64,000 nt of DNA from Isurus oxyrinchus. Lineage: Eukaryota. The notes beneath the pieces were generated by a model that saw only the letters and a list, made by a program, of their open reading frames with translations, ran no database searches and was not told the DNA's origin. Below, one piece after another: positions 1 through 64,000 of this stretch (position 1 is the stretch's first letter; every line of letters starts with the position of its first letter). The stretch spans positions 103,726,001-103,790,000 of the forward strand of contig JANJGN010000005.1 of NCBI GenBank assembly GCA_026770705.1, in the 5' to 3' direction. A program made the position numbers and the translations under genes.

Positions 1-1090
1 GCAGATCCTGGAAATACCTGGAAAAATTCAGCAGGTCTGGCAGCATCGGCGGAGAAGAACATTGTTGACGTTTTGAGTCCTCATGACCCTTCAACAGAAC
101 TAAGTAGAAATAGAAAAGGGGTGAAATTTAAGCTGGTTTAAGGGGGGAGTTGGAGGTGGTGGTGGTGGTGGTGGTGTGGGGCTGGGGGGTTGTTGGGACA
201 AGCAAGCAGTGATAGGAGGAGATAACCAAAAGATGTCACAGACATAAGAACAAAGAGGTGTTGAAGATGGTGATATTATCTAAAAGATTAAGATTGGAGA
301 GCAGGACGAGCAAGGTAGCTCTAGTGGGGGGTGGGGTGAAATAAACCATGTGTGGAATACATTTAAAAATAATGGAAATAGGTGGGAAAAGAAAAATCTA
401 TACAAATTATTGGAAAAAACAAAAGGGAGGGGGAAGAAATGGAAAGGGGGTAGGGATGGAGGAGGGAATTCAAGATCTAAAGTTGTTGAAATCAATATTC
501 AGTCCGGAAGGGTGTAAAGTGCCTAGTCGGAAGATGAGGTGCTGTTCCTCCAGTTTGCGTTGGGCTTCACTGGAACAATGCAGCAAGCCAAGGACAGACA
601 TGTGGGCAAGAGAGCAGGGTGGAGTGTTAAAATGGCAAGCGACAGGGAGGTCTGGGTAATGCTTGCGGACAGACCGAAGGTGTTCTGCAAAGCGGTCACC
701 CAGTCTGCGTTTGGTCTCTCCAATGTAGAGGAAACTGCATTGGGAGCAATGAATGCAGTAGACTAAGCTGGGAGAAATGCAAGTGAAATGCTGCTTCACT
801 TGAAAGGAGTGTTTGGGCCCTTGGACGCTGAGGAGAGGAAGTGAAGGGGCAGGTGTTGCATATTTTGCGTTTGCATGGGGAGGTGCCGCAGGTGGGGGTT
901 GAGGAGTAGGGGGTGATGGAGGAGTGGACCAGGGTGTCACGGAGGGAACGATCTCTATGGAATGCCATCAGGTGGGTGAAGGGAAGATGTTGTTTGGTGG
1001 TGGCATCATGCTGGAGTTGGCGGAGGATGATCCTTTGAATGTGGAGGCTGGTGGGGTGATAAGTGAGGAAAAGGGGGAACCCTATCATGG
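1..1090 (-). mobile_element. Penelope-like retroelement, 5'-truncated (GIY-YIG C-terminus, 3' UTR and hammerhead-bearing terminal repeat)
   Basis: Minus-strand ORF has VYCIHCSQCSFLYIGETKRRLGDRFAEH...EQHLIFRLGTLHPSGLN (PLE GIY-YIG endonuclease). Terminal module at 1-101 matches other copies. Highly similar to 62425-63197. Confidence 0.9.
470..940 (-). pseudogene. PLE GIY-YIG endonuclease fragment
   Basis: GIY-YIG signature VYCI...YIGET...R..EH. The upstream CKRKICNTC Cys motif lies in a different frame (ORF 696..1124), i.e. frameshifted. Confidence 0.85.
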
Positions 1091-1550
1091 ATTGTTTGTT
1101 TATTATCAATATTGCTGAATTCAAATGAGGCCTTTATCACCGCGTGGGGTGAGCTCTCCAATGCCTCTAGTTTCCGGATAATGGCGGACAGAATTTGGAC
1201 TTCAAGCCTTGGCATGGTTAGACCTCCATTCCTGTTACTGCTGTATAGTAAACCATCCGTTGTATGTGGCGGAAGGTGTAGTATTTCTTTTGTTCCATTC
1301 TTGATATAGTGATCCAGTTTAACTAGAATGTTCTGTGAGACCTCTGCGAGGATCAGGTGGAAATATATTCTGGGTATCATATGCGTTTTAAGGATTTCAA
1401 TCCTTTGGATAGGCCGAAGAGCTGCCTTCTTCAGATTCTCTATCCACATAACGATTTTGGATCCCCATTGCTCCTCAGTTACCCCCGCCCAGAGATAGAT
1501 TCTGGCACCCAGATATTTCTCCATTTCCCCTGGTGGTATGTAAGAGATAA
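1091..1550 (-). mobile_element. R2/NeSL-like (RLE-class) non-LTR retrotransposon RT fragment
   Basis: Translation EKYLGARI...LRPIQRIEILKTHMIPRIYFHL...LDHYIKNGTKEILHLP...LYSSNRNGGL matches RT domain 7 and thumb motifs of R2-group elements. Confidence 0.75.
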
Positions 1551-1624
1551 GCTTGCCCTCTGCTTCAGTGAGCCCATGTAGAAGACAGAGGACAGAAGTC
1601 TGAGTGGAATGGAGAAACGTGACA

Positions 1625-1862
1625 CAAACTGTTGTTGATTGTTGTAAAAACCCATATGGTTCACCAATGTCCTTTAGGGGAAGAAATCTGCCATCCTTGC
1701 CTGATCAGGCCTACATGTGACTCCAAAGACACAACAATGTGGTTGACTCTTAAATGCTCTCCGAAATGGCATAGCAAGACACACAAATTGAGGGCAATTA
1801 GGGATGGGCAACAAATGCTGGCCTTGCCAGTGATACCCACATCCAATGAAAGAATGTAAAAA
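1625..1862 (+). mobile_element. SINE 3' portion sharing its tail with the second CR1-like LINE family
   Basis: ggttcaccaatgtcctttaggg...acatgtgactcc body followed by the agggcaattagggatgggcaacaaatgctggcc tail seen repeatedly in the window. Confidence 0.7.
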
Positions 1863-2099
1863 GCAGCATCTCAGATGGATAAGGACACAGTGGGAAAAAA
1901 AAAAGCTAGTGACAAACTGGTTTTAGTGCAAAAAGTAAAAGAAACACAAATCCAAAAGTTATGGTGGGATTCATTTCAGCTTTTAATCACTGGGTGAAGG
2001 GGTCATCACAAATGAGCACCCACCATTGAGTTCAATAGGAAGAGAGGGCAATAAGGTAAAATTGTTCTGTGAACATACATAAAATTGTAATATAAAACC

Positions 2100-3200
2100 T
2101 CAGTACATCCCTCAACTCCACTTCCTTAAGCCCAAGTGACTGGACTTGAATGTCTCTGGCGACTGAATTAACAATTAATTCACCGCCAAATCTGGATCTT
2201 ACATCTTTGAATAAATATCAGGCAATGCTCTCTATCAGTAAAACTACCTACTTTCCAAAGATCTTCAAGGAAGGTAAAAATAACATCCAACTTCTCTTCC
2301 CCATCATTAACCACCCTCCTTTGACTCCTCCACCTTCACCACCAGCTCACAGGCTTTTCCATTACAAAGATTGAGACTATTCGTTCCCTTTCCTCCTTTC
2401 CCCTGACCCACATGGCCTTTAAGGTTTCCCCTAGCTCTAACGCTGAATTTGCCATCTTCTCTAGTTTCTTTTCTATCTCATCTTCTCAATGAGGTCTACC
2501 TTTTGCTCTCTAGACATTATGCCCACTAAAGTGCTGACTACTCAACTTCCCTTCCTGGTTCCTATGTTAGCTGACATTAGCATCTGTCCGCCTCTCCTTC
2601 AAATCTGCCATCTTCACACCTCTCCTAAAAAAAAACTCTTGACCCACGCTCCCTGCCTGTTCTTCAAAATTACTGCCCCATCCTGGTTCACTATGACAAA
2701 AATAAACTATCCCTTCTGAACCTACAGCCTTTGACACAGTTGGTCCTGAAATTCTGATCCAGTATTGGATGAGCAGAAATTTCCTCCAATTAAATACTGG
2801 AGGATAGGAGCTACTGTTTTCAATCCATCACAAAGTGGTCACCTACTCCAAGCCTCTCTGAGAAATGTCTAGGGCTGAACAAGACTAGTGAGATAAGCTA
2901 GATCTCCATTTTAAAATTCTCATCCCAGTTTTCAAATGCCTCCACAGCCTCGCACCCTGCACCCCCCCAGTCCCAACTCTACTCCCCTCATGCCTGACAA
3001 ACACCATTGCCCCACCCCTGCACCAATCTCTGCATTCTGCAAAACCTGGCTTCTATAATCACTACCAGTGGCAGCCATTCCTTTATGTGCCTAGGCCCCA
3101 AGCTCTGGAAGTCCCGCCTGGTATTTTTATGTCCCTCTTTCTTGCTTTAAGCCACTCCTTAAAACCCACCTCTTTGACCCTCATCTGATCTAACGTCTTC
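2100..3200 (+). mobile_element. Old, internally deleted L2-type LINE fragments
   Basis: Colinear similarity to the L2 at 47640-51152 (e.g. cagcctttgacacagttgg, aatttcctccaattaaata, cttaaaacccacctctttgacc). Confidence 0.65.
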
Positions 3201-3209
3201 TTATTACAT

Positions 3210-4335
3210 AACTGGCTAAGGTTGACAGGGTAAATAGACTCAAAGGTTTGGCAATAAATAAACAGTGGGAAACATTTAAAGAAACAATTCAATAAATGTT
3301 CAACAAAAATACATTCCATTGAAAAACAAAAAACCAGCATAAAAGACCCATCCATAGCTTATTCAGGAAGTTAAATATAGTATTAAATTTAAAGAAGAGA
3401 CTTATAATGTTGCAAGGAACAGTTGCAAATCTGAGGGTTGAGAGTGTTTTAGTAATCAAAGGGCCACCAGGAAGTTGGGAAAAAAACAGAATATAAGAGT
3501 AAACCAGCCAGGAATATAAAAACAGATTGTAAGAGCTTTTCCAAGTATAAAAGAGAGTAGCTAAAATAAATATTGGTCCCTTAGAAGCAGAGACATGAGA
3601 AATTATCATGGGAATGAGGAAAAAATGGCAGATGCATTAAACAAATATTTTGTGTTCGTTTTCAATGTAGAAGACTCAAGTTACATAAATTCCCCAGACT
3701 AATTTCTGGAATGACAGGATTATCATCTAAGGAGAGATTTGAGGATAAAAACAAAGAGAACTGCGGATGCTGGAAATCCAAAACAAAAACAGAATTACCT
3801 GGAAAAACTCAGCAGGTCTGGCAGCATCGGCGGAGAAGAAAAGAGTTGATGTTTCGAGTCTTCATGACCCTTCGACAGAACTTGATGAGGCTGGGCCTGT
3901 ATCAGGCCATAGGAACATACAGTGCAGACTCACTATACAATGCAGATTCACCATGCTGCTGTCTAGTACAAGGAAATACAATTGTGAACACAAACAATAA
4001 CTGGGGCTCCTTTTATTGCAGCAGAGGTGATCATTAGGTGATTTGATGGGGATGTTTAATATTATTAAGTGATGTTTTCACATTAGATAGAAATAGTTTT
4101 CTAGAACAAGGGGACATAAACATAGGATTAAACATAGCAGGGGCCAGGGGAGGAGAGAAGAAATATTTTTATGAAAAGGGGGTTGAGAGACTATGGAAGG
4201 CACTAGAGTTATGACTGAAGAAGACACTATCTCAACATAGCAAATAAGATATATGTGTTTGAAGGAAAAAGTAAATAAAAATGATACGAGAAGAGTGAAG
4301 CTACAGAGGACTGTGGGACTATTTCTCATGAAGGA
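3210..4335 (+). mobile_element. Decayed CR1 LINE fragments, interrupted by a PLE terminus
   Basis: CR1 ORF2-like segments (ggtcccttagaagcagagaca...gaaattatcatggg; ctagaacaaggggacataaa). Confidence 0.6.
3745..3882 (-). mobile_element. Short PLE terminal module with hammerhead motif
   Basis: Near-identical to 42167-42305. Confidence 0.85.
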
Positions 4336-4340
4336 TAAAC

Positions 4341-4480
4341 TCTTCTGAAGAAGAGTCATACAGGTTCGAAATGTTAACTCTGTTTTTCTCTCCACAGATG
4401 GTGCTGTTAGACCTGCTGAGATTTTTTAGCATTTTCGTTTTTGTTTTGATTTCCAGCATCCGCAGTATTTTGCTTTTATC
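4341..4480 (+). mobile_element. Short PLE terminal module with canonical-core hammerhead
   Basis: ctgaaga-agagtcatacaggttc-gaaa-tgttaac followed by the ...ccagcatccgcagtattttgctttt tail. Confidence 0.8.
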
Positions 4481-4549
4481 TTGTATGAGGAAAAACACAG
4501 CATCTGTTGAGATGAACAAACCATTTCCATGTTGCATCTCTACGTACTA

Positions 4550-4700
4550 CTGACACTGGCTGAAAATCCTGGAACTCCCTATCCAACAGCTTTGTAGTGT
4601 AGGTTACACCCACAAAGTGTAGTGGTTCAAGGTGGCAGCTTACAGATGGACAATAAATGCTGGCCTTTGCCAGCAACACCCACATCACGATTAAAATAAA
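4550..4700 (+). mobile_element. 3' end of second CR1-like LINE family
   Basis: aaaatcctggaactccct...aataaatgctggcc...cccacatc tail. Confidence 0.7.
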
Positions 4701-5461
4701 ACCTTCAACTCATTTTAGGCTCTCCTTTATTTCCCACTCCATGGCCTGAATCCTTCCTCATTTGCAGCACAGATAGAAATTATCTGTCAGGCCTCTACCA
4801 ATGCCATAATCCTTCGAAGACAATAGGGCAAATGCAAGCAAACTCTAGGCCTATTTTCCCCCTCTTTCTCTTGTGATGTAAATGAGCAAGTGATCAGATT
4901 TTGAAATTGATAAATCTGATTGAAGATCAATTTTCCCAAAACTGGCTTTTTTTTCCCTCCCAGGAGAGCACATGGCTACCAGTAGGTGATATATGTGTCA
5001 ATCATGATGCTTATGGTATCATGGTGCTATGGAGCAAACTCAATGGACTACTAGTTCTGATATTCTGATAAAAGATTATAGGCCTGAAATCTCAACTGTT
5101 TCTCTACAGATGCTGCCTGACCTTCTGGGTATTCCTAGCATTGTGTGTTTATTTCACTGCACTAGTTATATTTTTCCACCTTCACCTTTAGCATGGTCAT
5201 ATGCTTGTATGTCCCAAGAAAATCCAAGTCATTTATATTTTTTCAGTAACTCGAAAACCAAAAGTGCATAAGATTAAATCAGAATGCATCAGTATAATGT
5301 TATAATTCTAAATCTCCAGGGAGCATGTTCTTGGACAAACATTTTCCAAGAAATGCCCCAATAATTTTCCAATTTGAACATCTACATTTTCATTTTAGGT
5401 ATTCAGGTACATGCGACCGTTTCCCTCAAATGCATGTCTAAGAATACTAGATGCACCCATA

Positions 5462-6116
5462 GGGCAGAATCTTGCCCTTGGATGGTGAGTGGGCCCCACC
5501 GGCTTGGCGGCGGGTGGGCAGCTGACCCCCGCCAATGAAACAGGGCCTGCCGCCATTAAGTGGGCGGGCCAATTAAGGTCTGCCCAGTGGAAGTGCTATG
5601 CGCTTCCTGTGTAGGGGGGGGATTCCCTATCTGTCAAAGTGCGCTCTTTCGCATGCGCGCGGAAGAGCACACTTCTCCCTGAGGAAAAGTCCTGTCTCAG
5701 GGAGAATAGTGACAGTGTCAAAAACATTAAAAATAGAAACATTAAAAAATTAACATGTCACATGTTAATAAAGACCACATAAACTTTATTAATTTTTTAC
5801 AATACGGACATGAAACTTCATCCTGCCAGTGGATGAAGTTTCATCAATAATCTGGAGCCCGCTGGGGCTCCTGGCCTGCCCACCAGCCTTAAGGTTGGAT
5901 GGGCAGTGCCTTGAATTACTTTAAATAGCCTGTCAATGGCCTCAATTGGCCATTGACAGATCAGCGGGCGGACAGCTGATTTTGCTGTCTGCCCGCCTTC
6001 CTAAAAATTTAAATGGACCGGGATGACGTCAGGGATTCCTCCCAACATTATCCCACGTCATTTTCCCCTCAGCGACCGGGCCCCGCCCCCAAATCTCCGA
6101 GGGGAAAATCCTGGCC
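5462..6116. mobile_element. Harbinger-type MITE
   Basis: Imperfect TIR gggcagaatctt / aaaatcctggcc; 3-bp direct flank ATA (5459-5461, 6117-6119); terminus and subterminal motif shared with the element at 59969. Confidence 0.75.
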
Positions 6117-6789
6117 ATAATTTAAATTACAACGTCTATGTAAACATGTGTTTTCATATGAAACAGGCTATATCATCAGGGCTTCAATGGTTCTCAGATT
6201 TTCAAGGCTACAGGAGCATTTTAAAGCAGTTATCCAGCTTCTAACTTTCATGGTAGGCAGATACACAAAAATTGCAATCTAATCTATGTTTCAATTAAGC
6301 AGCTTATAAAACCAGAAATCAGGCCTCAGTTAGAATAGATTTTTTGACAGCAGCAATATTTGGGCTCTTTTAACCAAAAACTGGTAAGTTGAACAAAGTA
6401 ACATTTATTAGTCCCAAACAAATAAGCATAATTTCCTCTTCCAGAAATTTCAGTTCACATAAATTTTAACAAATATATAGAGTTAAGAATGAAGGCTAGT
6501 TCTTTATTATTTCGATATCATAACCAGCCTTCCACAACCCACCTTAAATGTTTGCATAGCCTCTGTTTTAATCATAAATCTGCAGTGCAGTCACATGGCC
6601 ACTATATAATGTTTCACTTAAATCTTTTATATATAAATGAAAGTTGCTGTTGTAACCTTATATCTATCTTTTCAATCCAGCCTCAATCTCTGGAAACATT
6701 CTGCTTCCATCTACTTTATCTTATCCTTTCACCTCTGGAAATCACTCCTCTGATCTAACAAAAACAATTACCAACATTCTATTGGATCA

Positions 6790-7430
6790 CCCTTTGTTTG
6801 TCATTTAATATGGTTTCTATCTTATCTGGAAATTTGGACACAACACTCTATTGCCCAACATCCAAATCATTGATAGACACACTGAATAGAAGTAGCCCCT
6901 GAACAGAATCCTGAGGAACACTACTGCCCACTTCCAACAAATGAGAAACTGCCTTTAACTCCTGCTGTACTCTCCCCATTAACCAGTTTGCCAGCTTCCC
7001 CAATTTCATATCACCTAACCTTCTCCAATAGTCTTGTGCAGTAACCACGAGTTGAGTTCATGTACGCTACATTCAGATATGACCTGAGTCATCTTGGTCT
7101 CTCTTTTTGAAAAAGGTCATCATATTGGCCATTCTCCAGTCTTCCCGAAACACGTCCACTCAACAAAACCTCAAAATATAATTTCTAGGATCTCTACCAT
7201 TTATTCCTCCTTTTCCCTTGAACTTGGATGTATCCATCATGTCTTGTCACTCTGTCCTTGTTTAGCTTGCTTAAGTTCTTTAACACTTTCTCTCTATTCA
7301 AAATGTCACTTAGCTTGTTTTTAACCAATTCTGGATTTACCTCCTTCCCCATAGTCTACCACTTTGCAAACACTGAAGAAGATTATTTGTTTAGTATCAC
7401 CAATTTCCATTTATCTGTCTCCTCTGGTCA
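6790..7430 (-). mobile_element. CR1 RT fragment, decayed
   Basis: ORF 6848..7048: VPQDSVQGLLLFSVSINDLD (RT motif). Confidence 0.7.
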
Positions 7431-7739
7431 ACATGTTTCCTGCCCAACGAGCAAGGTGGCATTGCTGGAGCGAGTCCTGGGGAATGAAGTGGGTTAGATG
7501 GAGAATGTCACAGTTGGGGAAACCTTGAGGATAGTGACCATAGTATTGTAAAGCTTAGAGCAGACATGGAGAAAGACGAAGAGCAAACTAGAATACAAAT
7601 ACTTAACTAGAGGAGGGCTATTTTCAACAAACTCTAAGTTACCAAGCCAGAACTCTCCAGTCAAAGGCTGGCAGGCAAACACTGTAAAAGAGCAATGTGT
7701 GGTCTTTAAAGTGGGGGTGGTTCAAGAAAAACTTCAGTA

Positions 7740-8236
7740 CATTTCAGGAATGGCATGAAGGCATTGGGGAGGGTACAGAACAGATTTACTGGCATGCTTC
7801 CAGGTATGAGAGATTACAGTTAATGTGAATAGACTAGAGAAACTGGGGCAGTTCTACTTAGAGCAGCAAAGGGTAAGAAGCAATTTGATAGAGGTATTTA
7901 AAATCACAAAGAATTTAGATAGAATAAATGAAGAACTGTTTCCAAAAGCACAGTTTTAAAGGTGACTAGTGAAAGAACCAGGGGTGACAGGAGGAAAAAC
8001 ATTTTTACAAATTGAATGGTTAGGATTTGGAATGTGCTGCCAGATAGGATGGTAGACAATATCTCAGTAGTAACATTCAAAAGGAGAATTGGATAAATAC
8101 ATGAAGGATTAAAAAAAAATGCAGGAATATGGGCAAAGGGCAGGAGAGCGGGGCTAGCCGAATTGTTTTTTGAATGAACCAGAATAGACTTGCTGGGCCA
8201 ACTGGCCTCCTTCTGTGCTGTTGTATTCTATGATTC
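7740..8236 (+). mobile_element. CR1 3' end
   Basis: ORF2 C-terminus-like sequence, hairpin gggcc...ggcctccttctgtgctg and attctatgattc tail. Confidence 0.8.
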
Positions 8237-10329
8237 CCACATTTAACAAGTGCATGCAATGGTGAAGGTTTGCTTTACTACACCAGAATAAACAATGATT
8301 TTCTGGAAGCATGCTTATGATTAGAGTAATAGTTTGCCATACTTTAATTTTTGCCGGTTTTGCAAAATAAATTCTATTTAGTTAACAAACTAACGAGATG
8401 TATATACCTTTCAATATACCAGAGATCATTTAGAACTATGTACAATTGTTAGGTTAAAAATAAACTGCGCTGCCTTTTTGGATTTATTTTTAAATTATAT
8501 AAACATGATCAAACTATAACGTCTCCATTGCACCATAAACAAACAAAATATACATGAAATTCAGGATCAACTGAGTGAAGCAGCAGTTTTAAAATGCTGC
8601 TGTTACTGATTAATGGCCTAATTCGTTTTATATTGCTCAGTGAACAGCACATCAAATGTGATAGCTGCCAATTAAGCATCATGGACAGAGTTTCAGAGTT
8701 GTGGTGGTAGTTGGGAACGGGGTGGTGTCAAGAAACTTAAAGGTGGTTTCCCCGAATGGTATGGAATTTTAACACCATGGTATACAATTTTCCTTTCCAG
8801 GCTTCCTGCCTAAAATACAATCCAATAGACAGGCCAGTCAGTTGAGCGATGGTGGCTGTAGAAAAGGCCACAATCAAGGAGCAGTGGTAGAGGAATCGTG
8901 GGGGTTGGTTTGGTGAGCATAGTTACTAGGGGTTGGCGGATGGTATCAGAGAAGCTGACAGATTGCTGCTTTTAATAGGGCCTGTAAAATGCACAATTTG
9001 CAGATTCAGCCCTTCTTGCCTTTTGAGTTTCCTAAGATTAGGAAGACATGGACAACAACAGCAAAAAAAAAGGTAAGATGAAGGCACACAGACGCTAAAA
9101 AGTATTGATGGCTAAATCGCCTCCCAAGTGTACATCCGTCAACACCACGTTAAAATCAGAAGTGAGTGGGTTGGATTTTTGTTTGAAATTAACATTTTTA
9201 CTTCCCACCTGATCCAAACAAACCAGTTTAGCAAGGTGTAAATTCAACAAAAGCTTAGCTATTATTTATATGCTCCAAACTTTTGTTTTTGCACGCTTGA
9301 TTTGTATTCCATATAGTGGTCATCCAGCTACATAAATCAGTACAGGGAACAGACTAACTACTTTCATACTTTAAGCAGTGGCCCCATCACTCCCCATTAA
9401 GGGTAAACCACAGATCAGAGGTAGAGCAAAGGTACCTCAACATTACACCACAACCTCAGATGGACATCTCTTCCTCCAACACAAGTGCAACATTATAATT
9501 TCCAAGACTAGCCATCCTCCTGACCTGAAGATTCAACTTATCAATTAGGAACAGTTATACAGTAGATTCACTACACTAGGAATTGGATCAACACTATCTA
9601 TACTTCTATATGCTGGCTAGATGGAGCAAGCCCACGTTCCAGGAGTGGAAAACAGAATGTGGCCATAAGTAGTGAAACCTGTATAGGCAGACACTCACAA
9701 AGCAGACATTTGAGGCACCCCCAAATACTTTCCATGGTGAAATATACAAGAAGCATTCTCAAACAACAGACATTCATAAGTTACGGACAGCCATCAATGC
9801 ACCAAGCACCTCTAAAACTGAAAGTGTGGAACAGATGGGTCAGCAGGAAACAGTAGCTGGTTTTGAGAAAGAAATTGCTTTTGGCCAACACTGATCCCTT
9901 TATACATGATCCAATGTGGCAGAGGGCAGAGAAACCATTCCACTTCTGGGATCAAATGCTTGCACAGCTCTATCCAGGGATAGAGTTTCTGTGCCACTAT
10001 AAATACTGGGTAAAATATGCCCCATTCCCCTGAAAGTACATACAATGATCATTTTAAAAAGAATGTTTGCAAGAAAAAGGGAAGCTGATGCCAGTCCCTA
10101 TATAGTCTGCAATTAATTTTTTTAAATTATTTGTAATGGGATGTGGGTGTCACTGACTAGGCCCACAATTATTGCCTATCCCTAACTGCCCCTCAAGGCC
10201 AGTGATGCCCACATCCCATGAACAAATAAAGAAAATGCAAACTGATATAATGAATTTTTAGAACTTTGAAAAATTTGTACAAAGTGGGAGGACAAAATGT
10301 TAAAGCTGGAAAAGAAAAAGAACATATGG

Positions 10330-10900
10330 ATTGTAGGTTTTATAGAAGTGTAGAGTACAAAACCAAAGGAATTATACTAATCCTCTACAAAACATTGGTT
10401 ACGCTACAGCTAGGCTATTGTGCCTTGTTCTGGGCACTTCATCTGCAGAGAGCATTCAGAGATGCAAGATGATACCAGGAATTAGAGGCTTTAATTATGA
10501 AGGTAATTATAGAATTTTGGGTTTTTCCCATTAGAGCAGAGAAAGAAAGATAATTTTAATCACCTCTCACATTTTATGAAAAATTTCTACAGAAGATATA
10601 GCAGGGAAATTATTTTTCAAAAGCTCAAGTGTCAGTAACCCAGGGTATAAATTTATCATAGAGGGGTGCTGGAGAATTTAAAAAACACAACAGGTCAAGT
10701 CTAAATGTCAAAGCAGACAGAAATAGTGGAGGCAACAGAATATATAATAGCTTTCAAAAGTGGATAAATACTTGAAATAATTATTTTTTAAAATAAGGAG
10801 GGAAAACAGAGGAATATAGGGCTGCGTAGATAGCTCTTCAAGTGCCGACAAAAATGTTGGAAAGCTTTCTTCTATGCTGCAAAATCCTACAATTCTATGC
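10330..10900 (+). mobile_element. CR1 3' end, decayed
   Basis: VEYKTKGIILILYKTLVTLQLGYCALFWA; ends in attctatg. Confidence 0.75.
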
Positions 10901-11391
10901 CAACATTGCATCATGCTTTTCAAAGATTTAGTTTACATGAACAGCATACTGAACTCTGCACTGACATGTTTACAAATGGTGTACAGTCCCACCCCTACCC
11001 AGTTAGTATACCCAGCAAGTAGCTAATTCACAAATACCAGAAGTGTTTGGATCCTGGTTTGTGCTCACTAAGCTGATCTTTAATGAGATAGCAGTCTCCA
11101 GTTTTATGGTTTATTCTTCTCCTGCTTCTTGAAGAAACACATTAAATTGGTTACTATCCAGTCCAATGGTAAAATCTGAATTATTTATGAGGATATAATG
11201 AGATAGACTAATGGACTAAATGATCTCCTCCTTTGCTGTACTGATTCTGATTGAATAGTTAAGAGGCTACCATCTCTGCTCTGACTTTAAGCAGCTAGAG
11301 TGCAGGCTAACAGTGCCAGGCCACTTAACTAACCATCATGCATTCCGCTAATTTCTTTCAACACTTTCTTTTCTCCAGTTATTTCTAAAAC

Positions 11392-11782
11392 GGGATCAGC
11401 TCAGTAGGTCGCATTTTCAGTTGGTGGTTCAAGTCCCATTTGCGAGATGAGAACACAAGATCTACACAAACACTTCAATAGACTACTGGGGAAGTGCTGC
11501 ACTGCATTTCAAATGAGAATTTAAACTGAGAATCAGTTTGCCTTCTCAGTTGGACATAAACAATTCTATTTGGAGAAGCAGCTTTCCCAGTTAATATTTA
11601 ATCCTTCATCAAACATCAATTAAACAGAGGACTTATCACTGTGTGTTGTAGTTTGCTGTGCACAAACAGGCTGTTACATTTCCTATATTACAACAACAGT
11701 GACTTTAAGTCAAAGGCAATTCATTGGCTGTTGTGTTCTAGAATGTTGAGAGGTCATGAAAGGCAATACATAAATTAAAGTT
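11392..11782 (+). mobile_element. tRNA-headed DeuSINE (SacSINE1/AmnSINE1-like)
   Basis: A/B-box-like head (cagctcagtagg...ggttcaagtccc); Deu-like core gctgtgcacaaacaggctg...tttcctatattacaac; L2-like tail gaggtcatgaaaggcaatacataaat. Confidence 0.7.
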
Positions 11783-11859
11783 GCTCGATATTGATATATA
11801 TCTATATATTATGTGTTTTCAATTTTGCTATCATTTGTAAAAATCGATAAAAAATACTC

Positions 11860-14560
11860 TCTCGTATAACTTTTCTGCACCGATTCTATAAACTTCCCAA
11901 AGTTTGGTGGCCATAATTGGACACCATACTCCAGTGGAGGCCGAACCAGTGTTTTCTAAAGGCTCAGCATAACCTTACATGCTTGTATAATTTATGCCTT
12001 CCCCACTATCCTTCATGCTCTTTTAACCTCTTTCTCAATGTGCCCTATCACCTACAACAATTTGTGCATATATCCCCAGGCATAGTTAGATGATGGACAT
12101 CAGAGTGGTTGCAGACGAGCTACAGTGGATGTGTGAGGATGGCACAAGACTGACGAGCATGACATACCATTAGAGCCGACCTCCTGGTAGGAATAGCTAC
12201 AAGCAGGGCTCTGTCCCTGCACCTACTTTAGAATTGTAGCCTTTCCTTGATCTTCCTACCAAAATGTATCACTTCAAATTTCTACGCATTAAATTTCATC
12301 TGCCATGCACCCTCCCATTCCACTAGCTTGTCTATACCCTCAAAGTCTATCACTACCTTCATAATTCACACTACTTCCAAGCTTTCTCATATGCAAATTT
12401 TGAAATTGTGCCCTGTACATCAATTCACTGATATATAGCAAGAAAAGCAGTGCTCCTAGTAACATCTGCAGAACATCACTGCATACCTTAATCCAGTCCC
12501 AAAAAAAGAAACGTTTACCACTACTCTTTCTTGCTAGTCATCTTCATATTCATGCTGCCAATTATACCATGGACTTTAACTTTGCTGGCAAGCCAATTAT
12601 GTGGCACTTTATCAAATGGCTTTTGGAAGTTCACATATACAAAGACAAGACCTTGATCAACATAAAAAATCAGAGTAGGCCATCACTCCCTCACATCTGC
12701 TCTGTCATTCAATGCAATAATGGCCAACTTCCTACCTTACCCCACTTTCCTGCCCATTTGTCATATCCCTTGATCCCATAAGATCAAATATCTACCGATC
12801 TCAACCCTGAATATACTCAACAATGGAACATTCACAACTCTTTGGGGAAGACAATTCCAAAGATTCAAATCTCTGAAGAAATTTCTCCTGACCTCAGTCC
12901 GAAAAGATCAATCTCTTAACCTGAGACTATGCTAGATTCTCCATCCATCCAAAGGAAACAACCTCAGTGTCAACCCTATCAAGCCCTTACAGAACTTTGT
13001 ACATTTCCATAAGATCACCCCTCATTCTTCTAAACTGGAGTATAGGCCCAATTTACTCAACCTCACCAGGACCTCTCACCCCAGTAGTCAATCAAGTGAA
13101 TCTTTGCTGTACAGACTCCTTCCTTAAATATGGAGACTAAAACCGTACACAGTATTCCATGTATGGCCTTGCCAAAGCCCTATACAATTATAGGGAAACT
13201 TCCTTATTATTGCGCTCCAATCATGCGTGTAATAAAGTCCAGCATGCAATTTGCCTTTCTAGTTACTTGCTGTACCTGCATGCTACCTTTGTGTTCTTTG
13301 TATGAGTACACCCAAGTCTTTGTAAACATCAATATTTATAAATCTGCCTTTAAAAAAAAAACTGCTGCTTTTCTATTCTCACTACCAAAGTGAATAACAA
13401 ACATACTTGCCCACATTATACCCCAGCTGCTAATTGTTATCTTCCTCACAGCTTACATTCCTACCCAACTCTGTATCAGCAGCAAAGCTGGATACAGTAC
13501 TCTTGATTACTTACTTCAAGTCATTAATATAGATGTAAATAGCTGAGACTCAGCACTGATACACGCAGCATTCCACTAGTTAGAATTTGCCAACTTAAAA
13601 ATGTCCCCTTTATCCCTACCCTGTGTTTCTTATTTATTACTCAATCCTCCATCCATGCTAACATATTACCCCCAACCTTGCATATTAACCTTTCGTGTGG
13701 CACCTTTTCAAATGCCTTTTGAAAATCCAAGTATACTACATCTACTGGCTCCCCTTTTCCACCTTACTCGTTATGTCCTCGAAAGAAAATTAATAAATTT
13801 GTCAAACACAATCTCTCTTTCATAAAACCATGTGACATTTGTCTGATCATACTGATTTTAAACACATTAAGGCTTCCTAATTAACAAATCTAACATTTCC
13901 CCGACGACCAATGTAAGTTCCCCATTTTGACTCTCCCTCCTTTCTTGAATAGCTGTGTTACACTTACTTACAATCCAATAGGACCACTCTAGAATCTAGG
14001 GAATTTTGGAAATCCATTACTAGTGCATCCAACCATCTTTGCAGGCATCTCTTTCGGAACCCCAGGATATCGGCCATTAAAACCTGGAAATTTGGCAGCT
14101 TTTAGACCAAATGCTTAAGTCCCTCAATTACCCTGTATTTCTGGTATATAATTTGTGTCTACTGTGAAGACAGGGAAAATATTTGTCCAATATATATATT
14201 TCTGGCTAGAGCTTTTAATTTGAAACGGATGTCAAATTTACTCATTCTAAAAAAAAAAATCAACATTTTGATCACCCTTGCAGGTTTCTGAAACTCAATC
14301 CCCCAGTTTACTAGTATACTTTAAAAGAGATTATGCTTACAATCTAAAATTATCCTTATCCATTTGTGGATTAGGGAAGTTCTTTCTTACACATATTTTT
14401 TTAATATTTTGAATTGCTTCTTTAAATGTTTCCCACAGTTCATGTACTGCCATCCCTTTTAGTCTATTTGACCAATTAACCTTAACCAGCTCTCCCCTCA
14501 TACCAATGCAACTAGCTTTAAAATTCTTGTTTGGAACTGGAGTATGGCTCTCTCAAACTT
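11860..14560 (-). mobile_element. Composite of at least two CR1 copies
   Basis: Antisense CR1 RT and 3' segments; a second 3' end begins near 12660. Confidence 0.75.
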
Positions 14561-14963
14561 CATATAGAATTCAATTGTACTATGATCATTTTCTCCCCCC
14601 AGTGTACCTTACACTACGGCAACTCATCAACATTTTTAACCATACTTTACTTACATACATGCACTGTAAACCTGAATTGGATCTTACTGTATTTCCACTC
14701 AGTCTGATTCCACAATACACCTTACTTTTTCTTATTCTAGTGCACCTTCATTCTCCTTCCTAATGCTACATCTCACTTCCCACCATTGCTAAATTAATTT
14801 ACTCTCCAGCAAGCCAGCACACAAAGGCATTGGTCCCAACTCCTGAGATGCAATACTCCTTCATCCTCCACAATGAGACTTTTTTCTTCATCTCCAAGCA
14901 GCACTCCCTCACCTTCAACTATTTTTTTTCTCTCCATGTTTTGTTGCTTACAAAATACCTTAC

Positions 14964-15002
14964 CATTTCCTTTTATATTATGTTTTTTTCTCATATTTCC
15001 TT
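14964..15002 (-). CDS. Candidate 39-nt internal exon of the host gene, (E)GNMRKKHNIKGN
   Basis: ttcag| acceptor (weak tract) and atg|gtaagg donor; open and frame-preserving in phase 1. Confidence 0.3.
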
Positions 15003-15884
15003 CTGAACTGATGACATTTAACAAGTCAAACTTAAACAATTTATCATTTGACCTTCAAGATGAAATCACCACTATGCCTGTAAACAAACTTGCGATGTAT
15101 ATGATTGCGAAAAATTAATGTTTCAGATAAATAGTGTTTTGCAACAAGTCAAATAGGGGGCATATTTCCAAGTACATTACCATCATCAGAATGGTAAATT
15201 ATTTCAATTTTAATATATGCCCCAATGAAAAGCAAAAAGCTAGGCCTACAAATTATAGCCACAGTACAGGATAATTTTGTACACATCTTTATTTGCAAAT
15301 TCAGAAGTAAACAATCGTATTCCTGATCAGTTTCAACAGGGAGTTTTCATAGAGACATCAACGGGTTTAAATTTCACAGAAGTGCAAACAATCTGAATGC
15401 AAGCTGCATTAGAGCTTAGGCAAGCAGTGTAAGATCACCTCCAGAAGCTGGCCCATCAACTACTTCAGTTACATTTCTATTGCAATAGAACGCCAAACCA
15501 CAAAGCAGTTTAAAATATTCTCAAGCCATCCAATAGATCAGTTAGGGGCATAAACGTACTTTTGGTTCTTTGCTACAATAAAAGTCCCAGCTGCACGTAA
15601 AGGCTTATGCCACTATAGACTGTTACTAGCCTCCCACCAGTACCTACAAGTACACGTTGGACACATTAAGCCTTTCCCCAAGTAATCTTAAAACTGTAAA
15701 CACAAAAATAATTAAACATATTTGCACACTGTAACAATTAGATTATGTATTGTATGCCCACGCTAAAAAAACACACCCTAAAAAAGTACACATCTTTACA
15801 GAAGTGAATCTGCTGACCACAGAACATTTGTTACTAAACTACAAGACACCAAGTACTCTATTAACAAAATAAAATGCTGGAAAT

Positions 15885-17060
15885 TAGAAATAAGCAAAAA
15901 TGCTGGCAAGACTCAGGTCTGGCAGTATCCATGTAGAAAGAAACAGATAGACATTTTACTTCAATGATCTTTCATCAGAACTGGAAAAAGTTAGAGGTGC
16001 AACAGGTTTTAAGCAAGTACAGGGGCAGGGGAGGAAAGAACAAAAGAAGGTCTGTTATAGTGTGGTAGAGTAAATGACAAAAAGGTGATGGCAAGGGGAT
16101 AAGTAAATAAATGAAAACTAGAGGCATAGATGGAAAAAGCAGAATTAAGAGCTGCCATCTAAAGAAAGGACAGCAGAGGTTATTATCTCAAATTGATTAA
16201 CTCAATGCTGAGACCAGCAGGTTGTAAAAAAATGCCTCATTGAAAGATGGGGTGCTATTCCTTGAGCTAACATGGAGTTTCATTGAAAATGTGTAGGAAG
16301 CCAAGAGAAAGGTTATACTGGGAGTGAAGCAGAGAATTAAAATGACAACCATGGTGGAGCTTCATTGTAGAGGTGTAGGTGGCCAAGAACAGAGAGATCA
16401 GAGTGGGAGTGTAGCACAGGAAATGCAATTCCAGCCATCTTTTACCTCCTCCCTTTTCACTACCCAAGGCTCAAAATGTCTTTCCAGTAAAACAATAAAT
16501 ACTTCTTTCAATTTAATATACTGCAATCATTTCTCACGATACAGGCTCCTCTGCACTGAGACACTAAATGCTGATTAGGTGACTTCTTCATTGAACACCT
16601 CCGTGCAGTCCACAGGTGTGAGCCTGAGCTTCCAGTCTCCTGTCATTTTAATTCTCCACCCCCACTCAGACTTCTGCCCTCTACCTTGGTCCCAATGAAG
16701 CAGAGGATAATCTTAGGCAATTTACAGCTTTCCAGGTCATTTCAGATCATAACCTCTGCCACATTTTTTTGGTTTTGAATGGCAGCTGATGATTCTGCTC
16801 ATCCCAGTTACAGCTCAACTAGACCCACCTTTTGTTTCTTTACTTGTCTCATTAACATTTCCTTCAGCCTTCCACATTATCTCATCATTTAATCTCTTGC
16901 TTCCACCCTGACACAGACCTTCCCTGCCTGTGCACTTGCTTAAAACTTGTTGTATATCTAATTTTTTCAGAGCTGATGAAAGGTCATTGACCTGAAACAT
17001 TAACATCTGCAGATTCAAAATTATCAAATCTGCTGACTGTTGAGAAGTTTTTGTTTTTAT
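15885..17060. mobile_element. Old PLE in inverted (head-to-head) configuration
   Basis: Minus-strand terminus plus GIY-YIG end (15885-16420), then plus-strand GIY-YIG, 3' UTR and hammerhead (16420-17060). Confidence 0.75.
16971..17004 (+). ncRNA. Minimal hammerhead ribozyme motif (canonical core, decayed stems)
   Basis: CUGAUGA-A-AGGUCA-U-UGACCU-GAAA-CAUUAAC. Confidence 0.65.
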
Positions 17061-17398
17061 TAGCTAAACATTCTGAACCAGTCCACTTTTTTGTTATTAC
17101 CACAAGCTTGAGATTGATCCATGCCAACGACAAGAACAGAGCTGAACTAATTTTACATTAGGTTTGCGCCAGTTCAGCACAAACTAAGAGGCAATGGGTC
17201 CTCTACCACCAAATAGAAAACTGCTTTATATTACAGACCAAGTAAAGCACATTAAATTTTCAACCACAGTACAGAATCAAAAGGCAACTACAAATTCTAG
17301 CATGTCATAAAATGCAGATGTTAAAGAAAATTTCTAGTACACAAAATATCTAATGTTACAACATACTTGGTTCATTTCATATATAAACAGAACGTTAC

Positions 17399-17465
17399 CT
17401 GCATCATCTGCCATGGTGTTGGTCATCTACACTTTCCATAAAGTTTAGGGAAATCTGCACAGAGT
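17399..17465 (-). CDS. Candidate alternative start exon of the host gene (MTNT-MADDA, phase 1)
   Basis: accATGG Kozak at 17414; cag|gtaacg donor; ttttcattattag| acceptor; lies in a TE-free island. Confidence 0.45.
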
Positions 17466-18209
17466 CTAATAATGAAAAGCAAATCAGAATGTTCAACTCT
17501 GCAATCCAAACTCCAGCTTCACAGATAGGGTGAGAGCTAACTCAGCTATAACCTGATACGAGACCAGCCTGCAGAATCTGCTAACACGGTATTTTTAGAT
17601 TTGCTTTCTCCATGAGCCAAACAGATTCAAGCACTCATATGGAAAGGCTCCTCTTTGAATAACAACTATTTGGCATTAAACTTGTCTGGGTTACCCAACC
17701 AAAATTCACCATTAATATTCACTTACTACCTAGTGCTATGTAATGCTCAATCAGAAGAAAACACAAAATTGTGTCATCATTTTTCCAGGAATGCACACAT
17801 TAATGAATAATTCAGTAGTTGTTCAATCACGAGGCACTGTTAATAATAGCAAAATGCTTCAATGTTTGATGTCATGCATGGCTTGTAGGAAGTTTTTGCA
17901 ATCAACTTTAGACAACAGTGCATTTAGCAGCAAGCCATTTTTCTCACTTTCCCACAAGGTGTCAGCACCTCACCTAATTGGTGAATCTTTACATGCAAGC
18001 TTAAAAAGTGAGAGATGGCACATTATTCTTGTGCTAGTCTTGACTCAGAAGTAACACATTCTCCTGCTGAAAGATCATGGATTTAAACACCACTCCAGAG
18101 ATATGACTCAAGCTCAAGGTACAGCACCTCATCGTTTGATTATATCAATAACACACCGACTGTTTATAGTGGCCATACATTTCCCAACAAAATAGTGACA
18201 TTTGTTTCT

Positions 18210-19680
18210 CTTATTTGTTCAGGGGTTTTTTCATCCTTAACTGCCCTTGAGAAAGTAAGTAGTGGTGAACGACTTTCTTCAACTGCTGCAGTCCACCAGG
18301 TGTAGCTAAACTCAAATGGTGTTAGGGAGTGTGCTCCAAGATTCTGACCCAGTGCTGAAGAAGACACACTGATATGTTCCAAAGTCAGGATGGTGAGAAA
18401 CTAAGAGGGGACCTTGCAGATAGTAGTTTTTCTGTGCACTTGCTGCCCTTATTCTTCTAGGTGGTAGAAATCATGACTTTGGAAGGTGATGTCGAAGGAA
18501 GCTTGGTAAGTTGCTGCAATGCATCTTGTAGATAGCACACCCAACTGCTATGGTGTACCAATGGAGGAGGGAGTAAATGTTTGAGCTGGTGGACAGGATG
18601 CTGATCAAGTATGTTGCTTTGTTCTGGATGGTGTTGAGTTTAAGTTTTGTTGGAGCATCACTCATCCAAGCAAGTGGAGAATTTTGGGACTAACTTGGCT
18701 TTGGAAGGTCAGAAGGCAAGTTACTCACTACAAAATATCCAAGTTCTGGCCTGGTCTTGAAGTGCTTATATGGTCCAGTTAAGTTTCTGGTCAATGGTAA
18801 CACACCACAACCCCCTCTCCCACCCCACCTTGTTGTATATCAACAAGATAGATGGTCATTACCTGGCACTTTATGGCGCAAGTGTCACTCCTCACTTCTC
18901 AGCCCAAGCCAGAATGTTACCCAGGTCTTGTTACACATGGACACAGACTGTCATTACCCAAGTAGTTTCAAATGGAACTGAACACTGCAATCATCAGTAT
19001 ATATCCTTCACTTCTTCCCTTATGATAGCAGGAAAATCATTGATGAAGCGAAGATGATTGGGCCTAGGACACTGCCCTAGAAACTTGTAGATCAATGACC
19101 TAGGGCTGAGATGACTGGCCTCTAACAACAATTATCTTTTTTACTGCTGTGCTTTGTCCTATGACTCCAGCCAATGGAGAGTAATTGAATGTATTGGATT
19201 TATCAGGCTTTTTGTGGACAGGACATAGCTGAGCAATTTTACAGTTTGTGGTGTTGGGTAGATGTTAGTATTGTAGCTATACTGGGACAGCTACACCAGG
19301 AGCTCAGCTAGTCCTGGATCAGAAGTTTTCAGCACTACAGCTGGGATGCCAATAGCCTTCCCTTGCATCCAGTGCACTCTGAGCCATTTCTTGACAACGC
19401 ATTGAGTGAATCAAAATGCCTGAAGACTGGCATCTCTGATGCTCAGCAATGCAGGATACCAAGATAGCTCTTTCACTCACCACTTCTGGCTGAAGGTGGT
19501 TGTAAATGTTTCAGCCCCTTTCTCCTACTTACTTGTTGAGGATTTAACTTTGAGGACGGGCATGTTGGTGGAGCCTCCTCTTCCTGTTGGTTGTTTAATT
19601 CTCCAACACAATTTATGACTGAATTTGGCAGGCCTACAAAGCTTTAATCTGATCTGTTGGTTGTAGAATCACTTATCTCT
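18210..19680 (-). mobile_element. Second CR1-like LINE family, decayed
   Basis: ORF 18471..18665: IQNKATYLI...SLLHW...CAIYKMHCSNLP. Confidence 0.8.
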
Positions 19681-19939
19681 GTAAATGCATTGGAGGCGGT
19701 TCAAAGAAGGTTTACTAGATTGATAACTGGAATGAGTGGGTTGTCCTATGAGGAAAGGTTGGACAGACAAGCTGTGGAAGGCAGCATCATCAGAGTAGAT
19801 GTGAATGAGATGGAGAAACTGGGAGAATAGAATGTGCTTTTGTTGTTTCCAGTTCCTAGGTCGATGTCAAGTGGTCCACCTGATTTTATTCTCCAGCATT
19901 TTCATAGCAGTTTCAGGGAAACTGAATTGCTTTCTAGGC

Positions 19940-20215
19940 CATTTCAATGGGTCACTGAGAGGCAACTACATTGCAGTATGCCTGGAGTCACATGCAGACC
20001 AGACCAGGTTATGACATTAGCTTTCCTTCCTAAACAAAATTACTTAATCAGATGGGTTTTTACAACAATAAGAGAATAATTTTTGCTCCAGATTTATTTA
20101 ACTAATTGAATTTAAATCCCCCAGGTGACATGGTGGGACTTGAGCGCATGTCTCTGAAGCATTAGTCCAGCCCATGGATTACTAGTCCAGTTACATGACC
20201 ATTATGCCATCCTTC
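19940..20215 (-). mobile_element. tRNA-headed SINE (same family as 1625-1862)
   Basis: Minus strand reads tggcataatggtcatgtaactggactagtaatcc...tcaagtcccacc (head) and tggtctgcatgtgactccagg (body). Confidence 0.65.
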
Positions 20216-20619
20216 CCAACTTATGCTATTTAACCAGCTGTAAATTATTTTGGGACACCCTGAAGTCATGAAAGGCACAATATAAAATGCAAGTCATTCC
20301 TTGCTTCCATCTGTGGAAAGCGTCACAGCAATAGCTGGGCTTTCATTGTCACAGCCAGAATGTCGATAAGCTTCAGAGGCTCGCCATAGGAAGGCTGAAA
20401 TTAACTTTATGATATGAACTTGAGGGTAACAAAAGAAAACTGCTTAATGACCAGAAACAGGGCAAACCGATTCCATCCTTGATCTAAGCCCATGCTCCAT
20501 CCTCAGAATTTTGCACCTTTTCACCTGCCATTTCCATGTGCTCCACAACTCCCCTTTACTTAGAGCAACAGAAAAGAAACCAGCAACTCAGGCATAACTT
20601 ATCTAGCTTCACACTTTGA

Positions 20620-21760
20620 TTCATAGGCAATTTGTGTTTGACTATGCTAATTAAGTTTGTGATGAAGTAACAGGGAGGACTGATGAGGGTAGTGCAATTG
20701 ATGTGCATAAGGATTTTCAAAAGGCATTTGACCAAGTACCACATAACAAACTTGTTAAACAAAATTCAAGGAATCAAAGGGACAGTGGCAGCATGGATAT
20801 AAACCTGGCTACAGGACAGAAAGTAAAGAGTAGCATTGATACTCATTTTTTTCAGACTGGAGGAAGTATACAGTGGTATTTCCCCAGGGGTCGGTATTAA
20901 GACCACTGCACTTTTTGATAATGACCTAGACTTAGGTGTACAAGACATAATTTCAAAAGTTGCAGATGACTAAAAACTCAGAAAAATGACTCATAATAAA
21001 ATACTTCAGGACAACAGACTGGTGAAATGGGCAGACAAAATTTAATGTAGAGTTGTGCAAAGAAATTTATTTTAGTAGGAGGAATGAGGACAGGCAACTA
21101 AATAGTACCATTTTAAAGAGACACCCAAGGGGCCCATGTACTCAAATCTTTGAAGGTAGCAGGACAAGTTGAGAAGGCTGTTAATACTATTAATAAGGCC
21201 AAAGATCCTTACACACATTTTTAACTAGAGTAAGGTGGCACAAAAGCAAGGAAACTGTGCTAAAACATTATAAAACACTCATTGGGCCTCAATTGGAATA
21301 ACTTGGTCAATTTTGAGCACCACACTTTAGGATGGATGAGATGAGGATACAGAAGAGATTTACTGGAATGGTACCAAGGATGAGACATTACAGTTATGTG
21401 GAAAGACTGGAGAAACTGGAGTTATTCTTCAAGAAAAGATAATTAAGAGATGGGAGATATTTCCAGTGGCAGAATTGTCAGTATTCAGAGGACACAGATT
21501 GAAGGTGATTGGTAAAACCATAGGTAACGAGGAAGCTTTTTATATAAAACAGAGTTGCCATGATCTAGAATTCATTACCTGAAGCTGATTTCAGTAGTAA
21601 CAGTCAAAAGAACTGGATAAATATTTGAAGGAAAATGATTTGCAGCACTATGGGTAAAGAGCAGGGGTATGAGATCAGCTGAAAAACACTACCCAAAAGC
21701 TGGCACAGGCACAAAGAAGCAAGTAGTGTCCTTCTGTGTGGCATCATTCTATGATTCTGG
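20620..21760 (+). mobile_element. CR1 3' portion
   Basis: DFQKAFDQVPH RT motif; attctatgattct tail. Confidence 0.85.
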
Positions 21761-21999
21761 CTCAAATCCCAACATCACACCAAGATTGGCTTCAAACTCC
21801 GAAACCTGAAAAGGTTACATAGAATGTTACTGGCTGCACTCACTGGGCCTCACACTGTTTCCAATCCCTGTGGGTATATGACCAACCCACTACCCCCGCC
21901 ATACTGGCTAAAGATTCAAGATTGGTGCACCTAATGCAGAAAGAAAGTGCCGAAATGACTGACTCTGTTGAACTCGAGTTCTCACTGGGCCACACGGTG

Positions 22000-23155
22000 C
22001 TAGATCCCATTAGGGCCTTGGTCTAAACATGGGCAGAAGAGTTGAATTCCAGAGACGAGGTGAGATTGACTGCCCTGGACATCATGCAACCCTGACAAAA
22101 TTGAAGTCAATGGATGTCTGGGTGGGGTGGGGTAGGAAAACTCTCCACTGGTTGGAGTGATACCTACCACAAAGGAAGGTGGTTTTGGTTGTTGCAGGCC
22201 GATCATCTAGGTCAATCACCTCAGCCAAAGGCCATCGCTTCAAGAGTTCCACAGGGCAGTGCCCTAAGCCCAACCTTTCAGCTGCCTCCATCATAAGGTC
22301 AGGAATGGGAATGTTCACTGATGATTGCAGTGTTCAGTACCAAAAGCAACTCCTCAGATAGTGAAGTGCATTCCTGCAAGGGCCAAGATAAGATATGGAC
22401 AGCAAATCAGACCTGGGCTGATAAGTGGCACGTAACATTTTTGCTAGGCCATGACCACCTCCAATAAGAGAGAATCTAACCATCTCCCATTGCTGTTCAA
22501 CAGCATTGCCATCTCTGAATCCCCCACTATCAACATCCTAGAGGTTACCATTGACCAGAAACTGAACTGGACTAGCCATATAAATACTGTGGGTACAGGA
22601 GCAGGTCACAGGCTGGGAATTCTGCAGCAAGTAAATTACCTCCCAACTCCCCATCTACAAGGCATATGTCAGGATCGTGACAGAATACTCCCCACTTGCC
22701 TACAGCAGTACAGCTCCAAAACCTTGAAGCTTCACACCTTCCAAGACAAAGCAGCTGGCTTGATTGGCACCCCATCTACCATCTTAACCATTCACTCTCT
22801 CCACCGGCACAAAGTGCACACTGCTGCCACTATCTACACGATGCACTGCAGCAATACACCAAGGCTCCTCCAGCACCACCTTCCAAACCTGCTATCCAGA
22901 AGAACAGAGGCAGCAGACATATGGAAACACACCACCTGTATTTTCCCTTCCAAGTCACACACCATCCTGACTTGGACCTATGTCACCATTCCTTCCCCTC
23001 ACTGGGTCAAAGGCTGGGAACGAGCGCTGTGGATATACCTAAACCTCAGCAGCTTAAGGAAGCAACTCACCATCACCTTCTCTCAAGGGCAGTTAGTGAT
23101 CGGCAATAAACACTGGCATTGCCAGCGCTGCTCATATTCCACTAAAGAAGTTTAA
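22000..23155 (+). mobile_element. Second CR1-like LINE family, RT C-terminus and 3' end
   Basis: VPQGSAL; ORF 22451..23155 ILEVTIDQKLNWTSHI...HSLHRH...IYTMHCSN; an inverted copy of the tail follows at 23180-23310. Confidence 0.85.
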
Positions 23156-25745
23156 AAAATAAATTCACCCGTTTTTTAAAAAATTCATTCACAGGATGTG
23201 GGCTTTGCTGGCTAAGCCAGCACTTATTGCCCATCGCTAGGTGCCCTTGAGAAGGTGGTGGTGAACTGCCTTCTTGAACTACTGCAGTCCATGTAATGTG
23301 GGAACATCTACATTTAAACAGCTTTTGAGCAGTCATGTGAAATGCAAACTTTGAAGGTAAACTTATCTACTAATTTAATTTAGTTAAGACTATTGCTCAT
23401 TCTGCAATGGTGTTTTGCTCTGACTGGCTGAAGTGACCAAACGCCCCAGCACATCCCAAAACACTTGCTGAGTTTGAGATACCACAAGAATTTTCCATTG
23501 AGATAAAGAGAATGAAAGACACCCCTTTCTTACTTCCTTGATCTAATTATTCCTCACTCTTCAACACTGCTTGACATGGATGTTGCCCTTGATCTTATTT
23601 CCATGCACAATACCATTGCAGACTAAGCAGTTAGTCCTAACTAAATGAAATATATAAACTTGCTTTCAAAATTTGCATAACTGCTCCAACAATGTTTATA
23701 TTTCAGGTGAAATTGAGTTCAACAGTGACAGAGCCAGTCATTTCAGCACATAGTAGCTATTTGGCACAGTGTTTGCTGGCTTCATGATCAGAGCTATCTA
23801 CTCAGATCACATTTGCTTACGCTCTTCCTGTAGCAACTCAGGGCCTCCTACCCTTCGAACAACTCGGCTTCAAAGGTCTTTTCACTTTCTGCTTCTTGCA
23901 CTCATTTTGAGCCCTCATCACAGAGATTCATCTCCCTCAAACAGTTTTGGGGAATTAGCTTTGGTAGGCTCTGATCTTATCCATGCTTTACCTGATTTTT
24001 TTTTAAAAAGCATTACACTGGAAAATAACACTGTCAACCAGTATACAATAATACCAGCAAGCCAAGAATCTACATTAAAGAAGATTTTTTCTGTTGAAAT
24101 AGCATAATTGTGCTCTTTTAGAGGTAATTGTGGTGATGGGGGTCACACAGCAGGCATAGGAACTAAACTGGCATGTGACATGGGAACATGTTCAAGGCTG
24201 CCAGTTTCTGTTTACAATGTTGCAGTATTACAATATTGGAACTTGATAGTCTATTTAGCCTATTTTACTCTGAAATGCAAGAAACATACTTATTTTAAAT
24301 CAATGACAAAAATCTGTTAAGTCCCAGCAACCAATGTGACGAGTACATCTATGATATGAACAAAAATCGCTCACCAACTCAAATTTCTTGTTTTTCCCCG
24401 ACAAAGAAAGGGGAGGGTGGGTGAGATCATTCTAGTCCACATCCTTTGACTCAAATGTTAGACAAAGCTAGAGCAATTGTAAAAATCCTGAATAAAAGCA
24501 TTATTTAATCATGAAAATAATAGTGGCAGTGTCAGCACATAACCCTTGCTAACCTTGGACACAGATTTAGGCTAGATACAAACCTATAAGTTGGCTATAA
24601 ATTTACTAAGGTACTAGTTCCCAATAAACAGTCTCATTGAAAAGAAGATCAAAAAGAAGTGATGCAAAAAAATTGGTAAAAAGATCCATGTTGCTGTAAC
24701 AGGAGTTCCACTACGATTCAGGCTATGAAATGTTACTGGAACGGAATGTACCTGATCATTGTTTGTATTATCCTGAAAAGAGCAAAATGAGTACAAAAAG
24801 TGAAATTTCATTCCTTACCTCTGTCAACCATGTCAAACAGAAAGTCAGTAAAGAAAATAAAAATATAGAGCATCATGTTTAAGGAGCAGCTTTTGGCATG
24901 CCACATACTCTAAACTTACATATAGTTCCAAGTTTAATTCCAGGGTAAAATGTGGATTTAGTGGTGATCAAGACGATTAAGATTGGAGCAGGAAGAATTT
25001 TAAAAAGGAAAATTAACAGTACAAACCATCAAAGCTCAAGATAACAAGATCTTTTAAAAAAAGATGGTTCATGGGACAGCCCACATTTATTGTCCATCCT
25101 GCTGGAGCTGGTGGTAAGCCTTCTCCAGCAATCACTGTAGGTGTTGCACTGATGGCACTCCTCTAATGATGTAAGTTTTGGAATTCTAGGGCTTTCAGCC
25201 AGGGGTAATGAAAGAACAGTAATTATACATCAAGATGACTTGTGACTTGGAGGAGTACTTACAAGTTATGGTACTTCCATGATAACGTCCACACACATAT
25301 GCACAAAAAAGTAACAATCCTATGCCAGAAGGGAAAGGCCTAACCAAGTTAAACTATAATTTACTTCTACGAAGTAAGAGGAGACTATCAGTTGCTTTAT
25401 ATGGGTATTTTCCAGGCAGCACATAATGAAAGGTGATAAAAGTATGAGAAAGATCTGAACCATTTAAACAAGTGAGCAAAGAAATGATTGGTTGGGGGGA
25501 GGGGGGGGCTTTTAAATATAGGTACAATGAATGCAACATAAAGTGGAATAGGAATCTAAGCAAATAAAGTATACACAATAACAGAGAGGAAAGAAAGATG
25601 GAAGCAAGGAAGGACTTGCATTTACATAACACCCTTCAGGAAAACTCACAGCAAATGAAGGTCTTTTTGAAATGTAGCCACCATTGTAAAGTAGGGAACC
25701 GTGTCACGCAATCCACACCTGGAAAGTCCTTCAACAGCAATATAA

Positions 25746-26320
25746 AATAAAGGATACAATTCTAAAAAGGGCTGCAGGAGCTGCAGTACCTGGGGATATA
25801 TATGCACAAATCATTGAAGGTGGCAGGGCAGGTTCAGAAAATGGTCAATAAGGTGTATGGGATCCTGGGTTTTATAATTAGAAAGCAAGGAAATTATGGT
25901 AAACCTTTAGAAAACACTAGCTCGGCCTCAACTGGAGTAGTGCATCACACTTTAGGAAGGATGTGAAGACATTAGAACAGTGCTGGAGATGAAAGTCTTC
26001 ATTAAGTGGAAAGATTGATGAAGCTGAGACTTTCCCTTTAGAGAAATGAAACTTGAGAGAAGATTTGATAGGGGTGTTTAAATTCAGGAGGGGTTTGGAG
26101 AGAGTAGATGGGCAGAGACTCTTCCCATTGGCGGGGGTTGAGGACCAGAGGACATTGATGTAGGGTGAATGGCAAAAAGCAACCCCAACAGCGACGAGGA
26201 AAATTTGTAGAGTGAAGGAGAAAAAGGAGAGTGGGATAGCCGAGTACGTCTTAGAGAGTTGGCACAAACACGACAGTCTGAACAGCCTCCTTGTGCACTG
26301 TAACCATTCTATGATTCTAT
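25746..26320 (+). mobile_element. CR1 3' end
   Basis: CR1 ORF2 end; attctatgattcta tail. Confidence 0.8.
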
Positions 26321-26451
26321 AAATGGCCAGAAAGTCTATGGGCATGATGTCACTTGAGGAATAATGCTAGCCAGGGCATCAGAAGATTTCTCCTGCTCTC
26401 CAAGTAACGTTGTGGGCCTCTTACATCGACCTGAAAGCAAACTCAGTTTAC

Positions 26452-26554
26452 TCTGCTGTTTCTCTCTCCTCAGATGCTGACAGACCTGCAGAGTACTTCC
26501 AACATTTTGTGTTTTTAAATGCAGATTTTCAGCATCCGCAGTACTTTCTTTTGT
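26452..26554 (+). mobile_element. Short PLE terminal module
   Basis: ctcagtttac duplicated at 26442-26451 and 26555-26564 (TSD); cagatgctgacagacctg...cagcatccgcagtac body. Confidence 0.75.
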
Positions 26555-26564
26555 CTCAGTTTAC

Positions 26565-28080
26565 ATAGAAACTAGGAGCAGGAGTAGGCCATTCAGCCCT
26601 TCAAGCCTGTTCCGCCATTCATTATGATCATGGCTGATCATCCAACTCAATAGCCTGCTCCCACTTTCTCCCCAGATCTTTTGATCCCTTTCGCCCCTAA
26701 CTCCTTCTTGAAAACATACGATGTTTTGGTCTCAACTACTTTCTGTGGTAATGAATTCCACAGGCTCACCACTCTCTGGGTGAAGAAATTTCTCCTCATC
26801 TCAGTCCTAAATGGTCTACCCATATCCGCAGACTGTGACCCCTGGTTCCGGATTCCCCCACCATCAGTAACATCCTTCCTGCATCTACCCTGTCTAGTCC
26901 TGTTAGAATTTTATAGGTTTCTATGAGATCCCCCTCATTCTTCTGAATTCCAGCGAATATAATCCTAATCGACTCAATCTCTCGTCATATGTCAGTCCCA
27001 CCATTCCAGGAATCGTCAGGTGAACATTTGCTGCACTCCCTCTATAGCAAGTACATCCTTCCTCAGATAAGACGACCAAAATTGCACACAATATTCCAGG
27101 TGTGGTCTCACCAAGGCCCTGTACATTTACAGCAAGACATCCCTGTTCCCGTACTCGAATCCTATGGCTATGAAGGCCAACATACCATGTGCCTTCTTTA
27201 CCACCTGCTGCACCTGCATGCTTACCTTCAGCAACTGATGTGCAAGGACACCCAGGTCTCTGTTGCACATTCCCCTCTCTCAATTTATAACCATTCAGAT
27301 AATAATCTGCCTTCCTGTTTTTGCCACCAAAATGGATAACCTCACATTTATCCACACTATACTGCATCTGCCATGCATTTACCCACTCACTCAGCCTGTC
27401 CAAATCACACTGAAGTATCTCTGCATCCTCCTCACAGCTCACCCTCCCACCCACTGTGTGTCATCTGTAAATTTGGAGATATTACATTTAGTTCCCTCAT
27501 CTAAATCATTAATATATATTGTGAATAACTGGGGTCCCAGCACCAATCCTTGCAGTACCCCACTAGTCACTGCCTGCCATTCAAAAAAGACCCGTTTATT
27601 CCAACTCTTTGTTTCCTGTCTACTAACCAGTTTTCTATCCATCTCAATACAGGACCCCCAATCCCATGCACTTTAATTTTACACACCAATCTCTTAGGTC
27701 GGACTTTGTCAAAAGCCTTCTGAAAATCCAATTAAAACACATCCACTGGCTCCCCCTCATCGACTCTACTAGTTACATCCTCGAAAAATTCCAGTAGATT
27801 TGTCAAGCATGATTTCCCTTTTGTAAACCCATGCTGACTCTGTCCGATTCTGCCACTGTTTTCCACGTGCTCAGTTATTAAATCTTTTATAAGGGACTCT
27901 AGAATTTTCCCCATTACCAACGTCAGGCTGACTGGTCTATAATTCCCTGTTTTCTCTCTGCCTCCCTTTTTAAATAGTGAGGTAACATCAGCTACCCTCC
28001 AATCTGTAGGGACTGTTCCAAAGTCTATAGAATCTTGGAAGATGACTACCAATGCATCCACTTGACCACCAATGCATCCA
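26565..28080 (-). mobile_element. Relatively young CR1 3' portion (RT)
   Basis: NYRPVSLT, QHGFTKGKSCLTNLLEFFE, KFTDDT and WQMQYSVDKCEVIHFG in consecutive frameshifted ORFs. Confidence 0.92.
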
Positions 28081-29593
28081 TTAGAATCTCATCTGAAAAA
28101 TGACACCTTCAATTGAGCTATAACCCCTCAATACTGCATTGTAGAACCAGCCTAGAATAAGCACTCAAGTGTTAACACAGTAGGGTTTGAACCCACCACT
28201 TACTGGCACAGGTAAAATTGTTACCACTGAGCCAAGGCTGACATCTGAAAATGGCATCGAGCTAAAGACCTTCGCAACCTAGTTTTGTCAATCCCTCCAG
28301 CCTATACACTCACCTACACAGCAACCAACAGGCAGGTGCTTTTCAACTCCTAAAAAAGGTGAAGAAAAGTTACTAAAATTTCTGAGAATGATTGCTCATC
28401 ATTCATTAAAAATTCCCATTCAAAGCTAATCAAATTCATGAGTTCACCTTTGAGAACGCAGAACTGCACATCAAAACGTGTTATTCCAACTTTGTATAGA
28501 TCACTAGTGAAGGTCCATTTAAAACACTGCAACTTTGGGCATCCTACCTTGAAAAAGGACACTGGTATGCAGCAGAAAGTTGAGAGCAGAGTGGCAATGA
28601 TTCCATATCTTGGAGCTCTAACACATTAGGAGAGACTTGCAGAGCTGAAAAGAACAAGTTTGGGGGAGTATATGATCCAACTCAAGCCCAGAGGCAATTA
28701 ACTCTTTTCAAAAGGTATTAGATGAAGAAGTGCAACTTGGAATGAGGTTAGAGTTAAAAAGCTAAGTATGAGATAATCAAATGTTTCACCAGATGTAATA
28801 ATTTTTAAGCTGTTTTAGGGGAGAATCAGGCAAGGTTAAAAAAAATTGAAATATATGAGGATGAATGAATATTTTGAATGCAGTAGAGTAACTAATGAGA
28901 ACTTATGAGAAAGTTCTGCATAAGATTAGTGTGTATGATATACCGTACACTGAGTTGATTTTTTTAATGGACAATGCGCCAAGTGTTTTTTGTCACTTCA
29001 TGCCTAGTGAACAATTGGCACGCTACAGGTGGTAGTATTGTACTTCATCTCAAGAAAATGTTGCGTAATGCACTAATTCACTTTCACTGCATTTTTAAAA
29101 AACATTTGCAATGATCAAAATATGAAGCTAGAACAAATTCTGCCGTGACAACCTAACTAGAAAAATGGAACCACACCTTCTCAGCAATGATTACCCTGTA
29201 CAAACAAATGTATTTTTAGTTTGACAATCCAAATGATCTAAGAGTACATTCATGCAGAGTTAGGAGCAAAATCTACCTGGTCAAGAACCTTGTTAGTCCA
29301 GGATTTTTTTTCCACCAGTACAAAAACGTTAACACTGCTAAACAGCACAACTAGAGCAATAAGAAAAACTTACAAATAAAAGTAGCACATTTTCCAGTTG
29401 CTTAACAAAACACAAATGCTAACATGTCAACTCAAAGAGCACATCAGACCAGGAGCTTACGAGCTGCTTAAACAGAGGGGAAAAAACACAGCAACAGAAA
29501 AAAAAGTTGCATGCAAGCACATAAATTCAACTGCTATGAACATCCAACACTAACGATAATAGAGCTCAACAACATGCCATTCACAGAGGTTAC

Positions 29594-29660
29594 CAGTGTC
29601 AAAGTCTTCGCTAGGAAAGCTCACAGTTCCAGTTGAACTTGCAGTGTTGATGCACAGCTT
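29594..29660 (-). CDS. Candidate cassette exon (KLCINTASSTGTVSFPSEDFDT)
   Basis: cttccatcttggcacag| acceptor and ctg|gtaacc donor; one open frame; TE-free flanks with TGCATG motifs downstream. Confidence 0.35.
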
Positions 29661-30673
29661 CTGTGCCAAGATGGAAGAATTAATAGTTAAAAAGCAGTAA
29701 ACTTGTCAACTGTTTACAGTATTAGGCTAAATTATGACAGACCATCTGAATTTTTGTCAGTGTTTAAATGTTCATTGCTAAGAGCCAAGAACAAAACAAA
29801 ATAATTTAGAAGGCACTTGTTTTGCAGAATATTTAGCTGTCAGCGTTAATTATTAAAAGTTGATTTCTCCCATACAATGAAGTCATCCAATTAGAAAGCT
29901 GAATACTGCACCCTCACCACTAAATACAATTTTTAATTCATGAGCATAAGGAAATGCAGTGTTCAACTCATTAATCGTCACAAAGGACATCAACCTTCAA
30001 CATACAAGTTCAGATGTTGGTGAATCCACAACTATTGAGGAATTGGATGAACGCTTTTCTAATGGAATATGATTACAAAAAGATTAAAATCACTGAATAA
30101 TGTGTGCATGTCAGACTATTCAGATGCTCAAAGGCAGCAAAAATTGGATAGTACATCACAGGGCAAGTTAGGGACGTTGGTTGAATAGTCAGATGGGTGC
30201 CAGTGTGACAGAAAGTTGCTTGGCAATAAGATTTCATAAATGATACCTAATAGAAAATGTCTCAGCAACTAAACTGCCAGCAACAAACATCCATACAGCC
30301 AAAAGGGTTCTGTTCAGTGTTTTTAACATCAATATTTTTAGGAAAGGGGAAAACAAGTTTCAAAGTGGATGCTTTGCCATTAAGAATGCTCTATTTAAAC
30401 TATTGACAGGTTTTATCAACAAGCTTTTCAACAGGTTATGAAAAGAGAAAGAATATATGATTAAAATTAAAAGTGACTTCATTAAAATAAACATTAAGAT
30501 GTGTGTTTAACAAGTGACCTGCAGTCCAGTGCAATAAAACTTAACTGCTAGATTCCTGCCTAATTCCAGCATCAGTACAAGCGACAGAAACCAGGAAACT
30601 ATAGGACAGTTAGCCTAACATTTGCCATTGAAAAAAATTCTGTAATCCATTATCAAGGAAGTAGTAGCTGGAC

Positions 30674-30980
30674 GGGAGGTCTTGTGGCACAGCAGGTAGC
30701 GTCCCTACCTCTGAACCAGAAGATCCGGGTTAGAGACCCACCAAGGGCTTGATGGTCATGGAAGGTACATTCGTGACAAGGCCAAACAGGTTTGTCAACC
30801 TATAAATCCTTCCGATACTCTTATGGCAAGCATCAAGAGGGGGAAGAGTCTCCAGGTCAGCTAGAACCTGCAGAAGGCAACGACAAACCACTGCAGTACC
30901 TTGTCAAGCATAACCATAGACCAACATATAGAAGTCTGGGGTCATCAATGTCCTCTTAGGGCATGGTACCTGAAAAGGGA
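30674..30980 (+). mobile_element. tRNA-headed SINE with RTE/BovB-like internal motif
   Basis: Head gtggcacagcagg...gggttagagaccc; motif gaaggcaacgacaaaccactgcagtaccttg; imperfect TSD gtagctggac / gtaactgcac. Confidence 0.6.
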
Positions 30981-31254
30981 GTAACTGCACAGATGGTCTG
31001 CGTATGGAACTTCTGGCTTAAGACCAATGAAGAGGTCTTTGAATTGCAAGAAAATAAAGAACTCTTAAAAAAAAATGACAGAAAAGAAATATGTCAGTAT
31101 TTCGGCCATTTAGTCAGAGCTGGAAAACTAGAGATCTCTTCTACAGTGAACAGTGAAGAGCAAGAGGGAAAGGGGGTTCACCTAGGTGTAGTTGGATGAT
31201 GGATACACAAGAGTGGTTGCAGAGAAGCTACTGTGGATGTGTGAGGTTGGCTGA

Positions 31255-32795
31255 TCCTGGGATAAAAGTGTCATTATACGAGGAAGGATTCATCAGGTTG
31301 GGTCTATACTCACTGAAGTTTAGAAGACTGAGAGGTGACCTTATTAAAATATAAGATACTGAGGGGGCTTGACAGGGTAGATGCTCAGAGAACATTTCCC
31401 TAGTGTGGAATCTAGAACTAGGGGACAAAGTTTCAAAATAAGGGGTTGCCCGTTTAAGATGGAGATAAGGAAGAATTTCTCAGGGTTGGGAATCTTTGAA
31501 ATTCTCTAACCCAGAGTTATGAAAGACAAGTCAATGAATTTTTTTTTATTCATTCATGAGATGAGGGCATAACTGGCTAGACCAGCATTTATTACCCATT
31601 CCAAATTGACCTCGAGAAGGCACTGGGGAGCTGCCTTCTTCAACCACTGGAATCTATATGGTTTAGGTACACCCACAGTGCTGTTAAGGAGAGAGTTCCA
31701 GGGTTTTGACCCAGCAACAGTGAAGGAACGGCTATATATTTCCAAGTCAGGTTGGTGAATGGCTTGGAGGGGAACTTGCAGGTGGCAGTGTCCTCATGTG
31801 TCTGCTGCCCTTGTCCTTCTAAGATGGGGTGGTCGTGGGTTTGGAAGGTGCTGTCTAAGGAAGCTTGGTGAGGTTGTTCCTGCAGTGCATCTTGTAGATG
31901 GTAATCACTGCTGCTACTGTGTCAGTGATGGAGCTCGTGAATGTTTGTGGATGGAATGCCAATCAAATGGGCTGCTTTATCCTGGATGGTGTGAAGTTTC
32001 TGGAGTGCTGATGGAGCTGCACTCATCCAGGCAAGTGGGGAGCATTCCATCACGCTCCTGACTTGTGCGTTGTAGATGGTGGACAGACTTTGGGGAGTCA
32101 GGAGATGGGTTACTCGCTGTAGGATTCCTCGCCTCTGACCTGCTCTTGTAGCCACAGTATTTTATGGCTAGTTCAGTTCAGTTTCTGGTCAATTGTAACC
32201 CCAGGATGTTGATAGTGGAAGATTCAGTGATGGTATGCCACTGAACATCAAGGGGCAATGGTTAGATTATCTCTTGTTGGAGATGGTCATTGCCTGGCAC
32301 TAGTATGGCATGAATGCTACTTGCCACTTGTCAGCCCAAGCCTGGATATTGTCCAGGTCTTGCTGCATTTGGACATGGACTGCTTCAGATTTGAGGAGTT
32401 ACGAATGGTGCTGAACATTGTGCAATCATAAGGTCAGAAGTGGGGATGTTCACTTATGATGGAAGGAAGGTCATTGATGAAGCAATAGAAGATGGTTGAG
32501 CCTAGGGCACTGCCTGAGGAACTCCTGCAGTGATGTCCTGGAGCTGAGATGATTGACCTCCAACAACCACAACTATCTTCCTTTGTGCTAGCTATGACTC
32601 CAACCAACAGAGAGTTTTTCCCCGATTCCCATTTACACCCAATATATTAAAGGCTGAAATAGACAAGGGTTATGGGGAATAGGCAGGAAAGTGAAGTTGA
32701 GGCCAAGATCACATCAGCCATGATTTTATTTAATGGTGCAGCAGGCTTGAGGGGCTATGTAGCCTATTCTTGCTCCTATTCCTTATATTCATATG
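31255..32795 (+). mobile_element. CR1 3' end interrupted by an antisense second-family LINE
   Basis: CR1 sequence resumes at about 32640 (aatatattaaaggctgaaatagac). Confidence 0.75.
31545..32635 (-). mobile_element. Second CR1-like LINE family, 3' about 1.1 kb
   Basis: QVRSVMECSPLAWMSAAPSALQKLHTIQDKAAHLIG. Confidence 0.85.
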
Positions 32796-33508
32796 CTGAC
32801 AAAAAATTGCTCACAAAAAAAAAAATCACTCTGTACTCAGCTCTTGGTTAAATGGAAACATTCACTTTGAAGCTTTTCTTTCTCTGAACGGACTGACAGT
32901 AATTCCTGCCAGAAACCAGTAGTGGACTGGTGGTTAAACAAGAAGTCATTCAGAGCCTGGCATTTCCCTTTAATCATCTTCGCATTAAGGTATGAGGTTT
33001 AATCAGGAAAATAGTTCCTTCAAGTATATTTCTGCTAGTCATATCTACCAAGATTTTAATATTTGTGGAACTGATGCAGAAATAAAGAAAATGAAGGTCA
33101 AAGTAATAGTATGCTTAAAAAAATGCACATTGATTTTGCTTTAGCAGATTAAACAAGGAGAAAAATACTCTCTTAATACTGAAAGTTTGCAGCCAGTTAT
33201 TTTTCAACTTTCAATATAAAGAAATCTAATCTCTAGCGGCATCAAGAAAATTTAACTGGATTCAAATGAGTTATGATATTTTTATCTGTAGATTGCACAA
33301 AACATTTAGGCTCACGCGACAATCTCTTAATTTTAGAGCCGTTTTCACATTTCGGCTCAGGAGGCAAGCAAATTAAACCACTTTCATTTTGTTGTGCAAT
33401 ATATAGTCCAATATCATATGCTTCTGTGAGCAGGTCACAATACTGTAGCCAATGTACATACATTGAACAGTAGAATCATGATTATTACAAATCTGGTCTG
33501 CCATCATT

Positions 33509-34225
33509 GACCCAGATCTTAGTCTCTGAATCATTGGACCCCTCAGATGTCCTGACACAATGACTACATGGGAATTGCTCAGAAAGTCTGAACTTCTAAT
33601 GGACAATTCCCCTGCTCCCTGGAAGCCTCTGAAAAGTTCCAACTCAAGAGTTACAGTCAGAGACTTCGAACAGTTACAACTTACTTACCAGAGAAGTTAC
33701 CCAAGAAATGTTAAGACAGGAGAAAAAAATCCTAGCCAAACGCCTGGGTAACTATACATCTGATCCCCCCAATCACTCACACTGTGCCCTCTCCAATAAA
33801 TACCACCCCTGATCCCCCACCCCACCCGCAAACAAGTTATCCCCCTCAAGCCCTGAGCTGACCAGCCCCCGCCATCCAACTCCCTCCAAACCGTTACCTG
33901 ACGCAATTTCCCTCCTCACCCAGCTGCCACTCCACCCCTTCACCAACTGACCTGATGTACCCCCTTAACTTCTCTCCGTAGCTGTTTTCAAAGCAGATTT
34001 GAGACATTTAAACTCATTACTCACCAAAATACAGCAGCTAGAGCCGTAAAAAGTGGCATGGCTTCTGCTCGGATTCTCTGCACTGCTTCCTTGAGGTTTG
34101 CTGCACTGAGTCAACATGAAGGATCCTCCATCAGAAGATCAGTCAGAGAAAACAGTGGAAGCATGCACTTTTGTCTGGTCAGGGTCGGAAACAGGCTTTC
34201 CAATCCCGATCAGAAGATCTGGGCC
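33509..34225. mobile_element. Harbinger-type MITE
   Basis: TIR gacccagatctt / aagatctgggcc; interior similar in reverse orientation to 61920-62200. Confidence 0.6.
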
Positions 34226-35569
34226 GATTGCTTCTCAGTTTCAGTGACATCGGTCAATTCCATATTCAGAGCTGACTCAATTTGCGCAATATTAAATCAT
34301 AGTACAACCAAGAGCGTGTAATATGTTGCCCCCTTGATACACAAACAGAATATCAAGTCTTTAATACACTTTCACGTGATCCTCCAATTTTTCTAGCTTG
34401 TGGATATTTGCCTTTTAGTGAGATAAGCTATACAATGGCCCGCCTGCTTGTCTTTCACCCCGACCTGGGCTTGCATCTAGCCAAAACTCTTGAAATGTAA
34501 AGTTGCCCCACTGCTTGTTATGGTGGGGGGGAGAGGAGACATTGGACACTCTCATCCAATTCTACTGAGCACTGTTTAAAGCCCACATCACAAAACTACC
34601 CAGATTTTAGACTCACAAGAAGCTGATGGACTACAAATCAATTGAGAGGGTCAGAAAATACTATATTTGTGCAACAGTTTGGTGCTTTTCCGGGATTAAG
34701 ATCAGGTGGGGGGGGTACGGTTTGCTCAGACCAACTTATCCATGCCATGAACTGGGAGTGCTTGATACAGACGACACCTCAAGCAAATATTTCATTTCCC
34801 TATAGGAACTCATTCAAAAATAAAAGTCTCCAAAACAAGATATGCCCAAAGGTTTCTGCAAAACATTAAAAGAAAATACCTAACTCTTAAAAGACTTACA
34901 CATCCTAGAGAAAAAAAATTACAACTGGCAAGACACTAAACACAACCAAATTCCTAATCTCAATTAATATTTCCCATCTTTCTGAAAGAAACTACAAGGG
35001 CCAATTAACTTTTACCCCTACCTTTCTAGTTTGAGATTGTAAAAAGTCAGCTGTGCCAAACAACGCTCAGTGGTATCAAGAGAAAAGCAGGCACTTTATA
35101 GACAAAATGGGATTGACAGATGTTTAAAAAGTACAAGTTACATAACATTGACGTTGAAGGAATTGCTGGTAGGCTTAACCATAACATTACAAGCTAAAGG
35201 ATTTTTAAAAGCAACTTTATAAATTATGATTTTTTGAAAAAGAGAATATATGTAGCATTAGAAATTCATGTTCAATCACTTGGTTATGAATTCAAAATGA
35301 CAGTTCAGCAATAAGTTATACTGATCAGTTAAGGTCTGTACCTCACCAAAACTGGAGATCTTAGTTATGTGACAGTTCCTTTGGTTGGAAAAGCCAGGCT
35401 TGAAAACTTTGGAATAGAAATCACCTGTACTGTGTTATATTGGAAATAATTATTTGGCATGAGTCGGTGATTAGTTGGGAGGCAGGAGACAAAGAGGAGA
35501 GATAAAGGGACTGGTGGCAGCATGTGACATATTCCTTGTGGATCTGTACTGGGGTCTCAGCTTTCCACC

Positions 35570-36635
35570 ATCTATATTAGAGAGAGCGCAAAGGAAATTT
35601 ATTAGAATGATACCAGGACTAAGAACAGAAGAGCATAAGAAATATGTTTTTATAGCTATGTGAGGAGACGAGATAAACTGGAATTGCTCCCTTAGAACAG
35701 AGAAGGTTAAGGGGAGATTTAAAAGAAGTGTTCAAAATTAATTCAGAGTTCCAACGAGGATAGATTGAGAGAAACTGTTTCCACTGGCAGAAGGCTCAAT
35801 AACCAAAGGATTGTGATTCAAAATAATTGGCAAAAGAGCCAGAATTTATGTTATTTATTAATTATTTATTTACGGGATGTGGGAGTCACTGGTTAGGCCA
35901 GCATTTATTGCCCATTCCCAGTTGCCCTTGGGAAGGTGGTGGTGAGCTGCCTTCTTGAACCACTGCAGTCCATGTGGTGTAGGTACACCCAGTGCTGTTA
36001 GGGAGGGAATTCCAGGATTTTAACCCAGCAACAGTGAAGGAATAGCAATATATTTCCAAGTCAGGAATGGTGAATGGCTTGGAGCAGAACTTCTAGGTGG
36101 TAGTGTTCCCATATATCTGCTGCCCTTGTCCTTCTAGATGTTATGGTCGCAGGTTTGGAAGATGCTGTCTAAGGATTCTTGGTGAGTTTCTGCAATGCAG
36201 CTTGTAGATGGTACATGTTGCTGTCACTGCTCATCTGTGATGGAGGGAATGAATGTTTGTGGAAGGGGTACCAATCAAGCGGGCTGCTTTGTACTGGATG
36301 GTGTCAAGCTCAATTGTTGTAGGAGTTGCACTCTTCCAGGCAAGTGGGGATTATTCTATCACAGTCCTGACTTGTGCCTTGTAGATGGTGGACAGGCTTT
36401 GGGGGAGTCAAGAGGTGAGTTACTCGCCGTATCAGAAAATTTTTGTTATGATCTGGAATGTGCTACTGGACATGATGATAGAAGCCAATTCAAAAGTTTT
36501 CCAAAGGGAATAGGATGTACTAAAGAAGCAATCTGCAGGACTACAGGGAAAGAGCAGGGAAGTGACACTAATTGAATAACCTTTTCAAAGAGCTGACATA
36601 GGCAGAATGGGCTGATTGGCAAAGATACTATGATT
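35570..36635 (+). mobile_element. CR1 3' end with a nested antisense second-family LINE (35860-36430)
   Basis: LERAQRKFIRMIPGL; the CR1 resumes near 36435. Confidence 0.75.
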
Positions 36636-39600
36636 TTAATACTTGGGGAAGAAGAAGAAAGTGGGACACATTCTCAGGGCGGTAGAGGAAGACAGGACTG
36701 ACCAATGCAGGGAGCTATACCAAGGTCATGAGACCACTGGTATTGAATAGAGGTGGTCAAGCAAATATTTTTAAATTAAGGATTTTTGATAGAATGAATA
36801 GGGAAAGACTTTCTTTGCATTGTGGAAGTCAGTGAAGGGAGTCACCGATTTCAAACCGTTACCAAGGGTTATGGGGACAGAAAGGAAAGTGAAATGAGAC
36901 CACCAGATCAGCCATGATCTAACTGAATGGTGGAGCAGGTTCAAAAGGCCAAATGGCCTACTACTGCTCCTAAGTCCTATGTTCCTATGGGGGTGGGGGG
37001 AGGCTAAGAAAGGCCATTGTATCTTTTAAAGAAAATCTGGATAAATATTTGAAGTAGAGGACTGTGAGGAAAGAGCAATATGCAGGAACTAGTTTTAGGG
37101 TGCTCTTATAAAGAGCAAACACTGGTGCATTGAGTTGAATGGTATCCTTTAGCAATTGTAAATTTCTACAATTCGATGATGCTAATATGAAGCAATGTGG
37201 AAATTTAGGTACAAAGGTCAACTGACCAACCAAGAAGCACTTTACCTACCTCTGCAGGGAATATGAATAGAACCTTATTAAAGCACAATTCTGTATCAAA
37301 AAGAGGCTAGCTGAGACAATACTCAAGTGGCAAATTGAAATCTTTCGACCATTTCTATGTACCACATCTGACCGTACAATTTCAATATAAAAGTTTGTTC
37401 TTTTGTTAATCACTTAATTTAAATTTGGGTATATTTTTCCAATTCCTTTTCCAAAATGGGTCATGTCCTTACAAAAAGGAGACATTTGTTTACCTTCCCA
37501 CCAGTTTTGGGCCTGCTTAAATCAGAACAAGATTCAACATTTCTTAAAAGCAGGAGTGGAGGAGTGTGGGGGGGGGGGGGGTAACAGGAATAGGAACAAG
37601 GAAAAACGATGAAACGCAGCTGGTCAGCACATTCAATTTAACTAAAACCAAGTGACTATGCATTTCACATATTCCCTGGCTTCACTTTGCCTTTCAACTG
37701 ATTATACAGGCATACCTCTGAACAAATTAAGAACATTTTTCTTATCTTTCCCAAATGACTAGCTGTGAGAAAATCTCAATATTAATGTGAAAATGAACAT
37801 CCTAAATCAGTCCTTCCTCTATCTTTGCTGATGGACTGCTGTATATATCCAGCATTTTCTTATTTCAGAATTTTGTATTCTCAGTGAAGTCCTTTACAAT
37901 AAGATAACTTCAGTTCTGATATGCAGTCCAGATGGAATGATTTAATATACAACCCTGGAAGATATTCGGATATGGAACAGGAATAAACTTATTTCACAAA
38001 CTACCTAAAAAGCCATGGAAGTTATTACCTTCATTAGTCAGGAACAGCTCATTATTATATACTATCCTGCCCCATATTGGTAAGTGACTTGATGACCCAA
38101 TTGAATTCTCCACACAGCAAACCAATAGCTATCATGTTCACAGTGTATATTCCTACTATAACACAGAATTGAACATTAATGAAGTAGGATCTACAATAAC
38201 ACACTAAAATAATGCACATCATTCCAATTTTGAAAAAAGATAATTTACTATTGCTTTTTACTTACAAGCCAATTTAAATATGTATAGTTCCTATGGCAGT
38301 TTGTATTGTTAAAAAAGGAAAATTCATGAAAGTTTAACTAATGCCACAGTAATCAAGTGGCCAACTCCATAAATAACTGAAATAGTTGCCACCATGTATT
38401 TGACAAGGAAATCATCTCTCAAATGATGCACGTTTTCCTTCAGCTATTGTTTCTATTAGCTTGAAACCAGGGACAATTTTTTTTCCACAAACTGCTTAAA
38501 TATAAAAGAAAAATGTTCAAAAATATTTGTCCTGGGGAACCAGCCCAGAAACATGATCACAGGGATTCCATTCATGAACTGACTGGAAGCAGCAGGTAAG
38601 ATGTTGCTCCAATGCATAAATATTATAATTTATAGTGCACAATTCTCAGCATTACATATTTGTCCCAATGCATAGGAAAATTGTCAGTTAAACGCTTCAG
38701 ACATCCAGAAAACACATCATCTCAACTCCAGGGTGAGTTATTAGCTTGAACATAGGCAAACTACATGCTGTGTGTAATACGTAGTCATTGCTTTTTATTG
38801 CTTTTTGCCTATGTAACATTATAGCACAGAAAAAAGTCAACCCCTTACGCTATGCCATGTAATCAGGCTAGATACAGTACACAAATTTACTTTACTACTA
38901 CTACTATCTATTCCACATTAGATTGAGCAAGAATAATGCTCTAATTTGTACCTGTAGGTGTGGAAATTAATTCTCAACGAAAGAACCACCAGTTTTAACC
39001 TGTTTAAGAAACTAATAAGAAAGACTCCTATACTTGTCAAATTAAAAGGGAAAGACATGATGCCCTTCACCCCAGGCTCAAATTTTGACGCACAAAGTTG
39101 GGAAGTTCTACCATGCTAACTGCATTAAACCAGACTCTGTTCGATAGTGTTCACAAATTGGCAAATATGTCACAGTTCCCAACACTAAAGTCCTTCATTT
39201 TGAAGGATATTCAAAAGGCAAGTTTTTAAAAAAAGGAGAAACTTCTTCTTTAACCAGAGTTTTATGGAACAATAGTGGTATTATATTCAGTATGTGTCTT
39301 CATCTATTTCACTTTTATCATACACCCAAATTTTTACCTTACAAAATTCAATTTCATTTAAGTTTGTAAAGTGAGCCACAAAGCTAATCAACTTCTATTC
39401 TCCAGGTAGCATTCCTGATTATTGGAGGGTTGCTGAATCATGGCTTATGCCATGGTTTTACTACGGGGCAGGGCAAGAAAGCAGGCCCCAAGGCTACCTC
39501 AACCGGATCAGAGATCAAACCCCACACTGTTGGCATTTTTCTGAACCACACACTAGCTCACTAATCTAACCAGCACCCCTCAAAGCTAGCCTACAGAAGG

Positions 39601-39974
39601 CATTTTTAGTACAGGCACAGAAGGTCAAAGTATTTCAATCCTACAGACATGAAATATTCAGTCCCAATATCCAAGCACACCCGCACCATACCCATGAGAA
39701 TACTCCACCACAGGCAATCACTAACAAAATCTTGCAGCCTGGAACTCACTGACATTCAGAATTTCACAAGACAATGTTCGGTTCATGAACAGCCATCAAA
39801 ATCTTTATTAGGGTAGAAATTGCCCTTATCAAGGGCAATTAGGGATGGATAATAAATTCTGACCGAGCTAGTGGTGCCCACGCTCCATTAAATAGTTTTT
39901 TTTAAAATGCAGATTAAGGTTTAACAGCTTATCATTCCTCATATCACACCTGGCTAAAATCAGGAACTTCCAAA

Positions 39975-40875
39975 AACATAGGACTTAAGGCCAGAAGTAG
40001 GCCATTCGGCCCTTTGAGTCTGCACCGCCATTCAACAAGATCATGGTTGATCTGGTTCTGGTCTCAATTCCACTTTCCTGTCTGCCTCCCATAACCCTCG
40101 TGGCCCTTATCTATGAAAAATCTGTCAAATTCTGTCTTGAATAAATTCAATGACTCTGCCTCCACAGCTCACTCGGGAAGAGAATTCCACATATTCCACA
40201 AAAAAAAATTACCCTCGTCTCAGTCTTAAGAGAGGCCTCTTATTAAAAACTTTTTCCACTAGCTCTAGTTTCCCCCACAGGTGGAAACATCTTCCCAGCA
40301 TCTACCGTATCAAGTTCCCTCAGGATCTTATTCTTCTGAGCTCCAATGGGTACAGGCCCAACCTATTCAACCTTTCTTCTTAGGATAACGCTTCATCCTA
40401 GGAATGAGTCGAGTTAACCTTCTCTGTACTGCTTCTAACACAATGTGTTTTTTTTTCCCAAATAAGACCACCAAAACTGAACACAGTATCTAGATGCGGT
40501 CTCACCAAGGCCCTGTACAGCTGCAGTAAAACATTGCTGCTTTTATATTCCATTCACCTTCCAATAAACAAATATTCCATTTGCCTTCCTAATCACTTGC
40601 TGTATATGTATTCTAACTTTGTAATTCATGTACCAGGCCACCCAGGTCCCTCTGTACCACCAAGTACTGCAAATGCTCTCCATTTAAAATGGGCAAGTTC
40701 ACACTTTCCTACATTATATTCCACCTCCCAAATTTTGTCTACTCATTTAACCTGTCTAGACTCCTTTGCAGACTTTCTACCTCCTCTTGACAAATTACTT
40801 TGCTATTTATCTTAGTGTCATGTAGCTAACATACATTCAGTCCTTCATCCAAATCACTAATGTAGATTATACATC
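39975..40875 (-). mobile_element. CR1 3' portion
   Basis: Same tail type as 26565 (agtaggccattcggccct...ccgccattcaa). Confidence 0.8.
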
Positions 40876-42265
40876 AAACCTAGAGATAAAAGAAAATTCA
40901 AGACAGGACAGGAACATGACCTTCAATGTTATACACCTAGCACATCTACTGGTGTATACAGAGCCTATGCAGGAATTGATTGTGCAACAGAAGTACCGCA
41001 TTTACAGAAAATTAGAGAAGATTCAGCTATGATATGACGGCAATAAAAATGTCTGCTGATATCCTCAGAAGAAAAAAGGTAGAGGAAGAGGAGATGGAAA
41101 ATAAATAAAGAACAGCATCAGAATGTGGGTATCTTCGTGAAATTCTAAATAACTTGACTGTCACATGCTATGCAGTGGGGGTGGGGCAGAACAGATGAAT
41201 CAAAAATGCTTTCCTTCCCCAACAGAGCTGCAACATGTGAAGACTTTCATTAAAACTAATTAATAAAATGAACATTAAAAGAGTTAGCTGTATGTCTCTG
41301 GTGAATAATAAATATATCTGCTTGATTATGTCATTAAAAGTTGTGACTATAAGTAGAGAGATCAAACACCCAGATGCCAGTGCTCTCAGACTATACAAAT
41401 ATTTGTCACTCGACCTGATTACAGTGGAGCTAAAGCAAGTAATTGAATATAGTTTACATGGTTTACCACCAAAATGCTAAAAAATTGCACAATCTGAGGG
41501 GGTGAAAATGTAAGTTTTTAAAAAGATATTAATCAAATCGCCTGGAATTCACTATATTATCTAATAGGGTAAGCAGAAATTTTCATAGGCGGATCATTTT
41601 CCTGAAGCACTACTTACAGTTATTTAAGTTACTCAGAGAATTAAATGGGCAGAATGGATGATGCAACAAATTACAAGACTGTGTAGAACTAATAACATTT
41701 ATAATTGCTGCAACTAGAATTTAACATTTTTTTTTTAAAAAGTGCAACTTTGACATCTTCAAGGCTTCTTTTATGCCAATAAGTTTATCTATCAGATGAT
41801 AGAACTGGGTACTACAGGAACAAGTGCAAGTTGTAGATTCAGTATTTTCATTTATTTTTCTTTGAACTTTCCAAATGGTGTTGATCTTAATTCCCTGTTA
41901 AAAAGCCACAAACTCCAAATTGAGAAATCCTCAACAGCTTCTATTGGCTCAACATAGAGTACATTACTCTCTCCTTAGCAAAGTCCAGAGAACCTGCCTG
42001 GTCTCCATTAATCAAGCCTGTTCACAAGTACTGCTGAAGCTTAAGCCACACAGTAAACTTCCCACTTAGCCAGCTGGAACTATCCCCAAATAAACTATGA
42101 ACAATCTCAGCCAACATTAACAAACCACTTTGATACAAACAAGAACCAACTCACCTACACCCTAGAGATAAAAACAAAAAAACTGCGGATGCTGGAAATC
42201 CAAAACAAAAACAGAATTACCTGGAAAAACTCAGCAGGTCTGGCAGCATCGGCGGAGAAGAAAAG

Positions 42266-42304
42266 AGTTGACGTTTCGAGTCCTCATGACCCTTCGACAG
42301 AACT
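42266..42304 (-). ncRNA. Mirror-image hammerhead motif
   Basis: Exact reverse complement of 42312-42350. Confidence 0.75.
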
Positions 42305-42311
42305 GAAAAAC

Positions 42312-42350
42312 AGTTCTGTCGAAGGGTCATGAGGACTCGAAACGTCAACT
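42312..42350 (+). ncRNA. Minimal type I hammerhead ribozyme motif (variant core CUGUCGA)
   Basis: AGUU-CUGUCGA-A-GGGUC-AUGAG-GACUC-GAAA-CGUC^AACU; stems I and II pair; ACGU palindrome sits at stem III. Confidence 0.75.
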
Positions 42351-43439
42351 CTTTTCTTCTCCGCCGATGCTGCCAGACCTGCTGAGTTTTTCCAGGTAAT
42401 TCTGTTTTTGTTTTGTTTTTTCACCTACACCCTAGAAGGATAGTCACTTGTAAATTACAAGCTCTTGCAGGACAGACAGCAATCACAATGGGCTCCTTGC
42501 ATGGCATTCTTAAAACAACTCAATAAGTTGACCACAGTATGATCACTAATTTACTCAAGCAATTCCAGTCCCCGGGGTAAATGCCAACATTGTATTTACC
42601 TCTTCAAATTGTTTTTTGCACCTGTCTGCTAACTTTTTAAGTAATCTGCATACCAGCTTCTGCTTATCTAGTTTCTAGCTTCTTATGATTTGGCCAATAT
42701 TCTGAATTCTTCTCCTTGGATCTAAATCTCTCACTTCCCCACATTCAACTCCAATTGCCAGTTCTGCTCACTCACTTAAGCTGTTCCTTTGTGACTTTCT
42801 GCTTCCTCCTACATACGGTACTGTTCTATATATGAAAAAACCAAGGTCAGAGTACAGATTACTGGAGAAAAATGGTTTCTCACATTTCATCAATTAGTAA
42901 ATTCCCTTTATCCCTAATCTCTTTCTCCAATCAATTTTAAATCCTTTTAAAAACTTTAAATTATGTCCTGAGGTTTCCTCCAGTTTCACATGTTCTAATT
43001 TTTACTCATCACTTGTGTGAACCATATCAAAAGTCCATACTGACAGCATCTTTAAGTACTCCCATCCACTTCATCTGTAGCCAAATTCACTTCCCCAACC
43101 AACACAGGAATCGTACCATATAAACAGCATTCAGGTAACACTTCCCATTCATTCAAAGTGAGTTTTCTCAGCTATATCACAGAACTTGTGCCTTCAAAGA
43201 AATGGACATTAAATTGTTTAAGATCAAGCAACACCCAATACTTGTGCACAGAAGTAAACAATTTCTGAATCCCACTGATGCGCTTTGAAGTTACCATCTG
43301 GACTGTACATGTTATAATCCCACATCTGGCAGATGAAACTATACCCATGTACTCTTCCAGTCAGCACAGCAGCTGAATGCAACATGGAATTTCAACTGTT
43401 ATAACTATATATATTATGTTCTTATTTTATGTAATAGTT

Positions 43440-44330
43440 TATAAGAAAATAAGTAGAGGCATAACATACAAAAGCAAGGAAGTTATGATGAACCTTCCTA
43501 AAACACTGGTTCAGTCTCAAATGGAGCATCGTCTCCAATGTCTGGCACCATACTTTAGAAAGGATGTGAAGGCATTAGAGGGGGTTTAGAAATGATGTAG
43601 GAGAATGGTTCCGGGGATAAGAGGCTTCAGTTATGAGGGCAGACTGGAGAAGCTGGGGCTGTTCTCGATAGAGAGGGTTAACTTGAGATTTGATTGAGAT
43701 GTTCACAATCCTGAAGGGTCTGGATGAGTAGATAGAGAGAAACATTCCCATTGGAAGAAGTATCAACGACCAGAGGACAGCAATGTAAGGAGAGCAGTAA
43801 AGGAACCAAAGATAACAGGAGAAAAAACTTTTTTTATGCAATGAATGGTTCGGATCTGGAACGCACTACCTGAATGTGGGGTGGAGGCCCAATAGTTCGC
43901 CATTGTGAGATTTGAACTCTTGATACTCTTTCGAGCACAAACCCGTTTCCATCTGTTTCAGATGAAGTTACATTGTTTCATAGTTTGCCATTGTGAGATT
44001 TGAACTCTTGATACTCTTTCGAGCACAAACCCATTTCCATCTGTTTCAGATGAAGTTACATTGTTTCATAGTTTGCCATTGTGAGATTTGAACTCTCAAT
44101 CTTGGGGTTACAAACCCAGTACCATAACCACTTGGCTATTTAGGCCAAGCCATGGAGGCCCAGTGGTGCCTTTCAAAAGAGAATTGGATAATTAACTGAA
44201 GAGAAAAAAAATGTCAGGTCTACAGGGAAAGAGCGGGGGAGAGGGACTCGCTAAACCGTTCTTGCAGAGAACCGACACGGATACAATGGGATGAATGGCC
44301 TCCTTCTGCGCTGTAACGAGTCTATGAAGG
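43440..44330 (+). mobile_element. CR1 3' end (hosts a SINE insertion)
   Basis: ISRGITYKSKEVMMNL...APYFRKDVKALEGV; CR1 hairpin tail. Confidence 0.85.
43892..44152 (-). mobile_element. tRNA-Thr(TGT)-like SINE or tRNA pseudogene with 88-bp tandem duplication
   Basis: Minus strand has A box TAGCCAAGTGG, anticodon loop tTGTaa and B box GAGTTCAAATC; units start at 43892, 43980 and 44068; 10-bp TSD tggaggccca (43882-43891, 44153-44162). Confidence 0.8.
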
Positions 44331-44499
44331 AAAAATAATGGAGATACACATCGGTGGACAGATCCAACCATCACGTCCCCACTGTACAAAATGTTTGACA
44401 TCCTGCAAGAGAGTTAGGTACTGCAGAAAATGCCTTTTTAATTAAAAGGCAGGTATAAAAGCAGAGCAGAGATTTGTCTTTGACCTCTGAAAAGAGGCG

Positions 44500-45180
44500 G
44501 CGTATGACGATCTGACTGAGACCCGGTGCAAATCTTGCAAGAAAAGCGATGATCCCTCAAACACAAGGTGCATCCAACACGCGGTTAAACGGGAAAAGGT
44601 GCATTTTAAAACATGCAAAATAAAAATCGCGCTCACTAACAAGGCTGCATTCCCCCGGCGCGGTAACCGATCCCTGCTCTCCTGAAGCAGGGCTGCTGTC
44701 TGGTGGCTCAGCCGGAGCCCTCTCTACTCATCTCGCCACCGGGGTCTCTAACCTTTTCTGGATCCCGAGGTGTTGGACCTGCTGCTGCCAGCCTTGTTCT
44801 TCGAAGTCATGGTTCGCTCGCTTAAAACGTTTCGTAAATGGAGGCGGCGGAGTCAGAATCAGAAAAATCACAGCCCACCTCACACTCGCTGCTCACAGCC
44901 TGAATCCCAATTTCCACCGCCCGAGCCCGGTGGCACAGTCACAACCCAACCTGACTCACAACCCGCTTGATTGACAGCACACCAACAGCAATCAGCGGCC
45001 TCCTTCCCAAGACAGGCCCTGATTTCTGTTGGACAGCCGGCGAAATGATCCGCCCCTCCGATTGAAGGGGGCGGGGCTGCTGTTTCCATCAGGTTCGGTT
45101 GAAGTGCAGCGTGCGCGCCGAGCGAACGTGGCAACATGGAAGCAGCAAAGTCTCGCGAGAAGTGCGGCCTGGTGGCAGCC
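44500..45180. promoter_or_regulatory. CpG-island promoter
   Basis: Only CpG-dense non-TE stretch in the window; GC box ggggcggggc (45068-45077), NRF1-like gcgtgcgcg, palindrome TCTCGCGAGA (45151-45160). Confidence 0.85.
44753..44810 (-). CDS. First coding exon of an unidentified host gene (MTSKNKAGSSRSNTSGSRK, phase 1)
   Basis: gaaccATG inside the CpG island; aag|gttaga donor; an in-frame stop follows immediately if unspliced. Confidence 0.65.
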
Positions 45181-45259
45181 TCTATTCTGCAGTTGAGTGC
45201 TAAGAAATCAATTTGTGTCTTAAATTGAGGTGATAGTACCAGGACACATTTACTGCCCA

Positions 45260-46050
45260 ACCCTAGTTTCACTGAGAAGGTGGGGATGGCACTGGCCCTT
45301 CCCATTGAATCATCGCAGTCCTGTAGCACATTGTGCACACACAGTGGTGTAAGCTAGGGAATTCCAGGATTCACAAAATTGTTTATTTTTTATTCATTTA
45401 TGGGGTGTGGGCTTCGCTGGCTGGGCCAGCATTTATTGCCCATCCCTAGTTGCCCTCGAGAAGGTGGTAGTGGACTACCTTCTTGAACTGCTGCAGTCCA
45501 TGGGATGTAGGTATACCCACAGTGCTCTTAGGAAGGGAGTTCCAGGATTTTCACACAGCCACAGTGAAGGAACAGTGATATATTTCCAAGTCAGGATGGC
45601 GAGTAATTTGGAGTGGAACTTCCAGGTTGTGGTGTTCCCATCTATCTACTGCCCTTGTCCTTCTAGATGGCAGTGGTTGTGGGTTTAGAAGGTGCTGTTT
45701 AAGGTGCTGCTATGGTGTAGAAGGAAGCCATTTGGCCCATCGCGTCTGCACCGGCTCTCTGAGCATGTTAACTTAGTGCCAATTTCCTGCCTTTCCCCAT
45801 AACCCTGCATATTGTTTCTATTTAAACAATCATCCAATGCCCTCTTGAATGCCTCAGTTGAACCTGCCTCCAGCACACTTCCAGGCAGTGCATTCCAAAC
45901 CCTAACTACTCGCTCTGTGAATTTTTTTTTCTCACCTCGCATTTGCTTCTTTAGCAATTCACTTTAAAACTGTGCCCTCTGGTTCTTGATCCATTTACAA
46001 GCGGGGACAGTTTCTCCCTATCTACTCTGTCCAGACCCCTCATGATCCTG
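45260..46050 (-). mobile_element. 3' ends of the second-family LINE (45260-45705) and of CR1 (45706-46050)
   Basis: FTERVVRVWNALPGSVLEAGSTEAFKRALD (CR1 ORF2 end); family tail ccagcatttattgcccatcc. Confidence 0.8.
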
Positions 46051-46067
46051 ACCCAGAGACCCTGCCA

Positions 46068-46371
46068 CAGGGTGACCAACTGTCTTGTATTTTAAGGGAT
46101 TTCCCTTATTTTGAGTCTTGTGTCCCTTAAGGGATTCCTTTTGTCACCTATTTTTAGGACAGCCTGTGGGACTCAAATCCTGGGAGTCTCCAGGGTGAGT
46201 TTGATTGATTTGAGCAGGACTGCATGTGAGTGAGTTGGTCAGCAGAGAAATTATAATGTTGTGATTGAACAAGATAAGTTGCAAGTTTCAGTTGATTTTA
46301 ACCCCCCTTAGCCCGCTTGCCACCCCCCACCCGGTTGATGTGTCCCTTACTTTAAAGAGTTTGTCACCCTG
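46068..46371. mobile_element. hAT (Blackjack-like) MITE
   Basis: TIR cagggtgaccaac / gtttgtcaccctg with subterminal tgtccctta repeats; no clear 8-bp TSD. Confidence 0.6.
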
Positions 46372-46559
46372 CATGTAAGATTCTCTGAAAATGTTACACT
46401 TCTGGCAACCAATCTACTACGAGAGAATATCATAATGATTTTAGCAGGAGAAGACCATTTATCCATCTAGCTTACCCTTTCAAACATTCCCATTAGGTGA
46501 TTCAGGAACTAAACACACAGTCAGGTTTAGGCTGAATCACAAAATGTAGATAAATCTAC

Positions 46560-46825
46560 ACATGACATCTTGTCAATCTCTTCTTAGCCTTCACCTATTG
46601 CTGATCTTCTATCCAGCTTCACCTGCTCCACCACCCCCACCCCGCTTAAACAGTATAAATTTTATCACATTTCTACTTCTCTTTAGCTCTGAAGAAGGGT
46701 TATACAGACTCAAAACATTAACTCTGTTTCTCACTCCACAGATGCCGTCAGATCTGCTGAGTTTTTCCAGCATTTTCTGTTTTCATTTCGGATTTCCAGC
46801 ATCCACAGTATTTTGCTTTTATCTT
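46560..46825 (+). mobile_element. PLE 3' UTR and terminus
   Basis: ctgaagaagggttatacagactcaaaacattaac and standard tail. Confidence 0.8.
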
Positions 46826-46849
46826 TGATGTTAAGAGGAACTTGGGAAC

Positions 46850-47500
46850 GCAGAAAGTAAGCAAGAAATTAGGAAGTCAAATGGCATATTGGCCTTTATT
46901 GCAACGGAATTGGATTACAAGAATAAATAAATTTTGCTACAATAGTACAGGGCTTTGGTGATATCACACTTGGAGTACTGTGCTCAGTTGTGGTCACCAT
47001 ATCAAAGAAAGGTTTATTTGCCTTGGAGGTAACACAGTGAAGTTTCACTAGATTGGTTTCTGGGATGAGAAGGTTGTCTCATGATGAGAGACTGAGTAAA
47101 TTGGGCCTATACTTGCCAGAATTTAGAAAAATGAGAGGTGATCACATTGAAACATAAAGATTCCAATGGTACTTGACAGGGTAAGCTCTGAGACATGAAC
47201 AGGGGGACACAGTCTCAGGATAAGGGGTTGATCATTTCGGACTGAGATAAGAAGTTACTTCACTCAAAGGCTTGTAAATCTTTGGAAATCTGTATTCCAG
47301 ATGGCTGTGGTTGTGCTATCATTGAATATATTCAAAGGCTGAGGTAGACAAATTTTTAGTCTCAGGAAATCAAGGGCTTATGGGAAAGGGTGAGAAAGTG
47401 GAGCTGATGTAGAAGATCAGGCATGATTGTATTGAATGACAGAGCAGGCTCGAGGGGCCAAATGGCCTACTGTTGTTCCTATTTCATATGCTCTTATGTC
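46850..47500 (+). mobile_element. CR1 3' end
   Basis: ORF2 C-terminus-like DNA and gaggggccaaatggcctact hairpin tail. Confidence 0.8.
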
Positions 47501-47639
47501 ATAGGTTGCTGGAAAAAATGAAATTGGTAACCAGTATAAGATGCTAGTAGGAGCTATTACTGAGTCAGCTTCAGGTCCGTGGGTGTTTCTTATAGTCATG
47601 TCCCAAGTGATGTTGTTTCACTCTCCACCTTTCATGACC

Positions 47640-50600
47640 CAAACATACTTTCTTCCTTTTCTGCCCTGGAAAAAACTATCCCCCAATTCACATAAGACTG
47701 CACTTTCAAAATCCCAACTATGTAGCCTTTAGCCCTCCATTCGCTACAACATTTCTGTAGCCACCAATTTGCCCAACCACACCTTCGCTTCCGCTTTTGA
47801 TGCCCTAGTCCCCAATAAAACTACTACTCCCTCTCACCATGGCCATTCCCACTGGTACAGCTGTCATCTCTGCTCCAGGGGATGCAGACTTGAAATGATA
47901 TGGTGAACAATTAGTTTAACCTTGCACCACCAGATCTGGCTGGAGCACATAAAGCACAATCGGGATTTACTCTCGTTTGATCATCCTTGAATACTAAGAT
48001 AACTCCTGGCTTCTTTTCTCCACTGCAAACAGTCTTCCTAAACCCCTCTCACCTTTCGCGTCTGCTGGGAGTGCTTCTTCAAATGAGCAGAGTATCCATT
48101 GCAAAATCATATGAGTTAGAAGCCTTTTCTAGGTTACCCAGTGCTCCACTGAGTGCTATATTTGTCCCTGGCCATCTCCGAGGGCTATACAGGATCTGAG
48201 AGAGATGGGCAACGTGTTCTCGGTGGGAGACACAACTTCCAGTGAGGAGGAGAGTGAGAGAAAGAAGGGCAGAGTGAGAGGTCCAGGATGGCAGACTGGT
48301 CAAAAAAAGTGAGATCCCATGGGATACAGGGTAAGATGGCAAGTTGGATCAAATATTGGCTCAGCAACAGAAAACAAAGGGTAATGGTCAATGGATGTTT
48401 TTGCAAATGGAAAGCAGTCTCCAGTGACGTTCCACAGGGCTCAGTGTTGGGGCTCTTGGTATTTGTTGTCTATATTGATTTGGACTTAAATGGGGGAGGT
48501 ATGATTGGGAAATTTGCAGATGACACAAAATTGGCTGTGTACTTGATAATGAAGAGGATAGCTGTTGTCTCCAGAATTATATCAATGGTTTGGTTCAGTG
48601 GTGGAAAAGTGAGAAATGGAATTCAATCCAGAAAAGTGTGAGGTAATGCATTTGGGAATGCCAAACAAAGCTAGAGAATACTCAGTATACGGGAGGATAT
48701 TGAGAGGGGTTGAGGAAGTGAGAGACACTGGAATGCATGTCCACAGGTCCATGAAGGAGCCAGGACAGGTGGATAAGGTGGTAAAGAAAGCATTTATTGG
48801 ATGAGGTATTGAATACAAAGGCAGGGATGTAATGATGGAACTATATAAAATGCTGGTTAGACCACAGCTGGAATTTTGTGTACAGTTCTGGTCACATTAC
48901 AGGAGGAACATAGTTGCTCTGGAGACAGTGCAGAGGAGATTTACATGAGTGTTGCCAGGGCTTGAAAATTGCAGCTATGAGGAAAGATTGGTAGGCTAGG
49001 GTTGTATTCCTTAGAAAAGAGGAAGCTGAGGGATAGACTAATTGAAGTGCACAAAATTATGAGGGGCCTAGATGAGGTTTAAAGGAAAAACCTGTTTCAC
49101 TTAGCTAAGGGATCAATTACTAGGTGGAATAGATTTATGGTGATTGGTAGAAGGATTAGAGGGAACATGAGGAAAAGCTTCCTCACCCAGAGGGTAGTGG
49201 GCATTCTAGAATTCACTGCCCAAATTAGTGTAATGCTCAACTTATTTAAAAGGTACCTACCAGGATCTGCACCTGAAGTGCTGTAACCTGCAAGACTATG
49301 GACCGGTGCTGGAAAGTGGGATTAAAAATGAGCAGCCAGTTTCTTTTTTGTTGGCCGGCAGAGACACAATGGGCTGAATGGCCTCGTTCTGCGCCATAAC
49401 TTTTCCATGGTTCTATGGTCTGTCTTCACCTCCAACAATAAGTCGAGGACCTCATGGACATATTTATCACTAAGATCGAGACAATCCGATCAGCTGCCTC
49501 TGGCACTTGCCTACCATCCACTAGTCCCAAGCTAAATTTCCTCTAAAATTGCCTCTGCCCTAGCACTAAACTCGTATATTTCTCTAGTTTCTCTCCTATC
49601 TTCCTTCATTCCCTCAGCAAACTGATCATGCCCTCGAGATGCACCTCCAGCAACCTTGACCCTACTCTCACTTAATTAACGACCACCAATGTCCATTTCT
49701 GGTCCTCTTGTTAGCTAATATTGTTAAGGGTTTTCTCTTTTCCGGTGCTGTCCTTTCCTTTAATTCTATCTTCATTACCCCTTTCTTCAGAAAACAACTC
49801 TTCCCCCCATCTTCCCTAATCTCCAATCTCCCTTTCCTCTCCAAGTCCTTGAATATATAGTCATTTCCCAAATTTGTGCCCATGTTTCCTGGAACTCCAT
49901 GTCTGAATCCCTCCAATCAGGTTTCATCCCTGCCACAGTACAGAATTGGCCTTCTTCAAAGACACAAATGCCATCTTATGTGACTGCGACAAAGTAATCT
50001 AGCCCTCCTCACCCTTCTCAACCTGTCTGTAGCCTTTGATACAGTTGACCAAGCCATCCTCCTCCAACACCTTTTGCTCTCCAGCTCTTGCCTGGTCCCA
50101 TTCTTGTCCATCAACTCATAGCCAAAGTATCACTTGCAATGTCTTCTCTTCATGCTTCTGCAGTGTTATCTCTGTTCTCCCAGGATCTGTCCTTGCTGCC
50201 CTCTTATTTCTTGTGTACATAATACCCCTCATTAGAAAGCCAAGTGTTAATTTTCATATGTATTACTGTAGACACTCAGCTTTACCTCACCACCGCTGCT
50301 CTCAACTCCTCCATTGTTGATAACTTATCAGACTGCTTATCCAACATCCAGTACCGGATGAACAGAAATTTCCTCCAATTAAATATTGGGAAGACTTGTC
50401 TTCAGTTTCTGCCCTATCTCCATCTCTGGATATTGACTCCATCTCTCTTCCTGGCAACTGTCTGAGACTAAACCAGACTGTTCTTGACGTCATATTTGAG
50501 CCCGAGATTAGCATGCGAACATACATGGCATCAAGACCACCTATTTCCACCTCCGTAACGTCACCTGAGCTTTAGTCCCTGCCTGAGCTCATCTGCTGTG

Positions 50601-51152
50601 AAACACTCATTCATGCCTTTATTACCTCAAGATTGGACTACTTCAATGCATCCTTGCTGGCCTATTACATTCTACCCTCCGTAAACTTGAGGTTATCCAA
50701 ATCTTGGCTGCCCATGTCCTTACTCACTACAAATCCTGTTCACCTATCTCACCTGCACTTGCTGACCTAGATTGACTCCTAGTTAAGCAACGCCTTGATT
50801 TTAAAGTTATCATCCTTGTTTTCAAGACTCTTCTGAACTCACCCCTCCTTATCTTTCCAGCCCAGCAATTCTCAGAGATATCTATGCATATCTAATTCTG
50901 ATCCATTGAGCATCCCCAATTTTAATTGCTCCACCACTGGTGGCCATGCCTTCAGCTGCCAAATCTCCAAACTCTGGAATTTCCTCTCTAAAATACTCTT
51001 TTTTCTCCCTCTCTTTTTTTCCTTTAAGGTACTTCTTAAAACCTTTCTCTTTGACCAAGCTTTTGATCATCTGCCCTATAATACTCCTGTGAAGCAGCTT
51101 GGGATGTTTCATTATGTTGAAGTCCCTGTACAAATATAAATTGCTGTTGTTG
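47640..51152 (+). mobile_element. L2-type LINE interrupted by CR1
   Basis: VDTQLYL...WM/RMNRNFLQLNIGKT, PGSVLAALLF, RLDYFNA; tail ctgtgaagcagcttgggatg...ttgctgttgttg; resumes at about 49420. Confidence 0.8.
48185..49418 (+). mobile_element. CR1 3' portion nested in L2
   Basis: VPQGSVLG...KFADDTK; MEFNPEKCEVMHLG; tail ccatggttctatgg. Confidence 0.9.
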
Positions 51153-51261
51153 AGGGCTAGATTATGCATAAATTACAGTAGATTGAATAAGGCAGCTATT
51201 AAAAAAACAAATACCAATGCCAATACAATGTACCCCTGACAACAGTGACAACAGATTCACC

Positions 51262-51365
51262 CAGTTCTGTTGAAGGGTCATGAGGACTCGAAACGTCAAC
51301 TCTTTTCTTCTCCGCCGATGCTGCCAGATCTGCTGAGTTTTTCCAGGTAATTCTGTTTTTGTTTT
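51262..51365 (+). mobile_element. Short PLE terminal module with hammerhead (51263-51301)
   Basis: Near-identical to 42311-42415; core CUGUUGA. Confidence 0.88.
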
Positions 51366-51479
51366 AGTGTCAAATCAGAATTGTTCCTGTTCAAGGTGCC
51401 ATGATTTGAATTTAGCAAGGCTATATGCCAGCACCTGATTACTAAGTCAAGAGGTAAGCTATTTGTAGTAGAATGCCCA

Positions 51480-52550
51480 GCCTCTCACATGGCCTAGGAG
51501 CCATAGCATTTATGAGGCTGGTCCAGTTCAGTTTCTGGTCAATGGTGAGCCCAGCATGTTGATGGTAAATGTCAAAGCGTGATGGTTAGGCCCTCTTTTC
51601 TTCAAGATATTCATTGGCATGAATGTTTGCCATTTATCGTTCCAAGCTTCAATGTTGTCCAAGTCTTGCTGAATACAGACATGAACTGCTTTATTATCTG
51701 AGGGATTTGCAGCTGAACAATATGCAACTTCCTACGTTATGATTAGCCGTGGTCATTGATGGGCAGCTGAAGCTAGTCAGGCCTTGGGTGTGACTTAAAG
51801 GATTCCTGCAGTGATATCCTGGAGCTGAGTTGATCAACAACCACGACCATCTTCTTTTGTCACAGATATGAATCCAGCTACCGGGCAAATTTTCGCCTAT
51901 CCGCACTGACATCAGTTTTATGAGAACCCTTTGGGATCACACTCAAACAAACGTAACCTTAATGTCATGAGTCACTGTCGCTTCACCTCTGTTATTCAGG
52001 TTTTGTTTCCATGTTTCAAGCAAGAGTGTAGTATGATCTCTAAAGGAATGACCCATTGCAGAAAGCAAACAGTACCAGTGATTGGATTATTAGTGAGTAA
52101 ATGCTGTTTGATAGCATTATCGATGACTTCTTCGATCACTCGCGATGATTGGGATTAGGCTGATAGCATTGTAATTAGCCAAGTTAGATTTACCCTGCTT
52201 TTTGTGTTTAGGACACACTTGGGCAATCGTCCAGATTGTCGTTGGATGCAAGTGCTGTGGCTGTACTGGGTCATCAGTGCTACAGGCAAGATGTTGTCAA
52301 GGTTCAAAACCTGGTGTGCTTGGTCTTTTCTTGATATCATTTGAAGTAAATGCTAGCTGAAGACCAGCATCTCTGATGGTGGTGACTTCAGGAAGAGGCC
52401 GAGAAGGATCATCCACTTGGCATTTTTGCTGAAGCTGGTTACAGATGCTTCAGCTTTATCTTTAACATTCATATGTTGAATTCTGCTATTGCTGAGGATG
52501 GGAATATTTTGGGTCTCTGCTTCCTGTTGGCTGCCTAATTGCCCACCACC
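51480..52550 (-). mobile_element. Second CR1-like LINE family, decayed
   Basis: Colinear with 18750-19620 and 32150-32635. Confidence 0.7.
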
Positions 52551-52556
52551 AGACGT

Positions 52557-52860
52557 CCTGCAATCAGCATCGCGGTGAAGCAGTCTGGGAAGAGCGACCT
52601 GCAGTCAGCCTCACTGGGAAGAGTGTTCTGCAGTCAGCATCACAATGAAGCAGTCTGGGAAGAGCATCCTGTAGTTAGCATCGCTGTGGAGCAGTCTGGG
52701 AAGCGCGTCATTCAGTCAGCATCACGGTGAAGCAGTCTGGGAAGAGTGCCTGCAGTCAGCATCATGGTGAAGCAGTCCTGGAAGAGTGTCCTGCAGTCAG
52801 CATCACAGTGAAGCAGTCTGGGAAGAGTGTCCTGCAGTCAGCATCGTGGTGAAGCAGTCA
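52557..52860 (+). repeat. 41-bp tandem repeat in the CR1 5' UTR (about 7 copies)
   Basis: Unit cctgcagtcagcatcacggtgaagcagtctgggaagagtgt. Confidence 0.9.
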
Positions 52861-53047
52861 CTTCAAAAAGTGACATCAGCACAAAGGTGAGAGCTGATTG
52901 GTGAGTAGTGGTTAAGTGTTTTTCTCCAGTTTAAAATAGATTAAGCTAAGGAAAGGTAAAGGTTCTAGTTTTTATTTAAAATACATAAATAATTTAACTT
53001 TTTTACTATATTTAACTTGAAGTAAGAGTTTTTTTTCAACTAGAGGC

Positions 53048-53995
53048 ATGGCAGGGCAGTCCAGTCTCATGTTATGTACTGCCTGAAACATGTGGGAAGT
53101 CCTGGATGCTCCTTGCACTCTGACAGACCACATGTGCAGGAAGTGCCACCAACTGCAGCTACTTGAACTCCGAGTTTCAGAGCTTGAGCAGCAGCTGGAG
53201 GCACTGAGGTGCATCCGTGAGGCTGAGAGTTTTGTGGATAGCACCTTTTTAGATGTGGTCACTGCACACCTTATGGAAGTGCAGACAGAGAGGGAATGGT
53301 GACCATCAATCAGAAGAAACGTGTCAGGCAGATAATCAGGAAATCCCCAGTGTGCATATCGCTCAAGAACCATTTTTCTGTGTTAGAAAATGGTGAGAGT
53401 GATGGTTCCTCTGGGGAGTGCAGCCACACTCATGGCACTGTGAGTGGCTCAGCTGCACAGGGTGGGAGGAAAAAGAGAGGGAGAGCAATAGTGGTAAGAG
53501 ACTCGATAGTAAGGGGCACAAACAGGCGTTTCTGCGGCCGTAGATGTGACTCCAGCATGGTATGTTGCCTCCCTGGTGCCACGATCAAAGATGTCACTGA
53601 ACAGCTGCAGGGCATTCTAAAGGGTGAGGGCAAACAGAAAGAGATTGTGTTACATATTGGTACCAACGACATAGGTAGAAAGAGCAGGACATAGGTCCTG
53701 CAAACAGAATTTAGGGAGCAAGGAAACAGATTTAAAAAAAGGACCTCAAAGGTAGTAATCTCTAGATTACTTCTGGTGCCACGCGCTGGTGAGTATAGAA
53801 ATAGGAGGTTAGTCCAGATGAATGCATAGCTGGAGAAATGGTGCAGGAGGGAGGACTTTAGATTTCTGGGACATTGGGACCGTTTCTGGGGGGCGGTGGG
53901 ACCTGTGCAAAGCGGACAGGTTGCACCTGAACCGGAATGGGACCAACATCCTTGCGGGGAGGTTTGCTAGTGCTGTTGAGGAGGGTTTAAACTAA
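53048..53995 (+). pseudogene. CR1 ORF1: zinc finger, leucine zipper and SGNH esterase; disrupted
   Basis: CTA*...HMCRKC, LELRVSELEQQLEAL, IVVRDSIVRG, CLPGA, VLHIGTND; stops and frameshifts. Confidence 0.88.
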
Positions 53996-54119
53996 CTTGG
54001 CAGGGGGATGGGATCCTGAGAGGAGGTTCAGCAGGGGGAGATGCACAGCCAAAATTAGAAGAGAGAGTAAGTGAAGCTGGAAGGCATAGAATGATAGGCC
54101 AGTTAAGATACAAGGGAGT

Positions 54120-56904
54120 TTGGCAAGGTTAGATGATATTTATTTTAATGCAAGGAATCTGACAAATAAGGCAGATGAGTTGAGGGCACAAGTTAACACA
54201 TGGAACTATGATGTCATTTGTGTTACAGAGACATGGTTGAGAGAGGGGCAGGATTGGCAGCTCAATGCTCCAGGATATAGGGTCTTCAGGCAAGACAGGG
54301 AAGCAGGTAAAAGAGGAGGGGGTATTGCAATATTGATCAAGGAATCAATTACAGCAGTAAGGAGGGATGACATCTTAGAAGGCTCCTCAAATGAAGCCAT
54401 ATGGGTAGAACTGAAAAACAAAAAAGGAACAATCACATTGCTGGGAGTGTACTATAGGCCCCCAAACAGTCAGAGAGAAATAGAAGAGCAGATATGTAGG
54501 CAAATTTCAGAGAAGTGTAAAAATAATAGGGTAGCAATAGTGGGGGATTTCAACTTCCCCAACATTAACTGGGTTAGTCATAGTAAGATAGGTTTAGAGG
54601 GAATGGAATTCTTAAAATGCATCCAGGAGAGTTTTTTAAGCCAGTTTTTAGAAGATCCTACAAGAGAGGAGGTGGTCCTGGACTTAGTTTTAGGGAATGA
54701 AGCCAGGCAAGTGGGAGAGGTATCAGTTGGGGACCATTTGCAGATAGTGATCATAACTCCATTAGATTCAATGTTGTTATGGAAAAGGACAAGGATGGGC
54801 CAGAAATCAGAGTTCGAAATTGGGGGAAGGCCGATTTTGATAAGATCAGATATGATTTGGCCAGAGTGAACTGGGAGCAGCTACTTTTAGGTAAGTCTGC
54901 GTCAGAGCAGTGGGACCCATTCAAGAAGGAAATAGGGAGAGTACAAGGCCAACATATTCCAGTAAAGACAAAGGGTGGGACCAACAAATCCAGGGATGTC
55001 GAGGAATATACAGGATTAGATAAAGAGAAAAAGGGAGGCTTATGGCAGATACTGAAGGCTCAAAACAGTGGAAGCTCTAGAGGAGTATAGAATGTATTGG
55101 GGGGAACTTAGAAAGGAAATTAGGAGAGCAAAAAGGGGACATTAAAAACATTGGCAGGTAAAATAAAGGAAAATCCAAAGTTATTTTACAAGTACATTAA
55201 GAGTAAGAGGATAACTAGGGAAATAATAGGGCCCATTAAGGACCATAGTGGTAATTTGTGTGTGGAGCTGGAAGATGTAAATAGGGTTCTAAATGAGTAC
55301 TTTGTGTCGGTGTTCATAAGTGAGAAGGACGATGTGGGTATGGAAATCAGGCAGAAGGACTGTGATATAATTAAAGAAATAAGCATTGAAAGGGAGGAAG
55401 TTCTAAGTGGTCTGGCAGGCTTAAAAGTAGATAAATCTCCAGGCCCGGATGAAATGTACCCCAGACTGTTGAGTGAGGCAAGGGAGGAGATAGCAGGGGC
55501 ACTGGCAATAATTTTCAATATCTCTCTGGCCAGAGGAGAGGTGCCAGAGGACTGGAGGACAGCCAATGTGCTACCATTATTCAAGAAGGGAAGAAGAGAT
55601 AAACCAGGGAACTACAGGCCAGTCAGTCTAACCTCAGTGGTGGGGAAACTATTGGAAGCAATTCTGAGGGACTGGATTAACCTACACTTGGAGAGGCAGG
55701 GATTAATCAAGGACATTCAGCATGGTTTTGTTAAGGGGAGGTCATGTCTGACCAATTTGATTAAATTTTTCAAAGAGGTGACCAGGTGTGTAGATGAGGG
55801 CAATGCAATGCATTTGATGTAGTCTACTTGGACTTCAGCAAGGCTTTTAATAAGATCTCACATGGGAGTCTGATAACGAAGGTAAGAGCCCATGGGATCC
55901 AAGGTAAATTGGATCCAGAATTGGCTGAGTGGCAGGAAGCAGAGGATGATGGTTGAGGGGTGTTTTTGTGACTGGATGCCTGTGTCCAGTGGGGTTCCAC
56001 AAATCGGTTTTGGGTCCCTTGCTGTTTGTGATATATATAAACGATTTAGACTTGAATGTAGGAGTGTTGATCATTAAGTTCGCGGATGACACGAAAATTA
56101 GTGGGGTGATAAATAGTGAGGAGGATTGACTTAAATTACAGGAGGATATAGACGGGCTGGTCAGATGGGCTGACCAGTGGCAAATGGAATTTAATCCAGA
56201 TAAATGTGAGGTGATGCACAGGACAAACAAGGCACGGGAATACACGATGAATGGTAAGACCCTGGGAAGTACCAAGGATCAGAGAGATCTTGGCGTACAT
56301 GTCCACTGGTCCGTTAAGGTAGCGGGACAGGTAGATAAGGTGGTTAAGAAGACATATGAGATACTTGCCTTTATTAGCCAAGACATAGAATATAAGAGCA
56401 GGAGGTTATGCTGGAACTGTATAAAACACTGGTTAAGCCACAGCTAGAGTATTGCATGCAGTTCTGGAATCCACATTATAGGAAGGATGTGATTGCACTC
56501 GAGAGAGTGCAGAGGAGATTTACCAGGATGCGTCCTGGGCTGGAGAGTTTCAGTTATGAAGAAAGATTGGATAGACTGGGATTATTTTCCCTGAGCAGAG
56601 GAGATTGAGGGGGGACATGATTGAGGTGTATAAAATTAAAAGGGTCATAGATAGGGTAGACAGGAAGGAACTTTTCCTCTTGGTGGAGGGATCAATAACC
56701 AGGGGGCATGGATTTAAAGTAAGGGACAGGAGGTTTAGAGGTGATGTGAAGAAGAATTTTTTCACCCAGAGGGTGGTGGGAATCTGGAACTCACTGCCTG
56801 AAAGGGTGGTAGAGGCAGAAACCCTTATAACATTTAAGAAGTATTTGGATGTGCGATGCCATGGCATACAAGGCTATGGTCCTGGTGCTGAAAAATGGGA
56901 TTAG
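54120..56904 (+). pseudogene. CR1 ORF2: APE endonuclease and reverse transcriptase; frameshifted
   Basis: YFNARNL, VTETWL, YYRPP, VGDFNFP; KSPGPD, NYRPVSLTS, QHGF, FADD. Confidence 0.93.
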
Positions 56905-57064
56905 AATAGTTTGGTACTTGTTTGACTGGCACAGACTCGATGGGCCGAAGGGCCTTTTTCTGTGCTGTAGACCTCCATGACTCTACAAATCAAAATATAT
57001 AATTCTTTGCACTTATGGGGCCAATTATGACTTTAAAATGGTTACAAGCAGGGTGTAATGGATT

Positions 57065-57171
57065 AAAAGCAAAGAACTGCAGATGCTGGAAATCCAAAAC
57101 TAAAACAAAAACAGAAATACCTGGAAAAACTCAGCAGATCTGGCAGCATGGGTAGAGAAGAGCACAGTTAA
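57065..57171 (-). mobile_element. Short PLE terminal module
   Basis: 11-bp TSD tgtaatggatt (57054-57064, 57172-57182). Confidence 0.85.
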
Positions 57172-58199
57172 TGTAATGGATTGGTGTTCCGCCTAATCTC
57201 TCACTGTTTTTAGAGGCATCTAATTTTGAATTGGGCATGAGATGGAGATTGGAAATGCCTGTCTGAAACAGTCACAAGCTTCATTAATATAAGAGGAAGC
57301 GACATCATATACATGGTAATATGACTTTGCTCAGTTTATTTTCTAGATTCCATCAACTTATGCTGACAGCCAGATACCTAAGGTGTTGAAAGTTAAGGCA
57401 GTTCACTCAAGCAGGATCTATTTAAAGATATCTGCAGCTTCCCCAGCTGCTTGTGAAACTCTCATTTCTTTGCTGTAACTTACTGTCTTAAAAATGCAGT
57501 CTGTATGAAGAAGGTTTGCAACAGGTGTTTGGACTTGACCACCACCACTACTGCCTTACTAGCCCCATGCACTTTTGGGGCCATATTTTCCCATTCTGAA
57601 TCAGGATGGAACAGATGTGGTACGACAGTTAAAATGGCAAACAAACAGCACGGCCAGAGTCTCGCCTCTGTTTCCAGCACAAGCCATTTTACACAGCACA
57701 GGAAAGGAAACCAGACCCTTGCCTATCAAGCCTTCAATTAAGCTTATTAAAGCTGCAATAGAAGGCCCCAAGTTAGACACAATGCAAGTTTCCAAGAGGC
57801 GGCCAAGAATCAGGAGTCCTCAGCAATCGCGCCCAGTGAGTGGAGGCATGAACAGTAACAGAGTCGAGTCCGTAAACAAGGAAAATGTTTGGAGCTTTAT
57901 TTGAATTGTTTGAACTGGCTGAAAGGTCTCACTGCATGTACTGAAAAATTGCAGGAGCTTATCAAGGGAGGGTGGAGAGGCAGGGTCCCTGTCACCTCAG
58001 GTGCTGGGAACATAACTGGCTTTGCCTGTGCATTGAGAAATTGAACCAAGCTTCTTGAACGTGACCTCGGCAACATGGAGGGTGGACCTGGAAATGGGAC
58101 TTGCAACATTGCACGTAGAGGCCATTGAGACATCACAGAGGCAGCATGCAGAGCAAAGAAAGGCTCCTGGGCATCAGGAGTGCACAGCCTCAAAACCAG

Positions 58200-58310
58200 G
58201 GCCCTGGAGGAAAAGGAGAGACTACTTAGAGCGCAGGATCTACCGATACAGGTGAAGTTCTTGGATTTGTCAGAAAGCCCCAGCCAGAAATGGATCCAGC
58301 TCTAGAAGCA
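58200..58310 (+). pseudogene. Harbinger (HARBI1-like) transposase N-terminal remnant
   Basis: RKRRDYLERRIYR, then frameshifted VKFLDLSE...; resembles the R.YR.R..FL.LSE motif of Harbinger transposases. Confidence 0.4.
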
Positions 58311-60184
58311 ATTTATAGAATCAGCAACTGCCGTTGGAGCCTATTTCAGAGGTCCACTATTTTTTGGGAAGAAAAACCACCTCCTGATATCTAGCCTAGA
58401 TCTGAATTATGCAACTTAAAATTATGATTTCTGGCCCTCTTAACCTCTTTAATTATAACAAACTGACTACTCAGAATGTTTCTGTTATTATCAGTACTAT
58501 CAACCAATCTGCAAACATTACAAGTGTAAAACAGGTAATTGATACATCTTCCAGGTTAAATGCTTTCATTGCTTTTCCAATAAAAAACTGGAAATAATAG
58601 GACATTTGCCTGGAATAATTTAAATTGCAGGATCTTGGGCCAGTCCAGGCATCACAGATGGTCCACACATTGCCCTATGTACTCTTGGCCACAGTAGTTC
58701 ATCCTTCATGACTTCAATCAGTGTGTATCTACCATGAGATAACCAGTGCTTGAGTATTTCGTGCAGATTTTATTCTCATGTACTCTGGCTCAGAGTAACA
58801 TTGGGTGAGGAGATCAAATGTTTGTAATGAAGTCTGCTCAATTTTCTATTTTGAGCTTGCTTCCCCTCTTTTTAAGATCTGATGTTGACTTGGAGATTGG
58901 GATGTCAAATAAGATGAGGCATATTGGTCTGTAGATGTATTGAAACAGATGCCACTCTGCAGGGAATGGGGTGTGGGGGGGCGGGGGTTGGGGGTTGGGA
59001 CGGGGGAGGGTGGGGAAAGGCCAGTGGTGGGCTGTGTCAGTGGGTGTTGGGCAAAAGTATCAGGCCCCAAGCATGAATAGTCAGTTTTTAACTATTTAAT
59101 TGTCCCTTTGCACATGGTAAACACGGGCCAACTTTTCTGACTGCAGGTGCTGGAAGGGTACTATAATGTTGTATACATCTGCTGGCTCCAGAGAAATAAA
59201 ATGAGTGAGTAATAACTCCATAAATTCCAAACATAGTCACTATTGAAAGTCACCAGAAGCCACAGCTCCAATGCTGGCATTGTGACCTCTGATTTTTGAG
59301 GATCCTTTATCTAATTAGCACTTTGCCTTTTCATGGAAAAACAATCCTTTCTTTTGTACCCTGGAGCAACCTTAAAGCCTTAAGCAGAACACTAGTAAAC
59401 CAGAAGTCTTGTTGGCTGGTGTTTTTTTAATTCATTCATGGGATGTGGGTGTCGCTGGCTAGGCCAGCATTTATTGTCCATCCCTAATTGCCCTTGAGAA
59501 CGTGGTTCTCCCAATTGTTATGCTGTCCTATAGACTTGAAGGCATTCTGTCAAAATAGATTAAACCATTTGCCATCAACCCTGAGAAATAGGATACTTGC
59601 AGGCCATGTAGAAATATTGATGTTAAGTTTTGATGTTAAGTAAGCATGGTTGTCATAGAAACATAAAAATTTACACCACAAAAGGAGGATGTTCTTCCAA
59701 CCATCTGCACCAGCTCGCTGAAAGAGCTATTCTACTCCCCTGCCCTTTCTCCAAGCCCTTTAAAGTTTTTCTTTTCAATTGTTCAACCACTTCTCTTATA
59801 AAAAGCTATCATGAATTCTAGTTCTACCATTATTTATGGGAGGGTACTGGATGTTCTAACACCTCTGCTGGAAAACACATTCTGTAACATATTCCTTTAC
59901 TCTTGGGTGATGATCTGTAATTTATGTTCTTGAATTGCCAATTTATGAACCAGTAGAAATTACTTTTTGGCCAGGATTTTCTGTTTGAGGAGGGGGTAGC
60001 GGGAGCGGGCACGGGCGGGTGGGGACCCGATCGCCACCCGTGGTCAAGTCCACTCTGCCATTTTACATGGGCAGGCCAATTAAGGCCCGCACAGTGTATT
60101 TCCCAACTCCCGTGGATAGCGGGAACGTACGGGCTGCAGCCATTCCAGGCCGTAGCAGAGGGGTTCGGGTGAGCAGGCCAGGCC

Positions 60185-60345
60185 GCAGGGCAGGGCAGAG
60201 GAGCAGGGCAGGCTGCAGGGTAGGGCAGAGGAGCAGGACAGGGCAGAGCAGAGGAGTAGGGCAGGCTGCAGGGTAGTGCAGAGGAGCAGGGCAGGCTGCA
60301 GGGTAGGGCAGAGGAGCAGGGTAGGCTGCAGGGTAGGGCAGCAGG
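60185..60345 (+). repeat. 30-bp G-rich tandem repeat
   Basis: Unit gcagggtagggcagaggagcagggcaggct, about 5 copies. Confidence 0.85.
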
Positions 60346-60360
60346 GGTGGGGGGGGCCAA

Positions 60361-61907
60361 TGCACCCCTTGTTTTTCAGATGGATGGCTTGATGCCCTCC
60401 TCGAGGAGGTGGCAGCATGGCAGGAGGTGTTGGTCCCCCTGGATGGGAGGAAGAGGCCCCCCCACATGACCAAACATGCCTAGGAGGAGGTGGCGGAGGT
60501 GGTGAGCTCCTGCAACGTGATGTGGCGCACCTGGATGCAGTGCCCTAAGCGCTTCAATGATTTGTTGCGCTCTGGCAGAGTGAGTACCATGTTGGCATTG
60601 GGCATTTAACAATCATTTAGAGCATTTTTCCTTTGCTGGGTGGGCAAGCAGATAGTGCCCATGCTGAGGTCAGCCTGAGTGGGTCATGAGGAGATGAGTT
60701 CTCTCCTGCACCATGTGTTGATCTTAGTCCCACATGGCAGGTTTGAGGGCAACCTGGAGGAGCTGCACCTAGGCGCGGACTCAGAACTCTAGGACATGTC
60801 CTGTTCAGGGTGATGAGATGGCAGAAGGGGAGCCTCAAGGTGTCGTGGCAATGAACCATCTGCTCCTCTCTACAGTGCATATGGTTGTGCCTCCTTGCTA
60901 TGGGAGCAAATACCGCGTAGTTCCTAATGTGACGTTGACAGCATGGGTTGGGGGAGTGGGGAGCAGGCTTTCTTTGTCTGAGTGATCAGCAGCAGCGGGG
61001 AGAGGAGGCACTGGAGGCCTGATATGTCCCACTCTGGTTGGAGTGCGGCATGTGTGAGCAGAGTCCATGTGCAATTTGCCCTAATCAATGGTCTTCTCTC
61101 TTTTTCAGGATAAGAATGTTCATAATGCGGCCGAGCAGGAAGCCCTTGAGCTGGAGAGGCGCCATGCACCCAGGTCCACTGGTGTCGGTGAGGTTGGGGT
61201 GGCATGGCCAGGTATTTAAGGCCAACAGTGAGATCTGCATTGTCCTCCCAACAGCCATTGCACTGCTGATTGTTAAATTAGTTATTGTTGCAACATTGCC
61301 GGACCATTAGTTCTGGAAGGTTGAGCGCATAATGATCCGGGGGACAGGGATGTACATTGACATTGTCTCCACATTAACCGATACACTGTCCTTGTTCTTC
61401 CTTTCAGCATCATCAGAGCAGGGCCGAGGGGAGGACCAGCAGACTCTCACACCTGAGGGGCCTGAAGTCTCAACAGCATCACACCATTTCTGCTAGGCAG
61501 GCACCAGCGCAGACACTAGCATCTCGGTGGGAATTCGAACATTGGCTAGTGTCCCGAGGCATAGTAATGAGGGCACTTCACAGTCGATGGAGGAGCTGGC
61601 AGAGACAGAGAATGCCCATGGCGTCAGAAGTCGGCGGACTGCAGGGGACCAGGTACATGCTCAGTTGGTGCCTGATGATGTGACTCTGGAGTCATCCACG
61701 ATGCAGCAGGAAGTGTGGCCGAGTGTGCAGGAACATCTGGGGGAGATACATGAGGCTATTCTTGGCTTGATCTCCATGGTGGACGAGTCTACGCAGACGA
61801 TCGCCAAAGCAATGAGCCACATGTCCGAGCACCATGCGTCCTCTCCATGGAGAGAGTGGCGACTCTGGGGATGCACTCTGACCAGCAAGCCCTCACATCG
61901 GCAATGA
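60361..61907 (+). pseudogene. Three-exon Myb/SANT-like (MSANTD-type) DNA-binding gene of Harbinger
   Basis: PCFSDGWLDALLEEV...KHA*EEVAEVVSS...RTWMQCPKRFNDL; exons ~60361-60579, 61109-61211 and 61408-61907 with GT-AG introns in compatible phases; two premature stops. Confidence 0.8.
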
Positions 61908-61919
61908 CCTCAGGTTAGG

Positions 61920-62200
61920 AGTGAGGGGGTAATTGGGGGAGGAGGGATGCTGGTGGAGGGGTGCTATGGTAGTCGGGGTTGGTCAGTAGTATAGCTACCC
62001 AGTAGTTAGAAGTGGTTTTCGTTCTTCTAACTTTTCCTGGGCAACTATTCTGCTAAGAGAGTCAACCATCTGAAGTTTTCGATTTAACTCGGAGTATTGG
62101 ATGATTTCAGGCACAGTGTAATTGCCCATCAGAAGTTTAAACTTCCCAGGCAATTCCTGTGCAGTCCTTTCACAGGGAATTCCTAAGGATCCCCCAAAGA
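61920..62200 (-). mobile_element. Fragment of the MITE family at 33509-34225
   Basis: Reverse complement matches aagtctgaacttctaatggacaatt...agttacccaagaaatgttaag...ctgggtaactat. Confidence 0.55.
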
Positions 62201-62424
62201 ATCTTCTGGGGTATCTCCTGTAGGGAAATTGATATTTAATAATTAATTTTAGTTTAGATCACACCATCACTGTATATTGATCAGTTAACTTTATGGTATA
62301 CTATCCTTTTAAATTGTAACCAGTAGAAGAATCCAGCATTTAACATGATATGACTCTGCTTAGGTTCATTTGACAAAGAAAGGCCCCATAGGACTTTACA
62401 CACAATGAGGTAACATACTAGTGA

Positions 62425-63197
62425 AAAAACAACAACAAAAATACCTGGAAAAACTCAGCAGGTCTGGCAGCATCTGCGGAGAGGAACACAGTTAACGTTT
62501 CAAGTCTGAATGACTCTTCAACAGAACTAAGTAAAAATAGAAGAGAGGTGAAATATAAGCTGTTTTAAGGGTGGGTGAGACAGGTAGAGCTGGATAGAGG
62601 GCCAGTGATAGGTGGAGATAACCAAAAGATGTCACAGACAAAAGGGGAGGTGTTGAAGGTGGTGATATTATCTAAGGAATGTGATAATTAAGGGTAGAAA
62701 GCCGGACAAGCAAGGTACAGATAGCCCTAGTGGGGGTGGGGTGGGGTGAAGGAATGAGAAAAGGCTAAAAGGTAGAGATAAAACAATGGAAAGAAAATAC
62801 ATTTAAAAATAATGGAAATAGGTGGGTAAAGAAAAATCTATATAAATTATTGGGAACAAAAGAGGGGGATCGGAAAGGGGGTGGAGATGGAGGAGAGAGT
62901 TCATGATCTAAAATTGTTGAACTCAATACTCAGTCCGGAATGCTGTAAAGTGCCTGGTCGGAAGGAGGGGTGCTGTTCCTCCAGTTTGCGTTGAGCTTCA
63001 CTGGAACAATGCAGCAAGCCAAGGACGGACATGTGGGCATTAGAGCAGGGTGGAGTGTTAAAATGGCAAGTGACAGGGAGGTCTGGATAATGCTTGCGGG
63101 TAGACCGAAGGTGTTCTGCAAAGCGGTCACCCAGTCTGCGTGGTCTCTCCAATGTAGAGGAATCCGCATTGGGGGCAACGAATGCAGCAGACTAGTG
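62425..63197 (-). mobile_element. Penelope-like retroelement 3' fragment with hammerhead (62490-62528)
   Basis: RRLGDRFAEHLRS...HFNTPPCS...EAQRKLEEQH; same family as 1-1090. Confidence 0.9.
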
Positions 63198-64000
63198 AGT
63201 TAATTACAGAACAGCTGCTGAAGAGGTCCCTTTATCTATCTCCTTATCATCGAGGCACATTGACTTGCTGTCTTCAAAGTTCAATGGGCAAGCTTACATC
63301 CCCTTATACCATAAAACCTTACCAGAAAAGGAAAGTTAGGAGGGAAAGAATAACAACAGCCATGTTCTACATTAAGCTAGTTTGATTTGTAGTGTTAGAA
63401 GAAAGTAATTACATTTGGCTCAATGTATTCTTTGTATTAAGAGCTAACATTTGTAATGATGTGTGACTAGTTTTGTAACTGTATAATCTTTTTAGACTTC
63501 TATCACTCAAGACTATGTATTAATTGAATGCATAAGGAGACTTTATTACCTTACATTTTAAACACTGATTACTGCTATGCACTTATATTTTATACACACT
63601 CTGTATAACGTTTAAGTATTAGCTATTTTGTAATCTTTTGTATTAGTATTTTTCAATCTTTTGTATTGGGCCTACATAATTTTAAGGTTATAAGCAACTT
63701 TTCCAAATTATCCTTTTGATTTAAAAGTAAAATAACTCATTCCAATTATCAACAACCACAGAGAGAAAAATGTCACCTAGCAGGTGGCCTGCAAAGACTG
63801 TTATCGATAAAGGCACCGACTTAATGAGGAATCTGTGCCAATTAAATAGAGTCTGAGACAATGAGCTCTTGATATCATTCATGAAGACATGACAGCGTGC
63901 CTCCCCTATCCTAAACAAATGGTCAAAGGAAGATACCATAAAACATCCTTTTGATTTAGCAAGAAGATATTAAATAACAGGAATAAACTTTAATGAGGGT

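Follow-up and report, generated by a model that had tools for sequence, protein, structure and literature searches.

The fold-back locus and its surroundings

The motif at positions 42312-42350 of the window (the whole 64-kb stretch of DNA that was analysed) lies in a fold-back insertion of a Penelope-like element (PLE) at 42151-42436. The two arms of this insertion are identical over 102 nt, and the tail of about 35 nt is present on the left arm only. The layout and coordinates given for the motif by a previous sequence-only reading are exact, with U at core position 6 (U6) instead of the canonical A (Table 1). As the arms are mutually antisense, the dimer cleavage proposed in that reading is inapplicable to these two arms, and in a read-through transcript they would fold into a 102-bp hairpin, within which the sole sense motif would be buried. 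This copy is a dead fold-back, and any transcript of it would pair arm to arm. An Rfam search returned no hammerhead match, only miRNA-like hits on the fold-back.

Helix I, a helix II with G10.1-C11.1, an extra nucleotide after A9, and a palindromic loopless helix III followed by an NUH site (ACGU, then C17) are all found in the motif, as in minimal hammerheads. The core consensus with A6 is found in older, ancestral subfamilies and is lost in the U6 lineage; for this reason, and because cleavage is putative, we class the sequence as a hammerhead-derived motif rather than a ribozyme. The minimal hammerheads of metazoan PLEs (Cervera and De la Pena 2014, PMC4209133) share with the shark motif the type I layout, a 4-bp helix I, a 5-bp helix II opening with G10.1-C11.1, the extra nucleotide after A9, loopless palindromic positions 15-16, the place in the pLTR and a very high copy number. 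However, their consensus has A6, with U3-A8 as a reported core variant, whereas the shark motif reads U6. Minimal PLE hammerheads cut weakly as dimers, and this dimer cleavage literature fits the loopless ACGU (PMC4209133).

Table 1. Features of the fold-back locus, other copies of the element in the window and related loci (window positions)
Feature	Position	Strand	Remarks
Minimal hammerhead motif (right arm)	42312-42350	+	
Stem I, 5' strand	42312-42315	+	
Core positions 3-9	42316-42322	+	U6 = 42319
Extra A after core	42323	+	
Stem II	42324-42328 with 42334-42338	+	
GAA	42339-42341	+	
Palindromic ACGU	42342-42345	+	
C17	42346	+	Predicted cut 42346/42347
Stem I, 3' strand	42347-42350	+	
Mirror minimal hammerhead motif (left arm)	42266-42304	-	U6 at 42297; predicted cut 42270/42269
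Left target-site duplication, 16 bp	42151-42166		Identical to 42421-42436
Right target-site duplication, 16 bp	42421-42436		Identical to 42151-42166
Left arm, inverted 5'-truncated PLE end with tail	42167-42305	-	95.8% to intact unit L031 over 142 nt
A spacer, 5 nt, at inversion junction	42306-42310		Directly 5' of both stems I
Right arm, 5'-truncated PLE end without tail	42311-42420	+	98.1% to L031 over 103 nt
Upstream frame from loop-II AUG	42329-42385	+	L031 4577 onward
5'-truncated PLE: GIY-YIG frame 470-967, pLTR, U6 motif 63-101	41-1089	-	83% to L031 over 1108 nt
Short PLE end, U6 motif 3844-3882	3748-3886	-	
Short PLE end, U6 motif 51263-51301	51263-51367	+	
Older (S3) PLE fragment: ORF end, pLTR, U6 motif 62490-62528	62426-63194	-	
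Older (S0) copy, canonical A6	4341-4472	+	
A6 copy	about 5060		
Older (S0) copy, A6	46685-46832	+	G12A by decay
Copy from more distant family, A6	16969-17005	+	Stem II different yet paired
Decayed copy from more distant family, A6 motif 15945-15982	15874-15982	-	
C6 / C-G6 loci noted			G000; L366, L367, L369, L371, L374, L376, L378

An nhmmer search gave 15 hits in the window, and inspection found the hammerhead-bearing end in 11 of them, in agreement with the PLE termini of minimal hammerhead layout described in the sequence-only reading. Six of these ends, from five insertions, read U6 and five read A6, which bears out the earlier observation that the best-conserved copies carry U6 and the more diverged ones A6. 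Two U6 copies (41-1089 and 62426-63194) are joined to pLTR and ORF-end sequence; the motif at 63-101 also carries G12A and that at 3844 carries G16.2A (CpG decay). Elsewhere in the window, open-frame fragments at 1006-1704, 22448-23155, 26921-27460 and 53242-55822 resemble pieces of a non-LTR retrotransposon endonuclease or RT, the last of which we take to be CR1-like, and a tRNA-like match (44074-44145, minus strand, E 0.032) is presumably the head of a SINE.

The element and its intact units

Full units were located from pattern hits 3.3 kb apart. One locus (L031) consists of tandem units of 3.35 kb. Its three motifs, each with U6, enclose a stop-to-stop frame of 926 aa (918 aa when counted from the ATG) as well as a neighbouring unit with a frameshift; a second locus (L035) has a 925-aa frame between two U6 motifs. 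The protein matches RVT_1 (E 7e-08) and, at its C terminus, GIY-YIG (E 9e-04, a weak match below Pfam's cut-off), the single-ORF arrangement of EN+ PLEs. It has 839 homologues at E <= 1e-30, and the one of highest identity (69%) belongs to the shark Chiloscyllium punctatum, which makes a shark the likely host. Tandem pLTRs, inverted 5'-truncated copies and a tail of 30-40 nt are also found, as in EN+ PLEs. A C-x4-C-x2-C linker precedes GIY-YIG and fits the CX2-5CxxC linker of Neptune; such a linker between RT and EN is given for both Neptune and Nematis (PMC8557442). The element is an EN+ PLE that is Neptune-like by its linker, although Nematis has the same linker. It shares the RT with C-terminal GIY-YIG, the Cys linker, the pLTR tandems, the inverted 5'-truncated copies and the tail with Neptune-type EN+ PLEs and Naiads (Craig et al. 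2021, PMC8557442). The hammerhead is wholly absent from Naiads, which thrive without it, whereas the lineage studied here retains all but one core base.

Unit matches occupy 34,632 of 800,000 randomly chosen bases, and for 25 of the 52 copies sampled an inverted partner lies no more than 3.5 kb away. Distinct insertions match the L031 unit at 99.4-99.6% identity, so masters carrying U6 moved recently. Moreover, U6 stands in both repeats flanking intact RT and GIY-YIG frames and thus comes from active masters rather than from decay, as the sequence-only reading had argued. U6 was inherited from active masters. With its ATG 140 nt beyond the predicted cut, the ORF leaves position 6 non-coding, and coding constraint on it was rejected.

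The history of position 6 and the fate of the fold

The genome was searched for exact matches to a 34-nt pattern with the youngest stem II; such counts represent motifs rather than insertions and are biased to young copies. The pattern has 76,286 matches against none for a reversed control, which is not a chance result, and these read U6 in 74,517 cases (by subtraction), A6 in 132 and C or G in 1,637. With stem II left free, there are 109,066 matches with U6 and 13,361 with A6. No alternative letter reached 5% at position 6 in contigs from three public runs of two organisms. We also considered a hidden young A6 master and rejected it for the youngest-stem-II pattern: 30 of the 132 A6 copies were inspected and are spread across several subfamily backgrounds, as expected of back-mutations. 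C6 is combined with U7 in about 83 of 100 listed copies with C or G at position 6, and an upstream type is common to several of them. When 20 C6 loci were fetched, about seven shared the upstream type, two had C6 in both arms and at least four had a U6 partner arm. This suggests a small transposed C6 branch together with scattered transitions, and position 6 looks relaxed. In organism C (run X19), the consensus of five contigs at a loose end before L031:4570 (agreement 0.67) reads U3, A6 and A8, a weak hint; U3 with A8 is the compensatory core pair known from Schistosoma.

The copies form a ladder of subfamilies, S0 and S1 (A6), a side branch S1b (A6), S2 (first U6), S3, S4, S5 and S6, sorted by sites outside position 6 plus position 6 itself; as the S1-S3 classifier used position 6, the position-6 tallies of S1-S3 are not independent. 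Divergence was taken from non-CpG sites at the ORF end, the divergences from the subfamily sorting being biased low by the fetch patterns, and is 0.094 in S0 (3 copies), 0.050 in S1 (12), 0.043 in S2 (8), 0.041 in S3 (3), 0.024 in S5 (7) and 0.011 in S6 (21). The ORF-end tree resolves S0-S2 poorly and has one misassigned row, and the order rests on diagnostic sites plus divergence. A more distant family reads A6 in 89 among the 100 matches listed of 454, with a stem II that is different but paired. Since A6 is found in both the older subfamilies and this distant family, it is the ancestral state. As judged from these sites, U6 has a single origin that long predates the youngest subfamily, and it persisted across five successive subfamilies. 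Set against the divergence of these copies, a comparison of the kind that the sequence-only reading had proposed, position 6 is A in S0-S1 (0.094-0.050) and U from S2 (0.043). The U6 copy at 62490 comes from one of the older subfamilies, and thus U6 does not identify a young subfamily alone. The earlier description of a young subfamily fixed for U6 is therefore right as to fixation and wrong as to youth, U6 dating from a subfamily about 4% diverged. Dating in years was dropped, as the published shark rate is per generation (PMC10587355).

No compensatory change inside the 39 nt accompanied A6U between S1 and S2. The side branch S1b (L158, L160 and L050) acquired C17 and the G-U wobble just as the U6 line did, and its likeness to S3-S4 reflects either parallel change or recombination between masters. 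From S4 on, an AUG in loop II opens an upstream frame of 18 codons that closes before the main ORF. In the approximately 30 nt upstream of stem I, S0-S4 copies have a pyrimidine tract with AG exactly at stem I, resembling a splice acceptor, which was remodelled in S5-S6. In the PLE of D. virilis an intron ends at helix I; a shared first exon, as for a splice acceptor at stem I, was not seen in the truncated copies.

After U6, the master line acquired six changes in the 39 nt, namely N7, N17, three loop II events and one A-U to G-U wobble. No core position was hit and no pair was broken, while the approximately 25 nt just upstream were heavily remodelled. The chance that all six changes avoid disruptive sites is 0.001-0.003, conditional on six changes and assuming even rates. 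Measured instead against the synonymous divergence from S2 to S6 (0.13, interval 0.07-0.21, from 16 changes among 134 four-fold sites), zero disruptive changes have a probability of 0.04 (range 0.005-0.16); this rate-based P stood at about 0.007 (11 of 63 sites) before more synonymous sites were included. From these sequence comparisons, the fold has probably been held by selection; the evidence is moderate, and on the catalytic core alone it is not significant either way (P 0.21-0.27). Pairing is kept in 91.9% of 135 stem cells, a figure that comes from related rows and is not a probability. In stem II, one pair differs on both sides and another occurs as three types of pair, and this stem covaries between families; stem I shows no compensatory change in the same alignment (135 cells). 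The covariation check proposed in the sequence-only reading is thus borne out for stem II and not for stem I. Predicted folding energies, which are blind to the effect of the core, are -5.9 kcal/mol for the hammerhead against a minimum of -7.3 for the monomer, and -10.1 against -18.2 kcal/mol for the dimer. In S2-S4 motifs, U6 is predicted to allow base pairing between U4-U7 and A14-G16.2. The junction would then close into a rod, in competition with the dimer helix III, and this rod would become weaker once U7 changes to C.

The search for footprints of cleavage and the possible role of the motif

Copies of cut RNA would begin at the AAC after C17. Among young copies anchored downstream, 936 of 88,939 lack C17, and inspection of 30 of these found ten true starts at the cut site and one small deletion. 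True cut-site starts therefore amount to about 0.5% of the young set, no more than at neighbouring positions. None of 110 sampled copies ends at the site. The end falls 2-29 nt upstream in 18 copies and 30-46 nt upstream in 34, and the other 58 extend further; two copies close to locus edges were left out, and the comparison with the best of 150 references may lengthen a copy by a few nt. The 5' ends of insertions thus cluster in the stretch 30-46 nt upstream of the cut site, immediately ahead of stem I, and this pile, we infer, likely marks the start of the RNA. An internal promoter in the pLTR has been shown for D. virilis (PMC2377424). The older anchor set consists mostly of A6 ancestors (16 A6, 6 U6, 2 G6 and 6 truncated in a sample of 30). 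Here, 54 of 3,577 copies have a purine at position 17, and 30 that were inspected gave five true starts and six small deletions, again about 0.5%. The near absence of cut-site 5' ends indicates that the inserted RNA was likely uncut, both before and after A6U. As the same footprint is found in A6 ancestors, it says nothing specific to U6, and as it is limited to inserted copies, cutting of RNA that never inserted is compatible with it. At L129, L329 and L337, inversion junctions join the arms via the AACT of stem I and mimic a cut-site start.

The reading we prefer, to which we would give about an even chance, is that a cleavage-impaired hammerhead has been kept as a structured 5'-end element of the PLE RNA. 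By analogy with published mutants, A6U likely leaves the motif nearly unable to cut: in a type III hammerhead, low activity was measured for every single or double mutant of the CUGA turn other than a C3:G8 swap (PMC9901934), and the natural A6C hammerhead of phage Bcep176 cuts at <0.1 per min (Perreault et al. 2011, PMC3088659). The latter is also a position-6 change of low activity; however, it is a single rare example with C, whereas in the active vertebrate retroelement lineage studied here U is fixed in >100,000 copies. In this scheme, the element RNA would start at or just before stem I, and reverse transcription would begin in the tail and copy the uncut RNA back through the motif. A6U could have spread in a master because insertion would not need cutting, and the stems and junction may still be held by a non-cutting role, as a protein handle or internal promoter. 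For PAc, an anole PLE of the Poseidon clade (Frangieh et al. 2024, PMC11167929), dead ribozymes had no effect on insertion in vitro, and cutting was dispensable. The 5' half of the motif was unneeded for insertion in vitro as well, which counts against a non-cutting role. The ORF of PAc starts at stem II, unlike that of the shark element with its more distant ATG. Footprints and published mutagenesis together tilt the choice left by the sequence-only reading, between a functional variant and a repurposed motif, toward impaired and dispensable cleavage.

It is possible, though we hold this only tentatively, that U6 is a working variant that cuts slowly as a dimer or with an element protein, a low rate being enough or even suited. 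Two findings count against our preferred reading and would be expected if cutting mattered, namely that the other ten core positions, like stem pairing, are unchanged across five subfamilies after U6, and that N17 moved from U to C, both in the U6 line and in the A6 side branch, giving GUC, the best cleavage triplet. Natural A6C keeps a low, detectable activity (PMC3088659), and the PAc hammerhead cuts only when protein is added (PMC11167929), so core defects might be buffered. However, mutants in the position-6 region had low activity without second-site rescue (PMC9901934), and A6U itself came without a compensating change within the motif. All 44 rows seen among 56 representative metazoan motifs have A6, although that search required A6, and no shark is among these 44 (PMC4209133). 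The probable C6 sub-branch likewise suggests relaxation rather than a tuned U. No report of a U6 hammerhead and no measurement of A6U activity was found in the texts searched.

A bolder form of our preferred reading, which we consider somewhat unlikely, is that a dominant and recently active lineage switched its hammerhead off by A6U and gained from it, and that selection keeps the dead fold as a pseudo-ribozyme for a non-catalytic job at the 5' end. It is unlikely that the motif is instead a vestige in which A6U hitch-hiked with a successful master and the fold is no longer held, with too little master-lineage time for erosion. The modest S2-S6 synonymous divergence predicts 1.3 core changes, so that zero is unremarkable; the motif as a whole has changed at the neutral rate, with six changes in 38 sites, and the predicted monomer folds favour other structures. 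Nevertheless, all six changes avoid disruptive sites, on the conditional as on the rate-based estimate, while the sequence just upstream was remodelled over the same interval. Post-insertion decay or assembly error as the source of U6, for which only the general decay of copies speaks, is extremely improbable and is refuted by the genome-wide U6 matches, the intact tandem units and the uniform position 6 of the public-run contigs.

PLE hammerheads are near-universal in these elements, yet they are poor cutters and dispensable for insertion in vitro. Although A6U probably leaves self-cleavage badly impaired, the element continued to spread, to >100,000 copies of the U6 motif. Searches that require the A6 consensus would miss 109,066 of the 122,427 pattern matches (89%) in this genome. 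The lineage offers a natural before-and-after comparison, with A6 ancestors, U6 descendants and intact frames, and thus the need for cleavage is directly testable. Either outcome would be informative, revealing a new working core or a conserved ribozyme fold that does not cut.
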